From positions 52,450-116,449 of IMG/VR virus record IMGVR_UViG_3300020578_000017: DNA of 64,000 bases. One strand, written 5' to 3'. Below, in pieces: positions 1 through 64,000 of the stretch. The stretch comes from a virus. Below the pieces are notes generated by a model. The model was not told where the DNA came from. It saw only the letters and a program-made list of their open reading frames with translations, and made no database searches. Within the stretch, counting starts at the first letter, position 1. Each line of letters starts with the position of its first letter. A program made the position numbers and the translations under genes.

Positions 1-86
1 CTTGTAATCATAAGCTGCACAGTTTGTCCAACTTTAAAGTCAGAGGTTTTAGCTGCAAATGGATATAAGGCAAACTTTTTAAACAT
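1..86 (-). CDS. hypothetical protein, 5' part only (runs off window)
   Basis: ATG at 86-84 abuts the TAG of the 87..629 gene; open frame MFKKFALYPFAAKTSDFKVGQTVQLMIT to the window edge. Confidence 0.6.
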   Translation of the reverse strand, partial: MFKKFALYPFAAKTSDFKVGQTVQLMIT

Positions 87-629
87 CTAATTTTCCTCTC
101 GTGGAAGAACATTTTCTAACTCATCCACGCGCTTACTTAATATTTCTGAATAACGCTTTATTGCCTCAAGATAGTTTGGCTGGCTATCTTGTTTTAACTC
201 AACACTTTCCTCTTTAAGCTCTTGTAGAGCCTGATGCCATAGCTCAATAAACTCTACTGGAATAAAGTTAGGCTTTGCATATCCTGAAGAGTTTTTTCTA
301 AACCAGAAGTATGGAGAGTTTGCTTCAGTTTGAGTGTAAATATAAGTCGGACTAAAAAGCTGAGCTACAAAAGGCTCATCTAATCTACCTAACATTTTTC
401 CATAATAAAAAACTTTATTTACAAAGTCATCCTCTGGGTTTGGATCGTTTTTAAATAAAATAGCTATGTTATGAGCATTAGAAGTGTCGTAAAAGTTTGA
501 TATTAGCACACCACGAACTTGATTATATAAAATCTTCTCTTTTTCGTTGAAGTTATCAATGCTAGCCTCAAATAAAGCATACTTATCTAAGTAAGCTTTT
601 AAAATGCGGCTATTTTTATCTTGCATCAA
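87..629 (-). CDS. hypothetical protein (head module)
   Basis: 180-aa ORF overlapping the upstream gene by 4 nt; no motif recognised. Confidence 0.6.
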   Translation of the reverse strand: MMQDKNSRILKAYLDKYALFEASIDNFNEKEKILYNQVRGVLISNFYDTSNAHNIAILFKNDPNPEDDFVNKVFYYGKMLGRLDEPFVAQLFSPTYIYTQTEANSPYFWFRKNSSGYAKPNFIPVEFIELWHQALQELKEESVELKQDSQPNYLEAIKRYSEILSKRVDELENVLPREEN

Positions 630-907
630 TCTTTTTTCAAATCTGCAGTTAGATCTGGATCGCTGGTATCTCTTGTGCCTAAACTAGTGTCTGACCTATC
701 TCTGCGTTTATGATGAACGCCTACACCATTTCTTCTTTTGTTCTGTCTCTTACGATCTGACTTACGGCGATCCCTGGTTCTTTGTTCCTTGATGGTATCT
801 TTATCTTTTACTCTTTTTGCTAGTTTTATTGGATCGCTTGATAAAACTGCTGATAAATTATAAGATTTTGCAATCTTAATTAGTTCTAAGTAAAGATCAT
901 CCATCAT
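626..907 (-). CDS. small basic hypothetical protein, possibly DNA-binding or internal head protein
   Basis: 93 aa, Arg/Lys-rich C-half (RTRDRRKSDRKRQNKRR), directly downstream of portal. Confidence 0.55.
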   Translation of the reverse strand: MMDDLYLELIKIAKSYNLSAVLSSDPIKLAKRVKDKDTIKEQRTRDRRKSDRKRQNKRRNGVGVHHKRRDRSDTSLGTRDTSDPDLTADLKKD

Positions 908-930
908 ACTAATTATTTTTTACTAACGCT

Positions 931-2649
931 CTAAGCGGGAGTACCTTCTATTTCAGTTTGAGTTTCAGGAGCAGGAGTCTCTTCTGTTGGGGCTTCTTCA
1001 CCCCCAGATAAATCTGGAGCCCCTTCTTCACCTAAGTTAAGGTCACCACCTAATTGACCCAGGGTACCTCCACCAAATCCTCCCATATCGACCTCATTAC
1101 CGGAATCGCCTTCTTGATACTCTAGCTTAAGGTATTTAGCGAACCTTTCAGTAATATTAGACTTACCTACTAGATCCTGAGCTACATTTTGATAAATGCC
1201 ACGAAGTAGATCATTGAAGGCAGAATCGTTGACGGTGCCCATATCGGCTTCTAGCCTTTCGCGAGTTGCAATAGGATCGATATTCAACAAGTCAAGTATG
1301 GTTGCTATGTCTATTGATCCCTTTTGATACAAGCTATAGAGAGCTTCAAAAGTATCATTACTATCTCTTAGAGCTAATCTTCTGAAGGATAGTCTAGGGT
1401 AAATTAACTTTTCGTTACCGTCTTCATCTTTTTCTACAAAGCCATTTGCTTTTGCAACTGGTTTAAATAGAACCTCTTCAACAAAGTTTTGCATAACTTC
1501 CCTAAAAAGGAGATATCTGGTGTTCAGCACTTCAAGCGTAATCTTTGCACCGGCATAAGTCGCCTCACCTGACAAAAGCTCTGCTGTGACTCCTAATCCT
1601 GACATCAGTCGCGTTGCGATTCTACCATACTCGGAATCTAGAACAAGAAGTCGATCATTTGAGCCAATTTCTTGCCAGTTTAACTCATAGTTGGTGATAA
1701 TGCTGTAATCTGGATCAATCATTGAAGCTTCTACCTGCTCACGGAGACCTTCAACATCATCTTCAGATAATCCTTCAGCAGAAACAATTCTTTTCGGGGT
1801 CATGTTCCTGCTTGCAATTTGCGTTTGTGTCTGACGAAGCTTTTCGAACTCAAGAAGGTCTCGTAAAACTCTATCTAATATGCTAGTGCCTTGATCCTCA
1901 TAATCACTCATCTTTCTCGCTAGATGAAAAACATGACTACCAGAATAAGGGTCTGTATCTAATGGAATATTCTGCCCACGTTTAACATAATCAACAATAT
2001 CTGGTGGCATTGTCTTTAATGCCTTTAGAGCAGATTGATCGCCGTGATTAGCTCTCTCTACTAATTCTCTAGTTGCTGGGTCTGGTACAAGAGATACTTC
2101 AACATAATCTGTAAATGGGTACTTCTTAGTTTCTACTGTGTCTGGATCTAATACCTTAAGTGCTGACCAAGATTTTATCTCCTCATCCCACTCAGAGAAA
2201 ATATACACATCGCCAATAAGGTTATACTCATGTGCGATAGAGAGAAGCTTTTGGAATAAGTTGATTCTTTCAACCATAGCCTCATAGAATCTTAGAATCT
2301 TCTGAGCGGTTTTATAGTCCTTAGCCTTAGGAATAGTCAGTGTTACTTTAGAAAGTGGAATCTCTGAGTGTAAGTCGATAGCAGGACCGACTATAGGGTC
2401 ATTTTTATAGAAGTGACGGTACCATCTTCTCTTCTCTCTATTAGTTCTTGGGAGTTCGAGCATGTCCGTAGAAAGATACGGACTGAAAAACGGAGCTTCC
2501 TGTGTTTGAAGGATATCGCTTCCGGTTTTAAAAATGGAATCTAAACTGCTATTTCTATTAGCGGTTCTAGGTGCCCCCATTGCAGTAGTTGCATAGGGTT
2601 TCTTTGAATTTGCTGTTTTTGAGCTAGCAGTAGTTCGTCTTGTTGGCAC
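931..2649 (-). CDS. phage portal protein
   Basis: 572 aa near terminase; WYRHFYKNDPIVGPAIDLHSEIP, HEYNLIGDVY, HVFHLARK..GTSIL and LLSGEATYAG segments typical of large-phage portals; acidic Gly-rich tail. Confidence 0.8.
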   Translation of the reverse strand: MPTRRTTASSKTANSKKPYATTAMGAPRTANRNSSLDSIFKTGSDILQTQEAPFFSPYLSTDMLELPRTNREKRRWYRHFYKNDPIVGPAIDLHSEIPLSKVTLTIPKAKDYKTAQKILRFYEAMVERINLFQKLLSIAHEYNLIGDVYIFSEWDEEIKSWSALKVLDPDTVETKKYPFTDYVEVSLVPDPATRELVERANHGDQSALKALKTMPPDIVDYVKRGQNIPLDTDPYSGSHVFHLARKMSDYEDQGTSILDRVLRDLLEFEKLRQTQTQIASRNMTPKRIVSAEGLSEDDVEGLREQVEASMIDPDYSIITNYELNWQEIGSNDRLLVLDSEYGRIATRLMSGLGVTAELLSGEATYAGAKITLEVLNTRYLLFREVMQNFVEEVLFKPVAKANGFVEKDEDGNEKLIYPRLSFRRLALRDSNDTFEALYSLYQKGSIDIATILDLLNIDPIATRERLEADMGTVNDSAFNDLLRGIYQNVAQDLVGKSNITERFAKYLKLEYQEGDSGNEVDMGGFGGGTLGQLGGDLNLGEEGAPDLSGGEEAPTEETPAPETQTEIEGTPA

Positions 2650-2654
2650 TTACA

Positions 2655-2972
2655 TCACCTGGTGTACTTCTTTATCGGAAGCTTATTTAAATTGACCGTA
2701 GTGTAATTATAGCGTTGATTACTTACGCTATCGCCACCGTCTTTTACTAACTGCTTGTGTTCATCAGCTGATTTTACAAAATCTTTTCTTGCTTCGTCTG
2801 CCCAGCGAATGATTCCTTGTAGTTTTCCTAAAGATCTTAAGTAACCACGAGAAGAACCTGCTCTTTTTGCAGACTGATGCATGCTTTGTAACTTATTTTC
2901 TAATGATGCAGCATCTTTCAGTAGCTTTTTTAATTCAGATTCAATTTTTTCTAAGTCACCATCATTGAACAC
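2655..2972 (-). CDS. hypothetical protein
   Basis: 105-aa ORF coupled between terminase and portal. Confidence 0.6.
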   Translation of the reverse strand: MFNDGDLEKIESELKKLLKDAASLENKLQSMHQSAKRAGSSRGYLRSLGKLQGIIRWADEARKDFVKSADEHKQLVKDGGDSVSNQRYNYTTVNLNKLPIKKYTR

Positions 2973-4792
2973 TACTTTGGTTTCCTATTAGTTCGATAAG
3001 TATTCGTACCGTGTAGCTTTGAACGTTTTGTATGAAACGCGGTATAAGAAGATGCAGTTTTTCCTGCAGCCTCTCTAGCACTATAGGTGGGATATGTTTT
3101 TTTTCCAAAGCTGCTTTTGAATTTAGTCGCACAATAAGCCATTCTAGCTAAAGAGTCTGATTGATCATCGTGCATACCTTCAACTGGAGGGGCTTCTACT
3201 GTTATGACGTATTTTGAATGTTGGCTTTCTTCTAAGTTAAAAAGCTCTTTTATGAAAGGCTCTGACTCCGGAAATGCTAAATTATCCTTGAAATATTCAT
3301 GGGGAACTGGTAGTTGAATATTGTTTTCCGCAACTAATAAACCTAATGAAGAGTAAATTTCTGAGTTTAAGGTACGAGTTACTGTTAGCATCTCAAGGTG
3401 CCTAACGCCAGCCTCTTTAAGATGCTCTAGGAAAGGTAAACCACCGTATTGGTCAAAGTAACCTTTGACAATATAAAATCGCTTACAAATCTCCGCGACT
3501 TCACGCGAAATACTCCTTAATGACTGTGGAGTTTCTACAGGTAAACGTGAAAAGTCATATCTATCGGGTAATCCATAGTTGGTGTGATGTCCGTAATAAA
3601 CCCTAGAGTAATCAACAATTAAGCGGTCATCTTCCCAATGTCCTAAAGTTATAGCGGTTCCGTCATTAATAGAACCAACGTCCATCCCTAAAAAGTAAGG
3701 CTGCCCTAACTCACCTTTTAGCTTATAGTTTCCAGGTATAATGCACTTAGACTTAAAGGTATCTTTGTCCTTCAGCCACGATCTCTTACTGTCACCAAAT
3801 TCTGCACCGTACTCTACCATGAAAACGGAAGAGTCTCGCTTGAATCTTGATTTCAAGAACTCTGATTCAAGATTAGGGTTAATCTCCCAAGAAGGCATTT
3901 GAAGAATTAGTAGACCTGACTTTTTACCTTCAGACAAACCTTGTGTGTATAGTTTCCATAACTGCCCGGATCTGTTTAAAGGCGATGACAAAGAAATAAT
4001 CTTACCTTCTTGCTTGCCATTCTTGTTGACAAATGAAGATACTGAAGGGGTTAGTGCGTCATAAACTTTTTCTGAGCTAGCAACACCGCCGTTATCGATA
4101 AAGTGGGCTAACTCGTCCAGTACGACAACGATAGAGGAGCTACCACGCATTGTCCTTGAAAGTGAACCACCAGACTGTCCTACAATCGCTCCGTCTGCAT
4201 TAGGTTCGTTTTCAATTTCCCATTGTGTCCTGAATCTAACCTCTTGCTTTGTTATGTTAGATTTGAACCTATCCAAAATTGGAACTGTAGAGACAATATT
4301 TTTTACAGTATTGAAGATATTCTGTGCTGGCTTTTGTCCGTTAGCGATATTAATAATCTTAATTTCACCGCCACGCATTAGAGAGTAATACTCAAATGGA
4401 TCTGGTATATGTAAAATCTTATAATACTCATAAGCGGTAATCAAAGAAGTTACTGTAGATTTAGTTCCTCTTCTTCCGATGACCATCGCCATTTCATTAA
4501 ATTGATGACCGTCTTCATTTACATTACAACGGCCCTGGTTATATAAGTATTGCAGGTATTCGTATTCTGTAAGTTCAAATAACTGAGTTTCCCTGAACTT
4601 ATCAAACAATTTGATTGTCTTGTTCTGTCTGTCTAAAGGCATGCCGTAGAACATCTTTAAAACAAATCTTTGAATAGGGAATAGATTTACTTTAGCTCCC
4701 CAGTCACTTTCACAAAAAGAAACGACATCAGCAAGAGTTCTATCAGAGTTTCCTAAGAACTCACGATTGATAATGTCGTTAATGATTCCCAT
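2972..4792 (-). CDS. terL: terminase large subunit
   Basis: Walker A-like IGRRGTKS, Walker B VVVLDELAHF, coupling motif SLSSP, RNase H-fold nuclease FLGMDVG and HDDQSD. Confidence 0.9.
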   Translation of the reverse strand: MGIINDIINREFLGNSDRTLADVVSFCESDWGAKVNLFPIQRFVLKMFYGMPLDRQNKTIKLFDKFRETQLFELTEYEYLQYLYNQGRCNVNEDGHQFNEMAMVIGRRGTKSTVTSLITAYEYYKILHIPDPFEYYSLMRGGEIKIINIANGQKPAQNIFNTVKNIVSTVPILDRFKSNITKQEVRFRTQWEIENEPNADGAIVGQSGGSLSRTMRGSSSIVVVLDELAHFIDNGGVASSEKVYDALTPSVSSFVNKNGKQEGKIISLSSPLNRSGQLWKLYTQGLSEGKKSGLLILQMPSWEINPNLESEFLKSRFKRDSSVFMVEYGAEFGDSKRSWLKDKDTFKSKCIIPGNYKLKGELGQPYFLGMDVGSINDGTAITLGHWEDDRLIVDYSRVYYGHHTNYGLPDRYDFSRLPVETPQSLRSISREVAEICKRFYIVKGYFDQYGGLPFLEHLKEAGVRHLEMLTVTRTLNSEIYSSLGLLVAENNIQLPVPHEYFKDNLAFPESEPFIKELFNLEESQHSKYVITVEAPPVEGMHDDQSDSLARMAYCATKFKSSFGKKTYPTYSAREAAGKTASSYTAFHTKRSKLHGTNTYRTNRKPK

Positions 4793-4794
4793 AA

Positions 4795-5259
4795 CTACTT
4801 AATGTTGTCGATATTTCTCTTGACTCTATCTTCTATGTCTATTAGCCTTTGGTTTATCTTATGAAAGAATACTTCTCTTTCATTGTCATTAACTTTTAGG
4901 TCACTAAGAACATCGTTTACAGAAGATAACATGGAGCGAATCAGTTCTACTACGTAAGGATTATGGAACGAGAATGTACTATCTGTCGCTGCTTTCTTTT
5001 GCTCTGTCGCAATGTCTGCTAATATTTTATATGCTCTTACAATTTTATCGCTAATATAAGAAGCATCGCCCTTAGCTCGTTCTATTTTTCTTCTTGCAAT
5101 TCTCATACTATCAATCTCCTCTGCTAATCCAGAAAGGATTATTGAGAAGAAGTCTGAACTGCCGGAAAAAGCTCGCTCTATCTTATCCTGGACTCTATCT
5201 TCAGGCCTAAGAAACTCACCCTCTGGCTCTCTCCGAGAAGGGGTGTTACTGGAGCTCAT
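4795..5259 (-). CDS. helical hypothetical protein, candidate terminase small subunit
   Basis: 154 aa immediately upstream of terL; function inferred from position only. Confidence 0.4.
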   Translation of the reverse strand: MSSSNTPSRREPEGEFLRPEDRVQDKIERAFSGSSDFFSIILSGLAEEIDSMRIARRKIERAKGDASYISDKIVRAYKILADIATEQKKAATDSTFSFHNPYVVELIRSMLSSVNDVLSDLKVNDNEREVFFHKINQRLIDIEDRVKRNIDNIK

Positions 5260-6920
5260 AGATTAAACTGATTGAGTCCTTCAACCTCAATAGTTTCAAT
5301 GCTCTTAGGATTGTCTACAGAAACCATTCTATCTAAAGTAAGATCCTTATAGAAGGAGCCATAAAGATGATTGTCCTTCAGGGATTCTTTATCGAAGATG
5401 GCTTCTTGGACAAATGCCTTTTTAAGTAATGAACAGCCTGCGCCTGCGTTGTAAGAACAACCACCGCAACGGTTTCCAACCTTAATACTGGATACTAAAG
5501 CAAAAGACGAGTTATCACAAGAATCAAACTGATCAGGTGAAGCTGTCTTTACTTGTAGTATCGCTAAGTCTAAGGCTTTCTTCGCCTGATTAGTCCCAGA
5601 AATCTTAGAAGCAGCTTTAAGAACTCTGTTATAGGAATTACCATTTTTTAGTGCCTTGGCTGTCTTATTGATTAAATCTTCAGACATTACTGAAACCATG
5701 GGTAGTTCAGCAAATGCTGCAGAGATTTGCCTCGGAGCAGATTTTCTCTCTTGACTAAAAGCAGTTTTACTTACACCACAATGTGAAGACATGTCGTAAA
5801 CGCAACCCTGGCACTTAGCAGTTCTACTTAAAGATGAGGCATTTTTAAGTAACTCTGAATCGCAGCGAGCTACATCTGTTGGCACTGCAGAAAGCGAAGA
5901 AGCTGCCTTCGTGAAAACTTGATCTAAATAGTTATGTGGTACTTTTTCTGCGAACTTAACTTTAAGCTCTTCTACTGAGTATCCCTTTTGTAAATATTTA
6001 GCAGCTACCTTGACATAAGAATCTTCATTAAATGATTTCTTATTTTGAGCTAATGGAAGCTTTGCCTTTACACCAGCGACTCTTTGCTTAACTTCTTTCC
6101 TGGCAAGAAAAGCTTGTTGAAGCTTTTCTTTGTTTGCCAAAGAAGCATGCTTGCTTAAAAAGCTATCGTCTACTCTTTTAACTGAAAATAGGTAATCTAA
6201 GTATTGCTGCGTATTGTTATCAGTAAAAATTTCTTGTTTTGTGGCAATCTTCTTTGACACTAAAGCACATCGCCCAAAGTTATTAAAAGAACACCCACCG
6301 CAAGCGGAGGTTTTTAAAACAAACTTTGCTAACTTATTGTACTTATCGGTAACTTCTTTTGCCTTGTGACAGCTATCAAAGGCAGTAACATCAACATAAA
6401 CGTTTCCAAGTAAACCTTCTTCAGAAGCTAAAAGATTTCTGTTTGAAGCTGCTTTCTTCCACTCTTCTTGAGGCATATACTTACGTGCTTCAAGATTTAA
6501 ATTCTCGCCAGTATACCCTCTGTGCATTAGTCTTCTTAAGAACTTATGACTGTTTGTGGGTGAACCAGATGATGCAACTCTAGACACTGAGTTTGGTGCA
6601 TACTTATAAAGATTATCTGCTGTTTCTTCTGAATGATCCCAAAGGCTCTTCTTTTTAATCTGTTCTCTGATTGGTGGATTACCCTTTACTAGCTTGAAAG
6701 CCCCGTAAAGTGAATCTGTAGTGTCGCCCCAGGTATACTCAAGCTCAGAGTTCGCAGGCTCAATAGAGTTAGAATGCTTAAAGCTGATAGGCTCACTAAG
6801 CCAAGATAGGTCTACTATTGAAGCATCTTTGATTAGGTCAGTAATATCTCCTAAATCAACTTGCGGACCCTCACCGAATACGGAATCTAAGGACGGATTA
6901 GTTAGTTCATCTTCACGCAT
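5256..6920 (-). CDS. Cys-repeat head-associated protein
   Basis: three C-x2-C-x7-C units (CGGCSFNNFGRC, CQGCVYDMSSHC, CGGCSYNAGAGC), each preceded by an isolated Cys; many K/R-x-A-S motifs; lies in head module. Confidence 0.55.
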   Translation of the reverse strand: MREDELTNPSLDSVFGEGPQVDLGDITDLIKDASIVDLSWLSEPISFKHSNSIEPANSELEYTWGDTTDSLYGAFKLVKGNPPIREQIKKKSLWDHSEETADNLYKYAPNSVSRVASSGSPTNSHKFLRRLMHRGYTGENLNLEARKYMPQEEWKKAASNRNLLASEEGLLGNVYVDVTAFDSCHKAKEVTDKYNKLAKFVLKTSACGGCSFNNFGRCALVSKKIATKQEIFTDNNTQQYLDYLFSVKRVDDSFLSKHASLANKEKLQQAFLARKEVKQRVAGVKAKLPLAQNKKSFNEDSYVKVAAKYLQKGYSVEELKVKFAEKVPHNYLDQVFTKAASSLSAVPTDVARCDSELLKNASSLSRTAKCQGCVYDMSSHCGVSKTAFSQERKSAPRQISAAFAELPMVSVMSEDLINKTAKALKNGNSYNRVLKAASKISGTNQAKKALDLAILQVKTASPDQFDSCDNSSFALVSSIKVGNRCGGCSYNAGAGCSLLKKAFVQEAIFDKESLKDNHLYGSFYKDLTLDRMVSVDNPKSIETIEVEGLNQFNL

Positions 6921-6925
6921 AAAAG

Positions 6926-7126
6926 TTAATCCTTAATTGGACCTTGCTCATCATTGACAAGCTTTACGACATGTGTGCCGTCATCAGAAAGTTGCCAGAA
7001 ATCAAGCGTTGATTTGTGGATTAGAAGATTACTTGAACCAACTTTACTAAAGCCCTGAAGGTCTCTTAGTGAAGAAATCTTTAGAACTTTAAGATTATGC
7101 TCATTATCTTCTTGCATATACACCAA
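6926..7126 (-). CDS. small hypothetical protein (head module)
   Basis: 66 aa, LLIHKSTLDFWQLSDDG; the start may be the internal ATG. Confidence 0.55.
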   Translation of the reverse strand: MVYMQEDNEHNLKVLKISSLRDLQGFSKVGSSNLLIHKSTLDFWQLSDDGTHVVKLVNDEQGPIKD

Positions 7127-7164
7127 TACTTGTAAAGTAACTATTAAAATAATATAACTATATG

Positions 7165-7860
7165 TTACAAAGAAGGCTCTTCGCCGACATACTTTTCTAA
7201 AGTAGCTATGAACTCTTCTTCAGTTACCCAAAAGCTTGAAATATCCATATTTCTTACGATGTTTGGATTTTTTCTAATTAGCTCAAATGCACTGAAGTAA
7301 ACCCTATAAAGAGGGTCATTCTTGCTAAAGGCTTCAAGTATCTCCAATGATCTTAATAGACGATATCTAATTTGTCCCTGGGAAAATCCTAGCCTTCTTG
7401 CTACTCCTGACTGAGAAGAAGTCTCATACATCAAGATTAAAATCTCAACGTGAAGAGGATCTAGCATAATCCTGTCTAAATCTCTAATTAGTTTCTCTTT
7501 GCATAGCCTAGGGAGGACTGTTAAAAATTTAAGTCTCTCTACGGCTGTTTTGCATCTATAACTAACAGCGCCTTGAGTTATTCCGAAAATCTGGGCAATG
7601 TCATTCTGATCTTTATTGAGTTCAAAATACATATGAATGTAATCTCTCTCAATAGGATCTAAGTACTGTACTAGCTCAGATACCTGCGCTAACTGCTCTC
7701 TGAATATACGTCGTAATTCTGTTTCTTTAGCTTCTGCTTCCATATCTAAAACAATCTGCTCTTCTTCAGAATCTGGATCATAAGCTAAGTTAGAGTCTGC
7801 ACCAAAACGAGCTTCAAGCTCGCTGGGCTCCATAGAAAAAACAAACCAGTTAGAGCCCAT
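7165..7860 (-). CDS. sigma-70 region-4-like transcription factor with tandem HTH domains
   Basis: LDPIERDYIHMYF..QNDIAQIFGITQGAVSYR and LDPLHVEILILMY..QSGVARRLGFSQGQIRYR, both of sigma region 4 type. Confidence 0.75.
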   Translation of the reverse strand: MGSNWFVFSMEPSELEARFGADSNLAYDPDSEEEQIVLDMEAEAKETELRRIFREQLAQVSELVQYLDPIERDYIHMYFELNKDQNDIAQIFGITQGAVSYRCKTAVERLKFLTVLPRLCKEKLIRDLDRIMLDPLHVEILILMYETSSQSGVARRLGFSQGQIRYRLLRSLEILEAFSKNDPLYRVYFSAFELIRKNPNIVRNMDISSFWVTEEEFIATLEKYVGEEPSL

Positions 7861-7864
7861 TAAT

Positions 7865-8395
7865 CTAAACCCCTGTCAAGCAAACTTGAGGAACTTCTAC
7901 TTCTAAAGTCTTTGAAGCTAGCTCAATCTTTACAATAGCGTTGCTGCTATCTAGTAGTTTTACAACTTTACCTTGAAGACTGCTGTAAAGGCCCTTAGTT
8001 ATAACAACATTTTGACCTTTTTGTAGATTAGCAAACATCATGTTATGAAGTTTATGCCTTAAAGAATTGATATAAGAGTCAGAGACCAGTTTTGCTCTTC
8101 TCTCTTTTCTGTTTTTTGTTATGGTGACAATATGATCAAAGAATCTGTTATTCTCTAGAAGATAAGGATTCTTCCTGATTGTATTAGTTTTTATAAAAAT
8201 ATAACCAGGCATTATGCTTTTGATTATTTTCTCGTTATCAATCTTCTCTGAAGAAGATGGAAAAAATATCTCACACTCACCTATGACATCAAAAACTTCT
8301 TGTTTAAGTACTTCCTCTGGTTGCTGTTCGCCAACATAACTTACGTTGACAATTATCCAGCCTGGATCTTCCTCTGTAAAAAACCTACTCATCAA
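7865..8395 (-). CDS. nusG: NusG-family transcription elongation/antitermination factor
   Basis: NGN domain (W near N-terminus, IFFP, IMPGYIFIK) plus KOW motif KGQNVVITKGLYSSLQGKVV. Confidence 0.8.
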   Translation of the reverse strand: MMSRFFTEEDPGWIIVNVSYVGEQQPEEVLKQEVFDVIGECEIFFPSSSEKIDNEKIIKSIMPGYIFIKTNTIRKNPYLLENNRFFDHIVTITKNRKERRAKLVSDSYINSLRHKLHNMMFANLQKGQNVVITKGLYSSLQGKVVKLLDSSNAIVKIELASKTLEVEVPQVCLTGV

Positions 8396-9641
8396 TTAAC
8401 CTGCCACCTAAAAGATTTGCTAGTTGCTCTGTAGAGCCCATATTTACGCCGCTTTGACTATGTGCGCTATTTCTATTGCGCTTTGGGTTTCTGGCTAGCT
8501 CTACAAGTGGCATAGCTTCAGACTTTCCATTTTTTATTGAGTTTACGAAAGTAGAAAGACTAGGCTGGCTGCTTAGTAAACTGTAAAGAGGGTTACCAAT
8601 TCTATTTCTAGCCTCAATTAATAATACGTCAGCTATTAGTGCTTCTTTAGTAAGACCAAAGTGAGGGCTTCCGAAAAACTTTGCAATAACTAAAAGCTCT
8701 TCGCCAAAAAGATCATAGGCATTTCTGGCTAATGCTTTATTAAAGAAGTCAACCTCTTTTAGTCCCTTTGCCTCGCTATAGGCATCGATAGAAGCCTTGG
8801 CTAAACCAAGACTGACATCTCTAGGTGACTTCTTTGTAAGCATTGTTTCTAGTATTTTAAGCGATTCAATGATATTGTTTGGAACATTAAGTATAACTTT
8901 GATAAAATCTTCTCTTATTTGAAGAGAAAAATGTTCTTTAACTAAGTTTTCAGTTATGCTTCCAAAGATACTAATCTTATCTAATAACATTATAGCATCG
9001 CGCATGTAGTTTTTTGAAAGTTGAGCTAACTGTAATAAAGCTTTTGTTTCAAAAATAAACCCTTCTTGCTCACTTATTAGTGCAAGGCGCTTGCAAATAT
9101 CATCAAGACTGACGTTTACTAACTCTAAATCAAAGCACCTTCCAGACAACTCCGGGGCAATTTTATTTGAGTCTGTGGTAACTAAAATAAGTATAATTTT
9201 ATCTGCAAGATCATCAATTACTTGCTTTAGAAGTATCTGACCTGACATTGAAATAGTATGAGCTTCATCAATAACAATAATCTTTCTTGAAGAAAACTGA
9301 GAAATCTTTTCTTTAAGAATTTTAATGTCATTTACGCTTGAAATACTACCGCCGTCTAACTCGATATAATCTTTGTGTGATTTTGCATAAAAATCTTTAC
9401 AAGACGGACACACAAGACACGGCTCTTGTTCTGCAGTTCTATTGTTGCATAAAATAGAGCTGCTAAATATTCTTGAAAGCGTTGTCTTTCCATTACCATG
9501 CGATCCCTCAAGTATGTAAGCAGCCTTAAAGGCGTTTCTAGCTAAAACAGCCTTTAATAACTTCACAGCACGAGTTTGCCCGACCACATCTTTGAATAGA
9601 TGTGGTCGGTACTTATTCGCGAGAGATACCGAAGTTTGCAC
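8385..9641 (-). CDS. dnaX: DNA polymerase III gamma/tau (clamp loader ATPase)
   Basis: LANKYRP..F.DVVGQ, Walker A GSHGNGKTT, Zn module C..PCLVCPSC, Walker B IIVIDEAH, GRC, MRDA. Confidence 0.9.
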   Translation of the reverse strand: MQTSVSLANKYRPHLFKDVVGQTRAVKLLKAVLARNAFKAAYILEGSHGNGKTTLSRIFSSSILCNNRTAEQEPCLVCPSCKDFYAKSHKDYIELDGGSISSVNDIKILKEKISQFSSRKIIVIDEAHTISMSGQILLKQVIDDLADKIILILVTTDSNKIAPELSGRCFDLELVNVSLDDICKRLALISEQEGFIFETKALLQLAQLSKNYMRDAIMLLDKISIFGSITENLVKEHFSLQIREDFIKVILNVPNNIIESLKILETMLTKKSPRDVSLGLAKASIDAYSEAKGLKEVDFFNKALARNAYDLFGEELLVIAKFFGSPHFGLTKEALIADVLLIEARNRIGNPLYSLLSSQPSLSTFVNSIKNGKSEAMPLVELARNPKRNRNSAHSQSGVNMGSTEQLANLLGGRLIDE

Positions 9642-9646
9642 TGAAA

Positions 9647-10690
9647 TTACGCCAGTTTTGGTAAGTCTAGGTTTAAAAGCGAACCAGCTAGTGACTCATA
9701 CCGTAGTCGGTGGTTGTCGTTCAAGTCCTGGGCTGATCTAGTGATAGTATTAGTAACCTGCCAGAAATTAGAAATATTAGGGTCTAATGCCTGGCCCTCA
9801 ACTGACTCAACAAAGTTTTTGTTAAGCCCTCTGCGGTTTTTAAGAGATGTAAAAAGATCTCTAACTTGATCATTTGATACCTTATGGTCAAGAGATAGAC
9901 GAATTCTTGCCATCATCTCAATCAAATCTTCTTGCATTCTATCTACACAGTTAGTTAGTATAGCAGATAAATCATCAGCCATTATATCTCTAAACTTAGA
10001 AGAAAAGTAAGAAGAGTTACCATACGTTACAATAGCTCCATTGCTACAGATTTTACGAAATAGTAACGCATCAAGCGTAAGTGCTCCCATACACAGTTCT
10101 GAAGACCTAAGATGGAAACCTAAACTACACTCTAGGCCGTCGCCTGGATCAAATGTATGATTTGTGAAAAATCTAGCATGAAAGTCCTCATCTTCCATAC
10201 CTGCACCAGAAGCAAAATCTAAGTTGATATTACCAGAGCCAAAGGATGCCGTAACAATATCAACAAGGTCTTTATTGTCTACAGGTACAATATCTTCGTC
10301 AATAATGGCCCTTACGTGCTTTGGTCCGTCTGTTGTCTCATAATAACGAATAATTTTATTGCTTGATAGTTTTGACTTCTTTGAACCTGAATCATCACCA
10401 GATAAAGCCCTATCAATCCAGAAATTCATAATACCGTCATTTAAGAAGTTTGGATTTTTAACGACAAATGCATGTGGTACTTTAATCATTCTACAAAGCT
10501 GCTTCAACGCAGTTTTTGTTTGAAGTACAAAATCTTCTTGCGTATTCCTATCATGCATGATATGTAATCCCGTCTCAGGGTCATGGCGATAGTCCATACT
10601 ACTCAAATCAATATATTGATTTTTTGTAACGTTTTTTGTGGCCCTTACTTCAGCGTCAAGGACTTCTAATTCACTAATACGATCTGACAC
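9647..10690 (-). CDS. DUF932-like phage protein
   Basis: VRAI..VDN, LRSSE and FRKICSNGAI motifs plus a helical C-terminus (WQVTNTITRSAQ); AGGAGG Shine-Dalgarno. Confidence 0.55.
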   Translation of the reverse strand: MSDRISELEVLDAEVRATKNVTKNQYIDLSSMDYRHDPETGLHIMHDRNTQEDFVLQTKTALKQLCRMIKVPHAFVVKNPNFLNDGIMNFWIDRALSGDDSGSKKSKLSSNKIIRYYETTDGPKHVRAIIDEDIVPVDNKDLVDIVTASFGSGNINLDFASGAGMEDEDFHARFFTNHTFDPGDGLECSLGFHLRSSELCMGALTLDALLFRKICSNGAIVTYGNSSYFSSKFRDIMADDLSAILTNCVDRMQEDLIEMMARIRLSLDHKVSNDQVRDLFTSLKNRRGLNKNFVESVEGQALDPNISNFWQVTNTITRSAQDLNDNHRLRYESLAGSLLNLDLPKLA

Positions 10691-10708
10691 GACGCCCTCC
10701 TGTATCGA

Positions 10709-11386
10709 TTATAGAGACAGCTTCTGGATCATATTTCTCGGATCAGACACCCACCACTCATTCAAATCCTTGTAGGGGTACTCCAGAATGCTGGCAGACT
10801 TTCCTACTTTCTGGAATCTGTCTTCCCAATACTCACATCCCTTTCTTCCTGGCTCATCCATATCGAAAGCTAGAATAAACTTGTCTGCATATCTGATAAT
10901 CCTCCTAAATTGTCCTTCAGTGAGTGTCCTTGTCAATGAACAAACCGAGTTTGGTTTTACGTGAGCAATAGAAAGTAAGTCAAATATACCTTCAGTTATG
11001 AAAACAGTCCTACTTTCCCATATATGCGGTAAGGCTTGTTTCCATCCCCAAAAGTTACCTTTAAATGAGGCATACTCTGGTATGAAATGTGAATAGTATT
11101 TAGACGACAATGATCTTGTTGAAAATGAAATAACACTGTTATTGTCATCATGATGTGGAAAGATAAGTCTATTTGTGGTAGGAAACTTACCTGAACAAAA
11201 AGTTTGATTCCACTGACTTGCTTCTATAGAGCTTCCTTGAAGTTGATAAAACTTCTTTATAAATCCTATTGAAAACTTATCTACTAATGAGCTTGTAATG
11301 TTTCTGGATTTTAAATAATCTAAAGCACTAGTTTCTTTCTTAAGTCTTTCATGGGCTTCGGTAGACCAGGCAGTAAGATTCAACAT
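10709..11386 (-). CDS. DnaG-type primase core (Toprim) without Zn-binding domain
   Basis: ALDYLKSRNI..FSIGF, RLIFP, FSTR, VFITEGIFDLLS, AFDMDEPG, KDLNE. Confidence 0.85.
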   Translation of the reverse strand: MLNLTAWSTEAHERLKKETSALDYLKSRNITSSLVDKFSIGFIKKFYQLQGSSIEASQWNQTFCSGKFPTTNRLIFPHHDDNNSVISFSTRSLSSKYYSHFIPEYASFKGNFWGWKQALPHIWESRTVFITEGIFDLLSIAHVKPNSVCSLTRTLTEGQFRRIIRYADKFILAFDMDEPGRKGCEYWEDRFQKVGKSASILEYPYKDLNEWWVSDPRNMIQKLSL

Positions 11387-11403
11387 AGGGTAAATACTTA
11401 TAG

Positions 11404-11438
11404 AAAAAGGGCCTGTTAGGTATTTACCTAACAGGCCC
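11404..11438 (-). terminator. intrinsic terminator
   Basis: 14-bp inverted repeat GGGCCTGTTAGGTA/TACCTAACAGGCCC followed by T5 on the minus strand, just after the 11454 stop. Confidence 0.8.
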
Positions 11439-11453
11439 CAGTCTCTGTGTTTA

Positions 11454-12590
11454 CTAGGGAACGACTACCGTGTCAGTAGCGAATCTGGGTGAACCAGCTA
11501 CCCTTACGTGAATGTAAGCAGTACCGCCGCCAGCAAATGCTGCTAGGTTTAGGCCAGCAACATCAGTATCGGCATTGGCGACCCAGACTAAACCAGGTGT
11601 GCCGTTGTTATCGATCTGGTACTGGTAACCAACAGAACCGATATCAGCTACCGCAGTCCAAGAAGCAGTACCGCCTGCTAGTAAGGTAACAGTGGCAGGT
11701 GCTGGGAATAGGTTAACTGAGACAGGGTCGCTTAGCTCTGAGTAACGACCTGTGCTGCTGATTGCTCTGACCTTAAAAGAGAAAGTACCGTTTGATACCC
11801 TGTCTAAATTTACATCTTCGTTAGAAGCAGTAATGAACGCCGCATCTAGCAAACGGTTTGGAGTTGTGTTGGTCCAGGGATAATCGTAAGGTACGAGAAT
11901 GACACCATAGTCACCGTTCTCGTTGGCTTCCCATAGCTCCCAAGCTACTACTTCATCAGCGGCTGCAGCATTATCCCAGTTGAAAGTGATGCGATACTTG
12001 CCATCCATACCTAACCAGACAGATGAAGCCTCTAGGCCAGTTGGAGCCGCAGGATTGGTGAATGGGGACTCTTCTCTGCCGTAGTAAGGGTCAGAGTTTA
12101 CCATATCATTCATTGGGTCATTGTCACGTACAACAACACCAATTTCATTTAGTACAGGGACTTCATTTGCAACATCAGAATGTACACTGGTATCTACTGG
12201 ATCTAAAGCGCCCTGAGCGGATACTGGCTCCACTAAGGACTCTACGCGAGTGCGGGGGAAAGAGCTCTGCTCTTGTTGAGAGACCTGAAGACCTTCTGCT
12301 ACTTCTGCGGCAGTAAAGCCCTTGCGAAGTGTTACAGACTGATTTTCTACTTCAGAGTTTAAAATTGCTGCGGCGTGCTGACCATCTAGAGTTTCCTCGG
12401 ATGGGGCATAATCGCCTTGAGTATTGTCTGATAAGCCTAGATCATCAGAAATGTCACTGGATACACCATTACGCTCACTAGAGCTTGTAACGGTCCCAGG
12501 CGCTCCGCCAGTTACAGGGAATCTGTATTCTAATGAGGGTGATCCTGCAAAAGGATCAGAATGCTCGGCGTCTTGCGGACCAAGGGGCAT
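11454..12590 (-). CDS. virion structural/decoration protein with Fn3/Ig-like modules
   Basis: acidic disordered N-half; PAAPTGL..FNWD..FKVRAI..YSELS Fn3 signature; last module matches the fibre-gene modules; AGGAGG RBS and own terminator. Confidence 0.6.
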   Translation of the reverse strand: MPLGPQDAEHSDPFAGSPSLEYRFPVTGGAPGTVTSSSERNGVSSDISDDLGLSDNTQGDYAPSEETLDGQHAAAILNSEVENQSVTLRKGFTAAEVAEGLQVSQQEQSSFPRTRVESLVEPVSAQGALDPVDTSVHSDVANEVPVLNEIGVVVRDNDPMNDMVNSDPYYGREESPFTNPAAPTGLEASSVWLGMDGKYRITFNWDNAAAADEVVAWELWEANENGDYGVILVPYDYPWTNTTPNRLLDAAFITASNEDVNLDRVSNGTFSFKVRAISSTGRYSELSDPVSVNLFPAPATVTLLAGGTASWTAVADIGSVGYQYQIDNNGTPGLVWVANADTDVAGLNLAAFAGGGTAYIHVRVAGSPRFATDTVVVP

Positions 12591-12657
12591 AAGAAACCTC
12601 CTAAAAAGGGAAAAATAAATACCAGTAATCTAAAAGAAATACAATAATAAAGATTAA

Positions 12658-13185
12658 CTAATTGCCATCTTCAGGAAATAGTTTCTTCGTAAGCTCTTCT
12701 ACATTTTCTTCATTATCTAAAGATGATTTTCCAAACCTAAAGTTCGCCCACTCTTGGTTAGATATCCAAAACTTTATCTTATCTAAAAATGAAAGTTTAG
12801 GCAGGTTAGCTTCTTCCCCAAGTACCCACCTTAGCATATACATATCTCTAAACTCATGCTGTAGAACTTCAGGATCGGATATTTTTTCCATAAATTCTAC
12901 ATAGATATCTTGCTTGTTGTATCTTGGAGAAAAGTATTGACAAAATCTTGCATCTGCTACTGTTTCGCAGATGTTTCCTTCCCAGGAAGATGGATCTTCC
13001 GAGTTTAGCATACATAGCCCAACATGGTCTACAACTATCATATTATCCTTATTATTCAAATAAGAATGAACATGATTATGTAGACAATTATGAGGTTTTT
13101 TTCCTAGTTTTTTTTGAAATGCTTTTTCAAGATTTCTTCCCAGAAGCTGATGATACTTCTGTTTAACCTCTGACTCGTCTCTCAT
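12658..13185 (-). CDS. hypothetical protein with Cys/His cluster
   Basis: 175 aa; PHNCLHN, GLCML, ICE, FCQYF. Confidence 0.55.
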   Translation of the reverse strand: MRDESEVKQKYHQLLGRNLEKAFQKKLGKKPHNCLHNHVHSYLNNKDNMIVVDHVGLCMLNSEDPSSWEGNICETVADARFCQYFSPRYNKQDIYVEFMEKISDPEVLQHEFRDMYMLRWVLGEEANLPKLSFLDKIKFWISNQEWANFRFGKSSLDNEENVEELTKKLFPEDGN

Positions 13186-13189
13186 GTAT

Positions 13190-13801
13190 TTAAACTTGCT
13201 TTATTACTAACTGGTTATGCGCCTTGTGGCACTTATATCTAATATGTGCATTTTCTGCAAACTGCTCTTGGTGAGTGACAAGTAGAAAATCACAACGCAT
13301 TCTCTCTGCCATTACCCTTAAAAATTCAGAGCATGGCTTTTGAAACTCTTCTGAAACGCCTGCAAAAATCTCATCACCAACAATCAACGGATAAAGCCCT
13401 AAGTTTGTAACAACAATGAGCCTTAAAATAAAACTGATAACACAAAGCATTCCGCCTCCAAAGCTATCGTCTAAAGAAGCCTCTACTCCGTCTACACTAA
13501 GCATAGGCTCATAGTGCAGTTGATCTCTTTTTACTGACTTCTTAAAGAAGAACTTTATATCTTCATAGACATGTCCAAAAATGCTCTTAAGTCCAAAAGT
13601 GACTAAACCCTCTATCTGATCTACATTGTCATGAGACATTTTGTCCAAAAGAACTTTTAGAACTTCATGGGTTTCAAGTAGCAGGGACTGTTCTTCAACT
13701 AAGCTAGTAATCTCATTCTCTAGCTCTTTTTTCCTGGACTTTAATTCGTCAAGTTTTCCAGACTGACGATCTATTTGTCTTTTAAGGGTTTCAAAATCCA
13801 A
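13190..13801 (-). CDS. SbcC/Rad50 C-terminal half
   Basis: N-terminal coiled coil, signature-like SFGGG, Walker B LIVGDEIF, H-loop LLVTHQ; no Walker A. Confidence 0.8.
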   Translation of the reverse strand: MDFETLKRQIDRQSGKLDELKSRKKELENEITSLVEEQSLLLETHEVLKVLLDKMSHDNVDQIEGLVTFGLKSIFGHVYEDIKFFFKKSVKRDQLHYEPMLSVDGVEASLDDSFGGGMLCVISFILRLIVVTNLGLYPLIVGDEIFAGVSEEFQKPCSEFLRVMAERMRCDFLLVTHQEQFAENAHIRYKCHKAHNQLVIKQV

Positions 13802-13805
13802 CTTA

Positions 13806-14087
13806 CTAAACCTCTTTTAGGCGATCTTGAATCTCTTGCAATGCGCTTGATAGAGAAGCAGTGTCTTTTTCAAAATTTGCAACTTCTTTCTCTAGCTCTT
13901 CTGTCTTTTCTTTGATAATGTCATCTAGTTTTTCAGGATCAAGGCCTAATGAGTTAAGTTGCTTAATCAAGTCTTCCCTTTGCTTGGTTAAGTTTGCCCT
14001 TCTTTCCTCAAGGCGTACTTTGTCTTCCTTTGCAGTATCAAGAGCTTTCTTGGTCTGCAGTACCCTGGCTTCTAAATCTAGTTCCAT
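13806..14087 (-). CDS. small coiled-coil protein
   Basis: heptad pattern; start moved to ATG 14087, which follows AGGAGG (14095-14100); the longer ORF would overlap def. Confidence 0.65.
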   Translation of the reverse strand: MELDLEARVLQTKKALDTAKEDKVRLEERRANLTKQREDLIKQLNSLGLDPEKLDDIIKEKTEELEKEVANFEKDTASLSSALQEIQDRLKEV

Positions 14088-14128
14088 GAACATTCCTCCT
14101 ATATTCATATAGAGACTGAGGGAAACAT

Positions 14129-14581
14129 ATGTTGAAACTTGTTCATCACACCGATGAGATATTACGTCAAGTCGCAAATCCGGTCAAAAAAATCACTCGA
14201 CAGGTAAGGTCTGACGTTTCTGAGATGTTTGACATTATGTATAAGTCTAAAGGTATAGGACTTTCTGCACCGCAAGTCGGTATATCTTTGCAAATTATAA
14301 CGATAGATACCGAAAATGACCCTTTTGTGCTGATAAATCCTAAGATTTTAAAGAAATCTCAGAAAACTATCACTAACATAGAGGCTTGTCTATCATTTCC
14401 TGATAGTTTTTATCAAGTTGAGAGAAGTAGCAGTATAGTAGTTGAGGCAAAAGACATTAATTTTAGAAAAATATCTTTCACTGCTACTGGAATTACGGCT
14501 ATTTGCATTCAACACGAGTATGATCACCTACTTGGTATCACATTTGATACCATAGGAACTCTAGTGCCTCTAAAAATCTAA
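14129..14581 (+). CDS. def: peptide deformylase
   Basis: motifs GIGLSAPQVG, EACLS and QHEYDHLLG. Confidence 0.95.
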   Translation: MLKLVHHTDEILRQVANPVKKITRQVRSDVSEMFDIMYKSKGIGLSAPQVGISLQIITIDTENDPFVLINPKILKKSQKTITNIEACLSFPDSFYQVERSSSIVVEAKDINFRKISFTATGITAICIQHEYDHLLGITFDTIGTLVPLKI

Positions 14582-15418
14582 GTTAATTACCGAAGAATCG
14601 CCAAATTTGTCATGAATTTCCTTATTTTTGGCGTATTTTTTGTCGTTTTCCCAAAACTTCTTGGAATCGCACTCGTTTTTGTAAGCACAGAACCTGCAAC
14701 TTGCAAAACTTGGTGTAGCATTGAACTTTTTCTCTCTTATGGAGTCAAAAGTTGCTTTTAGATCCACCATGAACTTAGATAATACAGTGGGATCTACTTC
14801 ATATATATCAATATCACCATATCTTATATACTGGTAACCCACTCTTATCGGTACTTTTTCACCAAAAAAGGATCTAGCCATAAGAAAGTAAAAGTATAGC
14901 TGCCTAGAGTCCAGGTACTTGTCTCTTGTTTTTGATGTTTTTCCATCGATAATGAATAGAGTACCGTCTCTTAAGGTAATCAAGTCTATTCTTCCTGTAA
15001 TCTTTTTACCTTCTTCTATTTGTACTTTTCCTGGATTGACTTCTGCCTTCAATCCTGTGTTTAAAAAACCATCATCCTTTAGAGTTTTGAAGCATTTAGG
15101 TAAGCAATGAGCTGCTAACCCAAGAAGCTCTTGATACTCCTCGTCATGGTCCCAGATTATAAAGCTTTTTTCTACAATAGATGATCCAACGGTGTGGGCA
15201 TTATCTAGAATCCACTGCAACCAAGATTCTTCAGGCTGTAGGTGTATTTTATTTTTTACCCAAATCTCAAATAAATCAGCACATAATGTGCCAAAAAAAG
15301 CATTCTTTTTATTCTCAAGTTCCTTAGGCTGAACCCTGTCAATATATCTTAACTTATAACGTTCAGGGCATTCCTGATAATCCTTGAATCCGTGGAAAGA
15401 TAATACAATATCAGACAA
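14570..15418 (-). CDS. Cas4/RecB(AddB)-like PD-(D/E)XK exonuclease
   Basis: N-terminal YQECPERY, GRIDLI, IIDGKTS, QLYFY, C-terminal CRFCAYKNEC (Fe-S staple). Confidence 0.85.
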   Translation of the reverse strand: MSDIVLSFHGFKDYQECPERYKLRYIDRVQPKELENKKNAFFGTLCADLFEIWVKNKIHLQPEESWLQWILDNAHTVGSSIVEKSFIIWDHDEEYQELLGLAAHCLPKCFKTLKDDGFLNTGLKAEVNPGKVQIEEGKKITGRIDLITLRDGTLFIIDGKTSKTRDKYLDSRQLYFYFLMARSFFGEKVPIRVGYQYIRYGDIDIYEVDPTVLSKFMVDLKATFDSIREKKFNATPSFASCRFCAYKNECDSKKFWENDKKYAKNKEIHDKFGDSSVINLDF

Positions 15419-15420
15419 TT

Positions 15421-16389
15421 TTATAAACCTGAGTTCGTAAGATACTCAACTACGCGATCTCTTACTTTTCTAGATATTTCCATGTTGTCTAAAGTTGATG
15501 AGACCAGATCAGCACTTGCTGTTCTAGCCAAGTTTGTCTGTACTAGCTTATCGCAGAACTCTTTGAAAGAGTTCTGTACTTCCACTTGGTCTTCGTGCTT
15601 TCTAACATTGAATACTTTGCTTCCGTGGTTGATCTTAAGTGGAATACGACGCTGCCTGAACCTGACATCATTCTCAAACTTTTCTACGGTAAGCAGGGTA
15701 ACAACAACATCCCTATCAATATTATCAGTAGTTAAGGATCCTCTCATAAGGGAACCAGGTTGGTCAAATACCTTGCCTCCATACTCAAAGAACTTCTGAG
15801 GAGAATGATCATGTCCAACTAAAGTGTAATCAACTTCTGAGTCTGCCATGTCAATAAAAGACCACCGCTTCTCACCAAAGAAATCAGAACCTGATGCATC
15901 GCAAAACTCATGAACTACGGCAAGTAGAAAGTCTGAATCATTCTTCTTTATGTTTTTATAATCATCTAAAGTCTTACCATAGGCAACTCCAGCTACTTTG
16001 ACATTTAAGTCTTCTAACGTAAAGTCAATGTGGCTAGCGTCTATGTCCTCACAAGTGCCTGTTTGAAATAGAACACCTAATGGCTGTTGGGGAAGACTAT
16101 CCAATCGACCATGATATAAATCATGATTTCCTGCTACTGTTAAAAACCTAAAGCCTTCAAACTCTTTGATGATCCTGGAAACTAACCTGTGGCTAGTTTT
16201 GCTTGGAGTAGGATGATGAAAAACGTCACCAGTTGATATAAATGCTGACGCATCATGCTCCAACATGAGATTTTTAATCTGCCTTATTTTATCAAACATA
16301 GCAGCTTCGTAATCATCAATTCTTGACGAAGGAGCATTGTCTGCAAAGTGTATATCACCACACATGATAAAAGATATTTTAGCTGACAT
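15421..16389 (-). CDS. sbcD: SbcD/Mre11-like metallophosphoesterase nuclease
   Basis: GDIH, TGDVFH, AGNHD, VVHE, VGHDH, PGSLMR. Confidence 0.9.
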   Translation of the reverse strand: MSAKISFIMCGDIHFADNAPSSRIDDYEAAMFDKIRQIKNLMLEHDASAFISTGDVFHHPTPSKTSHRLVSRIIKEFEGFRFLTVAGNHDLYHGRLDSLPQQPLGVLFQTGTCEDIDASHIDFTLEDLNVKVAGVAYGKTLDDYKNIKKNDSDFLLAVVHEFCDASGSDFFGEKRWSFIDMADSEVDYTLVGHDHSPQKFFEYGGKVFDQPGSLMRGSLTTDNIDRDVVVTLLTVEKFENDVRFRQRRIPLKINHGSKVFNVRKHEDQVEVQNSFKEFCDKLVQTNLARTASADLVSSTLDNMEISRKVRDRVVEYLTNSGL

Positions 16390-17563
16390 AATCTTTTTCC
16401 ATTACTCGATTACACAAAGGGCATTCTTCCATAGAGCCCATAAGATCATGTAGGTGATTATCTGCTTCCGATATGGAATATTCTGCAGATGAAATAGCTG
16501 AAGAAACTTCAGCTATTTGTTTGTCTAACTGCTTAATTTTTTCAAATGCTTTCTTCAATCCTTCAATCTTCTTTATTTCAGATTCTTTAACTTCTAGAGG
16601 AATATCAACTTCTGTAAGTTTATACAAAATCAGAATATTCTTTGATGCCTCTTTGTATGTTTTATTTATATCGCTAAGTTTTTTAATAAGCAAGAAGGCT
16701 TTTTCGTTAGGATATTCTGGAATAGATAAAGAAGAAATACTAGATAAGTTGTATATAGCTTCATCAACTTCCAAGAGGCTATCTCTGGTAGCTTTTAATG
16801 CTGCAAGGTTCTTTACTTCTTGTACCTCAACAGAGGTAGGAACTCTTACTTTTTTTAAGGTACTAAGAGAGGAAAGATTATTATCTATACTCGCTATTCT
16901 TGATTGTGCTTCTACCAGCAACCCAAGCTTATCCTGCTCTTCTTTGATGTATTGCTGAACTGCATCTAGAGACTCAGACATCAAAGAAACTTTTTCAAAG
17001 CCTTGGTACTTTACTAGTTTATTGTCTAATGACGCAAGATCATCATACCTGGTCTTAAGTAATGATTTCTTACCCTTAAGATCAGAGCTGCATTCCTTAC
17101 CTGCTTTAGTAATAACATCAAGCCTACCTAAGACAGAAAACACTTCTGATATTAGACTACCTTGTTCTCTAATTAAAAAGAGAATGTCAAACTGGTCCGT
17201 GCCCATTTGTGGACGTAGTTTTGAACGGGAAAGCTCGACCTCCTTAAAGCCCATATCTAGTATGGGCTGAGGAACTTCTGTACCGACCTTGTCAAACAGT
17301 AAGCTGCTTACCTGATAGTGATTTTTACCTGAACCTTTTGTCCAGATGATCTCGTGGTCATCTGTGGTAATAGTAACTTCAGAAAACTTCTCACCATTTC
17401 TTACAAATCCATCGCCTGTCCTATTGAATAAGGCACCTTCTATTGCTCTGCAGATTGCAGACTTACCAGAGTTGCTAGGACCCGTAAGTACTGTATACTT
17501 ATCGATCTCAAACTCTACGTTTTTGATAGATTGAAAGTTCTCAATTTTAATCTTGATGGACAA
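16379..17563 (-). CDS. SbcC/Rad50 N-terminal half
   Basis: IKIENFQS, Walker A GPSNSGKS, Q-loop region, coiled coil, and Zn-hook CPLC ten residues before the stop. Confidence 0.85.
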   Translation of the reverse strand: MSIKIKIENFQSIKNVEFEIDKYTVLTGPSNSGKSAICRAIEGALFNRTGDGFVRNGEKFSEVTITTDDHEIIWTKGSGKNHYQVSSLLFDKVGTEVPQPILDMGFKEVELSRSKLRPQMGTDQFDILFLIREQGSLISEVFSVLGRLDVITKAGKECSSDLKGKKSLLKTRYDDLASLDNKLVKYQGFEKVSLMSESLDAVQQYIKEEQDKLGLLVEAQSRIASIDNNLSSLSTLKKVRVPTSVEVQEVKNLAALKATRDSLLEVDEAIYNLSSISSLSIPEYPNEKAFLLIKKLSDINKTYKEASKNILILYKLTEVDIPLEVKESEIKKIEGLKKAFEKIKQLDKQIAEVSSAISSAEYSISEADNHLHDLMGSMEECPLCNRVMEKDYVS

Positions 17564-17566
17564 ATA

Positions 17567-18028
17567 CTAATCCTCTTGATTTTTGTTCTTAGAAAGATCG
17601 ACTTGTTGATAAATGTGCTTGCCTTCTAAACCTACGGTAAGATCAGGATACGAGCTAATAGGTAAATTATGTCGCTCCCGTACTGCGTTATTGAACTCGC
17701 TATTATCTATGTCTAAGATTGCTTGTTCGTGCTGAGCGCGTTCTAACTGCCTCTGTAGATTTGAGATCCGCTGAGTAAGGTCCTGCTGTCTTACTAGTAG
17801 CTGATTGTGCCATTCTTGTTCTTCATCAGAAAGAGTGGCGACACATACGTTTTCAATCCTTGGCTTTTTAATGCCATCCCAAAGCCAACTATAACTATTT
17901 CTTGAATCGTTCATTGACCCCTTAAACAACTTACCTGGGTCAATGAACCACTTGCCGATGTAAAAGTTATTGAAATAACTGTCATCATTATTCTTGTTTG
18001 GATCGTTATTGAAAATATCATCAAACAT
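17567..18028 (-). CDS. hypothetical coiled-coil protein
   Basis: 153 aa tightly packed between recA and the SbcC N-half. Confidence 0.55.
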   Translation of the reverse strand: MFDDIFNNDPNKNNDDSYFNNFYIGKWFIDPGKLFKGSMNDSRNSYSWLWDGIKKPRIENVCVATLSDEEQEWHNQLLVRQQDLTQRISNLQRQLERAQHEQAILDIDNSEFNNAVRERHNLPISSYPDLTVGLEGKHIYQQVDLSKNKNQED

Positions 18029-18030
18029 GA

Positions 18031-19131
18031 TTAATCTACCTCAGTTAGTACTAAATCTTCTGGATTTATATCTTGATCTTCCGCTTCCTCAGCAGTTGGA
18101 GCTGATTTACCTGTTATGACATCCCACCTTAGGTTAGATACAATATCTTCATAGAGTGTCTGCATCTCAGGCTTAGCAAGGTTACGGGCAGCAGCATCTA
18201 CACCAACACCAATTTTGGTTCCCTGGTAAGAAAAAGTTGTTCCAGATTTTTGTACTACACCAGTTGAAGAACCACCTTCAATGACGGACAAGTAGTTGTC
18301 GAATCCCATACCGAATCGAACATAAAGTTCGCCAGACTTGAACGGTGAAGCAACTTTGTTTTTTGTGCACTTGACTTTGATCTTATTATAAATCTCCATC
18401 TGCTCATTCTTGCCCGTAATGTCATTATAAGCAGTTCCCTTGCCTGTACTAATACGGGTGAAGCTTAATGCAAGGCTCTTGTAGTATTTCAGGGCCTTGC
18501 CGCCCTTAGATTCCTCTTGAGGTCCCATCATTGAACCAAAACCAGATGAAATCTTAGTCTGAAGTTGGTTTACTACCAACATTGTAATGTTATGCTCGTT
18601 AAGAAGCTTAGTTGCCTTAAGCAAGAACTTGTTGATACCGCGAGCTTGAGCACCGATAGTGAGACTTTGATCGGCTGTCTTCTCAAATAACTCCCTGGGG
18701 TTCATCGCAGCCACTGAATCAATGATAATCAAGTCAGCAGCTTGATTAGGAAGAAGGACTTCATTGACGATATGATCGCCCTCTTCAAGATCGTTAGGCT
18801 GAAAAACTAGAAATGTATCATTTTTGGTATCAATACCCAATGATTTAACGTAATCAGGATCAAGAGAATGCTCATAATCTAAGTAAGCTACTGTTAGTCC
18901 CTGTTTTTGTGCATTTTTAGCAACAGACAAAGCTAAAGTTGTCTTACCTACAGATTCATTACCTACAATCTCAGTAATTCTTCCTTTTGGTATTCCGCCA
19001 ATTCCGGTAACCTTATCTACAATAAGTGAACCTGTAGAAATTACTTCAATAGGCTTTGGATCACCAAAGTCACTCCTGAAAATTCCCTTGAACTCTTTCT
19101 GTAGCAAATTTAACGCTTTTTGTTTAGACAC
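18031..19131 (-). CDS. recA: RecA recombinase
   Basis: ISTGS, GGIPKGRITEIVGNESVGKTT, DYEHSLD, IIDSVAAM, NQL, GGKALKYY, KNKVASPF. Confidence 0.95.
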   Translation of the reverse strand: MSKQKALNLLQKEFKGIFRSDFGDPKPIEVISTGSLIVDKVTGIGGIPKGRITEIVGNESVGKTTLALSVAKNAQKQGLTVAYLDYEHSLDPDYVKSLGIDTKNDTFLVFQPNDLEEGDHIVNEVLLPNQAADLIIIDSVAAMNPRELFEKTADQSLTIGAQARGINKFLLKATKLLNEHNITMLVVNQLQTKISSGFGSMMGPQEESKGGKALKYYKSLALSFTRISTGKGTAYNDITGKNEQMEIYNKIKVKCTKNKVASPFKSGELYVRFGMGFDNYLSVIEGGSSTGVVQKSGTTFSYQGTKIGVGVDAAARNLAKPEMQTLYEDIVSNLRWDVITGKSAPTAEEAEDQDINPEDLVLTEVD

Positions 19132-19209
19132 AGATTGCCTCGCTATTCAAGAAAAATCCCCTTCTACGGGATTATAGGAGGGGTCAGTAAAATGATCTTG
19201 AAAACCTGG

Positions 19210-19830
19210 CTACGTCCTGTACGGGTAGTCTATTTCTCTGAAATCGTAAAAGGCTTGACCATCGTTATAAATCATGCCTCTTTTATGATCTTTTATTATT
19301 TTCTCAGAGGTTAACATGTCAATAGAAAAGCTATCTTGGATCATATCTTTAGAAAACGCCTGATGGAAGGCTATGCCTATCCTGGAAATCCAATAAGCGT
19401 CTGCTTCGTCTTGCCTAAACTTTGTCTTCGCGGCTTCACCAGCTAAGAAAACTATGTCTTTCTTCTGGAGCTTTTGGCTATAGGGCACTTTATATGCCCT
19501 GGCCCACTCTTGCATGAACCTATGAACCTGACGAGGTGCTGGTGAGCATACAAGCTGTTTATGGTACCAACATTCGTTTAGAATAAACTGATACAAAGCT
19601 TGAAGTGTTTCTGATGTAAAGCTTCCAAAGCTCGGACTCTCCACGCTTATTATGTCAGGATCGTATGACTCTATGAGACCTGATATTCTATCCGAGATAT
19701 ATCTTACTCGTATGACTAAGTACTCACCGGTTTTCGTGCTAAATCTATCTTTATACAATACCTTAAAGTTTTCATCAAGAACAACTATTCCAGTATTACT
19801 TAAAGATTGATCTATTCCTAAAGAGATCAC
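19210..19830 (-). CDS. ruvC: RuvC-like Holliday junction resolvase
   Basis: LGIDQSLSNTG, ISVES and DEADA acidic catalytic motifs. Confidence 0.85.
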   Translation of the reverse strand: MISLGIDQSLSNTGIVVLDENFKVLYKDRFSTKTGEYLVIRVRYISDRISGLIESYDPDIISVESPSFGSFTSETLQALYQFILNECWYHKQLVCSPAPRQVHRFMQEWARAYKVPYSQKLQKKDIVFLAGEAAKTKFRQDEADAYWISRIGIAFHQAFSKDMIQDSFSIDMLTSEKIIKDHKRGMIYNDGQAFYDFREIDYPYRT

Positions 19831-19850
19831 TAATTAAACTATAGAAATAC

Positions 19851-20126
19851 TTAATCAGCGAGTTTTAAATCAGCAAGAAATGGATAAGATTTATTTTCTG
19901 GAAACTCTGCCATTTTGCTTTCTAGATAATCTTTAACTACTTTTTTTCTGCTTGGCTTTTTCTCTGCGTTTCTTCCAATCGGATAACGCTCCCAAGAAAT
20001 GAAACTTCCAGTGTTTTGATCAGGAAAAGTAAATTCCTGATCTTTTCTTTTTTTCTTTTTAGTCTTATGCTTTTCCTTAGGCTTGTTGTCTATGCCAAGC
20101 TTAGGTACTTTAATTTCTTCTTCCAT
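19851..20126 (-). CDS. small Lys-rich hypothetical protein
   Basis: 91-aa ORF between SSB and RuvC. Confidence 0.5.
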   Translation of the reverse strand: MEEEIKVPKLGIDNKPKEKHKTKKKKRKDQEFTFPDQNTGSFISWERYPIGRNAEKKPSRKKVVKDYLESKMAEFPENKSYPFLADLKLAD

Positions 20127-20139
20127 ACAAACGCAAAGT

Positions 20140-20174
20140 AAAAGGCGGTTACACCAATTAAAGTGTAACCGCCT
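20140..20174 (-). terminator. intrinsic terminator
   Basis: 12-bp stem AGGCGGTTACAC/GTGTAACCGCCT followed by T-tract on the minus strand, after the SSB gene. Confidence 0.75.
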
Positions 20175-20198
20175 CTGTCCTCTATTTAGTTTATTTTA

Positions 20199-20966
20199 TC
20201 AGTTCCCGAACTGAGCAAGAAGCTCAGATAGGTCATCAGCGGAGGGTGTGTCTGCGGGAACTGCTCCAGAACTAAGCCCAAACGCTTCACGAAGCTCATC
20301 AAGGCTACGCTCACGTCCAAGTTCACGCTTAAGAGTCTGCATCATAGAGGCAGCTTCATCGAGAATCTGATTCTCAATATCGGGATTAGCACGCCAGGCT
20401 GCGTCCTTACAAGGAGAGAAGTCGAGCTTCTGATAATCTTCTTCCGTACAAGTAACCATAAGGTCGTGTCTAATGAGGGGGAATTCCTTGTTCTTCATCC
20501 TAAGCGAGGTGTACTTAGGTTGGCTGAAAATCCAAGGCTTGACGACATAGTTGAAAGGCTTCTGAAGAGCGCCGGACTTATCAGTTGTGTAGTGGACAAC
20601 AGGCATAGCAATCTTTAGAGTAGGCTTGCCAGTATTTTCACAGCAAACTTCAGTATGGCCTGGCTTTGATAGGCAGAAGAAAACCCCTAGGTTCTTGAAC
20701 CTATCATTGTAGTGGACATGTGCAGCGACGGGAGAAAAATAATGAATATAGTGCTTGCCGTCGATAGTGGCCTTTTCCATATCACCAGACTCCACACGAG
20801 GTGCAATCTCAGAAAGCTTTTCCTTGCTGAACGAGGTAAGGGGGGTGCGGGTATAGATGAAGCCGATTCGATCTGTAACTCCACGCTTACCACGATACTT
20901 CTCTACTTCACCGCCGCGTACTGACGAGTCATTAAACCCGTCTAGGTTGACTAGAAAGTCACTCAT
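20199..20966 (-). CDS. single-stranded DNA-binding protein (gp32-like)
   Basis: H..FC..CC putative Zn site, OB-like beta pattern, acidic tail SADDLSELL; GGAGG RBS and terminator; recombination cluster. Confidence 0.6.
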   Translation of the reverse strand: MSDFLVNLDGFNDSSVRGGEVEKYRGKRGVTDRIGFIYTRTPLTSFSKEKLSEIAPRVESGDMEKATIDGKHYIHYFSPVAAHVHYNDRFKNLGVFFCLSKPGHTEVCCENTGKPTLKIAMPVVHYTTDKSGALQKPFNYVVKPWIFSQPKYTSLRMKNKEFPLIRHDLMVTCTEEDYQKLDFSPCKDAAWRANPDIENQILDEAASMMQTLKRELGRERSLDELREAFGLSSGAVPADTPSADDLSELLAQFGN

Positions 20967-21025
20967 CTATATTTTCCTCCGATGATGTGACCTATTATAG
21001 GAACCTAGAATTTTTTCCGATAAAC

Positions 21026-21658
21026 TTATTTCTGGCCAAAAAACTCAGACAGGTCCAAGTCGTCATTGGCTAGTTTTCCTACGACTGGTGAAGAAGTAGC
21101 GCTTCCGAACTTCTTCAAGACTAGTGGAACATCAGGAAGCCTATCTATTGGGGTCTCCCCAAGCTTGATCCGTGAGTTCATGATATCCCACTGCGTCCTA
21201 ATATCGCTTCTTATGTCTTTAAGGAACTTGATTCTGTTTTCTACGATATCTAAAGCTGCTTCATGGGCTAAAACCATGTCCCTCAAGATTGTCAGCTCTC
21301 TAATCTCATCATCTAGCTTTGACTGTGCATAAGCTTCTTTGTGGTTTACCGCAGTTAATTGCTGAGCAAAAGGATCAGTGCTCATTATGTCCTGCTTCTT
21401 TACTTTTAGTAAAAGTTTTGCTGCGTTTTCTGCTCTTTTTACTTTAGTTAGCGCATCTCTTAATTTTGCTCTTTGAGTTTCTAGAGTTCTGAACTTTGTT
21501 TGCGCTTCAAATATCTTTTCTTCAATAAATCTAGGGCCTGCTTCAATAGAATCTGACGGCATTTCAACAATAGTAGCCATGGCTTCTTCCATGATACTAT
21601 TTAACTGGCTATCAGTAAAAGAACCGGCTACCCCTAACCATTCATTTCCTAAGCTCAC
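21026..21658 (-). CDS. coiled-coil protein, possible UvsY-like mediator
   Basis: long helical coiled coil with acidic-aromatic tail (DDLDLSEFF) next to SSB; function inferred. Confidence 0.4.
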   Translation of the reverse strand: MSLGNEWLGVAGSFTDSQLNSIMEEAMATIVEMPSDSIEAGPRFIEEKIFEAQTKFRTLETQRAKLRDALTKVKRAENAAKLLLKVKKQDIMSTDPFAQQLTAVNHKEAYAQSKLDDEIRELTILRDMVLAHEAALDIVENRIKFLKDIRSDIRTQWDIMNSRIKLGETPIDRLPDVPLVLKKFGSATSSPVVGKLANDDLDLSEFFGQK

Positions 21659-21669
21659 AATAACCTCCT

Positions 21670-22797
21670 CTATGACTTATAGACTTCCTCTATTACCTTT
21701 GCTAAGGATTGTGACGCTTTTTTCCACGTCCAATCTTTGACGTGATTATGACCACTTAATCCTACTTCCTTATTCCTCTGCCTGTCATTAAAAGCCTGAG
21801 CAAGAATGTTAGATAGGCTTCCTGGATCGGGGTTAGCCCACTTATGGTCGTTATCTTGATCGGCAAAGTCAAAGCTTGGATGACGAACTGACTGCTTTGG
21901 AAGATCAACAAGATGATAGTCAATATGGTAAGCAACTTCTTTAGGTAAAATTTCAGCTGGTGCTGACCACCCAGTAACTGCAACTGGTGCGCCACACGCT
22001 GCAGCTTGTGGACCAGCATGTCCCCACGCTTCACCTCTTGTCGGCATTACAAAAAGATCTGCTGACTTAAACAATCTTGCCATAACTGGATATTTTAGAT
22101 AAGCACTTATGATATTTACTTCTGGTGCAAAAGCTTGATGATGTTGTCTGATATTTGCTATTAAATTCTTTAATGCAGATATCTCTTGCTCTGAATCTGA
22201 GTATACTTTGATAATTAATCTTGCATTTTGAACATTTGCAAATGTATAAAGGAAAGAATTTATAAGTACATCAAAACCTTTCCTGTTTTGCATGAGCCCA
22301 ACTGATACTACATTAAACTTATCGCTAAACTCATCCAAAGGCTTGACATTGATGTTAAAGTCACTAGCTATGCCATTAGGTACAACATAAACTGGAGTTT
22401 TCATCTCTTCTCTGGATTCAAAGATTTCCTTGTTGAAAACAGATGGAGATATAATGGCATCCATCGTGTTGCAAAAAGGTATCCAAGCCTTTGGAATTCT
22501 GTCTGTTTCAAAAACACCATAACCAATATTCTTAGGACAAAACTTTACCCATTCTGTAGCTAATATAGATTGAATAGATATACCCCTAGACATATCTATT
22601 CTGTTTTGAGACATTCTCTGCAATCTTTCAAAGATCCCAGGCTCAATATCGGCTCTTGTATAACTAGAGTCAAAGTTATCTAGCTGTATATGAAACTTAC
22701 TAGTATCTTCAAGACCTAATAATAAGTTTCTAGCTGTTTCTGAATAACCTGTTCCGTCAAGTACAGGAGCTCGATAGTAGACTGGAATCTTCGACAT
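21670..22797 (-). CDS. glycosyltransferase, GT4/GT-B fold
   Basis: TGYSETAR, FETDRIP, VVPNG, RKGFDVLI, ADLFVMPTRGEAWG. Confidence 0.9.
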   Translation of the reverse strand: MSKIPVYYRAPVLDGTGYSETARNLLLGLEDTSKFHIQLDNFDSSYTRADIEPGIFERLQRMSQNRIDMSRGISIQSILATEWVKFCPKNIGYGVFETDRIPKAWIPFCNTMDAIISPSVFNKEIFESREEMKTPVYVVPNGIASDFNINVKPLDEFSDKFNVVSVGLMQNRKGFDVLINSFLYTFANVQNARLIIKVYSDSEQEISALKNLIANIRQHHQAFAPEVNIISAYLKYPVMARLFKSADLFVMPTRGEAWGHAGPQAAACGAPVAVTGWSAPAEILPKEVAYHIDYHLVDLPKQSVRHPSFDFADQDNDHKWANPDPGSLSNILAQAFNDRQRNKEVGLSGHNHVKDWTWKKASQSLAKVIEEVYKS

Positions 22798-22801
22798 TTT
22801 T

Positions 22802-24052
22802 TTACGCCTTTTGAATCATTGCAGGAGAGATGCTATTTCTGGTTTTATCGAGGTAACCAGAAACTAGATTTGTCATAGTCCTACCAAGGTCAGACCAAGC
22901 ATGATCTTGTGCCCATAAATAGGCTGTTTGCGCCTTATCCTTTAGAGAATCCTGGTTCTCATAGGCATTCTTCATGGCCTCAGCTAGTTGTCTATGATCA
23001 ATAAGCCTTTGAACTACGTTATGTGTTGCGTATAAACCAGTAGGACACTCAATAGCTAAGCCTCGCTCTTCATTGTCACCTATTTGTTCACGGCAAGCGC
23101 TATTATCAGGAACAATTACAGGAACCCGAGAAGCCATAGCTTCTGTAATTGGAAGGCCCCAACCTTCTCCCATAGCCGTGCTTACAAATAGGTCACTAGC
23201 TTGGTAGATATTCGCTAATATATTTACTGGAATACCGTCATTAATATTATGGTTAGCTGGGAAAAATACATAAGGAGTAGCTTCTGGGCAGTCTCTCTTG
23301 ATAACCTCAGATAGTGGGAATCCGGCTGGATCATTATCTGCGGTATGCATGTAAACGGCTAAATCCTTCGGTACGCCGCCTAAGTTTCTTTCCCAGTGCG
23401 CTAAGGCCTGAATAATCGCCTGTGGATTCTTTCTTACGAAGTTTCTGCCTACCCATGAAATTAAAAACTTATCTTTAGCGAAAGGAAGTAACTTTGCCTT
23501 AAGGTCCTTCTTCTCTGATGGACTTACTGGCTTGAATACATTTGTATCAACACCATGATGAAGAACATCTACCTTAAGGTTATTTGTGACCTTCTCAATT
23601 TCACGCTTACCGTATTCTGTAAAGCAAACCAAACCATCAAACTGCTCAAGGAAAGGGACCCAGGGTAGAGGGAAGCAATCTCCATCGACAGGGAAATAGA
23701 ATACCTGACATACTTTGCCGCGATACTTCTGAACCTGTTGAGCTAAGTTACCCATAAGCATGAAAGTGTCTGCAATGTAGAAAATTACATCTGGTTTAAA
23801 GGATTCTACCACAACATCAAAAACATCGGCGCCAAATCTATTACCTAGTACATGATAGAACTTGGCGGGCACGCCAAAGCTTACTCGCTCTGACATCTCA
23901 TAATAAGTTGGTACGTAACCACTCCAACCCCAAGCCAAGAACCCTAAATCGAACTTTCTAGTGAAGGATTTAGCTAGGTTCCGCGAGACACCAGAATAAC
24001 CTGACGCGAAGTGCGGGCTTTCAGTTACAATAAGGATTCTTGGCTTAGCCAT
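22802..24052 (-). CDS. glycosyltransferase, GT4/GT-B fold
   Basis: SGYSGV, HGVD, VGRNFVRKN, DLFVSTAMGEGWGLPITEAMAS. Confidence 0.9.
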   Translation of the reverse strand: MAKPRILIVTESPHFASGYSGVSRNLAKSFTRKFDLGFLAWGWSGYVPTYYEMSERVSFGVPAKFYHVLGNRFGADVFDVVVESFKPDVIFYIADTFMLMGNLAQQVQKYRGKVCQVFYFPVDGDCFPLPWVPFLEQFDGLVCFTEYGKREIEKVTNNLKVDVLHHGVDTNVFKPVSPSEKKDLKAKLLPFAKDKFLISWVGRNFVRKNPQAIIQALAHWERNLGGVPKDLAVYMHTADNDPAGFPLSEVIKRDCPEATPYVFFPANHNINDGIPVNILANIYQASDLFVSTAMGEGWGLPITEAMASRVPVIVPDNSACREQIGDNEERGLAIECPTGLYATHNVVQRLIDHRQLAEAMKNAYENQDSLKDKAQTAYLWAQDHAWSDLGRTMTNLVSGYLDKTRNSISPAMIQKA

Positions 24053-24054
24053 TT

Positions 24055-24390
24055 TTAGACACCTACCTGCTCAGTAGTTACTACTGGAAAGGCCTGAACT
24101 TCCTCAGTAGTTCTATTTTGATTAAGTAGCTCAGCCTGGACTAACTCAGTAAGTTGCTGTAAAAGCGTACTTACAGTCTCATGAACCTCTGTGCTAAGGC
24201 CATCTTGAGTTAAATCGAAAGTTCCAGCAGAAGTAACAGGAGTATAAGTTCCGTCATTCTTGTCAATTCCTGCACTTAGCCTGACCCTGACTAGATTGCT
24301 TGCTGGATTAACTAGAAGCTCCTCCACTCGAAAGGCGTTTAGTGTAACAGACTGTGGTTCTACTAACTTTCCAAATGTACTAGTAAGCAT
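24055..24390 (-). CDS. hypothetical protein, possible fibre chaperone
   Basis: 111 aa directly after the fibre cluster; GAGG RBS. Confidence 0.45.
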   Translation of the reverse strand: MLTSTFGKLVEPQSVTLNAFRVEELLVNPASNLVRVRLSAGIDKNDGTYTPVTSAGTFDLTQDGLSTEVHETVSTLLQQLTELVQAELLNQNRTTEEVQAFPVVTTEQVGV

Positions 24391-24442
24391 TTTCTATAAC
24401 CTCTTCTCTTGACGAGATTATAGGGCTACACTTACTAAGAAA

Positions 24443-27400
24443 TTAGTTTAATTTCTGAATAATTATTGTACCATAAATGTTGGCTGTTCCAGAAGGAGAA
24501 CTATCTGTTTTTCTTGCCTGAGCGTAAATCTTTAAGTATCCTGGCTCGGTTACAGGTATGATCTCATCTAAGGTTATTGGGTAGTACCCATTAAGTAATC
24601 CGCCTGCATTTATAGGTGGTAAAAAAGTTTGCCCAGAAGTTACGAGAGTATATGAGGAATCCCTAAACTCATAGTAGAATCTCATGAAAGCTACAATGTT
24701 ATTAGCCGACATATCTACTCTTCCGTTGAAAGTAGATCGAACAAATTGATTTTCTTCTAAGGTAGTTTCATCTCTTACTTGAACCTCAGCGTAAGTGATC
24801 GTTGTCCAAGACGTTGAGCTGACTAGTATCTCACTTGACTGGAAGGTCTGAGAATAATCAATACCTTGTATGTAGTTTTTAATCACATCTTTGGTCTTTA
24901 CTAGACCAGCGGTAATAGTACCGGAGTGGTAAGAGAAAATTCTCTTGGTTCCAGTATAGAACGGAGCTACGTCAGGATAGACGTATGATGTATTCGTACC
25001 AGTGAATAGTACATTGTAAACTCCACCTATGGATATAGATGCTAGATTATTGTTGAAAGATGCCCATACTCTATAGCTAGAAGCCCCAGCAACAGGTAAC
25101 CAGCTAAAGGTTCTTGCATTAGGATAATTTTCTGTCCTTACAATATTTGAAGCACCAACTGCAAAACCATTTGCATCTAAAGCCTGTATGAAAAATGAAT
25201 GCTGCGTGCCTGTAGTGTCATTAATACTTAGGGTAGTTGACGGGAACTTATTGACCTGTATAGGCATAGCAGAATCAATTTTGTCGCCTACTGTAAGACC
25301 TGAATTTTCTACGCCATTACTTATAGTTTTTAGAATAATTTGAGAAGTCTCATCACCATTTGTTATGGTATTAAAATTAGTCTCGAAAGACCCAGAAAGC
25401 GTATCCTCACTGGCGCTGTTTTGTGCATAGAATTGCATAGATAATCCTATACCGCTCAACACTGTTACGCCGCTTGTTCTCCTAAAAAACTTAATAAAAT
25501 CTACAACGTTGTTGTTATCGTCGCTAGAATAAGTCCTTGCTGCTGTAAAGGGTATGCTAATATCTGCTTGACCAATTGATAAAGCTTCACCAGCTTCTAT
25601 CGTCCCACTTACTTCTAAGTTGCTCCTAAATAAACCACTACCACTAACATCAAAATCAGTAGTAGGATTGCTCGTAAGAACACCTACTCTAAGCGTATCA
25701 CCCCTTGTGGAAAGAATTGTGCTCCCAGCCCCCCCAGAAGCATCAGACCAAACTCTCCAGTAGCAACCAACCCTTTCATCTTGATTGGTTAAGTCAATAG
25801 ACCATTCTTGATTATCTGCTGTTGCTTCTAAAATAGTATTTGTGTATGGTTTAAGGTACTGGTTTCCTGATACATAAAGATTACCTGATACAGTAATATC
25901 ACTGCCAAAGTTAAGTGTACCACTGACTGATAGATCACCAGCTAAATCTATATCGCCAGCAAAGTAGTTTCGATCTCCCGTACCGGCCTGGTAAATACCC
26001 CAACCACCACTTACAACACCGACATCTTGAGACTCAATGTATAATCCGTAACTGTAAATGGGAGACTGGGTACCAAGGGGTGATCTTGTAGGTGCATTAG
26101 GTGAGCGAGCTAAAAAGTTAATCGCCTTGTAGTCTGGGTAATCTCCTCCAGCAAAAGAGGTTTCGTTATTACTGTCGTAAATGGCTTGAGCGGATATAGC
26201 TACTGAACCAGATAAACTACTAGTTCCTGATTCTGGTGCGGTTCTGACAAATAGTCCAGAAACAGCTTGTGCTGCATAACCACCTACAAAATTGTCGGAC
26301 AGGTTAGTTCTTATATTTTGAACCAGTAATACTGTTGTATTTATTGGATTACCAGGTGCTGTTACTAAGTTTCCAGAAGTTGAAAAACTAAACCCATAAT
26401 CGTTTGCCGTGTGTACTCCATTAAGCGCATCTATAGCGCCACTAAAGTTTAATCCAGATGGAGTAGATAGTACACCATTTACAGTTAAGTCATGAGTAGA
26501 TGTAGCGCCGCTAAGTAATGTAACACCTGAGTTTATGAAAGAAGAACCGCTTAAACCTTTCATCTCCGTCGTAAACGTTGAATTTCCGCTAAAGGTCGTT
26601 GTACTTTCAAATACAAAACTGCTTACTGCGTTTACCTGACCAGATGCTATACTGATTCCTGTTGTGCCTTGATTTATGATATTTAATCTTATCGATGAAC
26701 CGCTTACTTTAGACTCAACTCCAGTCATCTTATTAGAGTTATCTGAGCTAGATTCATCTTTATGCTTGAAAAGTAAGAATAAAGTACCGCTTGTTCCAGT
26801 ATCTACGTGACGTAGAGTAATGCCTTCTGTATAGGCAGTAGAACCTGATCCAGTCCTTACCTCTAGCTTTGGTGATGAATTTGGGAATAAATCTGATGAA
26901 CTATGAAAAGCTAAAACAGAATCAGAACCAATCGCTAATTTGTTGCTAGTATCTGCAGATATTAATGTGCTTGTACCAAGAGAGTCACTAGAACAAATTT
27001 TAAGCTTACCTGTATCACTTCCATCTATACCAAATGACCAAGTATTAGAATTCGTAAATCTAATTTTAGCATCACCTGAGCCAACTTGTTGTATCAGTAG
27101 CCCAGAACCAGAAGTATTATCCTCATATACATGTAATAAAGCTGATGGGTTTCCGGCAGTATCACCAATTCTTATACCAGATGAAGTTGCCCTTAAAGAC
27201 TCGAAGCCACCAACATATAAAGATGTATGTGTGGGTCGGATTGCTGTGCCAAAGTTTGCATAAGTATCATCACCAGATGGAAGATCGCTTACTAAACCAC
27301 TATCTTTTGTAGTAGTTGGATCACAAACTTCAAATACCGCACTACCGCTTTGATTGAAGTTTACTACTGAAGCGATTATATTGGTTGAATTTGCTCCAGT

Positions 27401-27541
27401 TTTTACAAATAATGTACCAGACTTTACTGAACCAGTATTAGATTCTAGGGTAAAAACGAAATCTGAAGGTTGCCAGGTTCCGTTTGTAGTCAAGATTTCT
27501 ATCTCAACTTCTGGTAAGTTATAAACGTACTCAAATGGCAT
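24443..27541 (-). CDS. tail fibre/appendage protein (anchor A, body X)
   Basis: 1032 aa Ser/Gly/Thr-rich; fibre motifs PSALLHV, PKLEV, RVGVLTSNPTTDFDVSG; N-terminus paralogous to 27562..31143. Confidence 0.7.
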   Translation of the reverse strand: MPFEYVYNLPEVEIEILTTNGTWQPSDFVFTLESNTGSVKSGTLFVKTGANSTNIIASVVNFNQSGSAVFEVCDPTTTKDSGLVSDLPSGDDTYANFGTAIRPTHTSLYVGGFESLRATSSGIRIGDTAGNPSALLHVYEDNTSGSGLLIQQVGSGDAKIRFTNSNTWSFGIDGSDTGKLKICSSDSLGTSTLISADTSNKLAIGSDSVLAFHSSSDLFPNSSPKLEVRTGSGSTAYTEGITLRHVDTGTSGTLFLLFKHKDESSSDNSNKMTGVESKVSGSSIRLNIINQGTTGISIASGQVNAVSSFVFESTTTFSGNSTFTTEMKGLSGSSFINSGVTLLSGATSTHDLTVNGVLSTPSGLNFSGAIDALNGVHTANDYGFSFSTSGNLVTAPGNPINTTVLLVQNIRTNLSDNFVGGYAAQAVSGLFVRTAPESGTSSLSGSVAISAQAIYDSNNETSFAGGDYPDYKAINFLARSPNAPTRSPLGTQSPIYSYGLYIESQDVGVVSGGWGIYQAGTGDRNYFAGDIDLAGDLSVSGTLNFGSDITVSGNLYVSGNQYLKPYTNTILEATADNQEWSIDLTNQDERVGCYWRVWSDASGGAGSTILSTRGDTLRVGVLTSNPTTDFDVSGSGLFRSNLEVSGTIEAGEALSIGQADISIPFTAARTYSSDDNNNVVDFIKFFRRTSGVTVLSGIGLSMQFYAQNSASEDTLSGSFETNFNTITNGDETSQIILKTISNGVENSGLTVGDKIDSAMPIQVNKFPSTTLSINDTTGTQHSFFIQALDANGFAVGASNIVRTENYPNARTFSWLPVAGASSYRVWASFNNNLASISIGGVYNVLFTGTNTSYVYPDVAPFYTGTKRIFSYHSGTITAGLVKTKDVIKNYIQGIDYSQTFQSSEILVSSTSWTTITYAEVQVRDETTLEENQFVRSTFNGRVDMSANNIVAFMRFYYEFRDSSYTLVTSGQTFLPPINAGGLLNGYYPITLDEIIPVTEPGYLKIYAQARKTDSSPSGTANIYGTIIIQKLN

Positions 27542-27561
27542 TTAAATCGTACCTAATCACT

Positions 27562-30500
27562 CTACATTGGTGCCCCGCCACCACCGCCCATACCTGTATT
27601 TATGAGGGCAGAAGCAGAACCATAATTTATAGAATCAGTAACTCGAACAAAGAAGTATACAGTTTGACCGTTATATGATGAAACGTCTGTTTGTACAGAA
27701 GGTGGGAAGCTAAAAGGTGGCGTTGTCCAAACTGCACCTGTTGGAGTACTTGAAGTACCTATCTGATACTGATAAGAAGATGCACCAATTACTTGATCCC
27801 ATGTAGCATATCCAGTTGAATTAAACGTGACATTTGTTGGGGCACTGTAGTAAGGCCTTGCACCTGATATGGATGAACGGCTTGAAGGAGTATTGTTTCG
27901 CTGTACGATAAAATATAAAAGCTGTCCCTGGGATACCAGCATGCTTGAACCCATAACTGGAGGACCGGAATACTGAGTATTTTGCCAAGAACCTTCGTTA
28001 GGTGTAGAGGAAGAAGCAAACTGATATTGGTACAGAACATCTGGGTTGTAGGTCCAATTTCCGGTAGCAGAAGATAATCCTACATTTATAGATAACCCAC
28101 TAACTACAGAGGCAGGCTTTAATGCGCTTGTAAAGTTATAGAAGCTACCACCTGAAGCTCTTACAAAGAAGTAAAAAGTTTGACCTTCTGTGATGCTTGC
28201 CAAACTCACCGTTTCTGGTGGGTTGTCGGTAGCTGTCCACATGCCCACCATAGGGGCTGAAGTGGTTGATACTTGATACTCATAAGACCCATTAGCCCCA
28301 GGTATGATATCCCAGTTTGCCTCTCCTGTTGCAGGATCTATTGTTACGACTGGCATAGTATCGTCATCATATGATGCTGTAGCCGTAAGTCCGCTGGCCC
28401 TTACATGGAAGTATACTTGAGCACTAGAAGCATACTGAGAAAGATTTAACGATATAGGCTGTATTCCTATTACGGCTACCCAAGCCATAGCATTCGGTGA
28501 TGTGCTTTGATTGACTTGATATTGATAAGACAATCCAGAAATAGGTTCATTCCAAGTTGCCGTTCTGCTATCAGTATCTAAAAGAACACTGGTAAGGGCT
28601 GAAGGCATTGAGGAAGAAGTTGAAGCGTAAACTTCAGAATTTGCAACTTTTACATGTAGGTATACGGTCTGCCCTGCAGAGAAGCTGTCTAACATAACGT
28701 TGTTAGATTCTGTAGGCGTAGTAACCCAAACCTCTGGCGCTATGTCTGCATCTGAGTTCGTTGTGACTTTATACTTATAACCACCAACAAGATGAGAACC
28801 TGGTACCATATCCCAGCTTATACCGCTAGTATATGTATTAAACACTAGATTAGTTGGAACACCAGCCGCTACAGCACTATCGCTTCCATAATTATTTGCG
28901 GAACCAGATACCCGGACAAAAACGAATACCTCATCACCGGCATTACTAGATATATCTTCGCTTGAATAAAGATTTGTTGTTGTTGTCCAGTCTTCATCTA
29001 AAATCTCAGGAGTAGAACTAGTTGAGTATTGATACTGATAGTTTGTCGCATCTGTTACTGCAAACCAGCTTGCCTCACCATCAACAGTTAATATAATTCC
29101 AGTAGGCGCTGAAAAAGGTATATATGTCGAGTCAAAACTGGAATTGGTAGAGTCTGTAACTCTTACATGTAAGTAAGCTACTGTTCCGGTAAACCCAGAT
29201 AGACTTAGCCCAGTTACACTAGTAGTGACTACTTGGGAACTCCAGGTACCTGTTGCTGTAGAAATAGTAGAAAGCTGATACTGATAACCAGGAGCGTTAG
29301 TTACTGATGACCAAGATGCATCGCCGTTTTCGTCAAGAACGACGGTAACCGGAGCAGCAAAGTTTACATATACAGAATCGCTGCTATAACTAATTCCACC
29401 AAATGACTTTACAAAGAAATAAACGGTTTGACCGCCAAAAGAACTTATATTTTCACTTATTGTCAAATTAGAAGTTACTGACCAATCATTTTCATCAGGA
29501 ACTGCGTTATTTGTAAACTGATATTGATAACCAGATGTTGCCTCTGCAACAGAAGACCAAGATGCCTCACCATCTTCACTAAGTGTAACTGTATCTGGTG
29601 GGGTAACATAAACAGTTTGCATCTCATTTTGTTGCTTTATTCTAAAATGTAGAAGAGCAGAATTTCTGTCTGAATCAGAACTTCCGCCATCTTGAGCAAT
29701 AAGTAAAGTTAAAGAAGTAAAATTATCTTGCTCGGCAATAGATAAGTTGACTAATGGAGCATAAAAAGTGTCTGTATTTATACTGGAACCCGTACTTATG
29801 TAAGATGTGAAGCCATCTGCTAATACAGTGCCACTAGATATAATATTATTTTTTACAAGTAAGCCGCTTGTTGTAGTCAATCCTGAAACATTCAAGTTTC
29901 CTAATAAGTTGGTATTTCCAGTAACCGTAAGAGTAGAGCCAAACTCTATAGGTAGATTAGGATCAATTCCGCCAAGATTACTTGCCGTAATGTTGCCTTC
30001 TATAGTAACGTTGCCAGTTACAGTTACATTACCCTGGACATCTAAAGTATTTAATACGGTTAGACCACTAGTTGTAGTCAGCCCAGAGACAACAAGTGTT
30101 GACTCTAAAGTTGTCGCACCAGATACTTCAAGATTAGACTCTAAAACTGTTGAACCAGATACATTTAGAGTAGAACCTAGAATAATAGGTAGACTTGGAT
30201 CAAAAGGTGCTGATATACTATCTGAAATAATATTTCCAAGAACAGTCAAGTCACCCGTTACAGTTACGTTTCCAGTAACATCAACATCATTCTGTACAAC
30301 TAACCCACTTGTTGTAGTAAGCCCTGAAACTACTAAGGTACTATCTAAGGTAGCCGAGCCAGATACCTCAAGAGTATTTCCAAGAATAACTGGTGAGTTT
30401 AAATCGATAGTAGTGCCTAAATCGGCATAAATCATGCCACCAACAATCAAATCACCAGAAACATATGCATTACCTTGAATATCTAAATCACCAGAAGATA

Positions 30501-31143
30501 TTAGTTCACCTAAAGTTGAAGTTCCTGTTACTGATAAGCTGTTCTGAACAACAAGACCAGATAGAACTGTATCGCCAGATACTACTAGAGAGTCTGTAGT
30601 TGTAGCACCATCTACTGAAATACCACCTAGTAAACTAGATGAACCTGATACAGTTAGTGTACTCCCTAAAACAAATGGGTTTTGAAAGTTTAAATAACTG
30701 CTTAAATCTACAGTTAAGCTCCCACCTACAACCAAATCACCAGATAATACAGTATTTCCTGTAACTGCTAGGTTATCTAATGTGGTTCCAGTAAGAGTTA
30801 CCCGTACTTTTTCTGTATCATTAACATAGATAGAAGTAAAATCATTCCTGGAGGCTACTAAAAAGTCTGCACTAGTTTCTATACCAGACACAGGTAAACT
30901 TGATACTAAAGAATTTCCAGTATTAAGTACTGAATAGGAAGCTCCACCATTATTTGAGAAATTTAGTACGGAAGAAACAACATTGGTATTATCTTCGCCA
31001 ACTTTAATAAACAGAGTTCCTTTTTTAAGAAGCTCTGTATTTGTGGTTACTGAAAATATAAAGTCTTCAGGATTCCAATCACCAGATACAGAAAGTACTT
31101 CTAACTCTACTTCTGGCGAATTGTAGACATATTCGTTGGGCAT
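27562..31143 (-). CDS. tail fibre/appendage protein (anchor A, body Y) with about eight Fn3-like modules
   Basis: 1193 aa; beta-repeat shaft (LEVSG..TL..TLVVSG) followed by repeated ASW..V..YQYQ..W..YFFVR modules. Confidence 0.7.
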   Translation of the reverse strand: MPNEYVYNSPEVELEVLSVSGDWNPEDFIFSVTTNTELLKKGTLFIKVGEDNTNVVSSVLNFSNNGGASYSVLNTGNSLVSSLPVSGIETSADFLVASRNDFTSIYVNDTEKVRVTLTGTTLDNLAVTGNTVLSGDLVVGGSLTVDLSSYLNFQNPFVLGSTLTVSGSSSLLGGISVDGATTTDSLVVSGDTVLSGLVVQNSLSVTGTSTLGELISSGDLDIQGNAYVSGDLIVGGMIYADLGTTIDLNSPVILGNTLEVSGSATLDSTLVVSGLTTTSGLVVQNDVDVTGNVTVTGDLTVLGNIISDSISAPFDPSLPIILGSTLNVSGSTVLESNLEVSGATTLESTLVVSGLTTTSGLTVLNTLDVQGNVTVTGNVTIEGNITASNLGGIDPNLPIEFGSTLTVTGNTNLLGNLNVSGLTTTSGLLVKNNIISSGTVLADGFTSYISTGSSINTDTFYAPLVNLSIAEQDNFTSLTLLIAQDGGSSDSDRNSALLHFRIKQQNEMQTVYVTPPDTVTLSEDGEASWSSVAEATSGYQYQFTNNAVPDENDWSVTSNLTISENISSFGGQTVYFFVKSFGGISYSSDSVYVNFAAPVTVVLDENGDASWSSVTNAPGYQYQLSTISTATGTWSSQVVTTSVTGLSLSGFTGTVAYLHVRVTDSTNSSFDSTYIPFSAPTGIILTVDGEASWFAVTDATNYQYQYSTSSTPEILDEDWTTTTNLYSSEDISSNAGDEVFVFVRVSGSANNYGSDSAVAAGVPTNLVFNTYTSGISWDMVPGSHLVGGYKYKVTTNSDADIAPEVWVTTPTESNNVMLDSFSAGQTVYLHVKVANSEVYASTSSSMPSALTSVLLDTDSRTATWNEPISGLSYQYQVNQSTSPNAMAWVAVIGIQPISLNLSQYASSAQVYFHVRASGLTATASYDDDTMPVVTIDPATGEANWDIIPGANGSYEYQVSTTSAPMVGMWTATDNPPETVSLASITEGQTFYFFVRASGGSFYNFTSALKPASVVSGLSINVGLSSATGNWTYNPDVLYQYQFASSSTPNEGSWQNTQYSGPPVMGSSMLVSQGQLLYFIVQRNNTPSSRSSISGARPYYSAPTNVTFNSTGYATWDQVIGASSYQYQIGTSSTPTGAVWTTPPFSFPPSVQTDVSSYNGQTVYFFVRVTDSINYGSASALINTGMGGGGGAPM

Positions 31144-31178
31144 AGTATCTACTAAACCATTCTAAAGGCAATTAAAAA

Positions 31179-34100
31179 CTAAATAAAAATATCAGAAAGG
31201 TCTATTGTAGTTGTTTCTGACTCTATCGCTAAACCTGGTCTTACTGTTGAAAAGTCATGATTAGGAGAACTGAAATCTAAGACATCGATGTTTTCTGCTG
31301 GAACAACAACTGAATCTGATCCATAGTTTGGAGATGCAGCTACTCTGACAAAGAAATACCAAGTTTGCCCTATGTTTTCAGAAATATCAAAAAATGCTGT
31401 GAGATTTGAAGTGACAGACCAGCCTAATCCAGGTGTACTATCCGTAGAGTACTGATACTCATAACTACTTGCCCCAGAAACCGCAGACCAACTAGCGTTA
31501 CCTAAATCGTCAAGATTTACATTAGAGGGTGCGGGATAGTTTACAAAGACATACTGAGATGTATAAGAAGATGCCGGAACTGTTCTTACAAATACATAAA
31601 ATGTTTGTCCTATATAGCCTGAAATATCTTCAAATGCCTGTAATAACATGGTAGATAACCAAGCGTTTTCATCTGGTGTAGAAGAAGTGGAAAACTGATA
31701 TTGATAACCAGAAGTTGCCCCGGACACAGCAGACCATTGAGCTAATCCTGCTTCACTTAAAGTCAGAGTTCCTGGTGGCTCTGGTAATGCGTCAGCAAGA
31801 GTGTTCTGCTGCTTGACTCTAAGTTGAATGATGGCAGAGTTATGGTTGTTGCCGTCACCTCCACCATCTTGCGAAACCATAAGAGTCATGCTTATAAACT
31901 CACCTTGATCGTCAAGAGAAACCTCAACTACTGGTGCGTAGCTAGCACTTGTACCGACTGAACCACCTGATCCTATATAAGAGTTTAGGCCTTTTGTATA
32001 TAAGTTACCGCTTACAATAGCATCTGAACTTACAAAGATACCACTAGTACTTGTGTCACCCTCAACTAAAAGACTTTGTCTTAATGTTGTAGCACCTGAT
32101 ACTTCTAATGTACTACCTAACACTAAAGGTAGACTTGGATCAAAAGCTGCTGGAATACTATCTGAAATAATACTTCCTAAAACAGTGAGATCGCCTGTTA
32201 CCGTGACATTACCCGTAACATCAACATCGTTTTGAACAACTAAACCACTTAAAGTAGATAGACCAGAGACTACTAATGTATTATCTAAAGTTGTAGCACC
32301 AGAGACTTCAAGGGTTGACCCGAATACTAAAGGTGAGTTAAGATCAATAGTGCTACCTAAGTCAGCAAATATCTGACCATCAACTGTTAGATTACCGGTA
32401 ATTGTTACATTACCTGTTACGTCAACATCATTCTGTACAACTAATCCGCTTAGCGTAGACAGACCAGATACGAACAAAGTAGTGTCTAATGTTGTCGATC
32501 CAGATACTTCAAGAGTTGATTCAAGTATCGTAACACCACTTACGTTTAGCGTTGAACCTAGCGTCAATGGGAGACTTGGATCAAACGATGCTGGAATACT
32601 ATCTGAAATAATACTTCCTAAAACAGTAAGATCCCCTGTTACCGTGACATTACCCGTAACATCAACATCATTCTGTACAACTAATCCGCTTAGCGTAGAC
32701 AGACCAGATACGAACAAAGTAGTGTCTAATGTTGTCGATCCAGATACTTCAAGAGTTGATTCAAGTATCGTAACACCACTTACGTTTAGCGTTGAACCTA
32801 GCGTCAATGGGAGACTTGGATCAAACGATGCTGGAATACTGTCTGAAATAATACTTCCTAAAACAGTGAGATCGCCTGTTACCGTGACATTACCCGTAAC
32901 ATCAACATCGTTTTGAACAACTAAACCACTTAACGTAGATAGCCCAGAAACAACTAATGTACTATCTAATGTTGTCGATCCAGATACTTCAAGAGTTGAT
33001 TCAAGTATCGTAACACCACTTACGTTTAGCGTTGAACCTAGCGTCAATGGGAGACTTGGATCAAACGATGCTGGAATACTGTCAGAGATGATGTTGCCAA
33101 GGACAGTAAGATCCCCTGTTATAGTAACACTACCTGTAACATCAACATCATTCTGTACAACTAATCCGCTTAGCGTAGACAGACCAGAAACTAATAATGT
33201 ACTGTCTAAAGTAGTTGCTCCAGATACTTCTAAAGTATTACCTAATACAACTGGGGAGTTAAGGTCAATAGTGGTACCTAAATCGGCATAAATCATGCCC
33301 GCAACAGTCAAGTCACCTGAGATATAAGTATCACCTTGAATATTCGTGTCATGCTGAACTGTCAAACCACTTGTTGTGGTCAATCCGGATACGACTAAAG
33401 TAGTGTCTAATGTTGTAGAACCAGATACCTCAAGAGTTGACTCTAGTATAGTTACGCCTGATACAGTTAATGTAGACCCAAGAGTCAAAGGTAGACTTGG
33501 ATCAAACGCTGCTGGAATACTATCTGAAATAATATTACCTAGAACTGTCAGGTCACCTGTTATTGTCACATTACCAGTAACGTCAACATCATTCTGTACA
33601 GTCAACCCACTCAGAGTAGATAGACCTGAAACAAATAATGTACTGTCTAAGGTTGTAGCGCCAGATACTTCTAAAGTAGATTCTAATACTGTAACACCAC
33701 TTACATTAAGTGTTGAACCTAACGTTAGAGGAAGACTAGAATCAAATGCTGCTGGAATACTATCTGAAATGATATTACCAAGAACGGTTAGATCGCCTGT
33801 GACAGTAACATTACCAGTAACATCTACATCGTTCTGTACAACTAAACCGCTAAGAGTAGATAAGCCAGATACTACTAATGTTGACTCTAATGTAGTAGCC
33901 CCAGATACTTCTAAAGTTGAACCAAGAACTAAAGGTAAACTTGGATCAAAAGTCGCAGCTATATTATCTGCAATAACATTACCACTGACAATAAGGTCAC
34001 CAGTTATTGAAACACTGCCTTTTACATCTAAATTTGTCTCTACAGTAACACCTGTGTTGATTACCAGGATATTCTGTTCATCTGTACCATCGAAAGACAC

Positions 34101-34559
34101 TACAGCAAAGCTCGTAGTACCGGTAGGTGTTCCTACCCTATACTCAAGGTTAGAAGAACTTACAGCACCAGATGGGACAAACTGAACATAGCTAAAGGTG
34201 TTGTTGTTGGACCGGAAAAGCTTAAGATATACATCAGAGTTATTAGAAGAAGTAATCTCAACTCCACCCTGGCTTTCGACAAATAATCCTGTACCGCTTT
34301 GAACAGTTAAAGACCCCTTTATGGTAACTGAGTTAGCTAAAGAACCACCAGTTCCGCTAAAAGTAAGACTGTTACTGGTAGTAAAGTTACCGGTAGAGTC
34401 AAGAGTAAATATCTTTAGTGCAGCATCTAATGTACCTATTTGAGCATTAGACGCTATCCTAAGGCCATGAATAGAAGCCTCGCCAGCAACATCATCACTG
34501 GGACGAAGTTTTCTGTGAGTGTGGTTTATAAAATAAACTTGATCTAGTTCATTTGCCAT
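31179..34559 (-). CDS. tail fibre/appendage protein (anchor B, body Y) with long repeat shaft
   Basis: 1126 aa; about nine 68-80 aa repeats and two Fn3-like modules; N-terminus paralogous to 34596..37682. Confidence 0.7.
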   Translation of the reverse strand: MANELDQVYFINHTHRKLRPSDDVAGEASIHGLRIASNAQIGTLDAALKIFTLDSTGNFTTSNSLTFSGTGGSLANSVTIKGSLTVQSGTGLFVESQGGVEITSSNNSDVYLKLFRSNNNTFSYVQFVPSGAVSSSNLEYRVGTPTGTTSFAVVSFDGTDEQNILVINTGVTVETNLDVKGSVSITGDLIVSGNVIADNIAATFDPSLPLVLGSTLEVSGATTLESTLVVSGLSTLSGLVVQNDVDVTGNVTVTGDLTVLGNIISDSIPAAFDSSLPLTLGSTLNVSGVTVLESTLEVSGATTLDSTLFVSGLSTLSGLTVQNDVDVTGNVTITGDLTVLGNIISDSIPAAFDPSLPLTLGSTLTVSGVTILESTLEVSGSTTLDTTLVVSGLTTTSGLTVQHDTNIQGDTYISGDLTVAGMIYADLGTTIDLNSPVVLGNTLEVSGATTLDSTLLVSGLSTLSGLVVQNDVDVTGSVTITGDLTVLGNIISDSIPASFDPSLPLTLGSTLNVSGVTILESTLEVSGSTTLDSTLVVSGLSTLSGLVVQNDVDVTGNVTVTGDLTVLGSIISDSIPASFDPSLPLTLGSTLNVSGVTILESTLEVSGSTTLDTTLFVSGLSTLSGLVVQNDVDVTGNVTVTGDLTVLGSIISDSIPASFDPSLPLTLGSTLNVSGVTILESTLEVSGSTTLDTTLFVSGLSTLSGLVVQNDVDVTGNVTITGNLTVDGQIFADLGSTIDLNSPLVFGSTLEVSGATTLDNTLVVSGLSTLSGLVVQNDVDVTGNVTVTGDLTVLGSIISDSIPAAFDPSLPLVLGSTLEVSGATTLRQSLLVEGDTSTSGIFVSSDAIVSGNLYTKGLNSYIGSGGSVGTSASYAPVVEVSLDDQGEFISMTLMVSQDGGGDGNNHNSAIIQLRVKQQNTLADALPEPPGTLTLSEAGLAQWSAVSGATSGYQYQFSTSSTPDENAWLSTMLLQAFEDISGYIGQTFYVFVRTVPASSYTSQYVFVNYPAPSNVNLDDLGNASWSAVSGASSYEYQYSTDSTPGLGWSVTSNLTAFFDISENIGQTWYFFVRVAASPNYGSDSVVVPAENIDVLDFSSPNHDFSTVRPGLAIESETTTIDLSDIFI
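32422..33188. repeat. near-identical 240-bp tandem repeat (about 3.2 units, 80 aa each)
   Basis: the 60-nt lines starting at 32521, 32761 and 33001 are identical; lines at 32461 and 32701 are identical. Confidence 0.95.
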
Positions 34560-34595
34560 ATCTTATCTATCTCTAACATGTAATTTAATTGTATA

Positions 34596-37500
34596 CTAAT
34601 CAGAAAGATACCAAGTATTTCCAATTAAGACACACTTTAACCATTTAAATATCTTCAAGGACTTACCAACAGATAGAGCAGGATAAACCCCAACTGAACT
34701 ATGATCCAAAGGTGCAGATTGAGCATCCCATGGTATGTTGTCAGGATATGCTTCAGTAGAACTAGGCATTTCAATGTAATTTCCAGTAATATATGTAGCA
34801 ACTGGTGCACTTATATTATAAAACTTAAAAAATTGTTTTCCGTTAATGGTAAAATTATAAGAACTTTGTTCTAAAAATAGGTTGTATTCTGTACCGTTTA
34901 AAACATCATCATATGAAGGTAAAAATATAGTGTTTGAATAATAATTTGGAAATTTATAGTTTACATTGGATTCAAAAGTAGGATAAGCATTCGTAGCATT
35001 TGGTGATAAAAATAAGTGATTTTTTTTATTTTTGTTTATTGTAAATTGAAACTCTTCCCCAACATAACTCAATGGGTCACTTGAAGGCTCATTAAAGCTA
35101 TATGTTTCAAAGTTATTATGAAAAAATACATCATCGATTAGATGTGTACTACCGCTTACCGTAACTCCACTATGAAAAACAGCGTCGGTATTTACACTTA
35201 AACCGGATACTGGTGTTATGGTGTTTATGCCAACTTGAGATCCAGTAACCAGAGCTAATGAAACGTTTCCGCTAACTTTAATATTGTCTCTAAAAACTGT
35301 ACCTAAAGCAACATCTACTGGCCCCTCTAAAACAGAACCGAATGGTAAGCCTATACCTAATAAAGCTGATGAATCTGTAGATAAATAAGAAGAAAACTCT
35401 ACATTCAAAGCTGAACCTGAAATTAATGTATCAAAGAATCCATTTTTAGCATATATTCCGCTATTAAAAGTAACGTCTTTTTCAAAAGTAGTTTGACCCG
35501 CAAAGTAGTTTTGGTCATTTATCCCTTCTTGATAAATGCCATAGCCTTCATCTATTATTGCTGTGGATTTCTGAGGTTCAATGTAAATACCATAAGAATG
35601 TATTTCACCCGTGTGAGAACCACTTTTATTAGCTGCAATAGGACTTGCTGCTAATAAAGCTATTCCAGTAAAATTAGCTGAAGGTGATGAAGTAAACTTT
35701 GAATCTGAAGAAGATGAGTTTAATGCGTTTACATAAATACCAACTGTCTTATTTGTGAAGTTTTTAGATCCTGTCTCTATCGCTAACTTTATTGAAAGTC
35801 CAGTAGCCTTAGTTAACTGGGCAAACGGAAAACTTGGCGTTATTGAAGATGGGTTATTATATAAACTTAGGATCGTACCAGAATATTCAGAAATTGTATT
35901 TTCTAAGTTCCAGGTAGTATAAATCTCATGTGATACAGTATTACTACTTGTTAGCGTAGTAAAAAAGCTAGAATTACCCGTAACTCGTAAGCCATTATCA
36001 ACCGAAAATAGATATGAAGTACCATTGAAGTAGTTATGGTCTGTCGATGATGCTTGATAAATACCAATACCAGATGTAACTATTGACCCAGTTTTCTGAG
36101 GTTCAATGTATAAACCATAGGCAATTACAGAACCAGTAGTTCCTGCTTGTCTTGCTGTCACCTTAGGCGATAAAGCTACAAAAGAAATACCACTAAAACT
36201 ATCATTTCCATTAAATGCTGTTGTGGCAGTTGAACTTGCTATGGATTGAGCAGATACCGCTACCATTAGCTCTGACCTGGATGTTGTACCAGAGTTTGGA
36301 GTTAACCCAACATATAATCCATTAACTTGTTTATCATCAGCACCATTATTAGTAGAAGAATCTTTCTTTATAGAAAATACTGTATAGCTTTCTGGTACAT
36401 TCCCAAAAGAGTTAAGCTCTGGCCTGGTTACAAAATGATAGGCAGAAGGATTAGCGTTTATATAACCGTCTAAAATCTTGAAGAAGAAAGGACCATTTGT
36501 TTCTTTTAATAGATTACTGCCACTAATAATCCCGCTAACAAAAGTATTTCCACTTATTGTGGTGTTTCCAGAAATACTTACATTGCTTAAAAAGCTAGCA
36601 GACCCTCTTTGTGTAAGGGCACCAGATAATCCAATGGTTGCACCGCTAGCAACTAACGTGTTAACGACACTGGCGCCAGAAACATTTAGGTTTTGCTGAA
36701 CATTGACAGATGTGCCTGTTGCTGTAAGCGTATTTACAGTAGAAGCTCCACTAGCGCTAAACGAAGAACCTGTAACGTTTAGAGTATTAAAAGTAGCTGA
36801 CCCGCTTACATTAGCAAACGAACCAGTTACATCTAATGTATTTAATGTCGTGTCGCCTAGTACACCGAAGTCACCATCAAGCGTACTGCTTCCTCTGATT
36901 ACAAGTGATTCTAAAGTAGTTAGCCCTGTGACACTTAATGTGCCAGTAATGCTAACGTTATTTTTTACTGTTAAACCAGAAGCTAGAAAATCTCCTGTAA
37001 CATTTACTGTATTTAAAGTACTCAATCCAGATACGTTAGAGTTACCAGAAACAAAGCTATTTCCAGAGACGTTTGTATCCCCTAAAAAGGTAGCGTTACC
37101 TCTTTGAGTAAGCGTACCGGATATAGCAGCATTACCACTTATCGTAGTACCAGATTTAATAGTTACTAAACCTGCTGCAGATACGTTCAAGTAATCAGTG
37201 GTAGAAGTTCCATTATATGAAAGAAGAGAGAAACCAGTGCTACCGTAGTCAAAGCCAATGCTAAACTTGACATTTGCGCTACTCAAAGATCCGCTTGGTA
37301 TAAAGTTGACAACAGCCCGCTCAGAATTTGTAAAGCGAGTCAGGTCAATCAAAGTATCTGATGAGTCATCACCAATTACTCTTATGCCTTGTTGCGCTCT
37401 GACAAATAAACCGGATCCGCTTTCTACAGAAAGACCACCCTCTACCTTGACTAGATTACTCGTTGCTCCAGTTTCGCCTTTGAAAACCAGGCTGTTGCTG

Positions 37501-37682
37501 GTCTTGATATTTCCGGTACTGTCTAGTCTAAATAGCTTAAGAGCTGCATCTGCTGTTCCTATTTGAACATTAGATGCAACAGACAAACCATGAACGGAAG
37601 CTTCACCCTGAAGATCATCGCTGGGCCTTAGCTTTTTGTTTACGTGGTTCGTAAAATATACGGGATCTATTTCTTTAGACAT
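34596..37682 (-). CDS. tail fibre/appendage protein (anchor B, body X)
   Basis: 1028 aa; SG-rich beta repeats; two YG.YIEPQ..G.GIYQ....D.NYF modules shared with 24443..27541. Confidence 0.7.
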   Translation of the reverse strand: MSKEIDPVYFTNHVNKKLRPSDDLQGEASVHGLSVASNVQIGTADAALKLFRLDSTGNIKTSNSLVFKGETGATSNLVKVEGGLSVESGSGLFVRAQQGIRVIGDDSSDTLIDLTRFTNSERAVVNFIPSGSLSSANVKFSIGFDYGSTGFSLLSYNGTSTTDYLNVSAAGLVTIKSGTTISGNAAISGTLTQRGNATFLGDTNVSGNSFVSGNSNVSGLSTLNTVNVTGDFLASGLTVKNNVSITGTLSVTGLTTLESLVIRGSSTLDGDFGVLGDTTLNTLDVTGSFANVSGSATFNTLNVTGSSFSASGASTVNTLTATGTSVNVQQNLNVSGASVVNTLVASGATIGLSGALTQRGSASFLSNVSISGNTTISGNTFVSGIISGSNLLKETNGPFFFKILDGYINANPSAYHFVTRPELNSFGNVPESYTVFSIKKDSSTNNGADDKQVNGLYVGLTPNSGTTSRSELMVAVSAQSIASSTATTAFNGNDSFSGISFVALSPKVTARQAGTTGSVIAYGLYIEPQKTGSIVTSGIGIYQASSTDHNYFNGTSYLFSVDNGLRVTGNSSFFTTLTSSNTVSHEIYTTWNLENTISEYSGTILSLYNNPSSITPSFPFAQLTKATGLSIKLAIETGSKNFTNKTVGIYVNALNSSSSDSKFTSSPSANFTGIALLAASPIAANKSGSHTGEIHSYGIYIEPQKSTAIIDEGYGIYQEGINDQNYFAGQTTFEKDVTFNSGIYAKNGFFDTLISGSALNVEFSSYLSTDSSALLGIGLPFGSVLEGPVDVALGTVFRDNIKVSGNVSLALVTGSQVGINTITPVSGLSVNTDAVFHSGVTVSGSTHLIDDVFFHNNFETYSFNEPSSDPLSYVGEEFQFTINKNKKNHLFLSPNATNAYPTFESNVNYKFPNYYSNTIFLPSYDDVLNGTEYNLFLEQSSYNFTINGKQFFKFYNISAPVATYITGNYIEMPSSTEAYPDNIPWDAQSAPLDHSSVGVYPALSVGKSLKIFKWLKCVLIGNTWYLSD

Positions 37683-37727
37683 TATAAGTCAGTATTACAC
37701 ACCTAAATAATACTGATCATAAACAAC

Positions 37728-38309
37728 CTAAGAACCGCTACAAGCTGCAATCAAAAAGTTATGAAATCTTTCTCGCGACAGCAAGCCCTTGCTCTTGATG
37801 TCAATATCAAGCTCACATAAACCGTTGAGAATCTTAACTATCCTCTTTAACGAGTATCCGCTGATATACTTTTCTAGATTAGAAAACTCAAAGTGGCTTA
37901 TTCCCATCGACTCTCTAATGTGATGATCTTCCAGGTTCTTGTTTTTCTTTACGATAAAAACAAAAGCTTTGTCTAGCCACTTGAAGTAATAGTTTGCGAA
38001 AGATAAAAGAAATCCTTCATCCTGTATTTTATTGAACTCTTCCAGGCAAGCTTTGGTATTTTGCCCACCAATAGATTTAGTAAGCTTAAGGTATGTATCG
38101 AAGCTTCTCTTTACGAATAAATCTTCGAGGTCTCTAATATTGATTGATGTATCTATATCAAGAAGAAGATCTATCTTGTCTGCTGCTTTCTGCAGAAGAA
38201 CATCATTGTTTCCTATAAAAGAGACAATCTTTTCAAGTTGGTATTCTGGTAACGTTCTACCCAACTCAGATAGCTTGTTACGTAATAACTCTTTTGGCGC
38301 TGCACTCAT
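37728..38309 (-). CDS. holA: DNA polymerase III delta-like subunit (C-terminal part)
   Basis: LEKIVSFIGND..ADKIDL and LNGLCELDIDIKS resemble HolA lid/collar; coupled to holB. Confidence 0.55.
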   Translation of the reverse strand: MSAAPKELLRNKLSELGRTLPEYQLEKIVSFIGNNDVLLQKAADKIDLLLDIDTSINIRDLEDLFVKRSFDTYLKLTKSIGGQNTKACLEEFNKIQDEGFLLSFANYYFKWLDKAFVFIVKKNKNLEDHHIRESMGISHFEFSNLEKYISGYSLKRIVKILNGLCELDIDIKSKGLLSRERFHNFLIAACSGS

Positions 38310-39181
38310 AACGGTACTGAACCTAGCTTAAGCTTTAGGATTAAAGTCTTTAGATGAAGATCTTTATTGTAAAAGTTAGGGACATTTTTAATCAAGTCTC
38401 TAAAGCATATGATTGCAAAAACTGCAAAGTCAAAGCTATACCTATCTAGCCAGTTTTTATACTCGTCGATAAGGTCCGTGTTTACAACTAAATCTGTCTG
38501 TCCCTTGAAAACTTTAATTAAGTCATAAAGTAAGTTTAGTCCAATAGAGACAAACTCTTCCGTATTGTCTTTTAGCTTTTCTGGAACTGTTAGATTATCT
38601 TCAGTAATAAACTTTACTTCACTTAAAAATGACCAGACAAGATTACGGCTTTCGATAAAGTTACCAGAAGCGACTTCATCTGCTGTTTTGAATGAACCGT
38701 TTGCTATTTTTGCATAATGCTCATTCCAAAGATTGTACTTGTTTTGAAGATAGCTTGAAATAGATTCTTCTGTCAGCAAGTTGAACTCAAGCGTAACGCA
38801 CCTGGAGTAGATCGGATAAGATACTTTATCAGACTCTTTAGCGGTAAGTATGAAGTAGACTCCAGGCTTTGGATCTTCTAAGCTTTTTAGTAAGATAGAC
38901 GCTGATGGTCCTGTAAGCTTATCTACCTCGGCTATTAAGAAAACTGCCGAGGTATTCTCACGGTATAGCTTTAGTAGCTCTCTAACTTGATTGACTTTGA
39001 AGGAACCGTCTTCTGGATAGAACTCATAAATATTAAGAGAAATATGCTTGGCAAGCTCTCTTGCTGTAGTTACTTTTCCAACGCCATCTGGTCCGCAAAA
39101 CATCATCGTAGGAGGAAGATTAGTAATCCTGCTCTCTAAGAATTGTTTTACTTCGTTTTGTCCTAATATATCCATAATCAA
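38306..39181 (-). CDS. holB: DNA polymerase III delta-prime-like subunit
   Basis: DILGQ, GPDGVGK, FKVNQVREL, LLKSLEDP, FILT, IYSRC; lacks the Zn-Cys cluster. Confidence 0.8.
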   Translation of the reverse strand: MIMDILGQNEVKQFLESRITNLPPTMMFCGPDGVGKVTTARELAKHISLNIYEFYPEDGSFKVNQVRELLKLYRENTSAVFLIAEVDKLTGPSASILLKSLEDPKPGVYFILTAKESDKVSYPIYSRCVTLEFNLLTEESISSYLQNKYNLWNEHYAKIANGSFKTADEVASGNFIESRNLVWSFLSEVKFITEDNLTVPEKLKDNTEEFVSIGLNLLYDLIKVFKGQTDLVVNTDLIDEYKNWLDRYSFDFAVFAIICFRDLIKNVPNFYNKDLHLKTLILKLKLGSVPL

Positions 39182-39834
39182 AACAAGAACCTTGAAGGGC
39201 CGTTAACGCAGAGACTCTTGACTCTCTCAATATTATCATAGACCTCACAGTTACCCTTCAATGGGCAGAAGTTGCACTTACCTGTAACTTTGACACTGTA
39301 CTCACCTTTTGCTAGCCATGATGAAATACGCTGTATTATCTCAAAGTTTTCTACCGGAGGTTCGACTGACAAATGTTCTGTTCCAGTAGTCAGCCAGGCT
39401 CTGTCTGCCTTAACACCTAAATCTCTAAGAGCTTGTAAGGCTACACAGATAGATAGTAAATGATTATCTTTTATGTTTTTTGGCAAACTCTTCAGAAAGA
39501 ATATAGGCTCAACTAAACCACTGACGACCCTTACTGCGAAGCAGTTGACAAACACAGACAAGCTCTTGCTATAAAGCAAGACTTGTGAATCTTCGTCGTC
39601 ACCACCAAAGAAATAAGGTTCGTTGTCCCATAAGTTCTTGTTGCACACATTGTGCAGCATATCCATATAGGCAACAAGGTCCTCTCTATTGAGGACCTTG
39701 TCTTCTTCTGAAGCGTTAACTTCGTTTCTTAGTCTATAGAATTCGTGGCAGTAGTAATAAGCCAGGAGTTCATCTATTCTAAAAACCAAACGACTCACTA
39801 GTCTCCAGTTCATAGCTAAAGTAAAGTTCATCAA
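39178..39834 (-). CDS. degenerate Cas4/AddB-like Fe-S protein
   Basis: YYYCHEFY near N-terminus and CNFCPLKGNC near C-terminus, as in 14570..15418, but no clear PD-(D/E)XK residues; true start probably downstream. Confidence 0.5.
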   Translation of the reverse strand: MMNFTLAMNWRLVSRLVFRIDELLAYYYCHEFYRLRNEVNASEEDKVLNREDLVAYMDMLHNVCNKNLWDNEPYFFGGDDEDSQVLLYSKSLSVFVNCFAVRVVSGLVEPIFFLKSLPKNIKDNHLLSICVALQALRDLGVKADRAWLTTGTEHLSVEPPVENFEIIQRISSWLAKGEYSVKVTGKCNFCPLKGNCEVYDNIERVKSLCVNGPSRFLF

Positions 39835-40114
39835 TGCCTGAAATCGCAGTCAAAACATCTCTTACTGCATCTGCTTCATAATCCTGAAAAGGCTCTGGGT
39901 CCTTTACGATATGAAGACCTCGCTTTTTACTTGTACGAGCAAGCAAACGGGAGTCATCACCAAAATCAATATCTAGATTGTCAATTACTTTCTGAAGTTC
40001 CTTTGTTGTATCAAAGTCACCTACAACTTTAATCCAGATAGGCTCTTCAGTGTTGTTATCATTATACGACATGATATGTAATATCTTTTTCCTTTTATTA
40101 GTTACTACCGCCAA
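39779..40114 (-). CDS. hypothetical protein
   Basis: 111-aa ORF heading the holB/holA unit. Confidence 0.55.
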   Translation of the reverse strand: MAVVTNKRKKILHIMSYNDNNTEEPIWIKVVGDFDTTKELQKVIDNLDIDFGDDSRLLARTSKKRGLHIVKDPEPFQDYEADAVRDVLTAISGIDELYFSYELETSESFGF

Positions 40115-40140
40115 ACCAATATAGTAAATACTGGATTCTC

Positions 40141-40572
40141 ATGATAAAGAATTTTCTAGCAACTGCTGTACTTCTTTGCTCTACCTACAAACCTGTTGAA
40201 TATCCTAAAAATATGGAAAGTCCACATTTTCATGTACAGGAAAATGGAGATGGCATCAAGTACTGGATAGTTCTAGAACCAAAGTGTGTAGTAGAAACCG
40301 TATACACCAAAGGCGATCCAATAGGAACTGAAATTACAATACTTGACCCAGAAAATACCGATCAAAAATCGATAGTTAATTTTGTCAACTCTATCGAAGG
40401 TATCGATCAAGAAACTTATCCTATGACCTTTGCCGGTATGAATGAAGATCATTCTCAAATGTATACGCTAACAAGCAGCGAACACATACTTTTGTGGAAA
40501 CGTAATCCTTCTACCGAAAAGATAGAAAAGATTATCATTGTCTACCACAAACAGAATGAGTTACACTTTTAA
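40141..40572 (+). CDS. hypothetical exported protein or lipoprotein
   Basis: N-terminal MIKNFLATAVLLC signal-like segment. Confidence 0.55.
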   Translation: MIKNFLATAVLLCSTYKPVEYPKNMESPHFHVQENGDGIKYWIVLEPKCVVETVYTKGDPIGTEITILDPENTDQKSIVNFVNSIEGIDQETYPMTFAGMNEDHSQMYTLTSSEHILLWKRNPSTEKIEKIIIVYHKQNELHF

Positions 40573-41343
40573 AGCGTAACCTTCGATAAACATAAACTTG
40601 AACAGGTAGTACGGTAAATATCCGTAACCATGATCTCCCCAGCTTTTGCTCCAGGAGTTTCTGATAGTAAACCTTTGAAATAGGTCATCATACCCGACGA
40701 TAGTCACGGCGTGCTGGCCTATTTTCTTTCCATTTTTATCAGGAGGTGAAATCTCACCTGTCCGATAAACAAAAACCCCAAACAGGCTCTCATACACATC
40801 TAACAAGACAGCTACTGGTAGACCTTCTACCAAGCAAGCTTTGACTTCTTCTAACCTTTCAAGTCTGTAAGCTTTTTTAACTTTTGCAGATCTTGCTAAC
40901 ATTTCTATTTCATCGCTGCCATAAGATTGCAAAGTAGCTAAATTGTGTTCACCTAATCTTTCAGGACAGCAACCTTTAGTTCTTAGAACTTCAATTGCGT
41001 CTACAAAACTGGTAACTGTATTTCTTGAGTCAATGAAAAGGGCATTTTTGTCTTTATCATAAACATACAAAGAAGAAAGTCTATAGCTTTTTTCTGGGTA
41101 AGCCTTCTTAAAAACAAACTCAAGACAACCACTAACAAGAGAAATACCGATAGAAGATTCAATTGGACCTTGATCCATGACTTCTTCAAAAAGATTGGAA
41201 TCTCTTAGATCTACCTTCAAGGGTTTTTTGGCTAGAACCTTGAAAATATTTCTAAAAGCATATCTGTCAGTAAGTAGTAATCTCTTTAGATCTCTCTTAC
41301 TAGCTGAAGCTTTTACAGTATACACAGTATTTTTAGGTTTCAT
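40561..41343 (-). CDS. papain-like (C1A) peptidase homologue with catalytic Cys replaced by Ser
   Basis: VDLR, DQGPIESS (canonical DQGxxGSC), LSSLYVY, GQHAVTIVGYDD, IRNSWSKSWGDHGY. Confidence 0.85.
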   Translation of the reverse strand: MKPKNTVYTVKASASKRDLKRLLLTDRYAFRNIFKVLAKKPLKVDLRDSNLFEEVMDQGPIESSIGISLVSGCLEFVFKKAYPEKSYRLSSLYVYDKDKNALFIDSRNTVTSFVDAIEVLRTKGCCPERLGEHNLATLQSYGSDEIEMLARSAKVKKAYRLERLEEVKACLVEGLPVAVLLDVYESLFGVFVYRTGEISPPDKNGKKIGQHAVTIVGYDDLFQRFTIRNSWSKSWGDHGYGYLPYYLFKFMFIEGYALKV

Positions 41344-41734
41344 CTAAGAAATTAGTTTCAATAGAAACTTACTAAATTGTCAAAGTACTTTATTAGATCT
41401 TTTTATGATCTGAAAGATTTAATTTAATCACCTTACTACTAATCATACTCTTGAACGTTTTGAACTTCGTCTTCTTGCTTATCAGCTTTATCGTACTTGT
41501 TCTTATCGTCTTCGTCGTCGTCAACTTATTCGTCTTAGTTTTTTTTTAAAGTTTGATCCCTTTGGGATAATTCCAAAGTTAGATAGTTATCTACTTACTT
41601 GAATTGAAGTTCCGTGAGTAGCTGTAAGGAACGGATTGGTTTGCTTGACCGTGTACCGTAGCAATTTTCTGCTCCGTCTTCCAACTCCTTATAGGAGATT
41701 TACTGGAATCTTTTGAAAGAAATTATGAAAAAAT

Positions 41735-42079
41735 TTACAGTTCGCCGTCTTTGACGAGACCAGATTCTTCGATGAAACCTGTCGAAAAGTACTCAATAAG
41801 ATAAACATCAAGAGCTTCGTCAGGAGTAGAGTCACGATGCTCTCCTGTCTCCTGGCTGTAAATATCGTAATACGTATTTACCAAGAACAAGTCAAACTTC
41901 GTATTGACAAGAAGAGGCATCAAGCCTGTCTCTTTGAAATATCTTTCTATTTGTCCAAGATGTAAAAAATGTACGATGTTTTCCGTATTTTTTACTTTAT
42001 AGCTTTTACCGCCGAGAGATGCATATAGTGAAACTTCTCTGCGTACTAAGCTGATATCTTTCTTTGGAGGTTTCAACAA
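41735..42079 (-). CDS. hypothetical protein
   Basis: 114 aa with GGGAGG RBS before TTG. Confidence 0.6.
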   Translation of the reverse strand: MLKPPKKDISLVRREVSLYASLGGKSYKVKNTENIVHFLHLGQIERYFKETGLMPLLVNTKFDLFLVNTYYDIYSQETGEHRDSTPDEALDVYLIEYFSTGFIEESGLVKDGEL

Positions 42080-42125
42080 ATACCTCCCTTTACGGATAAT
42101 AGTGTTGTTACTCTAACCTAAAATA

Positions 42126-42590
42126 TCAAAGAATCTTGGAAGACAAAACACAACCTGTCAGAAATTCTGCATCCTGAGGCTCTACACGGCCCTGTATGAC
42201 TTCTTTTAGAACGTCTAGATACTTCGGGAGGTTGAGTATTTCTGATTGAACCTCAAGCCTCTGAGATTCCCTTTCAGCAACATCCTCTACCTTGCCGACT
42301 CTTTTGAAGGTTGGTGCATGCTCTGAGTACAAGGATACTGTCTTCAGGCTATTAATGTTTATGTTTCCCTGGGCAGTTTCAAAAGCTTCTCTGTCAAGAC
42401 AATGATGAAAAATTCCATAATGTAAATTTTCTGGTGTTAGCTCAATGAACTCATCGAATGGCTCTAACCAGAAAAGATGAATGTCGATGTAGAAGCCATC
42501 TTGTTCGTGAGAATGGCGAAACCAACCTTTGAACTTAGTCCCGATCTCATCGCTTAGAGAGACCCAGGAATCATTCATCATAGTTTGCAT
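42126..42590 (-). CDS. hypothetical protein
   Basis: 154 aa overlapping the upstream gene. Confidence 0.55.
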   Translation of the reverse strand: MQTMMNDSWVSLSDEIGTKFKGWFRHSHEQDGFYIDIHLFWLEPFDEFIELTPENLHYGIFHHCLDREAFETAQGNININSLKTVSLYSEHAPTFKRVGKVEDVAERESQRLEVQSEILNLPKYLDVLKEVIQGRVEPQDAEFLTGCVLSSKIL

Positions 42591-42849
42591 CTTGTTCTTC
42601 CTGCATGGAAATCATACTTGCAATAAGTCCTGTTGCTCTGTACGTTTGTAAAAAAGCATCTTCTGGTCTTATATTCATATATAGTAAAGGTTGCCCTTTG
42701 TCAGGAACTACAATAGAAATTATACCTTTTAGAGTAATATCTTTTGTTTCTTCTACGATTGCATCAAATAACTCTCGGGTTTTTTCGTCGTTATACTTTG
42801 AAACATCGATAACCTTGAAAGACTTAATCTTCTTTTTCTTCTTTGACAT
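42571..42849 (-). CDS. hypothetical protein
   Basis: 92 aa in a chain of overlapping ORFs. Confidence 0.55.
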   Translation of the reverse strand: MSKKKKKIKSFKVIDVSKYNDEKTRELFDAIVEETKDITLKGIISIVVPDKGQPLLYMNIRPEDAFLQTYRATGLIASMISMQEEQDANYDE

Positions 42850-43204
42850 TACTCTTACTCAATCTTTTGATAAGGTATTCAATTTTATCTAGCTTGTCAG
42901 CTATTTCTGCAACCGATAGTCTGTTTTCAAGATTACTTACATAAGACTCTTCCAAGGTTTTACGATCTCTATCCGCTGCTCTGTTTTGACTCATAAGAAC
43001 AAAACAAGCTGAGATAGCAGCTTCCGTAGATAAGGCAAGATTTAAAAAGATGAATGGAAAAGGATCAAAGACATAAGCGCTACCTGACGTATTGAAGGTA
43101 ACCCAAGCTATTATAAGAATAGCATGAAAAATAAAACCTTTCCAACTACCTACAAAGTTGGTTATATTATCACTTAAATGTTGTGTTAAAGATTTTTTTC
43201 TCAT
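42824..43204 (-). CDS. DUF1003-family membrane protein
   Basis: DNITNFVGSW, FDPFPFIFLNLALSTEAA..LMSQNRAADRD. Confidence 0.85.
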   Translation of the reverse strand: MRKKSLTQHLSDNITNFVGSWKGFIFHAILIIAWVTFNTSGSAYVFDPFPFIFLNLALSTEAAISACFVLMSQNRAADRDRKTLEESYVSNLENRLSVAEIADKLDKIEYLIKRLSKSNVKEEKED

Positions 43205-43413
43205 TTACTGGCCTCAAACTCATCAGAAAGATGATTTCTGAAACATTCTTTACAAAAAGTGTATTGTTTTTTATATTTTCTGGTATCAGATTTCTTTGTT
43301 ACATAAAAAACATCTGCGTGAGTCATTAAATACTCCAGGCAGTTGGCACAATAAGATATTGCTCGTTCTGGTGCGTCAAAAGCGGATAGCTTCATTCTGA
43401 TTCGAAAAATCAT
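43201..43413 (-). CDS. small Zn-finger protein
   Basis: CANC and CKEC pairs. Confidence 0.55.
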   Translation of the reverse strand: MIFRIRMKLSAFDAPERAISYCANCLEYLMTHADVFYVTKKSDTRKYKKQYTFCKECFRNHLSDEFEASK

Positions 43414-43724
43414 AGGACGCTTCCAAAGGTAGGGGGAAGCGGAACGGGTGACATTGGCACAGGAGTGACGCTGACTTGTGCAGCAGGGCTACCAGCAGTG
43501 GATATGGTCCCTGGTGGAGCAATCAGTGCCGGTGGAATAGTCACGTTAACCTGAACCATGATGTTCTGAACAAAATCGGCAATAGCGTTGGATAACTCTG
43601 CAGCAAGTTCTTGAGCTTGAAGTTCGGCAGGCTTGTTAGTTTTTGAGTTCTGAACAGAGTTAAGGTAAACCTGAGTGAGCCTTGCCTGAAGCGCTAATTT
43701 ATTTACTGCGTGTGGAATACCCAT
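43410..43724 (-). CDS. hypothetical protein, possibly baseplate/spike associated
   Basis: helical N-half followed by VNVTIPP..TAGSPAAQ. Confidence 0.45.
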   Translation of the reverse strand: MGIPHAVNKLALQARLTQVYLNSVQNSKTNKPAELQAQELAAELSNAIADFVQNIMVQVNVTIPPALIAPPGTISTAGSPAAQVSVTPVPMSPVPLPPTFGSVL

Positions 43725-43778
43725 AAAATTTCTTATACTTCTTTCGTTTCTCGCTTATACAAGAATAAGGTAATCTAA

Positions 43779-43832
43779 ATGTTATATCGAAATAACTTTA
43801 TTCAAGGACTAGCTTACCACGCCGGAGCCTAA
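43779..43832 (+). CDS. candidate leader peptide MLYRNNFIQGLAYHAGA
   Basis: AAGG 8 nt before ATG; tandem AAT AAC Asn codons; TAA falls in the terminator loop. Confidence 0.5.
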   Translation: MLYRNNFIQGLAYHAGA

Positions 43833-43851
43833 TGGCTCCGGCTTTTCTTTT
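43821..43851 (+). terminator. intrinsic terminator/attenuator in the operon leader
   Basis: GCCGGAGCC-TAAT-GGCTCCGGC followed by TTTTCTTTT, just upstream of AGGAG and ATG 43871. Confidence 0.8.
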
Positions 43852-43870
43852 AACCAGGAGAATTTTATTA

Positions 43871-44908
43871 ATGAATACACACCAGCAAAAAGTAGCCCTA
43901 TTTAAAATGGCAAGCTCAGCCCTCAAGGGTGCGAGAAAATACCTAGATAGCCATAACTTCCATGATGTATCATTACAAATGCCTCACATCGTAGGCGTAA
44001 CTGGCGCTTGTGAGAATGTCAGTACTCTATTTAAAGTCGATTATTTTGGCAAGGAAGCTTTTTTGGCTCAGAGTAACCAACTTTACTTGGAGCTTTGGAC
44101 TCCACATTTGTTTAACGTATCTTGTTTAGTTCGTTCTTTCCGTGCAGAGCCAGATGTAGATGCCAGGCATCAAACTGAGTTTGGCCTACTTGAATTAGAG
44201 CTACTAGGCAACCTGGACCTTCTAATCGAAAGAATTAGTGGTACTGTGAGAGCAGCTTGTAATGAGGTTGCTTGGAATCACGGTGAAGAGCTAAATAATC
44301 TTTTTGGTCGCAATCCAAAAGATATCACAGACCTAAAATTCCAAAGAGTCACTTATGTTGAAGCTATTGAACTACTTAATCAAGATAAGTTCCCAGAACT
44401 AAAGTTTGGTGACGACCTAAAGGCAGATCACGAGCTACGTTTAACTGAGCTTCTAAACGGCCCAATCTTCATTACGCATTACCCCAAGGAAATCAAGTTC
44501 TTCAATATGAAGGCAAACGCTCAGAACGATAGACTAGTCAACTCAACAGACTTGATTCTTCCCTTGTCTGGAGAGTCTGCTGGCGCCGCTGAGCGTGAGA
44601 CTGACGTTTTCCAGATTTGCGAGAAGCTTCTCAGCAACAGCATGTACCGAATCCTCAAGGAGACAACCAATGTCCAGGACGAAGACTTCGACTGGTACCT
44701 CAACGCCCACCTTGAGGAGCCCCAAGAAAACGTATTGAAACTTTACCGCGAGCATATAATCAATGGGACTTCTCCCTTGAAGGCGAAGAAGATTCCACTA
44801 CACAGTGGCACGGGTATGGGCATGGATCGAATCATGCAGTTCATCATCGGTTCATCTGATATTCGTAAAGCAAGAGTATATCCCAGAAATGCAGCCTGCC
44901 TCGAATAA
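43871..44908 (+). CDS. AsnRS-like protein lacking the anticodon-binding domain (archaeal-type asparagine synthetase A-like)
   Basis: GACE..LFKVDYFG..AFLAQSNQLYLE, motif 2 SFRAE..RHQTEF, PIFITHYP..KFFNMK, DLILP..GE..G.AERE, motif 3 HSGTGMGMDR; no N-terminal OB fold; start placed after AGGAG. Confidence 0.85.
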   Translation: MNTHQQKVALFKMASSALKGARKYLDSHNFHDVSLQMPHIVGVTGACENVSTLFKVDYFGKEAFLAQSNQLYLELWTPHLFNVSCLVRSFRAEPDVDARHQTEFGLLELELLGNLDLLIERISGTVRAACNEVAWNHGEELNNLFGRNPKDITDLKFQRVTYVEAIELLNQDKFPELKFGDDLKADHELRLTELLNGPIFITHYPKEIKFFNMKANAQNDRLVNSTDLILPLSGESAGAAERETDVFQICEKLLSNSMYRILKETTNVQDEDFDWYLNAHLEEPQENVLKLYREHIINGTSPLKAKKIPLHSGTGMGMDRIMQFIIGSSDIRKARVYPRNAACLE

Positions 44909-45584
44909 GTTAGCTGAAGCAATCAAATACAAGAAAACACATCTTTGTATCGGAATTGATCCTCCAGAGAAGTGTTATCCTTCAAAGATTGTCGATATAG
45001 TTAAAAATACCAAAGATTATTGTGTAGCCTATAAGATTAATTTGGCTCACTTTATTTCTAAGACTTCGTTTTACGAGCTATATCAAATAATTTCAGAAAT
45101 TACATCAATATGTCCTGAAAATGTTCTCATTCTTGACGGCAAGTTTGGTGACATTGGTTCAACAAATGATTACTATGCAAAATTGAATCAAGTAAAACAT
45201 ATTGACGGACTAACTTTAAACCCATACTGCGGCATAGATAACTTAGAGCCCTTCTTTAAACAGGAGGGCTCGCTCCATTTTGTATTAACAAGAATGTCTC
45301 AACCTAGTTTTGTACAGACTAGAGAAGTTTGTACAGAAATAGTAAAACAAACCAAAGGTCGTTGTGGTTATGTTTTAACCACAAGAGAAGAAGACTACTT
45401 CGACCTGGTTTGTGATCTTGCAGAAGATAGTTTTCTTCTTCTAGTTGGTATTGGTGCTCAAGGAGGAAAGATTAGCTTAATGAACAAGATTAAGCATAAT
45501 AACTTCATCTTTAACGTTAGTAGACCCTTCTTTGAAGATGAAAACGTAGTTAACACAGCAAAGTTTTATGCCGGAATCAAATAA
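44889..45584 (+). CDS. pyrF: orotidine-5'-phosphate decarboxylase
   Basis: LCIGIDP, YKIN, LDGKFGDIGST, TLNPY, GIGAQGG, NVSR; start at ATG 44889. Confidence 0.9.
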   Translation: MQPASNKLAEAIKYKKTHLCIGIDPPEKCYPSKIVDIVKNTKDYCVAYKINLAHFISKTSFYELYQIISEITSICPENVLILDGKFGDIGSTNDYYAKLNQVKHIDGLTLNPYCGIDNLEPFFKQEGSLHFVLTRMSQPSFVQTREVCTEIVKQTKGRCGYVLTTREEDYFDLVCDLAEDSFLLLVGIGAQGGKISLMNKIKHNNFIFNVSRPFFEDENVVNTAKFYAGIK

Positions 45585-46143
45585 ACCACCAGCTATTAGA
45601 ATGTTTGAAACCTTTGGGGTTATAAACAAAGGTCACTTTCAACTAAGCTCCGGTAAGCATTCAGATACTTATCTACAATGTGCAAAGTTAGATGCTAGTC
45701 CTTATGCACTACTTTCTATTGCGGGTAAGTTATTCGACCAAAACCTTATGTGGAAGCATGATGTAACCCATGTAGTAGCTCCTGCTATGGGAGCGGTTCT
45801 TTTTGGTTATACTTTGGCACTAACCATGTCAAAAACATTTATGTACCTGGAGCGTGAAAACGGTGCTCTTACTTTTAGAAGAGGATTCAGCCTCCCTGAA
45901 GGTGCAAGAGTTTTATGCATAGAAGATGTAGTCACAACTGCAAAAACAATGAATGAAGTTGTGAGCATTGTAAACTCTTATGGTGCAAAAGTTGTAGATA
46001 GAGTTTGTATCGTCAATAGAAGTAATGACGATAGCTTAAAGAGCTTTGTAAAGCTAAAAGTAGAAACATGGGACCCAGAAGAGTGCCCCATGTGTGAAGA
46101 AGGCAAGATACCGGCTAGTTATCCGGGAAGTCGTAAGATCTAG
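45568..46143 (+). CDS. pyrE: orotate phosphoribosyltransferase (Thermus-type)
   Basis: GHFQLSSGKHSDTYLQCA, APAMG, FRRGF, PRPP loop IEDVVTT, C-terminal CPMC..PGSR. Confidence 0.9.
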   Translation: MPESNKPPAIRMFETFGVINKGHFQLSSGKHSDTYLQCAKLDASPYALLSIAGKLFDQNLMWKHDVTHVVAPAMGAVLFGYTLALTMSKTFMYLERENGALTFRRGFSLPEGARVLCIEDVVTTAKTMNEVVSIVNSYGAKVVDRVCIVNRSNDDSLKSFVKLKVETWDPEECPMCEEGKIPASYPGSRKI

Positions 46144-46315
46144 TATTGTCACCAATGACCTGAAGTGTGTGTATTCTAGATTGCAGGCAACGGTGAAGAT
46201 AATTATTTTGCTTCTTAGAGATAACTCTCTTCTTTTTTCGAGTAACCGTATACTTCGGTACGATTCTTAGAAACAAGCTAACAAGTAAAGCAAAAGTAGC
46301 TATAAGTATCTTCAC
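46115..46315 (-). CDS. small hypothetical membrane-anchored protein
   Basis: hydrophobic N-terminus followed by a basic stretch; directly after the HNH gene. Confidence 0.4.
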   Translation of the reverse strand: MKILIATFALLVSLFLRIVPKYTVTRKKKRVISKKQNNYLHRCLQSRIHTLQVIGDNTRSYDFPDN

Positions 46316-46319
46316 TTAG

Positions 46320-46844
46320 CTAAAAGTCCTTCCAAAAGTCTGAGTAAGATTCACCAACGCTATAGTCCTTGAGTTTTATGATAGGCATATTAGCCTCTTC
46401 AGGGGTCATATTTGCTTTTTTATTATTGCAAGGGTTACAACACGTCACCAGGTTATCCCAAGAATCCTGACCGCCTCGTGATTTAGGTATGATGTGGTCC
46501 AGAGTAAGCGCAGACTTAGATCCGCAATACTGACAAGTGTATCGATCACGCTTTAGTATGCCATTTCTGGACGGAGCTGTTCTTGACTTCAAGAACTTCT
46601 TGTCTACGGGATGTATAAGCCTGATACAGAATGGAATCTTGAAGGTATCTCCGCTGACTAGTTCTTGAAGATGTGTAGGAAATACGAACCTTCGGTTCCT
46701 ATTAAGTTTAATAAACCCTACGTACTTACCTTGAGTATGCTCCGCTGGTATGGCGCGGCCCGTAATCAGCATAATGACAGTGCGCCTAGCATCCAGCTTA
46801 GCTAGCGGGATGTAGTAACTGTCTATCAGGATGGTACTCTGCAT
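46320..46844 (-). CDS. HNH endonuclease (McrA-like)
   Basis: ILKRDRYTCQYCG..LTLDHIIPKSRGG.DSWDNLVTCC.PCNNKK. Confidence 0.9.
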   Translation of the reverse strand: MQSTILIDSYYIPLAKLDARRTVIMLITGRAIPAEHTQGKYVGFIKLNRNRRFVFPTHLQELVSGDTFKIPFCIRLIHPVDKKFLKSRTAPSRNGILKRDRYTCQYCGSKSALTLDHIIPKSRGGQDSWDNLVTCCNPCNNKKANMTPEEANMPIIKLKDYSVGESYSDFWKDF

Positions 46845-46916
46845 CTACAAACCTGAACAATAAAAGACTTCTTAACTGTCTATAGTAGAGCAGAAGAGAG
46901 GAGGTTAGTTTATTCT

Positions 46917-47357
46917 ATGAATGCCTTAGATCAAACTAAGAATCCAGAGCTGATTTCAAAAATAGCTGCCGTGGCAAACTCATGCAAAGAGTCTTTTCCA
47001 AGGGCTGAAATACTTCTAGACCCTTTCAATAAAGAAACGATGGGTGAAAGCTGGGAAGACTACGTAGAGATGACGCAGAACTCTGTAGACCTGGCTATTA
47101 AAACAAAAGCTGGAGTGTTCTCTATCTACATTGTAGGTCAGGAAGAAGACCTTAAAAAGTGCCAGTTTGTTTGTATAGATTACGTTTCAGATAATCTTCA
47201 ACATGTATGGGAAGCAGAGTTTGACTTTCTAAAGAAGACAAAGAAAGAACTAATGCTTACCTGTAAAGAAAATGGAAACATTCCTAGTTACCTAAGAAGC
47301 AAGATCAATGATCTTTGCGGGAAGCTATTTTATATCTTTGACCCTTTAGCTAAGTAA
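46917..47357 (+). CDS. hypothetical protein
   Basis: 146 aa; GGAGG upstream. Confidence 0.55.
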   Translation: MNALDQTKNPELISKIAAVANSCKESFPRAEILLDPFNKETMGESWEDYVEMTQNSVDLAIKTKAGVFSIYIVGQEEDLKKCQFVCIDYVSDNLQHVWEAEFDFLKKTKKELMLTCKENGNIPSYLRSKINDLCGKLFYIFDPLAK

Positions 47358-47734
47358 GCTAAAACTACTCTTGAAACAGCGCTGCTCTTTTCCATGCTGC
47401 GCTCTAGCTTCTTTTTGGCTTTATAGTCCTTCTGAAGTACATCAGGGACATCTTTAGTTTTACGTATCTTATCAGAGATCGTATCTCTAATTAAACCAAG
47501 CTTTGGATCATCTACCCAAAGCTCTAGGTTTCCTATATTATTGTTGTCCTGTACGCCATCTTTGTGCTGAACTTGTTCGTTATTACGCAAGAATCTACCT
47601 AAGTATTGTTCCATAACGAGACGGTGCTCGTATATGTAACCGTTGCTCATCGCATTTGGATGATCAGGTAAATAAACCCAGACATAACCGTTAGAGTTTT
47701 CTGGATTATCATCGGCAAATTTTATAAGGCCCAT
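47330..47734 (-). CDS. HNH (HNH_3-type) nuclease-domain protein
   Basis: GYVWVYLPDHP..GYIYEHRLVME.YLGR.L...E.VQHKDG..DNN..GNLELW. Confidence 0.85.
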   Translation of the reverse strand: MGLIKFADDNPENSNGYVWVYLPDHPNAMSNGYIYEHRLVMEQYLGRFLRNNEQVQHKDGVQDNNNIGNLELWVDDPKLGLIRDTISDKIRKTKDVPDVLQKDYKAKKKLERSMEKSSAVSRVVLAYLAKGSKI

Positions 47735-47759
47735 ATAAGAACTTTTTATAAAATTTATA

Positions 47760-47969
47760 TCAAATATGCATACACTTATTTAAGTGCTCAATTAAGTCCC
47801 GTACCACCATTTTCTTTGTGCTTGCAGGTTTATCATCCCTTCCAATTATGCCAAGCACAGAATGCTTTATTTTAAGATTTACTACCTTGACAGCGATATC
47901 GTCTTCGTAATCATTTTCTAAAAGGTAGTTCTTGTATTCAGATAGACTGAAAATGGTATCGTCTTTCAT
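47760..47969 (-). CDS. hypothetical protein
   Basis: 69-aa ORF collinear with its neighbours. Confidence 0.5.
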   Translation of the reverse strand: MKDDTIFSLSEYKNYLLENDYEDDIAVKVVNLKIKHSVLGIIGRDDKPASTKKMVVRDLIEHLNKCMHI

Positions 47970-47980
47970 ATTTGTTAAAA

Positions 47981-48955
47981 TTATAGTTCTTTAAAAACGT
48001 CCTTGTTTCGTAAAGAAATAAGAGCCGGAATAAATAAATCATCAACAGCTTCACTGCACATATCTAGAAGATCGTTAGACTCTAATTTTAGTTTTCTGCT
48101 TGGTATAAAATACTCATCACTCTTTATTCCAGATATTTCTACTGAAAATGAAGTTTTACTGCCTAACTTTATTTCTGAAAAATCTAAACTAATGGTAATA
48201 GTAAGTTTTTTTACCTTTCTTAAGAATCCTGCTTTACTTTCCAGGGATACTGGAATTTTTAATGATAGAGTGTTGACAATTGTCTTATTCGTTTCATTTT
48301 CTTCAGATCCTACAACACGGACAATCTTATCTAAGGTAGAAATGTTCGTAACAGCACCTCGGGTCAAAGAGTCAAGGGAAAAGTAAGATTTCAATCTAGG
48401 GTTAGCCTGAATTTCTTTACTTAAAATGCCTAAAGTCATCTGCACGAAAGTCTTATACCAGAAAGACTTTGTTTTAACTTCTACAGGCCTCTTTTCATCC
48501 TGTATTTCGTCACTGAACTCTTGCCTAAGAGCTTGTAGCTTTTTTCTATTTTCGGCAATTTCATTTGAGCTAATAACACTATCTAAAGCTTTGCCTGGGA
48601 ATAGTTTTTTTAGCTTTTCTATCGCTTCATCAATATCGGCAATACCTAAAACATCAATGATTTCATCAAGAGTCATCCCTTTAGAAGTATCATCAATGGA
48701 ATCAAAAAAAGCCTTGCTTAAAGCTCTTGTTTGAATGAGATCAACAATATCACTCTTAAGCTTATTTTCAGTTTCGCCTTCATCTATGCCATCTCTTATT
48801 AGTTGAGAAACGGCATTCGCGATTTGGGCAATATGCTGATTAAGCTGCCTAGTAAAACCAGATTTTTCCTTAGTAGACGTATCTATTTTAGTTTTTCTGA
48901 TTTTATTTGAGAGTTGCAGCTTAGCAAACTGCATCAGATCAGATTCTAAAGACAT
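47981..48955 (-). CDS. hypothetical protein
   Basis: 324-aa ORF with 1-nt overlap to the upstream gene. Confidence 0.65.
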   Translation of the reverse strand: MSLESDLMQFAKLQLSNKIRKTKIDTSTKEKSGFTRQLNQHIAQIANAVSQLIRDGIDEGETENKLKSDIVDLIQTRALSKAFFDSIDDTSKGMTLDEIIDVLGIADIDEAIEKLKKLFPGKALDSVISSNEIAENRKKLQALRQEFSDEIQDEKRPVEVKTKSFWYKTFVQMTLGILSKEIQANPRLKSYFSLDSLTRGAVTNISTLDKIVRVVGSEENETNKTIVNTLSLKIPVSLESKAGFLRKVKKLTITISLDFSEIKLGSKTSFSVEISGIKSDEYFIPSRKLKLESNDLLDMCSEAVDDLFIPALISLRNKDVFKEL

Positions 48956-50013
48956 TATTTACCTTGTAACTTTTTAAGCTCAGAAAGTAAGATATCTTTT
49001 TTAAATCCTGCAGCTAAAGCTTTGAAATAAAGCTGTTTAGCCTTTTCTACTTCGTTCCGTTTACCTAAACTGTGCATTCTTAAAGCAATATTTTTTGCAT
49101 TTGATAACTTTGGCTCATCCTCTCTTCTTTCAATAAGATATTTCCGAGTCTTATTATCAGTTGTACCATCAGACTTAGCCTTAACATCATCCTTTAAAGG
49201 TTCGTCTGAAAATTTAAGTTCTGTCTCTGGCTTAATCTTATCCCAATACTTGACTTTATCACGTGGGTATTTTTTACGGGCCAAAGGAATTAGCAAAGAT
49301 AGAGCGACGTTATGGTTATTTTTCTTAAGCTTATCCAAGAAGGAGTAAAGATAAGGAGACTCAGAAGCCATTTCAGCTCTGAATAAGAACTTCAAAATTT
49401 CCTGGGACAAATCAGAGTTGTCAAATGGATGACGTGCTGCAATTTCTTCAAAAACATCTAAGAAAGCCATCTTATCTTTTTTGAATGCGTGGTTTATTTG
49501 CTCAATTAAACCTTTTTGATGCATTAGGTCAACAAGCCTATCATCAGTCAGGAACTTCTTCACCCATAAAGAATTATCTTTATTTTTAGATAGCATGTTA
49601 CCCAAGTAATCAGCTACAGAAGCTCTGTCTAATGGATAAGGGTCACCATCCTCTTCGATAATATAAACCTTACCGCCCTTAGCAGCGGCGTTATCTAATA
49701 TCTCATCGTCAGGTATTCTACCGGCTCGCAAAGCTTGCATAAAGTTTGTAGCCCTTGTTTTTCTGTTTTCACTTGGTTCAAGGGTAGGTACAAATACAGG
49801 CTTCGCTTTAATTTTAAAGTAGTCATTCAAAAAATCTAGCTGTTCTTCAGAGCTAGAAACTTTCAATACATCTGGCAAAGATTTCTGTACAAAGTTAACC
49901 ACATGTGCAACTTTTGCATGCTGCTCATGGGTTGTCATAAGATCATTTTGAATGTGAATCAAATCTGTTTTGATCTGATTGTATGTTTTTCGATCAAATA
50001 AATTATCTTGCAT
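48955..50013 (-). CDS. hypothetical protein
   Basis: 352-aa ORF. Confidence 0.65.
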   Translation of the reverse strand: MQDNLFDRKTYNQIKTDLIHIQNDLMTTHEQHAKVAHVVNFVQKSLPDVLKVSSSEEQLDFLNDYFKIKAKPVFVPTLEPSENRKTRATNFMQALRAGRIPDDEILDNAAAKGGKVYIIEEDGDPYPLDRASVADYLGNMLSKNKDNSLWVKKFLTDDRLVDLMHQKGLIEQINHAFKKDKMAFLDVFEEIAARHPFDNSDLSQEILKFLFRAEMASESPYLYSFLDKLKKNNHNVALSLLIPLARKKYPRDKVKYWDKIKPETELKFSDEPLKDDVKAKSDGTTDNKTRKYLIERREDEPKLSNAKNIALRMHSLGKRNEVEKAKQLYFKALAAGFKKDILLSELKKLQGK

Positions 50014-50063
50014 TATTTATACCAATGGCGTCATAAGTATCTATAGTAACCTTTTTATAAAAG

Positions 50064-50098
50064 TAAAACACCAGGCACCTTTTAGGATGCCTGGTGTT
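50064..50098 (-). terminator. intrinsic terminator
   Basis: AACACCAGGCA/TGCCTGGTGTT stem with T-tract on the minus strand. Confidence 0.75.
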
Positions 50099-50116
50099 CG
50101 TTATGGTTAAAGCTGA

Positions 50117-50341
50117 TTAACCGTTGTTCTTGATGTTATCGACTTCCTGGTTGTACGTATACTCAAGAAGATCATCAGCCTGCTTGCGAAGCGCCGCAAC
50201 CTTGATGCTTGCCTCTTCAATCATCGAAGTAATATCAACTCCCTGAGCGCTCAAGGCGTCAAGGTTGTCAATCTCGCTAGAAATAGCGTTGTTGGTCTCA
50301 TTGAAGAACTTGGTGACAGAGGCGAAAGGATTGGTATTCAT
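50117..50341 (-). CDS. small helical hypothetical protein
   Basis: ATG 50341 follows GAGGG RBS; 74 aa. Confidence 0.6.
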   Translation of the reverse strand: MNTNPFASVTKFFNETNNAISSEIDNLDALSAQGVDITSMIEEASIKVAALRKQADDLLEYTYNQEVDNIKNNG

Positions 50342-50365
50342 TTTAGGTTCCCTCTTTAGCAACAA

Positions 50366-50431
50366 GGCCCGAAGCCTTTTGGGTGAAGGTTAGGTCTCTC
50401 AACCTTTCCAATCACCTATAGGCCTCGGGCC
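50366..50431 (-). promoter_or_regulatory. long irregular RNA hairpin downstream of groEL
   Basis: minus-strand GGCCCGAGGCCU/AGGCUUCGGGCC (12 bp, one G-U), then GGUGA/UCACC and AGGUU/AACCU. Confidence 0.6.
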
Positions 50432-50444
50432 ATTCCGTGTTCTA

Positions 50445-52043
<1,599 letters not shown>

Positions 52044-52087
52044 TTACGCTTCTCCTCGTATAGTTTTATAGAGTAGGGTAAATGGTT

Positions 52088-52357
52088 TTACTTAAGGTTT
52101 TCTTTGATTCTTTTGGTAAGCTCAGCAACCTGTTCAGGAGTGTAGGATGACTTCTGAGACTGCTCTGAAATCTTATTGAAGTATTGATTAGTTTTGTATT
52201 GAATGATCGATTGAAGGTTTTTGATATCTTCAACCTTTTCAGACATCTCTTCCTCGCTCAACTTACCGGCAAGTTCAGCTAAGTCTTTAATTTTCTGGCT
52301 AATTTCTGCCCGAAACTTCTCTAGCTCTATTTTTAGTTGTGAAATTGGAAAATCCAT
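52088..52357 (-). CDS. small coiled-coil hypothetical protein
   Basis: 89 aa; TATAAT 5 nt before ATG. Confidence 0.55.
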   Translation of the reverse strand: MDFPISQLKIELEKFRAEISQKIKDLAELAGKLSEEEMSEKVEDIKNLQSIIQYKTNQYFNKISEQSQKSSYTPEQVAELTKRIKENLK

Positions 52358-52369
52358 AAATTATTATAG

Positions 52370-53191
52370 TTAAATCAAATAGTTAGCTTCGAAATATAAG
52401 CGCTGTTTTCGTATATAATTGTCAAAACCTTCTTGATCAAAATTAGATAGCTTATGGTAGTAATCATTGTTTGTATCGGCTATCTCTTTGTAATTAACTA
52501 AAGTCTTTACTGCAGTATCATGATGCAGATGTAGTGCCTCTCCATCCAAATAACATGCCTTACCTAAGTTGACAACTTTTAGTCCAAATGCATGATCTTC
52601 AGAACCATAACCTTTAAAAAACTCGTCCATTCCTCCAATTTTCAGATAGAACTCTTTGGTAAAGCAGAATGCCCCGCCTCCAAGAGGGGAGTCTGTTCGT
52701 TGCCTTGTTACTTCTCTTTTTTCTGAAAAAAGATCATCTGATTCAAGATTTATTTTTACGTCTCGTAACTTTCTAGCGTATGGTTTACTAAAATCGTAAC
52801 TTCCTAAATAAGCTAAGCAGTTATTTAAAATATGGAAATCCACAAGTATATCAGCATCGCAGAAAAATATTTTATTGTACTTGCATCTAATGACTGATAA
52901 ATTCATGAGTTTAGATTTTAAAAACAGTCCAGAGTCTTCAAATGAAACTTTCTCTACATCTTGGCTTACGTTTATCTTTGGTATATCTGAAAACTGTTCA
53001 GCTACTATGATTTGTGCTAAAGAATAATTTTTTCTGTAGTACCTTAAGCAAGCTTCAAGGTTTTTCAATCTTTTTTCATCATCAGTTTTCCTAAAGACGA
53101 AAATGATAGAAAAGTTCTCGTATTTATCCACTTCTTGAGGGAATAGCCTATCTACAGCCTTATTTGAAGGGAATATGTATCCATTAATCAT
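52370..53191 (-). CDS. glycosyltransferase, GT-A fold (GT2/GT7-like)
   Basis: IIVAEQ, KSKLMN, FCDADI (DxD), GGMDEFFKGYGSED, LHLHH. Confidence 0.9.
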   Translation of the reverse strand: MINGYIFPSNKAVDRLFPQEVDKYENFSIIFVFRKTDDEKRLKNLEACLRYYRKNYSLAQIIVAEQFSDIPKINVSQDVEKVSFEDSGLFLKSKLMNLSVIRCKYNKIFFCDADILVDFHILNNCLAYLGSYDFSKPYARKLRDVKINLESDDLFSEKREVTRQRTDSPLGGGAFCFTKEFYLKIGGMDEFFKGYGSEDHAFGLKVVNLGKACYLDGEALHLHHDTAVKTLVNYKEIADTNNDYYHKLSNFDQEGFDNYIRKQRLYFEANYLI

Positions 53192-53214
53192 CTCACATAA
53201 TAAATTTTATCAAA

Positions 53215-53544
53215 TCAATCGCCATTATTGGTGATGAGATGATCGAGGGCAAAGGTTCCACCCAGGATACTCAGCTTGTAAAACCAGTTGAGGTGCTTGC
53301 AGAAGTCCCAGAAGGTAACATTCTTGTTGTAGGATACATAGTCAAGAGAATCAGAGAAAGAGTTGCCAAACACATGGTCACCGAACTGAATCATAGGAAT
53401 CCAGGAAATAAGGACAAGCAATACAAAGACAGAGAAGATATGAATGCAAGCGACCAGAGCGTGCAGGCCAAGCTGCAGCGTAGTCTCGCTGATCTTCCAA
53501 AAAAGATTGCCGTCCTTATCCGACCAGATACTATAGATAACCAT
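53215..53544 (-). CDS. hypothetical membrane protein
   Basis: long hydrophobic segment; AGGAGG RBS and sigma70 promoter upstream. Confidence 0.6.
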   Translation of the reverse strand: MVIYSIWSDKDGNLFWKISETTLQLGLHALVACIHIFSVFVLLVLISWIPMIQFGDHVFGNSFSDSLDYVSYNKNVTFWDFCKHLNWFYKLSILGGTFALDHLITNNGD

Positions 53545-53562
53545 TACGCCCTCCTGATTACT

Positions 53563-53591
53563 AAGGTATCACGATTTTTAGTTCTTGTCAA
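53563..53591 (-). promoter_or_regulatory. sigma70-type (early) promoter
   Basis: TTGACA-17 nt-TACCTT with TG extension, upstream of AGGAGG and ATG 53544. Confidence 0.7.
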
Positions 53592-53607
53592 TAGTATGGT
53601 CAAAAAA

Positions 53608-53638
53608 ATCTCGCCAAGTTTGTATTCTTGGCGAGATA
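53608..53638 (-). terminator. intrinsic terminator
   Basis: ATCTCGCCAAG/CTTGGCGAGAT stem followed by a T-tract on the minus strand. Confidence 0.7.
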
Positions 53639-53648
53639 GTTAAATTTA

Positions 53649-53942
53649 CTAGTGGATCTCTTTGGCGGATTCTGCGACGGTCAGAGCATCAACGACTTCC
53701 ATCATAGAAGTAAGCACTTCTCCACGGACAATCATGATTCCAACTTTACCCTTAACCAGTATTCCGTGAGTAACACCGTGGTTGAACGTATTTTCGTACA
53801 CCTTCACAAAATCCTTGCGGAAATCCTGCTTGTGTATGAACTTAACGTTACCAGACCTAAGGGATGCTTTCAGAAACTGAAGTTTGAGAGATAAATTCGG
53901 TTCAATTTTCAATGACAATTTTCGAAGCCTTCCTTTGAGCAA
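53649..53942 (-). pseudogene. possible 3' remnant of a decayed gene
   Basis: no clear start or RBS; upstream 53943-54120 has coding-like composition but stops in all minus frames. Confidence 0.3.
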
Positions 53943-54188
53943 CGAAAACGCTGGTACGTTTCAGGTGCGGGACAAGGTCAACCTTAACAGAATCTGACCA
54001 CCACGGTCAAGGGTGACGCTTCGATTTTTTCCCTGGTTTCTGTCGTTCTTTTGTCACACGGTACTGGTCATCGCATCGAACAAATATTCGACCAGGTTGC
54101 AGACAAGCCTCACATGGGCCTAGTTCTATGCGACTATGAAAGCAAGAATACGCTTTATCGTGACAAGATACGCACAAAAATGACTATT

Positions 54189-54371
54189 CTACTTCATGCA
54201 TGTTTCAAATAACAAATTCTTATATAGAACGGGAAGTAGTACATACATAGCCCATCTTTCAGCTATCATCTTACTACTGAACCCAACGGCAATCATTTTA
54301 CCAATACGTACATTCCAATGTCCATATTTAGACTGAAAAACTTTAACTGCCATTGTAAAGGCCCTCTTCAA
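54189..54371 (-). CDS. small hypothetical protein
   Basis: likely starts at MAVKVFQS, overlapping the upstream ORF. Confidence 0.45.
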   Translation of the reverse strand: MKRAFTMAVKVFQSKYGHWNVRIGKMIAVGFSSKMIAERWAMYVLLPVLYKNLLFETCMK

Positions 54372-54564
54372 TCATTTCAATGCTATCGAAATGAATCCAA
54401 ATTGGCCTACCTGTAAATTCTATATTGCCTTGCTTTAGTCCTTGTAGACCAATAACGGGATAAACGAAATATAGTACTTCGTAGTTTTTCCAGTCACAGT
54501 CAGTATCCTTCCAGTAGACAGTTACCTGCTTGCCTACTAGTGGATGACTCTTATTGTGCCCCAT
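54343..54564 (-). CDS. small hypothetical protein
   Basis: 73 aa, beta-rich; TATCAT 7 nt before ATG. Confidence 0.5.
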   Translation of the reverse strand: MGHNKSHPLVGKQVTVYWKDTDCDWKNYEVLYFVYPVIGLQGLKQGNIEFTGRPIWIHFDSIEMIEEGLYNGS

Positions 54565-54625
54565 ATACTTAATGATATTACTAGTATTCTAATAAGAACT
54601 GTCTGTAAGGAGAGCGTTTAATCCT

Positions 54626-55111
54626 TTGAGTAACGAATCCGAAGAGATCAAGCTTGGTAAGCTTTATCTTATCAAGACGATGGTTCAGGACCTTATAAAG
54701 CTCCTGGGACCAGAAACTACCGTGCAATCCGCAAAGGATATGTTTCCGCTCATTAGAATGATCGATGCATTAATTGACATATACGGAGAACACGCAACTC
54801 TTGCAGAAGTAGAAAACAGTGAAGCTCTAGCAGATCTTCAAGAAGAAAGAAACTTGAAAATCGCTCAGAAGGTAATCAAACTACCCGAGGGTAAACCTGC
54901 AACTATTTTAAATGTTATGCATACTTTAATCAATATGGGCTTTCCAGATTTAAGTATAAAAGAATTTAGAGAACATTATCTGACAAGCTCAAACGGAGTT
55001 CCAGATTTTATTACAACAAGACCACTTAAACTAATAGAAGATCTTGTAATAAAGCACGGACAAGCTGCTTCAGTTAGAGAAGTATACTACAGAGAAATCG
55101 AAGACTTCTAA
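54626..55111 (+). CDS. hypothetical protein
   Basis: AAGGAG upstream; internal repeat LIKLLGPETTV / LIDIYGEHATL / LVIKHGQAASV. Confidence 0.6.
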   Translation: MSNESEEIKLGKLYLIKTMVQDLIKLLGPETTVQSAKDMFPLIRMIDALIDIYGEHATLAEVENSEALADLQEERNLKIAQKVIKLPEGKPATILNVMHTLINMGFPDLSIKEFREHYLTSSNGVPDFITTRPLKLIEDLVIKHGQAASVREVYYREIEDF

Positions 55112-55794
55112 GAGAACCAGGCTTCAGAATGTGGTGAATTCATGTAAGCATTGTATAGCTTTTGAAGTTCTACATTTGTTTCCTGATCGAACCAGTGCCC
55201 ATAGTCGCGTTCTGTCTCTTGCTTTAGCTTATTATACTTCTTAATAAACTTGGCTTGCATATCTTTATCATAACCACCACGAAGCCCATGAATAAACTTA
55301 AGTTTTGATATTCTGTCGGCTAATTTCACGTCACGTATAGGTTTAAAGCTATCTTTTAGCATCTTTTTTGTGTAGTAATCTTTCTTATCTTCGTCAGTTA
55401 AAGTAAGTTTACTTACATGATCGGCAATTTTGGCGTCAAACATAGACTTTAGCTCTTTAATTGTATAGGCATGGTCCTCAACTGTATCATGTAAAATAGC
55501 GACAGCTAAAGTGTGTGTATCTTCCACCCCAGAATCCAGTAGGTGCCTTACTACATCGATGATGTGAAAGATATAAGGTTGCGCCTGAACTCCACCGCGA
55601 CCCTTCCACCTGTACTGGCCAGCGTGAGCATTTTTAGCAGCATTAAATGCCTTTTTTAAAGTCTTATTTGATAATATATATTGTAGTGTGCGGCGCGCAC
55701 CGAAGTCGTCACGTAGCAGTTCCTGGAGTCTATTCTCCTGAGACTTGATGACTTTTTCTTTAACTTCGGCAAGGGCTGCGTAGATTTGAAACAC
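55108..55794 (-). CDS. SpoT/Mesh1-type HD hydrolase (small alarmone hydrolase-like)
   Basis: AKNAHAGQYR, PYIFH, AILHDTVED, VSKLT, VKLADR. Confidence 0.85.
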   Translation of the reverse strand: MFQIYAALAEVKEKVIKSQENRLQELLRDDFGARRTLQYILSNKTLKKAFNAAKNAHAGQYRWKGRGGVQAQPYIFHIIDVVRHLLDSGVEDTHTLAVAILHDTVEDHAYTIKELKSMFDAKIADHVSKLTLTDEDKKDYYTKKMLKDSFKPIRDVKLADRISKLKFIHGLRGGYDKDMQAKFIKKYNKLKQETERDYGHWFDQETNVELQKLYNAYMNSPHSEAWFS

Positions 55795-55970
55795 GATAGT
55801 GACCTCGAAACCGTCAAATTATCTATACTAGAAGATTTGAAAAATCATACTGAGCTAACATATCCGCATGATTATGTTGACTATATAGTAGAAAAAAAAA
55901 TGACAGTTAAAGAATTTTGCAAAGCCAATGGCATAAGATTTTTAGAACGTTATTGAATCTCTTATAGTGT

Positions 55971-56330
55971 ATGGACCGCAGTTTAAATGAAAAAGGTAGG
56001 CGTTTTTCTGTAACCAGGAAAAACGCCGCTGTAGGCATGCTTCGTGAGATGCCAAACGCGACCCCCGAGGAGAAGGTCCTCATTCCTATTATCAATAGGT
56101 TACGTAGTGTTGCTAAGTCCTTATTGGATCTCGATATGCCTGACTTCTATGACATTGAGCAAGAGCTAGAAGGAGTAGACATGAAGATTCAGCAAGTTAT
56201 TGCTCACCATCGCAAAGAAAAGTACTTGCGTAGTGCCGGTGGCGACATGAAGAAGGCAATAGAGATGTACAATAGCGACTTGAAGAAGCATCATGGGCAA
56301 AATGATGCTGGTGCACAAAAGCAACAGTAA
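55971..56330 (+). CDS. hypothetical protein
   Basis: 119-aa helical ORF. Confidence 0.55.
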   Translation: MDRSLNEKGRRFSVTRKNAAVGMLREMPNATPEEKVLIPIINRLRSVAKSLLDLDMPDFYDIEQELEGVDMKIQQVIAHHRKEKYLRSAGGDMKKAIEMYNSDLKKHHGQNDAGAQKQQ

Positions 56331-56355
56331 CTTCCTGGCTGTGCTATAATAAGCT

Positions 56356-56529
56356 ATGGATAGAGAAAAAGAGTTCAAAGGCATTCTTAACGGGGTGTCT
56401 GCAGAGGATATTAAAGATCTTCTTGATCAGCTTCCTGACGCCGAATCTGAGCGCGAAGGTTTAGAAGAAGATGATCATACTGACGTATGGGGTTCTTCTG
56501 GATCTTTAAAGTACCGACGCGATTACTGA
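56356..56529 (+). CDS. small acidic protein absent from the ORF track (57 aa, MDREKEFKG...YRRDY)
   Basis: open frame read by hand; extended -10 TGCTATAAT 5 nt before ATG; terminator directly after the stop. Confidence 0.6.
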   Translation: MDREKEFKGILNGVSAEDIKDLLDQLPDAESEREGLEEDDHTDVWGSSGSLKYRRDY

Positions 56530-56537
56530 GTGGAATG

Positions 56538-56569
56538 AAAAAAAGCCGCGCTAAAATGCGCGGCTTTTT
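56538..56569. terminator. bidirectional intrinsic terminator
   Basis: A7-GCCGCGC-TAAAAT-GCGCGGC-T5. Confidence 0.8.
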
Positions 56570-56882
56570 ACTTGGGATAGTCATGCGCTGGCGCGGAACT
56601 TTTTTGATTTGGTAGAATACTTCAAGTTCTATAAAAATTTCTGACAAAAATTTCTAAACTTTTTTATTTTCAGGATAATTCAACCAAAACTAATGTTTAT
56701 TAACTAAAATTACAGTCATACAATCAAATCTATCAAATATGAAACCGTGATTTTCTACTGGTATTTATTTAATTTCTTGTGCGCGAAAAATTTTATTCGT
56801 GTTTTTATTCAAAAAGAAATCACGTATGCTAGAAATAAATCGGCAGAAACAAATGTAAGAAATGATATAATCAAAGAAAAGA

Positions 56883-57353
56883 TCAATCAGAAATATCTTT
56901 ACTCTTATTCAAGCACCAGGTAATAATATTATCTATATCTACCAAATCTTGATAATGTAACGTCATCTGTAAACTATCTGCTGCACAATCATAGGTATTC
57001 GTAACAAACTCATTCATATCATCTATTATTGCAACTTCAAAAGTAGCTTCATCACAGAAAGCTCCATCACCACCAAGAATAGAGACTATATACTTACCAA
57101 TATAAAGTATATAACCAACTTTTGTTTTAATATGACTGTAGTTACTGATAAGTTTAAGAAACTCTACAAAGTTTAGATTATCAGCAATACTACGTCTATT
57201 AGGTTTACTTAGGCTACTAAAAGATTGAGTCCATTTCTTGGCTATGTCACCAAAGTCCATATCATCAAGACCATACCTCGGATCTTTTTTAGCTTTAGCT
57301 ATACGTTTATTTAAAACGTCATAGTCAAAATTAATATGATCGTCTTCTTCCAT
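56883..57353 (-). CDS. hypothetical protein
   Basis: 156 aa; YIVSIL..TFEVAII segment. Confidence 0.55.
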   Translation of the reverse strand: MEEDDHINFDYDVLNKRIAKAKKDPRYGLDDMDFGDIAKKWTQSFSSLSKPNRRSIADNLNFVEFLKLISNYSHIKTKVGYILYIGKYIVSILGGDGAFCDEATFEVAIIDDMNEFVTNTYDCAADSLQMTLHYQDLVDIDNIITWCLNKSKDISD

Positions 57354-57425
57354 TAATTAGTTTCCTATTATAAGATATCAAATAAAACGTCAGGAGTGAA
57401 AAGTTATTATGGGAGATGATGATAA

Positions 57426-57728
57426 ATGCGCCTGTTACTTGACGAAGGGGCGCGGGCATTAGCTATATATGATGTTCATGGTCGTTTGCTTTATGAGACA
57501 TCTTTCAGTTTAAGTGATCCAGCAAGCATTGTTTGTCTGTCAAAGCGTGTGTGTGTGGTGGTCGAGACGGCTCATATTTTATTGCTTGAAGTAGTCGAGT
57601 ATCCATCGTTTATATTTTTAGGCGATTTGATTCTTGAGGGTTCCAGGCTGGTTGACTATCAAAAACAAACGAGTGGTTTGGATTTACGAGGCAAAGTCAG
57701 GCACCTTCTTTCCAACTATTTTGAATGA
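57426..57728 (+). CDS. hypothetical protein
   Basis: 100 aa; GGGAG upstream. Confidence 0.45.
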   Translation: MRLLLDEGARALAIYDVHGRLLYETSFSLSDPASIVCLSKRVCVVVETAHILLLEVVEYPSFIFLGDLILEGSRLVDYQKQTSGLDLRGKVRHLLSNYFE

Positions 57729-57743
57729 TTAATAATCGCTTAA

Positions 57744-58034
57744 TTGTGGGGTGTGAAAGCGGGGGATTGCGCTGTCATGAAAATATTCAAAAAAGGTTGG
57801 CGCTTTTTACTACAGTTATTTGGCAAATCGTCTTATCAATTGGTCTTAACCCCGGTCATGGAATTTCAGGAAAATAATTTACTTTACCGTATTCTTGACA
57901 ATGGTCATGACTACGAGGTTGAGATCAATAAAGACGGCGATTTATTTTATCATAATACTGGATTTTCTAACTTTCAAGAAGCTTTGAGCTTTATCGAGTT
58001 TTTTAGAAACAATCTTCCAAGAGAGAAGGACTAA
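57744..58034 (+). CDS. hypothetical protein
   Basis: likely start at internal MKIFKK; coupled to the next gene. Confidence 0.45.
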   Translation: MWGVKAGDCAVMKIFKKGWRFLLQLFGKSSYQLVLTPVMEFQENNLLYRILDNGHDYEVEINKDGDLFYHNTGFSNFQEALSFIEFFRNNLPREKD

Positions 58035-58267
58035 TGCAAGAGCCTACATTAAATCTCATCAAATCTGGCAAAAGCATTGTGCCTAGTCTTGTAGACATTG
58101 GTCTGCACGCACATAGGCCTTTTGAAGCCATGACTGATGAAATACTGTCAATCAATCAAAAGTTCGCAAGCCAAGTGAGCAGCAGTGGAAAGCTTACAGA
58201 GTATCTACAGAAAGAACTGACGAAAGCTAAGAAAGCTTATAAAGAAAGAATTCAAGAGTTTCTGTAA
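58034..58267 (+). CDS. hypothetical protein
   Basis: TAATG overlap and AAGGA RBS. Confidence 0.55.
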   Translation: MQEPTLNLIKSGKSIVPSLVDIGLHAHRPFEAMTDEILSINQKFASQVSSSGKLTEYLQKELTKAKKAYKERIQEFL

Positions 58268-58929
58268 AGAATACTGTAGAAATCACGTACAGCTTTTTGA
58301 TATCTTTTTGGTGCTCTATTCTTCAATGAAGTAAAGTATACAGATTCAGCAATAAAATCAGTTATATCATCTTTAGTATGATTACCTATTTTGAACTCTT
58401 CTACTTCATTAACTAGTTGTGTCTTGTATTCTATCGGTGATATAAAGTAATCTTCTTGTAGCTCTTGATACTTTTCGTACATATCTGTTTTTCCACCAAT
58501 AGACTTATTCGTATTGAACTGTATAAAATGAATCAGTTCATGGTGTATATCTTTTCTAAGTAATCTTAGAAGATAATGTAGCTTATCAAAATACTGTTTA
58601 GATAGAATAATATCTTTTGTACTCTCTAACAATTCTGGCATAAATATTTCAATACGATTATTTCGTTCATCATATTGAGCATCTATGTTTCCTTTGTTAG
58701 GCAAAATAGCCACACTGATTTTATTCTTGTTTAGCTTGGCGTAGTTAAGCTGTTTTACTTTAAACGTCTGAGAGTATGCGCGAGGTTTTTTATTACTGGC
58801 GATAAGCCTCAGATTGGCTGTATAGGGCAGTGCTACCCAGTCCATGATCTCATCAAGCAAGCCTTCTGGAAGCCTGGGTATTCGAGCAATCTTTTTGATA
58901 TAAGCCGCAACTACGTTATAAGTATTCAC
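58252..58929 (-). CDS. zincin-like (HExxH) metallopeptidase-domain protein
   Basis: DAQYD..RIEIF, HHELIHFIQ, downstream YFISPIE. Confidence 0.65.
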   Translation of the reverse strand: MNTYNVVAAYIKKIARIPRLPEGLLDEIMDWVALPYTANLRLIASNKKPRAYSQTFKVKQLNYAKLNKNKISVAILPNKGNIDAQYDERNNRIEIFMPELLESTKDIILSKQYFDKLHYLLRLLRKDIHHELIHFIQFNTNKSIGGKTDMYEKYQELQEDYFISPIEYKTQLVNEVEEFKIGNHTKDDITDFIAESVYFTSLKNRAPKRYQKAVRDFYSILYRNS

Positions 58930-58956
58930 TATAATAATAGAAAGGATAAGTCATAT

Positions 58957-59562
58957 ATGAAAGTACGTTTTCTATCAAATATTCGCGCAAGCCTGACAAG
59001 ATTATATCGGAAATTTGTGTCGGTTATCAAGTTGCGTTTTTTAAGAAACCATAAGTTTGTAGCGTTTAACAATAACTATGCTGGACGTTCTTTCATAGGT
59101 CTTGCAAACGTACTTGAAGTTTTTGTTCCTTATCTTCAACTAGAGAAGGACACGAAGCTTTTTCAAACAGACATGCTTGAGCCTGGGCTTTTTTCTGAGC
59201 TTGGTTTTTGGATGGACGAACTCAAGACGGTTCATCAAGCAAATGAACTGTTATTCAAAGTAGCCGAAGGGTTTCTTCCACAAACAGGCTGGGACGATGT
59301 CACTGGCATGCGTGGGCGTGTTGTTGCTGTAGAAATCTGGGGTGTGTTGAATCATTCCTCAGAAATAAACACAAGAATATCTGATATGGTTGTCAATCTT
59401 GGCGAAGCATATGAATTCTCTCCTGTTTCTTATGGAAAGAAAACACTGAAAAGAATTGATCAAGTAGAAAAGCTTGAAATAGAAACCAGAAATAAAATCA
59501 GAGAACTTATGCTCGAAAGATCGAATAAAATTGGAAACGTTGAAATAAGACGTGAACTCTGA
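58957..59562 (+). CDS. hypothetical protein
   Basis: 201-aa ORF with AAGGA RBS. Confidence 0.6.
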   Translation: MKVRFLSNIRASLTRLYRKFVSVIKLRFLRNHKFVAFNNNYAGRSFIGLANVLEVFVPYLQLEKDTKLFQTDMLEPGLFSELGFWMDELKTVHQANELLFKVAEGFLPQTGWDDVTGMRGRVVAVEIWGVLNHSSEINTRISDMVVNLGEAYEFSPVSYGKKTLKRIDQVEKLEIETRNKIRELMLERSNKIGNVEIRREL

Positions 59563-59732
59563 TGTGAAACAAGGAACTTCAAAAGCAAGCTGAATCTATC
59601 GTACAAAACTTGAGTCGAATCAGTCACTTCGGTGATATGGTCAAGTTTTATGAAGCTTTAGAGTTATATACTTCTAGTTTCAAGAAGCAGTTAGAATATT
59701 TTAATAAATAATAATTGTAGTGAGGTATAAAC

Positions 59733-60161
59733 ATGAGAAATTCTGAAAAAGCAACCAATAATCTTCTTCGCATCGCAAGAGATCTTAAATGGCTAAGTGA
59801 GCGACTTGAGGCTGCTGATGTCGAAGAAGGTACAGATTGGTTTGAGAATGACGCACATAAGCAAGTAGGTAAAGAAGAAGTCGTTAGTTATGTCGAAGAG
59901 GTTACTGCGCCATCAAAACTGGTAAACCACTTAGAGATGGTAGCTTTACATCTTGCTGAAGCTGCTGATCTAGTCACGAAGAATCTGGCTGCAATTGAGA
60001 AAGCGGTTGCTGAAAAAACAGTTTCTCCAATACCTGGACTGCTCAAGGAGATGTCAGAGAAGCTTGGCGATGTAAGTCATCATGCTTCGCAGTTTCCGCA
60101 TACTCTATCTGAATACGCTTATGAGCTAAAAGATCGTATTGAAATCTTTGGCTTAGATTAA
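59733..60161 (+). CDS. hypothetical helical protein, candidate internal head protein
   Basis: GAGGT RBS; N-terminal LLRIARDLKWLSERLEAA amphipathic helix followed by an acidic segment. Confidence 0.6.
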   Translation: MRNSEKATNNLLRIARDLKWLSERLEAADVEEGTDWFENDAHKQVGKEEVVSYVEEVTAPSKLVNHLEMVALHLAEAADLVTKNLAAIEKAVAEKTVSPIPGLLKEMSEKLGDVSHHASQFPHTLSEYAYELKDRIEIFGLD

Positions 60162-60190
60162 TATTTACTATTATATAGAGGTATATAAAG

Positions 60191-60502
60191 TTGTACAATA
60201 AATTTCAAAAAGTAGCAGCAGAACTGCAGAAGCTATCTGAAGCTCTTAAGGGTCTTCCAAAAAAGGCTTCTGGTACAGAAGATAGCTTGAACGAGCTAAA
60301 GGGCCTTGGTAATGATCTTATTGCTGACGTAGATACAGCTCTTAAGAGCTTAGGCAATCTAAGTGAGATGGATTTGTCTGATATGCGTAATACAGTCGGA
60401 GCCATCTCTGCTTGTTTTGATAGTGTAGAATACGAATTAGAAGAAGAAATGAACGAAGATTCGGAAAACGAAGATTCGGAAGAAGAATCATGGACTCAAT
60501 AG
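60191..60502 (+). CDS. acidic helical protein, candidate internal head protein
   Basis: GAGGT RBS; FQKVAAELQKLSEAL..KKAS followed by an acidic body. Confidence 0.6.
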   Translation: MYNKFQKVAAELQKLSEALKGLPKKASGTEDSLNELKGLGNDLIADVDTALKSLGNLSEMDLSDMRNTVGAISACFDSVEYELEEEMNEDSENEDSEEESWTQ

Positions 60503-60990
60503 ACGAATTGATTCATTTTGTCGAGAACGATATAGCTAAGAGCAAGCAAGCTTCTCTACTCGTAGAAAAGCTTGAGAACATGCTTGTTGTGGCTAACTTT
60601 GTTCGCGACACGCTGAATGACAAATCTGGTGCTTTCAAGAAGCATGCCAAAATAGGCATTGTCAATCTTACAGATAGTGTTGAAGAACTTTCTAATTTGA
60701 TTAATAGCATACAGCATCATCACGTTGTCAAGAAAGCATCGCGAGTAGAGATAGGAGAATATGACGTTTGTCCTCATATGGCTCCCGCTTTGCATTACGG
60801 TGACTTTGAGATGAAGCATATGGACCTTTCTGACGAGTCCAAGCTTGTCATTAGAAAGTTTGAGCATGAATTACGTTCAAAGCATGGTGCTGTAGAGTTT
60901 GCCGTAGAAGAAGGCAGGCACTTCGGCAAGTGCCATTTGACGGGTGAGCCAGGTATGGTCGTCACCGTCAAGGCTTACGCCAACAAGTAA
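60490..60990 (+). CDS. hypothetical protein
   Basis: 166 aa with KQAS, KHAK and KKAS motifs. Confidence 0.6.
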   Translation: MDSIDELIHFVENDIAKSKQASLLVEKLENMLVVANFVRDTLNDKSGAFKKHAKIGIVNLTDSVEELSNLINSIQHHHVVKKASRVEIGEYDVCPHMAPALHYGDFEMKHMDLSDESKLVIRKFEHELRSKHGAVEFAVEEGRHFGKCHLTGEPGMVVTVKAYANK

Positions 60991-61022
60991 GTCTTATAAA
61001 ATAAAAGAGGGCAGTTAAAAAA

Positions 61023-62168
61023 CTACCATCTTTTTATCATGTTATAGGCTTCTATAGTTTGCCTGGCTGCTGCATACCAGTTATATCCAGAGATCATCTG
61101 CTTAAGAAGATCTCTTCTGCTTGTATCTTTTGCGTGATTCTCAAATGCCGTCTGGATAGCAACTTTTATACTTTGAAAATCAAAAGGATCGCAATAATAA
61201 GCGTACTCTTTGAAATACTCAATCTCAGCAGATCTGTTTCCGACAACAAGATTGCATGCCCCAGATAAGCCTGCCTCTAAAGAAGAAAGAGATGGTGTCT
61301 CACAAAAGCTTGCGTTTACATGAACATGAGCGTGCTGATAAAAACTTGCTACCTCTTTTTGCTCAAGCTTGTCTATCAGAATAGTCTTCTTGGATTTTCT
61401 CTTTCGTAGAATGTCCATATATTCTTTAAATGGTTCAGCGCCAATAACAATCCAGCGGTAATCAAGCTGCTTTACTGCCTCTGCAATTAAAATAAGATTC
61501 TTTCTATCATCTTTACGCGCTACAGATAGAACATAAGGCTCTTTACCAATTAGTGGGTGCTTTTCTATTTTTTTAGAAAACTTCTCTGCATTTACAGCAT
61601 TTGTTACAACTTTGAATGGTATATTCGGCAAAAGAAGACTATGCTGTACATTTTGAGCTTCAAGATAAGAGTTAGGTAAAAATATATCCGCCTCTTTAAA
61701 TATTAGTCGCCAAAACTGCTCATTTTTACTTTCAGTAATCGGCTTGTATCGGCTATAGACAAACTTTTTACCTCCTTCTCCATTTAGTGCAAGAGTCTTG
61801 GTTGACAGAGCCTGAAGAAAGCTATCTTCGTTGATATTGTTGCCGTCTTGACTAAAGAAAGATTTGATACAAGTCGAGGCATATTCTGTTTCTGCCTGGT
61901 CCCAATAAATAGTTGAGATGGCTAATGGAATATTATGCTTATCTTTTGCATCAAATATTTTTATAACTTCTGTTGAACTCATGTATTGAGCGTTGAAGAA
62001 ATGATAGATATCAAAATCTACGTGCTTGCTTTCGTCAAATTGATCAGAAGTTATGATTTCTACTTCATGTCCATAAAATCTAATTGCGTTTGCTGTCTCT
62101 AACGCTTGAACGAGATCGCCACCCTTGGTCTTATAAAGATTAGGATGCGTTATGAAAAGAATACGCAT
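61023..62168 (-). CDS. glycosyltransferase, GT4/GT-B fold
   Basis: GGDLVQ, DIYHFFN, LPNS..E, VTNAV, VARKDDRKN, HVNASFCETPSLSSLEAG. Confidence 0.9.
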   Translation of the reverse strand: MRILFITHPNLYKTKGGDLVQALETANAIRFYGHEVEIITSDQFDESKHVDFDIYHFFNAQYMSSTEVIKIFDAKDKHNIPLAISTIYWDQAETEYASTCIKSFFSQDGNNINEDSFLQALSTKTLALNGEGGKKFVYSRYKPITESKNEQFWRLIFKEADIFLPNSYLEAQNVQHSLLLPNIPFKVVTNAVNAEKFSKKIEKHPLIGKEPYVLSVARKDDRKNLILIAEAVKQLDYRWIVIGAEPFKEYMDILRKRKSKKTILIDKLEQKEVASFYQHAHVHVNASFCETPSLSSLEAGLSGACNLVVGNRSAEIEYFKEYAYYCDPFDFQSIKVAIQTAFENHAKDTSRRDLLKQMISGYNWYAAARQTIEAYNMIKRW

Positions 62169-62231
62169 ATATTTATTATAGAAGTTGAATTTCTTTTTTT
62201 ATTGTTGGGTACGTACCCATACTTTCATTTA

Positions 62232-62266
62232 AAAAGGCCCCGTATAGGTTATATACGAGGCCTTTT
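62232..62266. terminator. intrinsic terminator, probably bidirectional
   Basis: AAAAGGCC.CGTATA / TATACG.GGCCTTTT stem with one mismatch. Confidence 0.7.
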
Positions 62267-62274
62267 CGTTTACC

Positions 62275-62529
62275 CTAGTCCTGAGACAGGCGATCCGTTT
62301 CTTCCTGAACCAGGTCATTCAACCTTTCAATGGAAGAAGAAGCCTCATGAATATCGCTCTTCATATCATTGATATAATGAACGATATTATGGTTCTTGCC
62401 GTCAGCGTAGTTCTTGTTAATCGATTCACAACTCTGAACAAGAGCCCTTGCCGCCGCATAGACTTCTTCGAACTCTTGATAAATCTGAGTATCAAGATAT
62501 TCTTTAATCTTTTCAAGTGACTGGGACAT
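62275..62529 (-). CDS. small early protein
   Basis: 84 aa; AAGGAGG RBS, own sigma70 promoter and terminator. Confidence 0.7.
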   Translation of the reverse strand: MSQSLEKIKEYLDTQIYQEFEEVYAAARALVQSCESINKNYADGKNHNIVHYINDMKSDIHEASSSIERLNDLVQEETDRLSQD

Positions 62530-62579
62530 TGCCTTAACCTCCTTTAAGGTTAATAGGGTGCGTCATTCGCACAGAAAAG

Positions 62580-62608
62580 AAACTAACACAAGACAAGAGG
62601 TGTGTCAA
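62580..62608 (-). promoter_or_regulatory. sigma70-type (early) promoter
   Basis: TTGACA-17 nt-TAGTTT with TG extension. Confidence 0.7.
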
Positions 62609-62691
62609 TAGAAATTGTGCAGAAAAATTTTGCGTAGCAACAAGAAACTGCAAGACAAATTACAGCAGTCAGGGCGGCGGCGGGGCGCCAG

Positions 62692-63219
62692 CTACCCGAT
62701 GTAAATCTTGCCGTCGTCCCCGACGTAAAGGTCCTGCTCACCAAAGTTCTTGGAAATATCCGTAAGCTTTTGAGCGATCTGGTCATCAGCCCAGGGCTTG
62801 CCCTGGTTGTCCCAGAAGCCACTACCATGGCCGTTCCTGGTCAACCAGAAATCATGAGCTAGGTCAGACAGATTGAAGTTGTGGTCTGGAATTAGACGGC
62901 TTACTTGCTTGGTGAAATCAAATAATTCATTGAGCATGGTAGATTTGGCAGACTCGGACAAATCTGACATATCATATTCTTTATCAAGAGGCTCGCCTTC
63001 GTCATCTGTAGAAGACCAAATAGCAGTCACGGCATATTGCGTGAAAGCCTCTTTTACTTCAGGAGAGTTCAACGTAAGTTGATCACGCATACGTCTACGT
63101 AGCCCCTGCATGAATGGATCTTTCAACTCCTTCTCACGCTCTTTACGCTCTTATTCAGGAGTGTCCATGGCAGCTAGCTTGTTAGCCAGCTTACGTAGTT
63201 CGCGAGATAGATCTTTCAT
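62692..63219 (-). pseudogene. phage protein (HDFWLTRNGHG..FWD type) fused to a duplicated leader interrupted by in-frame TAA
   Basis: ATG 63219 is in frame with the 62692..63126 ORF; codon 23 (63151-63153) is TAA where the paralogous leader has AGG. Confidence 0.65.
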
Positions 63220-63239
63220 ATTAAACTAAACTATCAAGG
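63097..63239. repeat. 143-bp direct repeat, copy 1
   Basis: matches 63641..63783 with 7 mismatches counted by eye. Confidence 0.95.
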
Positions 63240-63241
63240 TT

Positions 63242-63763
63242 CTAGCGAACTTTTTTGCCGTATTGATACCACTCGTGATTGCCATCAGGACTCACAATGG
63301 CAGGGCCATCGTCTCGATGGAGCATGCCACCTTGAAGATACTTTTGAGTGCCGTCAGCATATACCACTGCAGGGCCGTTGGACCGATGAGGGCGATTATT
63401 ATAATACCAGAACTCATCGCCATTTGGATTGACGACAGCAGGACCGTCCTCACGATGGAGCTTGCCGTTGAGATACCACATCTTGCGTCCATCGCCATAC
63501 TCAACTGCTGGCCCACCCTTACGATGGAGCTTGCCGTTTTTATCTAGCCAGCGGATAGTACCGTCCTTGTCTTTTGTCGGTGTAGATTCACTTTCCTGCA
63601 TACGCTCACGTAGCACTTTATACCTAGGGTCCATACGCTCACGTAGCCCCTGCATGAATGGATCTTTCAACTCCTTCTCACGCTCTTCACGCTCCCTTTC
63701 AGGAGTGTCGATAGCAGCTAGCTTGTTAGCCAGTTTACGTAGTTCGCGAGATAGATCTTTCAT
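63242..63763 (-). CDS. LHREDGPA-repeat (MORN-like) protein with N-terminal leader
   Basis: four 23-aa repeats W..NGKLHR.[DG]GPAV..[DN]G. Confidence 0.8.
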   Translation of the reverse strand: MKDLSRELRKLANKLAAIDTPEREREEREKELKDPFMQGLRERMDPRYKVLRERMQESESTPTKDKDGTIRWLDKNGKLHRKGGPAVEYGDGRKMWYLNGKLHREDGPAVVNPNGDEFWYYNNRPHRSNGPAVVYADGTQKYLQGGMLHRDDGPAIVSPDGNHEWYQYGKKVR

Positions 63764-63783
63764 ATTAAACTAAACTATCAAGG
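63641..63783. repeat. 143-bp direct repeat, copy 2
   Basis: covers 20 nt of upstream sequence plus the first 41 codons. Confidence 0.95.
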
Positions 63784-63841
63784 GTTTCTTACTTATATTG
63801 TTGGGTTATACCCATACTTTCATTTCTTTTATAGATGTAAA

Positions 63842-63875
63842 ATAGCCGCTAGCGAGAGTTAACGCTAACGGCTAT
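63842..63875 (-). terminator. intrinsic terminator
   Basis: minus-strand ATAGCCGTTAGCG/CGCTAGCGGCTAT (one U-G pair) followed by T-tract. Confidence 0.7.
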
Positions 63876-63894
63876 GATAATCGTATTATAGATT

Positions 63895-64000
63895 CTAGTC
63901 TTCGATTTTGACAGCAGTCAAGCCTAGTTTACGCGCTTGTTCTTTGGTTACAGGAATACCCTTGAGGATGGCTTCGTGAAGTTCTTGGGGAGACTTGAAC
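63895..64000 (-). CDS. hypothetical protein, 3' end only
   Basis: open frame FKSPQELHEAILKGIPVTKEQARKLGLTAVKIED* followed by a terminator. Confidence 0.55.
   Translation of the reverse strand, partial: FKSPQELHEAILKGIPVTKEQARKLGLTAVKIED

Follow-up and report, generated by a model that had tools for sequence, protein, structure and literature searches.

In the pyrBI operon of E. coli, the first pyrimidine gene is preceded by an intrinsic terminator, and a ribosome that follows RNA polymerase closely blocks formation of the terminator hairpin, with no antiterminator stem needed. The leader ORF, pyrL, spans 44 codons, reads through the terminator and has U-rich pause sites before it. At E. coli rph-pyrE, the stop codon of an upstream ORF is located near the terminator that precedes pyrE, and the coupling of translation to transcription sets the extent of read-through. 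Amino-acid attenuators such as trpL, hisL and pheL combine a short leader ORF with an intrinsic terminator in the 5′ leader, and pheM, located before pheST, illustrates that leaders of this kind can control a tRNA-ligase operon. In Thermus, PyrR is thought to block translation of the leader peptide of the pyr leader, the model placing a hairpin at the start of the leader ORF and a terminator within that ORF. At pR′–tR′ of bacteriophage λ, a block of phage genes lies behind a strong promoter-proximal terminator, passage of which needs the phage antiterminator Q and a binding element at the promoter. Leader-peptide attenuators as such are textbook material for enteric and a few other bacteria.

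In a 2010 survey, none is said to have been shown outside the Proteobacteria and Actinobacteria before the survey's own Firmicutes cases (PMC2965389). A further article (PMC4824070) places the pyrBI terminator inside its own leader ORF and reports that, in E. coli, a stop codon 5 bp before the terminator tR2 reduces termination from ~90% to under 10%, that this effect is translation-dependent, and that full termination needs more than 27 nt; the same article gives amino-acid attenuators more than 20 bp between leader stop and terminator.

Here we analyze the leader of a cassette of pyrimidine genes in a 64,000-nt stretch of viral DNA (the window) that forms part of a 116-kb record. The source phage is a large lake-water phage with a three-gene pyrimidine cassette. 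We propose, tentatively and with somewhat less than even confidence, that this leader may be a transcription attenuator of the pyrBI/rph-pyrE kind that acts by direct ribosome occlusion.

Genes of the cassette

The cassette comprises three overlapping genes:

43871..44908, plus strand: AsnRS-like class II catalytic core, 345 aa (PF00152, 3.4e-36), without an anticodon-binding domain
44886..45584, plus strand: pyrF-like OMP decarboxylase (PF00215, 2.2e-18), overlapping the AsnRS-like gene by 23 nt
45568..46143, plus strand: pyrE orotate phosphoribosyltransferase (PF00156), overlapping pyrF by 17 nt

The pyrE protein scores over the cut-off of TIGR01367 (pyrE_Therm; 153 bits against 150.25), and the pyrF-like protein scores under that of TIGR02127 (86 bits against 110.6). 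For the AsnRS-like protein, all NCBIfam asnS and asnA models remain under cut-off, including the AsnRS equivalogs TIGR00457 (160 bits against 342.6) and NF003037 (168 against 414) and the best model for asparagine synthetase A, the archaeal AsnRS-derived type (NF005052, 90.9 bits against 368). Residues 8–278 of the protein align to chain residues 132–390 of the nearest solved structure, 1x54; the protein begins at the equivalent of residue 132 of that chain, and the N-terminal anticodon-binding domain is missing. Judged by these comparisons, the product of the first gene is not a tRNA ligase. The earlier note had taken the operon to combine two activities, AsnRS and pyrimidine synthesis, a view that does not survive, as the first gene encodes a catalytic core only and its homologues head pyrD-pyrE-pyrF operons.

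Homologues from bacteria of the candidate phyla radiation (CPR) carry a CarB-type MGS domain, and in the majority of the CPR and Oligoflexia genomes that were checked, pyrB, pyrC and carB were not found. (Hymenobacter, considered as a further group without pyrC, was rejected because dihydroorotase-like genes scoring 230–255 bits are present in four of five genomes.) The first gene appears to encode an AsnRS-derived enzyme belonging to pyrimidine synthesis, which moves the focus away from a 'phage AsnRS'. Our literature search returned no paper that deals with the leader of the cassette or with AsnRS-like genes found within pyr operons.

The terminator before the first gene

The leader and its surroundings contain the following features:

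43410..43724, minus strand: divergent upstream gene, 104 aa, from the ORF list, with no Pfam or PHROG family
43702..43729, plus strand: candidate σ70-like promoter TTTACT-16-TAAAAT from a consensus scan, weak (9 of 12 matches)
43763..43803, plus strand: weak hairpin 1, with arms GAAUAAGGU (43763–71) and ACUUUAUUC (43795–803), in the MFE and centroid folds
43779..43832, plus strand: upstream ORF (uORF) of 17 codons, MLYRNNFIQGLAYHAGA, with ATG at 43779 and the stop TAA (43830–43832) inside the terminator loop
43821..43851, plus strand: intrinsic terminator with a 9-bp stem (8 G-C pairs), loop TAAT and U-tract TTTTCTTTT
43856..43860, plus strand: Shine-Dalgarno sequence AGGAG of the first cassette gene, whose ATG is at 43871

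The earlier note had described much of this anatomy, and its coordinates hold throughout: the ATG at 43779, the 17 codons with AAT AAC among them, the TAA in the loop, the 9-bp hairpin, the AGGAG, the ATG at 43871 and the divergent gene on the minus strand. The last of these adjoins the cassette in a relative of the phage as well (L003, below; 62% identity over 78 aa) and, used as a query, recovered distant, uninformative loci only.

The hairpin (GCCGGAGCC/TAAT/GGCTCCGGC, 43821–43842) has a G+C-rich stem and a 4-nt loop, and the U-tract (43843–43851) follows directly after the stem, as in an intrinsic terminator. The leader including the hairpin folds with −30.4 kcal/mol, where shuffles average −17.4 (z = −4.0; none of 200 shuffles equals it), and because the part 5′ of the hairpin accounts for −8.9 kcal/mol, the hairpin's share is about −21.5 kcal/mol. 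Its 22-mer is unique within the window, even at three mismatches. In a stricter scan of the 116-kb record, the leader terminator was the only intergenic terminator-like site existing on the plus strand alone; the second intergenic plus-strand match, at 56544, can also be read as a minus-strand terminator and is labelled INSIDE by the gene caller. A role for the leader hairpin as a minus-strand terminator was ruled out, there being no U-tract 3′ of it on that strand. The U-tract and the AGGAG are separated by 4 nt only, a spacing that rules out a promoter between the terminator and the gene, and since there is no room for one behind the terminator, transcripts of the cassette must cross it.

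A single metagenome scan yielded two close relatives, L003 and L004. Scans of viral contigs with the protein, the hairpin pattern and the other lineage's pattern gave no match; one with an alignment gave a single relative, L002, at 50% identity, and GenBank phages gave no DNA match and protein matches at no more than 30% identity, all without annotation. Wherever it was covered by contigs from four DNA runs, the leader was identical. L003 has the same hairpin as the window, and in L004 the stem sequence differs (CCCAGGACC/GGTTCTGGG, with T9 at the same place) and the structure is kept. A third lake lineage has a matching 3′ arm and T-run, GGGTTCCGGC-T8-AAGGAG, just 5′ of its ATG. In the window as in L003 and L004, the terminator lies 27–29 nt 5′ of the start codon, which favors attenuation; it is real and conserved just before the gene.

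The block of hairpin, U-run and Shine-Dalgarno sequence is the only part conserved across the phage lineages, the upstream leader differing between the window and L004. This argues for a rival explanation that we regard as possible but doubtful, namely that hairpin and U-run work independently of the uORF, which in the window would be a chance frame. The hairpin could be a constitutive partial terminator or insulator that damps the cassette and shields it from plus-strand antisense transcription originating in the minus-strand genes; it could, with a promoter directly upstream, be a stabilizing stem-loop at the 5′ end of the transcript, with the U-tract as a place for ribosomes to land ahead of the Shine-Dalgarno sequence; or it could play both the insulator and the 5′ stem-loop roles. 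The promoter-like site at 43249–43277, within the minus-strand genes, is a possible source of antisense RNA, and the earlier note's assertion that a plus-strand terminator here can act on the operon's own leader only was too strong for this reason. In the MFE structure, the U-tract (43843–49) can pair with 43856–62, over the Shine-Dalgarno sequence, which also fits a hairpin that acts alone. Against this explanation, a G+C-rich stem of 9–12 bp followed by 8–9 U would stop the cassette's own transcripts too.

Promoter positions bear on the same question. The heptamer CTATAAT marks promoters in the window's own genome: 13 of its 20 copies fall between genes, and 12 of these 13 precede a start codon on the same strand by 12–46 nt. 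L004 has a perfect CTATAAT 3 nt 5′ of its hairpin, a point against attenuation and for a hairpin that works unaided; if transcription in L004 is driven from it, neither of the two L004 uORFs is part of the transcript, and the hairpin stands at the 5′ end. No TATAAT sits beside the hairpin in the window or L003, however, and a second promoter-like sequence noted by eye in L004, TTTACT-16-TACTAT (L004:3840–3868), would put inside the transcript a uORF of 7 codons whose tandem stop sits at the foot of the hairpin. L003 has, also by eye, TTGTTA-17-CATAAT upstream. In the window, an alternative −10 element, TATACT, is found at 43734–43739; promoter-like sites in the consensus scan are not above shuffles (16 against 17.5).

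A strong terminator close to the promoter and ahead of a gene block is a classic phage arrangement, and the terminator might instead be a temporal switch that is not passed until an antitermination factor, of phage or host origin, has modified RNA polymerase (compare λ Q at tR′ and N at tR1). The lack of conservation of the upstream leader between the window and L004 would suit such a switch. The usual order in this phage, however, is terminator, then CTATAAT, then gene; its other terminators keep to that order and the cassette leader departs from it. We consider a temporal switch quite unlikely.

The upstream ORF and the proposed attenuator

The attenuator that we favor would operate as follows. 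Transcription would start upstream of 43779 and produce an RNA in which the 17-codon uORF, presumably translated, extends across the whole 5′ arm of the strong terminator and has its stop codon in the loop. With a ribosome close behind RNA polymerase as the latter passes 43821–43851, the 5′ arm would be held inside the ribosome, the hairpin would not form and transcription would read through into the cassette; with the uORF untranslated or the ribosome lagging, the hairpin would form and transcription would end at the U-tract. The signal that we favor for setting the coupling, on the model of pyrBI, would be the speed of the polymerase at low UTP. This proposal draws on the observed anatomy of the leader, the conservation of the terminator, the enrichment of promoter, uORF and terminator at homologous genes, and the link of the operon to pyrimidine synthesis.

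We found no pairing of the 5′ arm of the terminator that beats shuffles when folds are ended at the loop (z = 0.11 in the window, −0.05 in L003 and 0.51 in L004), in agreement with the earlier note, which had seen no convincing antiterminator stem. The missing antiterminator is compatible with occlusion because occlusion needs none; the finding would equally suit a temporal switch. As for the pyrBI/pyrE-like option that the earlier note had raised, the geometry of stop and terminator fits it, the leader ORF ending at the terminator in both the window and L003 and pyrF and pyrE lying downstream. The U-rich pause sites expected on the way from the leader start codon to the terminator are missing, however: the window uORF contains no T-run of at least 5 and no U-rich pause tract, which counts against a pyrBI-like attenuator, and L004 has no such T-run either.

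Other features of the upstream leader also count against attenuation and lend weight to a hairpin that acts without the uORF. When the 100 nt 5′ of the hairpin are dinucleotide-shuffled, 5.5% of the shuffles contain an ATG-initiated ORF of 7–45 codons that ends at the hairpin (probability 0.055). Hairpin 1, which encloses both the AAGG at 43767–43770, 5′ of the uORF ATG, and the AUG itself, and whose 3′ arm spans the second Asn codon and a Phe codon, folds no better than shuffles of its segment (z = −0.31), and upstream RNA structure is not beyond chance. L003 keeps the frame, still has its stop in the loop (TAG where the window has TAA) and holds the spacing by a compensated one-base loss and gain, which speaks against a chance frame; the uORF there opens with GTG, and other bases stand in place of the AAGG, leaving no Shine-Dalgarno sequence, which speaks for one. 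L004 has no equivalent of the window uORF but a different one, of 7 codons, that ends TAA TAA one base 5′ of the extended hairpin. The uORF is poorly conserved within the phage clade, which again counts against the attenuator. (A longer AsnRS-like ORF from the ATG at 43832, by way of the TAATG stop-start overlap and as called for P0006, was rejected, as the same frame in L003 meets a TAA after six codons.)

The main idea of the earlier note was a leader peptide that senses Asn. In a substrate-sensing form of this reading, a ribosome short of Asn would stall at AAT AAC and not reach the terminator, which would switch the operon off. The window uORF does have two Asn codons, adjacent to each other (43791–43796, codon positions 5–6), that of L003 has four Asn in 17 codons (NHNNFN), and the first enzyme is derived from AsnRS. 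The L004 uORF, however, is unrelated and has one Asn, the conserved AATAACTTTA doubles as the 3′ arm of hairpin 1, no antiterminator was found, and the protein is not a tRNA ligase. Moreover, because the stop sits in the loop, Asn starvation would lower expression, the wrong direction for a supply enzyme, and the interval of more than 20 bp that amino-acid attenuators are described as keeping between stop and terminator (PMC4824070) is not kept here.

Leaders of homologous genes

The homologous loci are mostly from CPR bacteria. Where the upstream gene is divergent, a terminator-like hairpin is present on the gene's strand at 20 of 36 loci, compared with 5 of 122 control sides at the same loci, a result in favor of attenuation. 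Counting as a uORF an ATG-initiated frame of 7–45 codons whose stop falls no further than 10 nt 5′ or 12 nt 3′ of the hairpin, we found one ending at the terminator in 39 of 63 non-redundant leaders, against 12.1 expected from shuffles (sd 3.0, z = 9); 16 of the 39 stop just before the hairpin, another 16 stop within its 5′ arm or its loop, and the other 7 continue past it. Strong σ70 promoters lie no more than 85 nt 5′ of the uORF AUG in 24 of 38 such leaders (2.0 expected), again favoring attenuation; the uORF AUG is enclosed by a hairpin in 24 of 39 (13.4 expected), and T-runs of at least 5 are modestly enriched (18 of 38, against 11.6). By sequence, then, a short uORF ending at the terminator is a recurrent feature of homologous loci, and its strong enrichment argues against a hairpin that acts without a uORF. 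The presence of the same terminator layout before cellular homologues, with no phage involved, likewise argues against a temporal switch.

Adjacent Asn codons occur in 3 of the 39 homologous uORFs, and Asn, at 7.3% of 613 uORF residues, ranks behind Lys, Ile, Phe and Leu and is not enriched; together with the missing antiterminator, the stop in the loop and the first gene not encoding a tRNA ligase, these counts make an Asn-sensing attenuator highly improbable. What is left of the leader-peptide attenuator put forward in the earlier note is its general form, backed by the conserved terminator and the recurrent uORF at the terminator, without the Asn-sensing version. In the comparison of leaders that the earlier note had called for, the stop in the loop is found in L003, where the ATG is not, L004 lacks an equivalent uORF, and the NN codons are not conserved in homologues.

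Two results from these loci count against the occlusion attenuator. No coding selection on the uORFs emerged from the cluster L151/L156/L157/L067, which is small and whose members are too similar, and the layout is absent from the inspected cellular homologues at 44–52% identity and from the viral contig L002 (50%). Because closer homologues are without the layout, the likeness of the phage leader to those of CPR homologues at 33–39% identity may be convergent.

One host is reported to lower its UMP synthesis early in phage infection (PMC10986495), which would give a phage reason to carry pyrimidine genes. An occlusion attenuator on this cassette would mean that phages bring in metabolic feedback of the host kind together with the genes themselves; if it holds for the CPR loci, among which those scanned gave no Rfam match, this control logic extends to lineages with almost no known regulation. 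In its broadest form, which we think rather unlikely, the proposal would be that near-leaderless uORF attenuators (promoter, AUG hairpin, short ORF into terminator) form a widespread, undescribed class controlling a non-canonical entry into pyrimidine synthesis through an AsnRS-derived ligase, which in CPR bacteria is joined to the MGS domain, an allosteric one, and stands ahead of pyrD-pyrE-pyrF, and that the module and its regulator were captured by a phage to sustain UMP synthesis during infection. The supply of the enzyme's substrate might then be what the Asn codons of the phage uORFs report.

Comparison with described systems

The phage leader resembles that of pyrBI in its terminator before a pyrimidine cassette, its leader ORF reaching into the terminator and its lack of an antiterminator. 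It differs in that the uORF has 17 codons, stops in the loop and has no T-run of at least 5, in showing no sequence similarity, in being phage-borne and in standing before an AsnRS-derived ligase gene. With rph-pyrE it shares an upstream ORF whose stop is close to the terminator; rph is a full gene, whereas the phage has a dedicated 17-codon uORF. The phage leader shares none of three features of amino-acid attenuators: a run of codons for the sensed amino acid, an alternative antiterminator hairpin, and a leader stop codon more than 20 bp ahead of the terminator. The phage gene block behind a strong promoter-proximal terminator recalls λ pR′–tR′, but the layout of the phage cassette is shared by cellular homologues. 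PyrR-dependent attenuators likewise have a terminator in a pyr operon leader, but neither RF00515 (PyrR binding site) nor T-box matches window positions 43500–44000 at E up to 10, 20 CPR loci at gathering score or 12 CPR loci at E up to 1; no known RNA family turned up in the window leader or in these CPR leaders. The pyr leader of Thermus, in its order of hairpin, ORF and terminator, has a layout similar to that of the phage and CPR leaders.

The cassette and its leader

The virus record is 116 kb long (completeness estimate, 65%), and the window is its right-hand 64 kb. The window encodes a portal protein, a large terminase, a clamp loader, a UvsX-like recombinase and GroEL, and has near-identical DNA in lake-water metagenomes. 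The minus strand carries 104 of the 121 called ORFs, and three overlapping genes make up a plus-strand island, the cassette, at 43871-46143. The cassette and the HNH endonuclease gene directly after it are both kept, in the same place, in the only two close relatives with retrievable DNA (the metagenomic phage cassettes L003 and L004), and the cassette may be travelling with a homing endonuclease.

43871-44908, plus strand: class II tRNA-ligase catalytic core, 345 aa (PF00152)
within 43871-46143, plus strand: pyrF-like OMP decarboxylase (PF00215)
within 43871-46143, plus strand: pyrE (score above the TIGR01367 cut-off)
46320-46844, minus strand: HNH endonuclease gene

A gap of 146 nt separates the cassette from a divergent 104-aa gene. 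The leader anatomy described in the earlier note was borne out: AAGG is followed by ATG 43779 and an upstream ORF (uORF) of 17 codons (MLYRNNFIQGLAYHAGA), the TAA of which lies in the loop of a terminator hairpin, GCCGGAGCC-TAAT-GGCTCCGGC; then come TTTTCTTTT, AGGAG 4 bases on, and ATG 43871 of the first gene. The leader is far more stable when folded than its shuffles (z -4.0; none of 200 equalled it), with the hairpin contributing about -21.5 kcal/mol. The uORF on its own is only mildly unusual: when the 100 nt upstream are shuffled, an ATG-initiated frame of 7-45 codons terminates at the hairpin in 5.5% of cases. A further hairpin encloses the uORF AUG (hairpin 1, 43763-43803); its stability is no better than chance, and the conserved AATAACTTTA of the uORF doubles as its 3′ arm. 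We found no U-rich pause tract in the window leader. The earlier note had seen no convincing antiterminator stem, and again no alternative pairing of the terminator 5′ arm was better than shuffles in the leaders of the window, L003 or L004. Read-through that depends on an antitermination factor we regard as improbable.

The minimum-free-energy fold shows that, in read-through RNA, the U-tract UUUUCUU could base-pair with AGGAGAA, the first gene's Shine-Dalgarno region (43843-43862). L003, L004 and another lake lineage likewise have a U-run that precedes the Shine-Dalgarno sequence by 2-7 nt.

Related phage leaders and promoters

Contigs of four lake runs are identical to the window wherever they cover the leader. 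In L003 (protein identity 85%) the hairpin is identical and is followed by T8 and AACCAGGAGA; its loop is TAGT, such that an in-frame stop still falls in the loop, and a compensated one-base loss and gain preserves the uORF frame and spacing. The uORF proposed in the earlier note is, however, poorly conserved within the phage clade: in L003 the AAGG is gone and the ATG is replaced by a GTG that has no Shine-Dalgarno sequence, and the upstream leader of L004 (63% identity) is unrelated to that of the window, its 7-codon uORF (MSNEGVL) ending TAA TAA at the hairpin foot. L004 has another stem, CCCAGGACC/GGTTCTGGG, with T9, at an equal distance from the start codon; structure is therefore conserved where sequence is not. 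A further phage lineage from the same lakes (contigs of runs X3-X6), with 10-12 differences in the first 62 bases of the gene and a leader seen over 30 bases only, carries GGGTTCCGGC-T8-AAGGAG just 5′ of the ATG (in full, GGGTTCCGGC-TTTTTTTT-AAGGAGAATT). The 81% homologue P0006 was called with an N-terminal MAPAF, so its loop ATG and 3′ arm should match those of the window. Across the phage clade, the hairpin, the U-run and the Shine-Dalgarno sequence are thus what is firmly conserved, as one unit.

In the window the uORF stop overlaps an in-frame ATG (TAATG, 43830-43834) that opens an extended ORF of 358 aa. This extension is not conserved, the L003 frame being closed by TAA after six codons, although P0006 was called with it.

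CTATAAT is a promoter-like motif of this phage. The record has 20 copies, 13 of them intergenic; for 12 of the 13, a start codon on the same strand follows at 12-46 nt, and for the other (56344, plus strand) at 403 nt. Several copies are only 5-6 nt ahead of an ATG, which implies leaderless mRNAs. Copies found by motif scan include:

window 62181, 52369, 47986, 24423, 21000, 19177, 10714, minus strand: CTATAAT
window 58929, plus strand: CTATAAT

The common order in this phage is terminator, CTATAAT, gene. There is no room for a promoter behind the cassette terminator, so cassette transcripts must cross it. The earlier note, however, goes too far in letting the terminator act on nothing but this operon's leader: antisense transcripts arising within the minus-strand genes would be stopped at it too. 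In L004, CTATAAT stands three bases 5′ of the hairpin; if it is the promoter there, the transcript contains no uORF and has the hairpin at its 5′ end, as would suit a uORF-independent terminator, an insulator or a 5′ stem-loop. L004 also has TTTACT-16-TACTAT further upstream, similar to TTTACT-16-TAAAAT, a candidate promoter, in the window. A uORF-independent element is in our view possible, though less likely than not.

Elsewhere, on the minus strand at 19132-19209, the loop of a hairpin (CCCCT...AGGGG) followed by ATTTTT contains a CCTATAAT motif, such that promoter-like and terminator-like elements are interleaved. Between convergent genes, a hairpin at 56542-56567 (AAAGCCGCGC...GCGCGGCTTT, T-runs on both strands) is terminator-like both ways.

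The first gene, its operons and their leaders

The first-gene protein begins at the start of the AsnRS catalytic domain (residue 132 of 1x54) and fails all asnS and asnA equivalog cut-offs. Of six homologues scanned from candidate-phyla-radiation (CPR) bacteria, five, of about 500 aa, carry a C-terminal MGS-like domain, which in one (L151) matches the allosteric end of carbamoyl-phosphate synthase. In the operons examined, the AsnRS-like gene comes first, followed by pyrD, pyrE and pyrF (CPR bacteria, Hymenobacter) or pyrF (Oligoflexia). Where 3 kb or more of sequence followed the gene (94 loci), 28 loci had a same-strand pyrD, pyrE or pyrF downstream: 19 of 33 MGS fusions and 9 of 61 unfused genes, with none of the 28 titled archaeal. 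The operon theme is pyrimidine synthesis, not asparagine.

AsnRS-like/pyr arrangement: L015, L031, L057, L100, L102-L106, L172, L175 and others
Recurring CPR leader design, 5′ of the AsnRS-like gene: L022, L025, L037, L043, L049, L054, L057, L136, L146, L152, L153, L165, L172

Among 10 CPR and two Oligoflexia genomes, with possible incompleteness of metagenome-assembled genomes as a caveat, OTCase/ATCase-family genes occurred in one, and pyrC_multi had two weak matches and none above cut-off; in four CPR genomes, with the same caveat, a carB search matched nothing but the MGS domain of the fusion itself. Each of five Hymenobacter genomes has a single transcarbamylase, and dihydroorotase-like genes are present in four of them. 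This gene content suggests that an early step in pyrimidine synthesis is non-canonical; we found no paper on AsnRS-like genes and such a step.

Homologue loci were taken from metagenomes and from GTDB genomes. Of the 36 with a divergent upstream neighbour, 20 have a terminator-like hairpin in the orientation of the gene, versus 5 of 122 control sides of the same loci. Leaders were retained if a terminator lay within the 200 nt preceding the estimated start and if 110 nt or more of upstream sequence was available; this gave 76 leaders, or 63 after removal of near-duplicates, the window and L004 among them. An ATG-uORF of 7-45 codons with its stop from 10 nt before to 12 nt after the hairpin was found in 39 of the 63, as compared with 12.1 (sd 3.0) in shuffles (L003 scored as a miss owing to its GTG). 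A strong TTGACA-type promoter lies just 5′ of the uORF in 24 of 38 uORF leaders (2.0 expected), its -10 end typically 7-24 nt ahead of the AUG, and 24 of 39 have a hairpin around the AUG (13.4 expected). Among the 613 uORF residues, Asn (7.3%) is exceeded by Lys, Ile, Phe and Leu, and adjacent Asn codons occur in only three of the 39 uORFs; with the pyrimidine theme of the operons, these counts speak against the Asn-codon sensing put forward in the earlier note, which we now think very improbable.

The uORF-terminator leaders belong mostly to 33-39% homologues, many in CPR genomes. The layout is absent from the inspected cellular homologues at 44-52% identity and from a viral contig at 50% (L002), and it therefore cannot be claimed that the phage leaders and those of CPR bacteria share an ancestor. 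No Rfam family matched the window leader or the homologous leaders scanned, and the CPR parallels appear undescribed in the literature and the Rfam release searched.

In the recurring CPR design, a TTGACA/TAnnnT promoter is combined with a hairpin that has ATGAA in its loop and with one or two terminators, at or within which the uORF stops; a T-run is also frequent. Hairpin arms (for example, CTCAGAG/CTCTGAG or CCCAGG/CCTGGG) covary between loci.

Comparison with pyrimidine attenuators

Judging by ribosome footprint sizes, a ribosome on the last uORF codons would cover the 5′ arm of the terminator, and one at the stop codon both arms. The reading we favour, tentatively, is that the leader is a ribosome-occlusion attenuator; by analogy, the signal would be polymerase speed at low UTP. 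It is weakened by the CTATAAT of L004, the unassisted GTG start of L003 and the missing pause tract. The earlier observation is confirmed and its interpretation upheld in part, for the attenuator layout but not for Asn sensing.

According to excerpts of a study in E. coli (PMC4824070), termination falls from about 90% to below 10% when a ribosome sits on a stop codon 5 bp ahead of the terminator, only if translation is coupled, and full termination requires more than 27 nt. The same excerpts state that amino-acid attenuators keep more than 20 bp between leader stop and terminator, hence the ribosome does not occlude their terminators, and that the pyrBI terminator is located within its own leader ORF. 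Because its uORF stop codon falls in the terminator loop, the window leader groups with the pyrBI/pyrE type, and the element is best filed with the translation-coupled pyr attenuators, as a phage-borne case with parallels in CPR bacteria.
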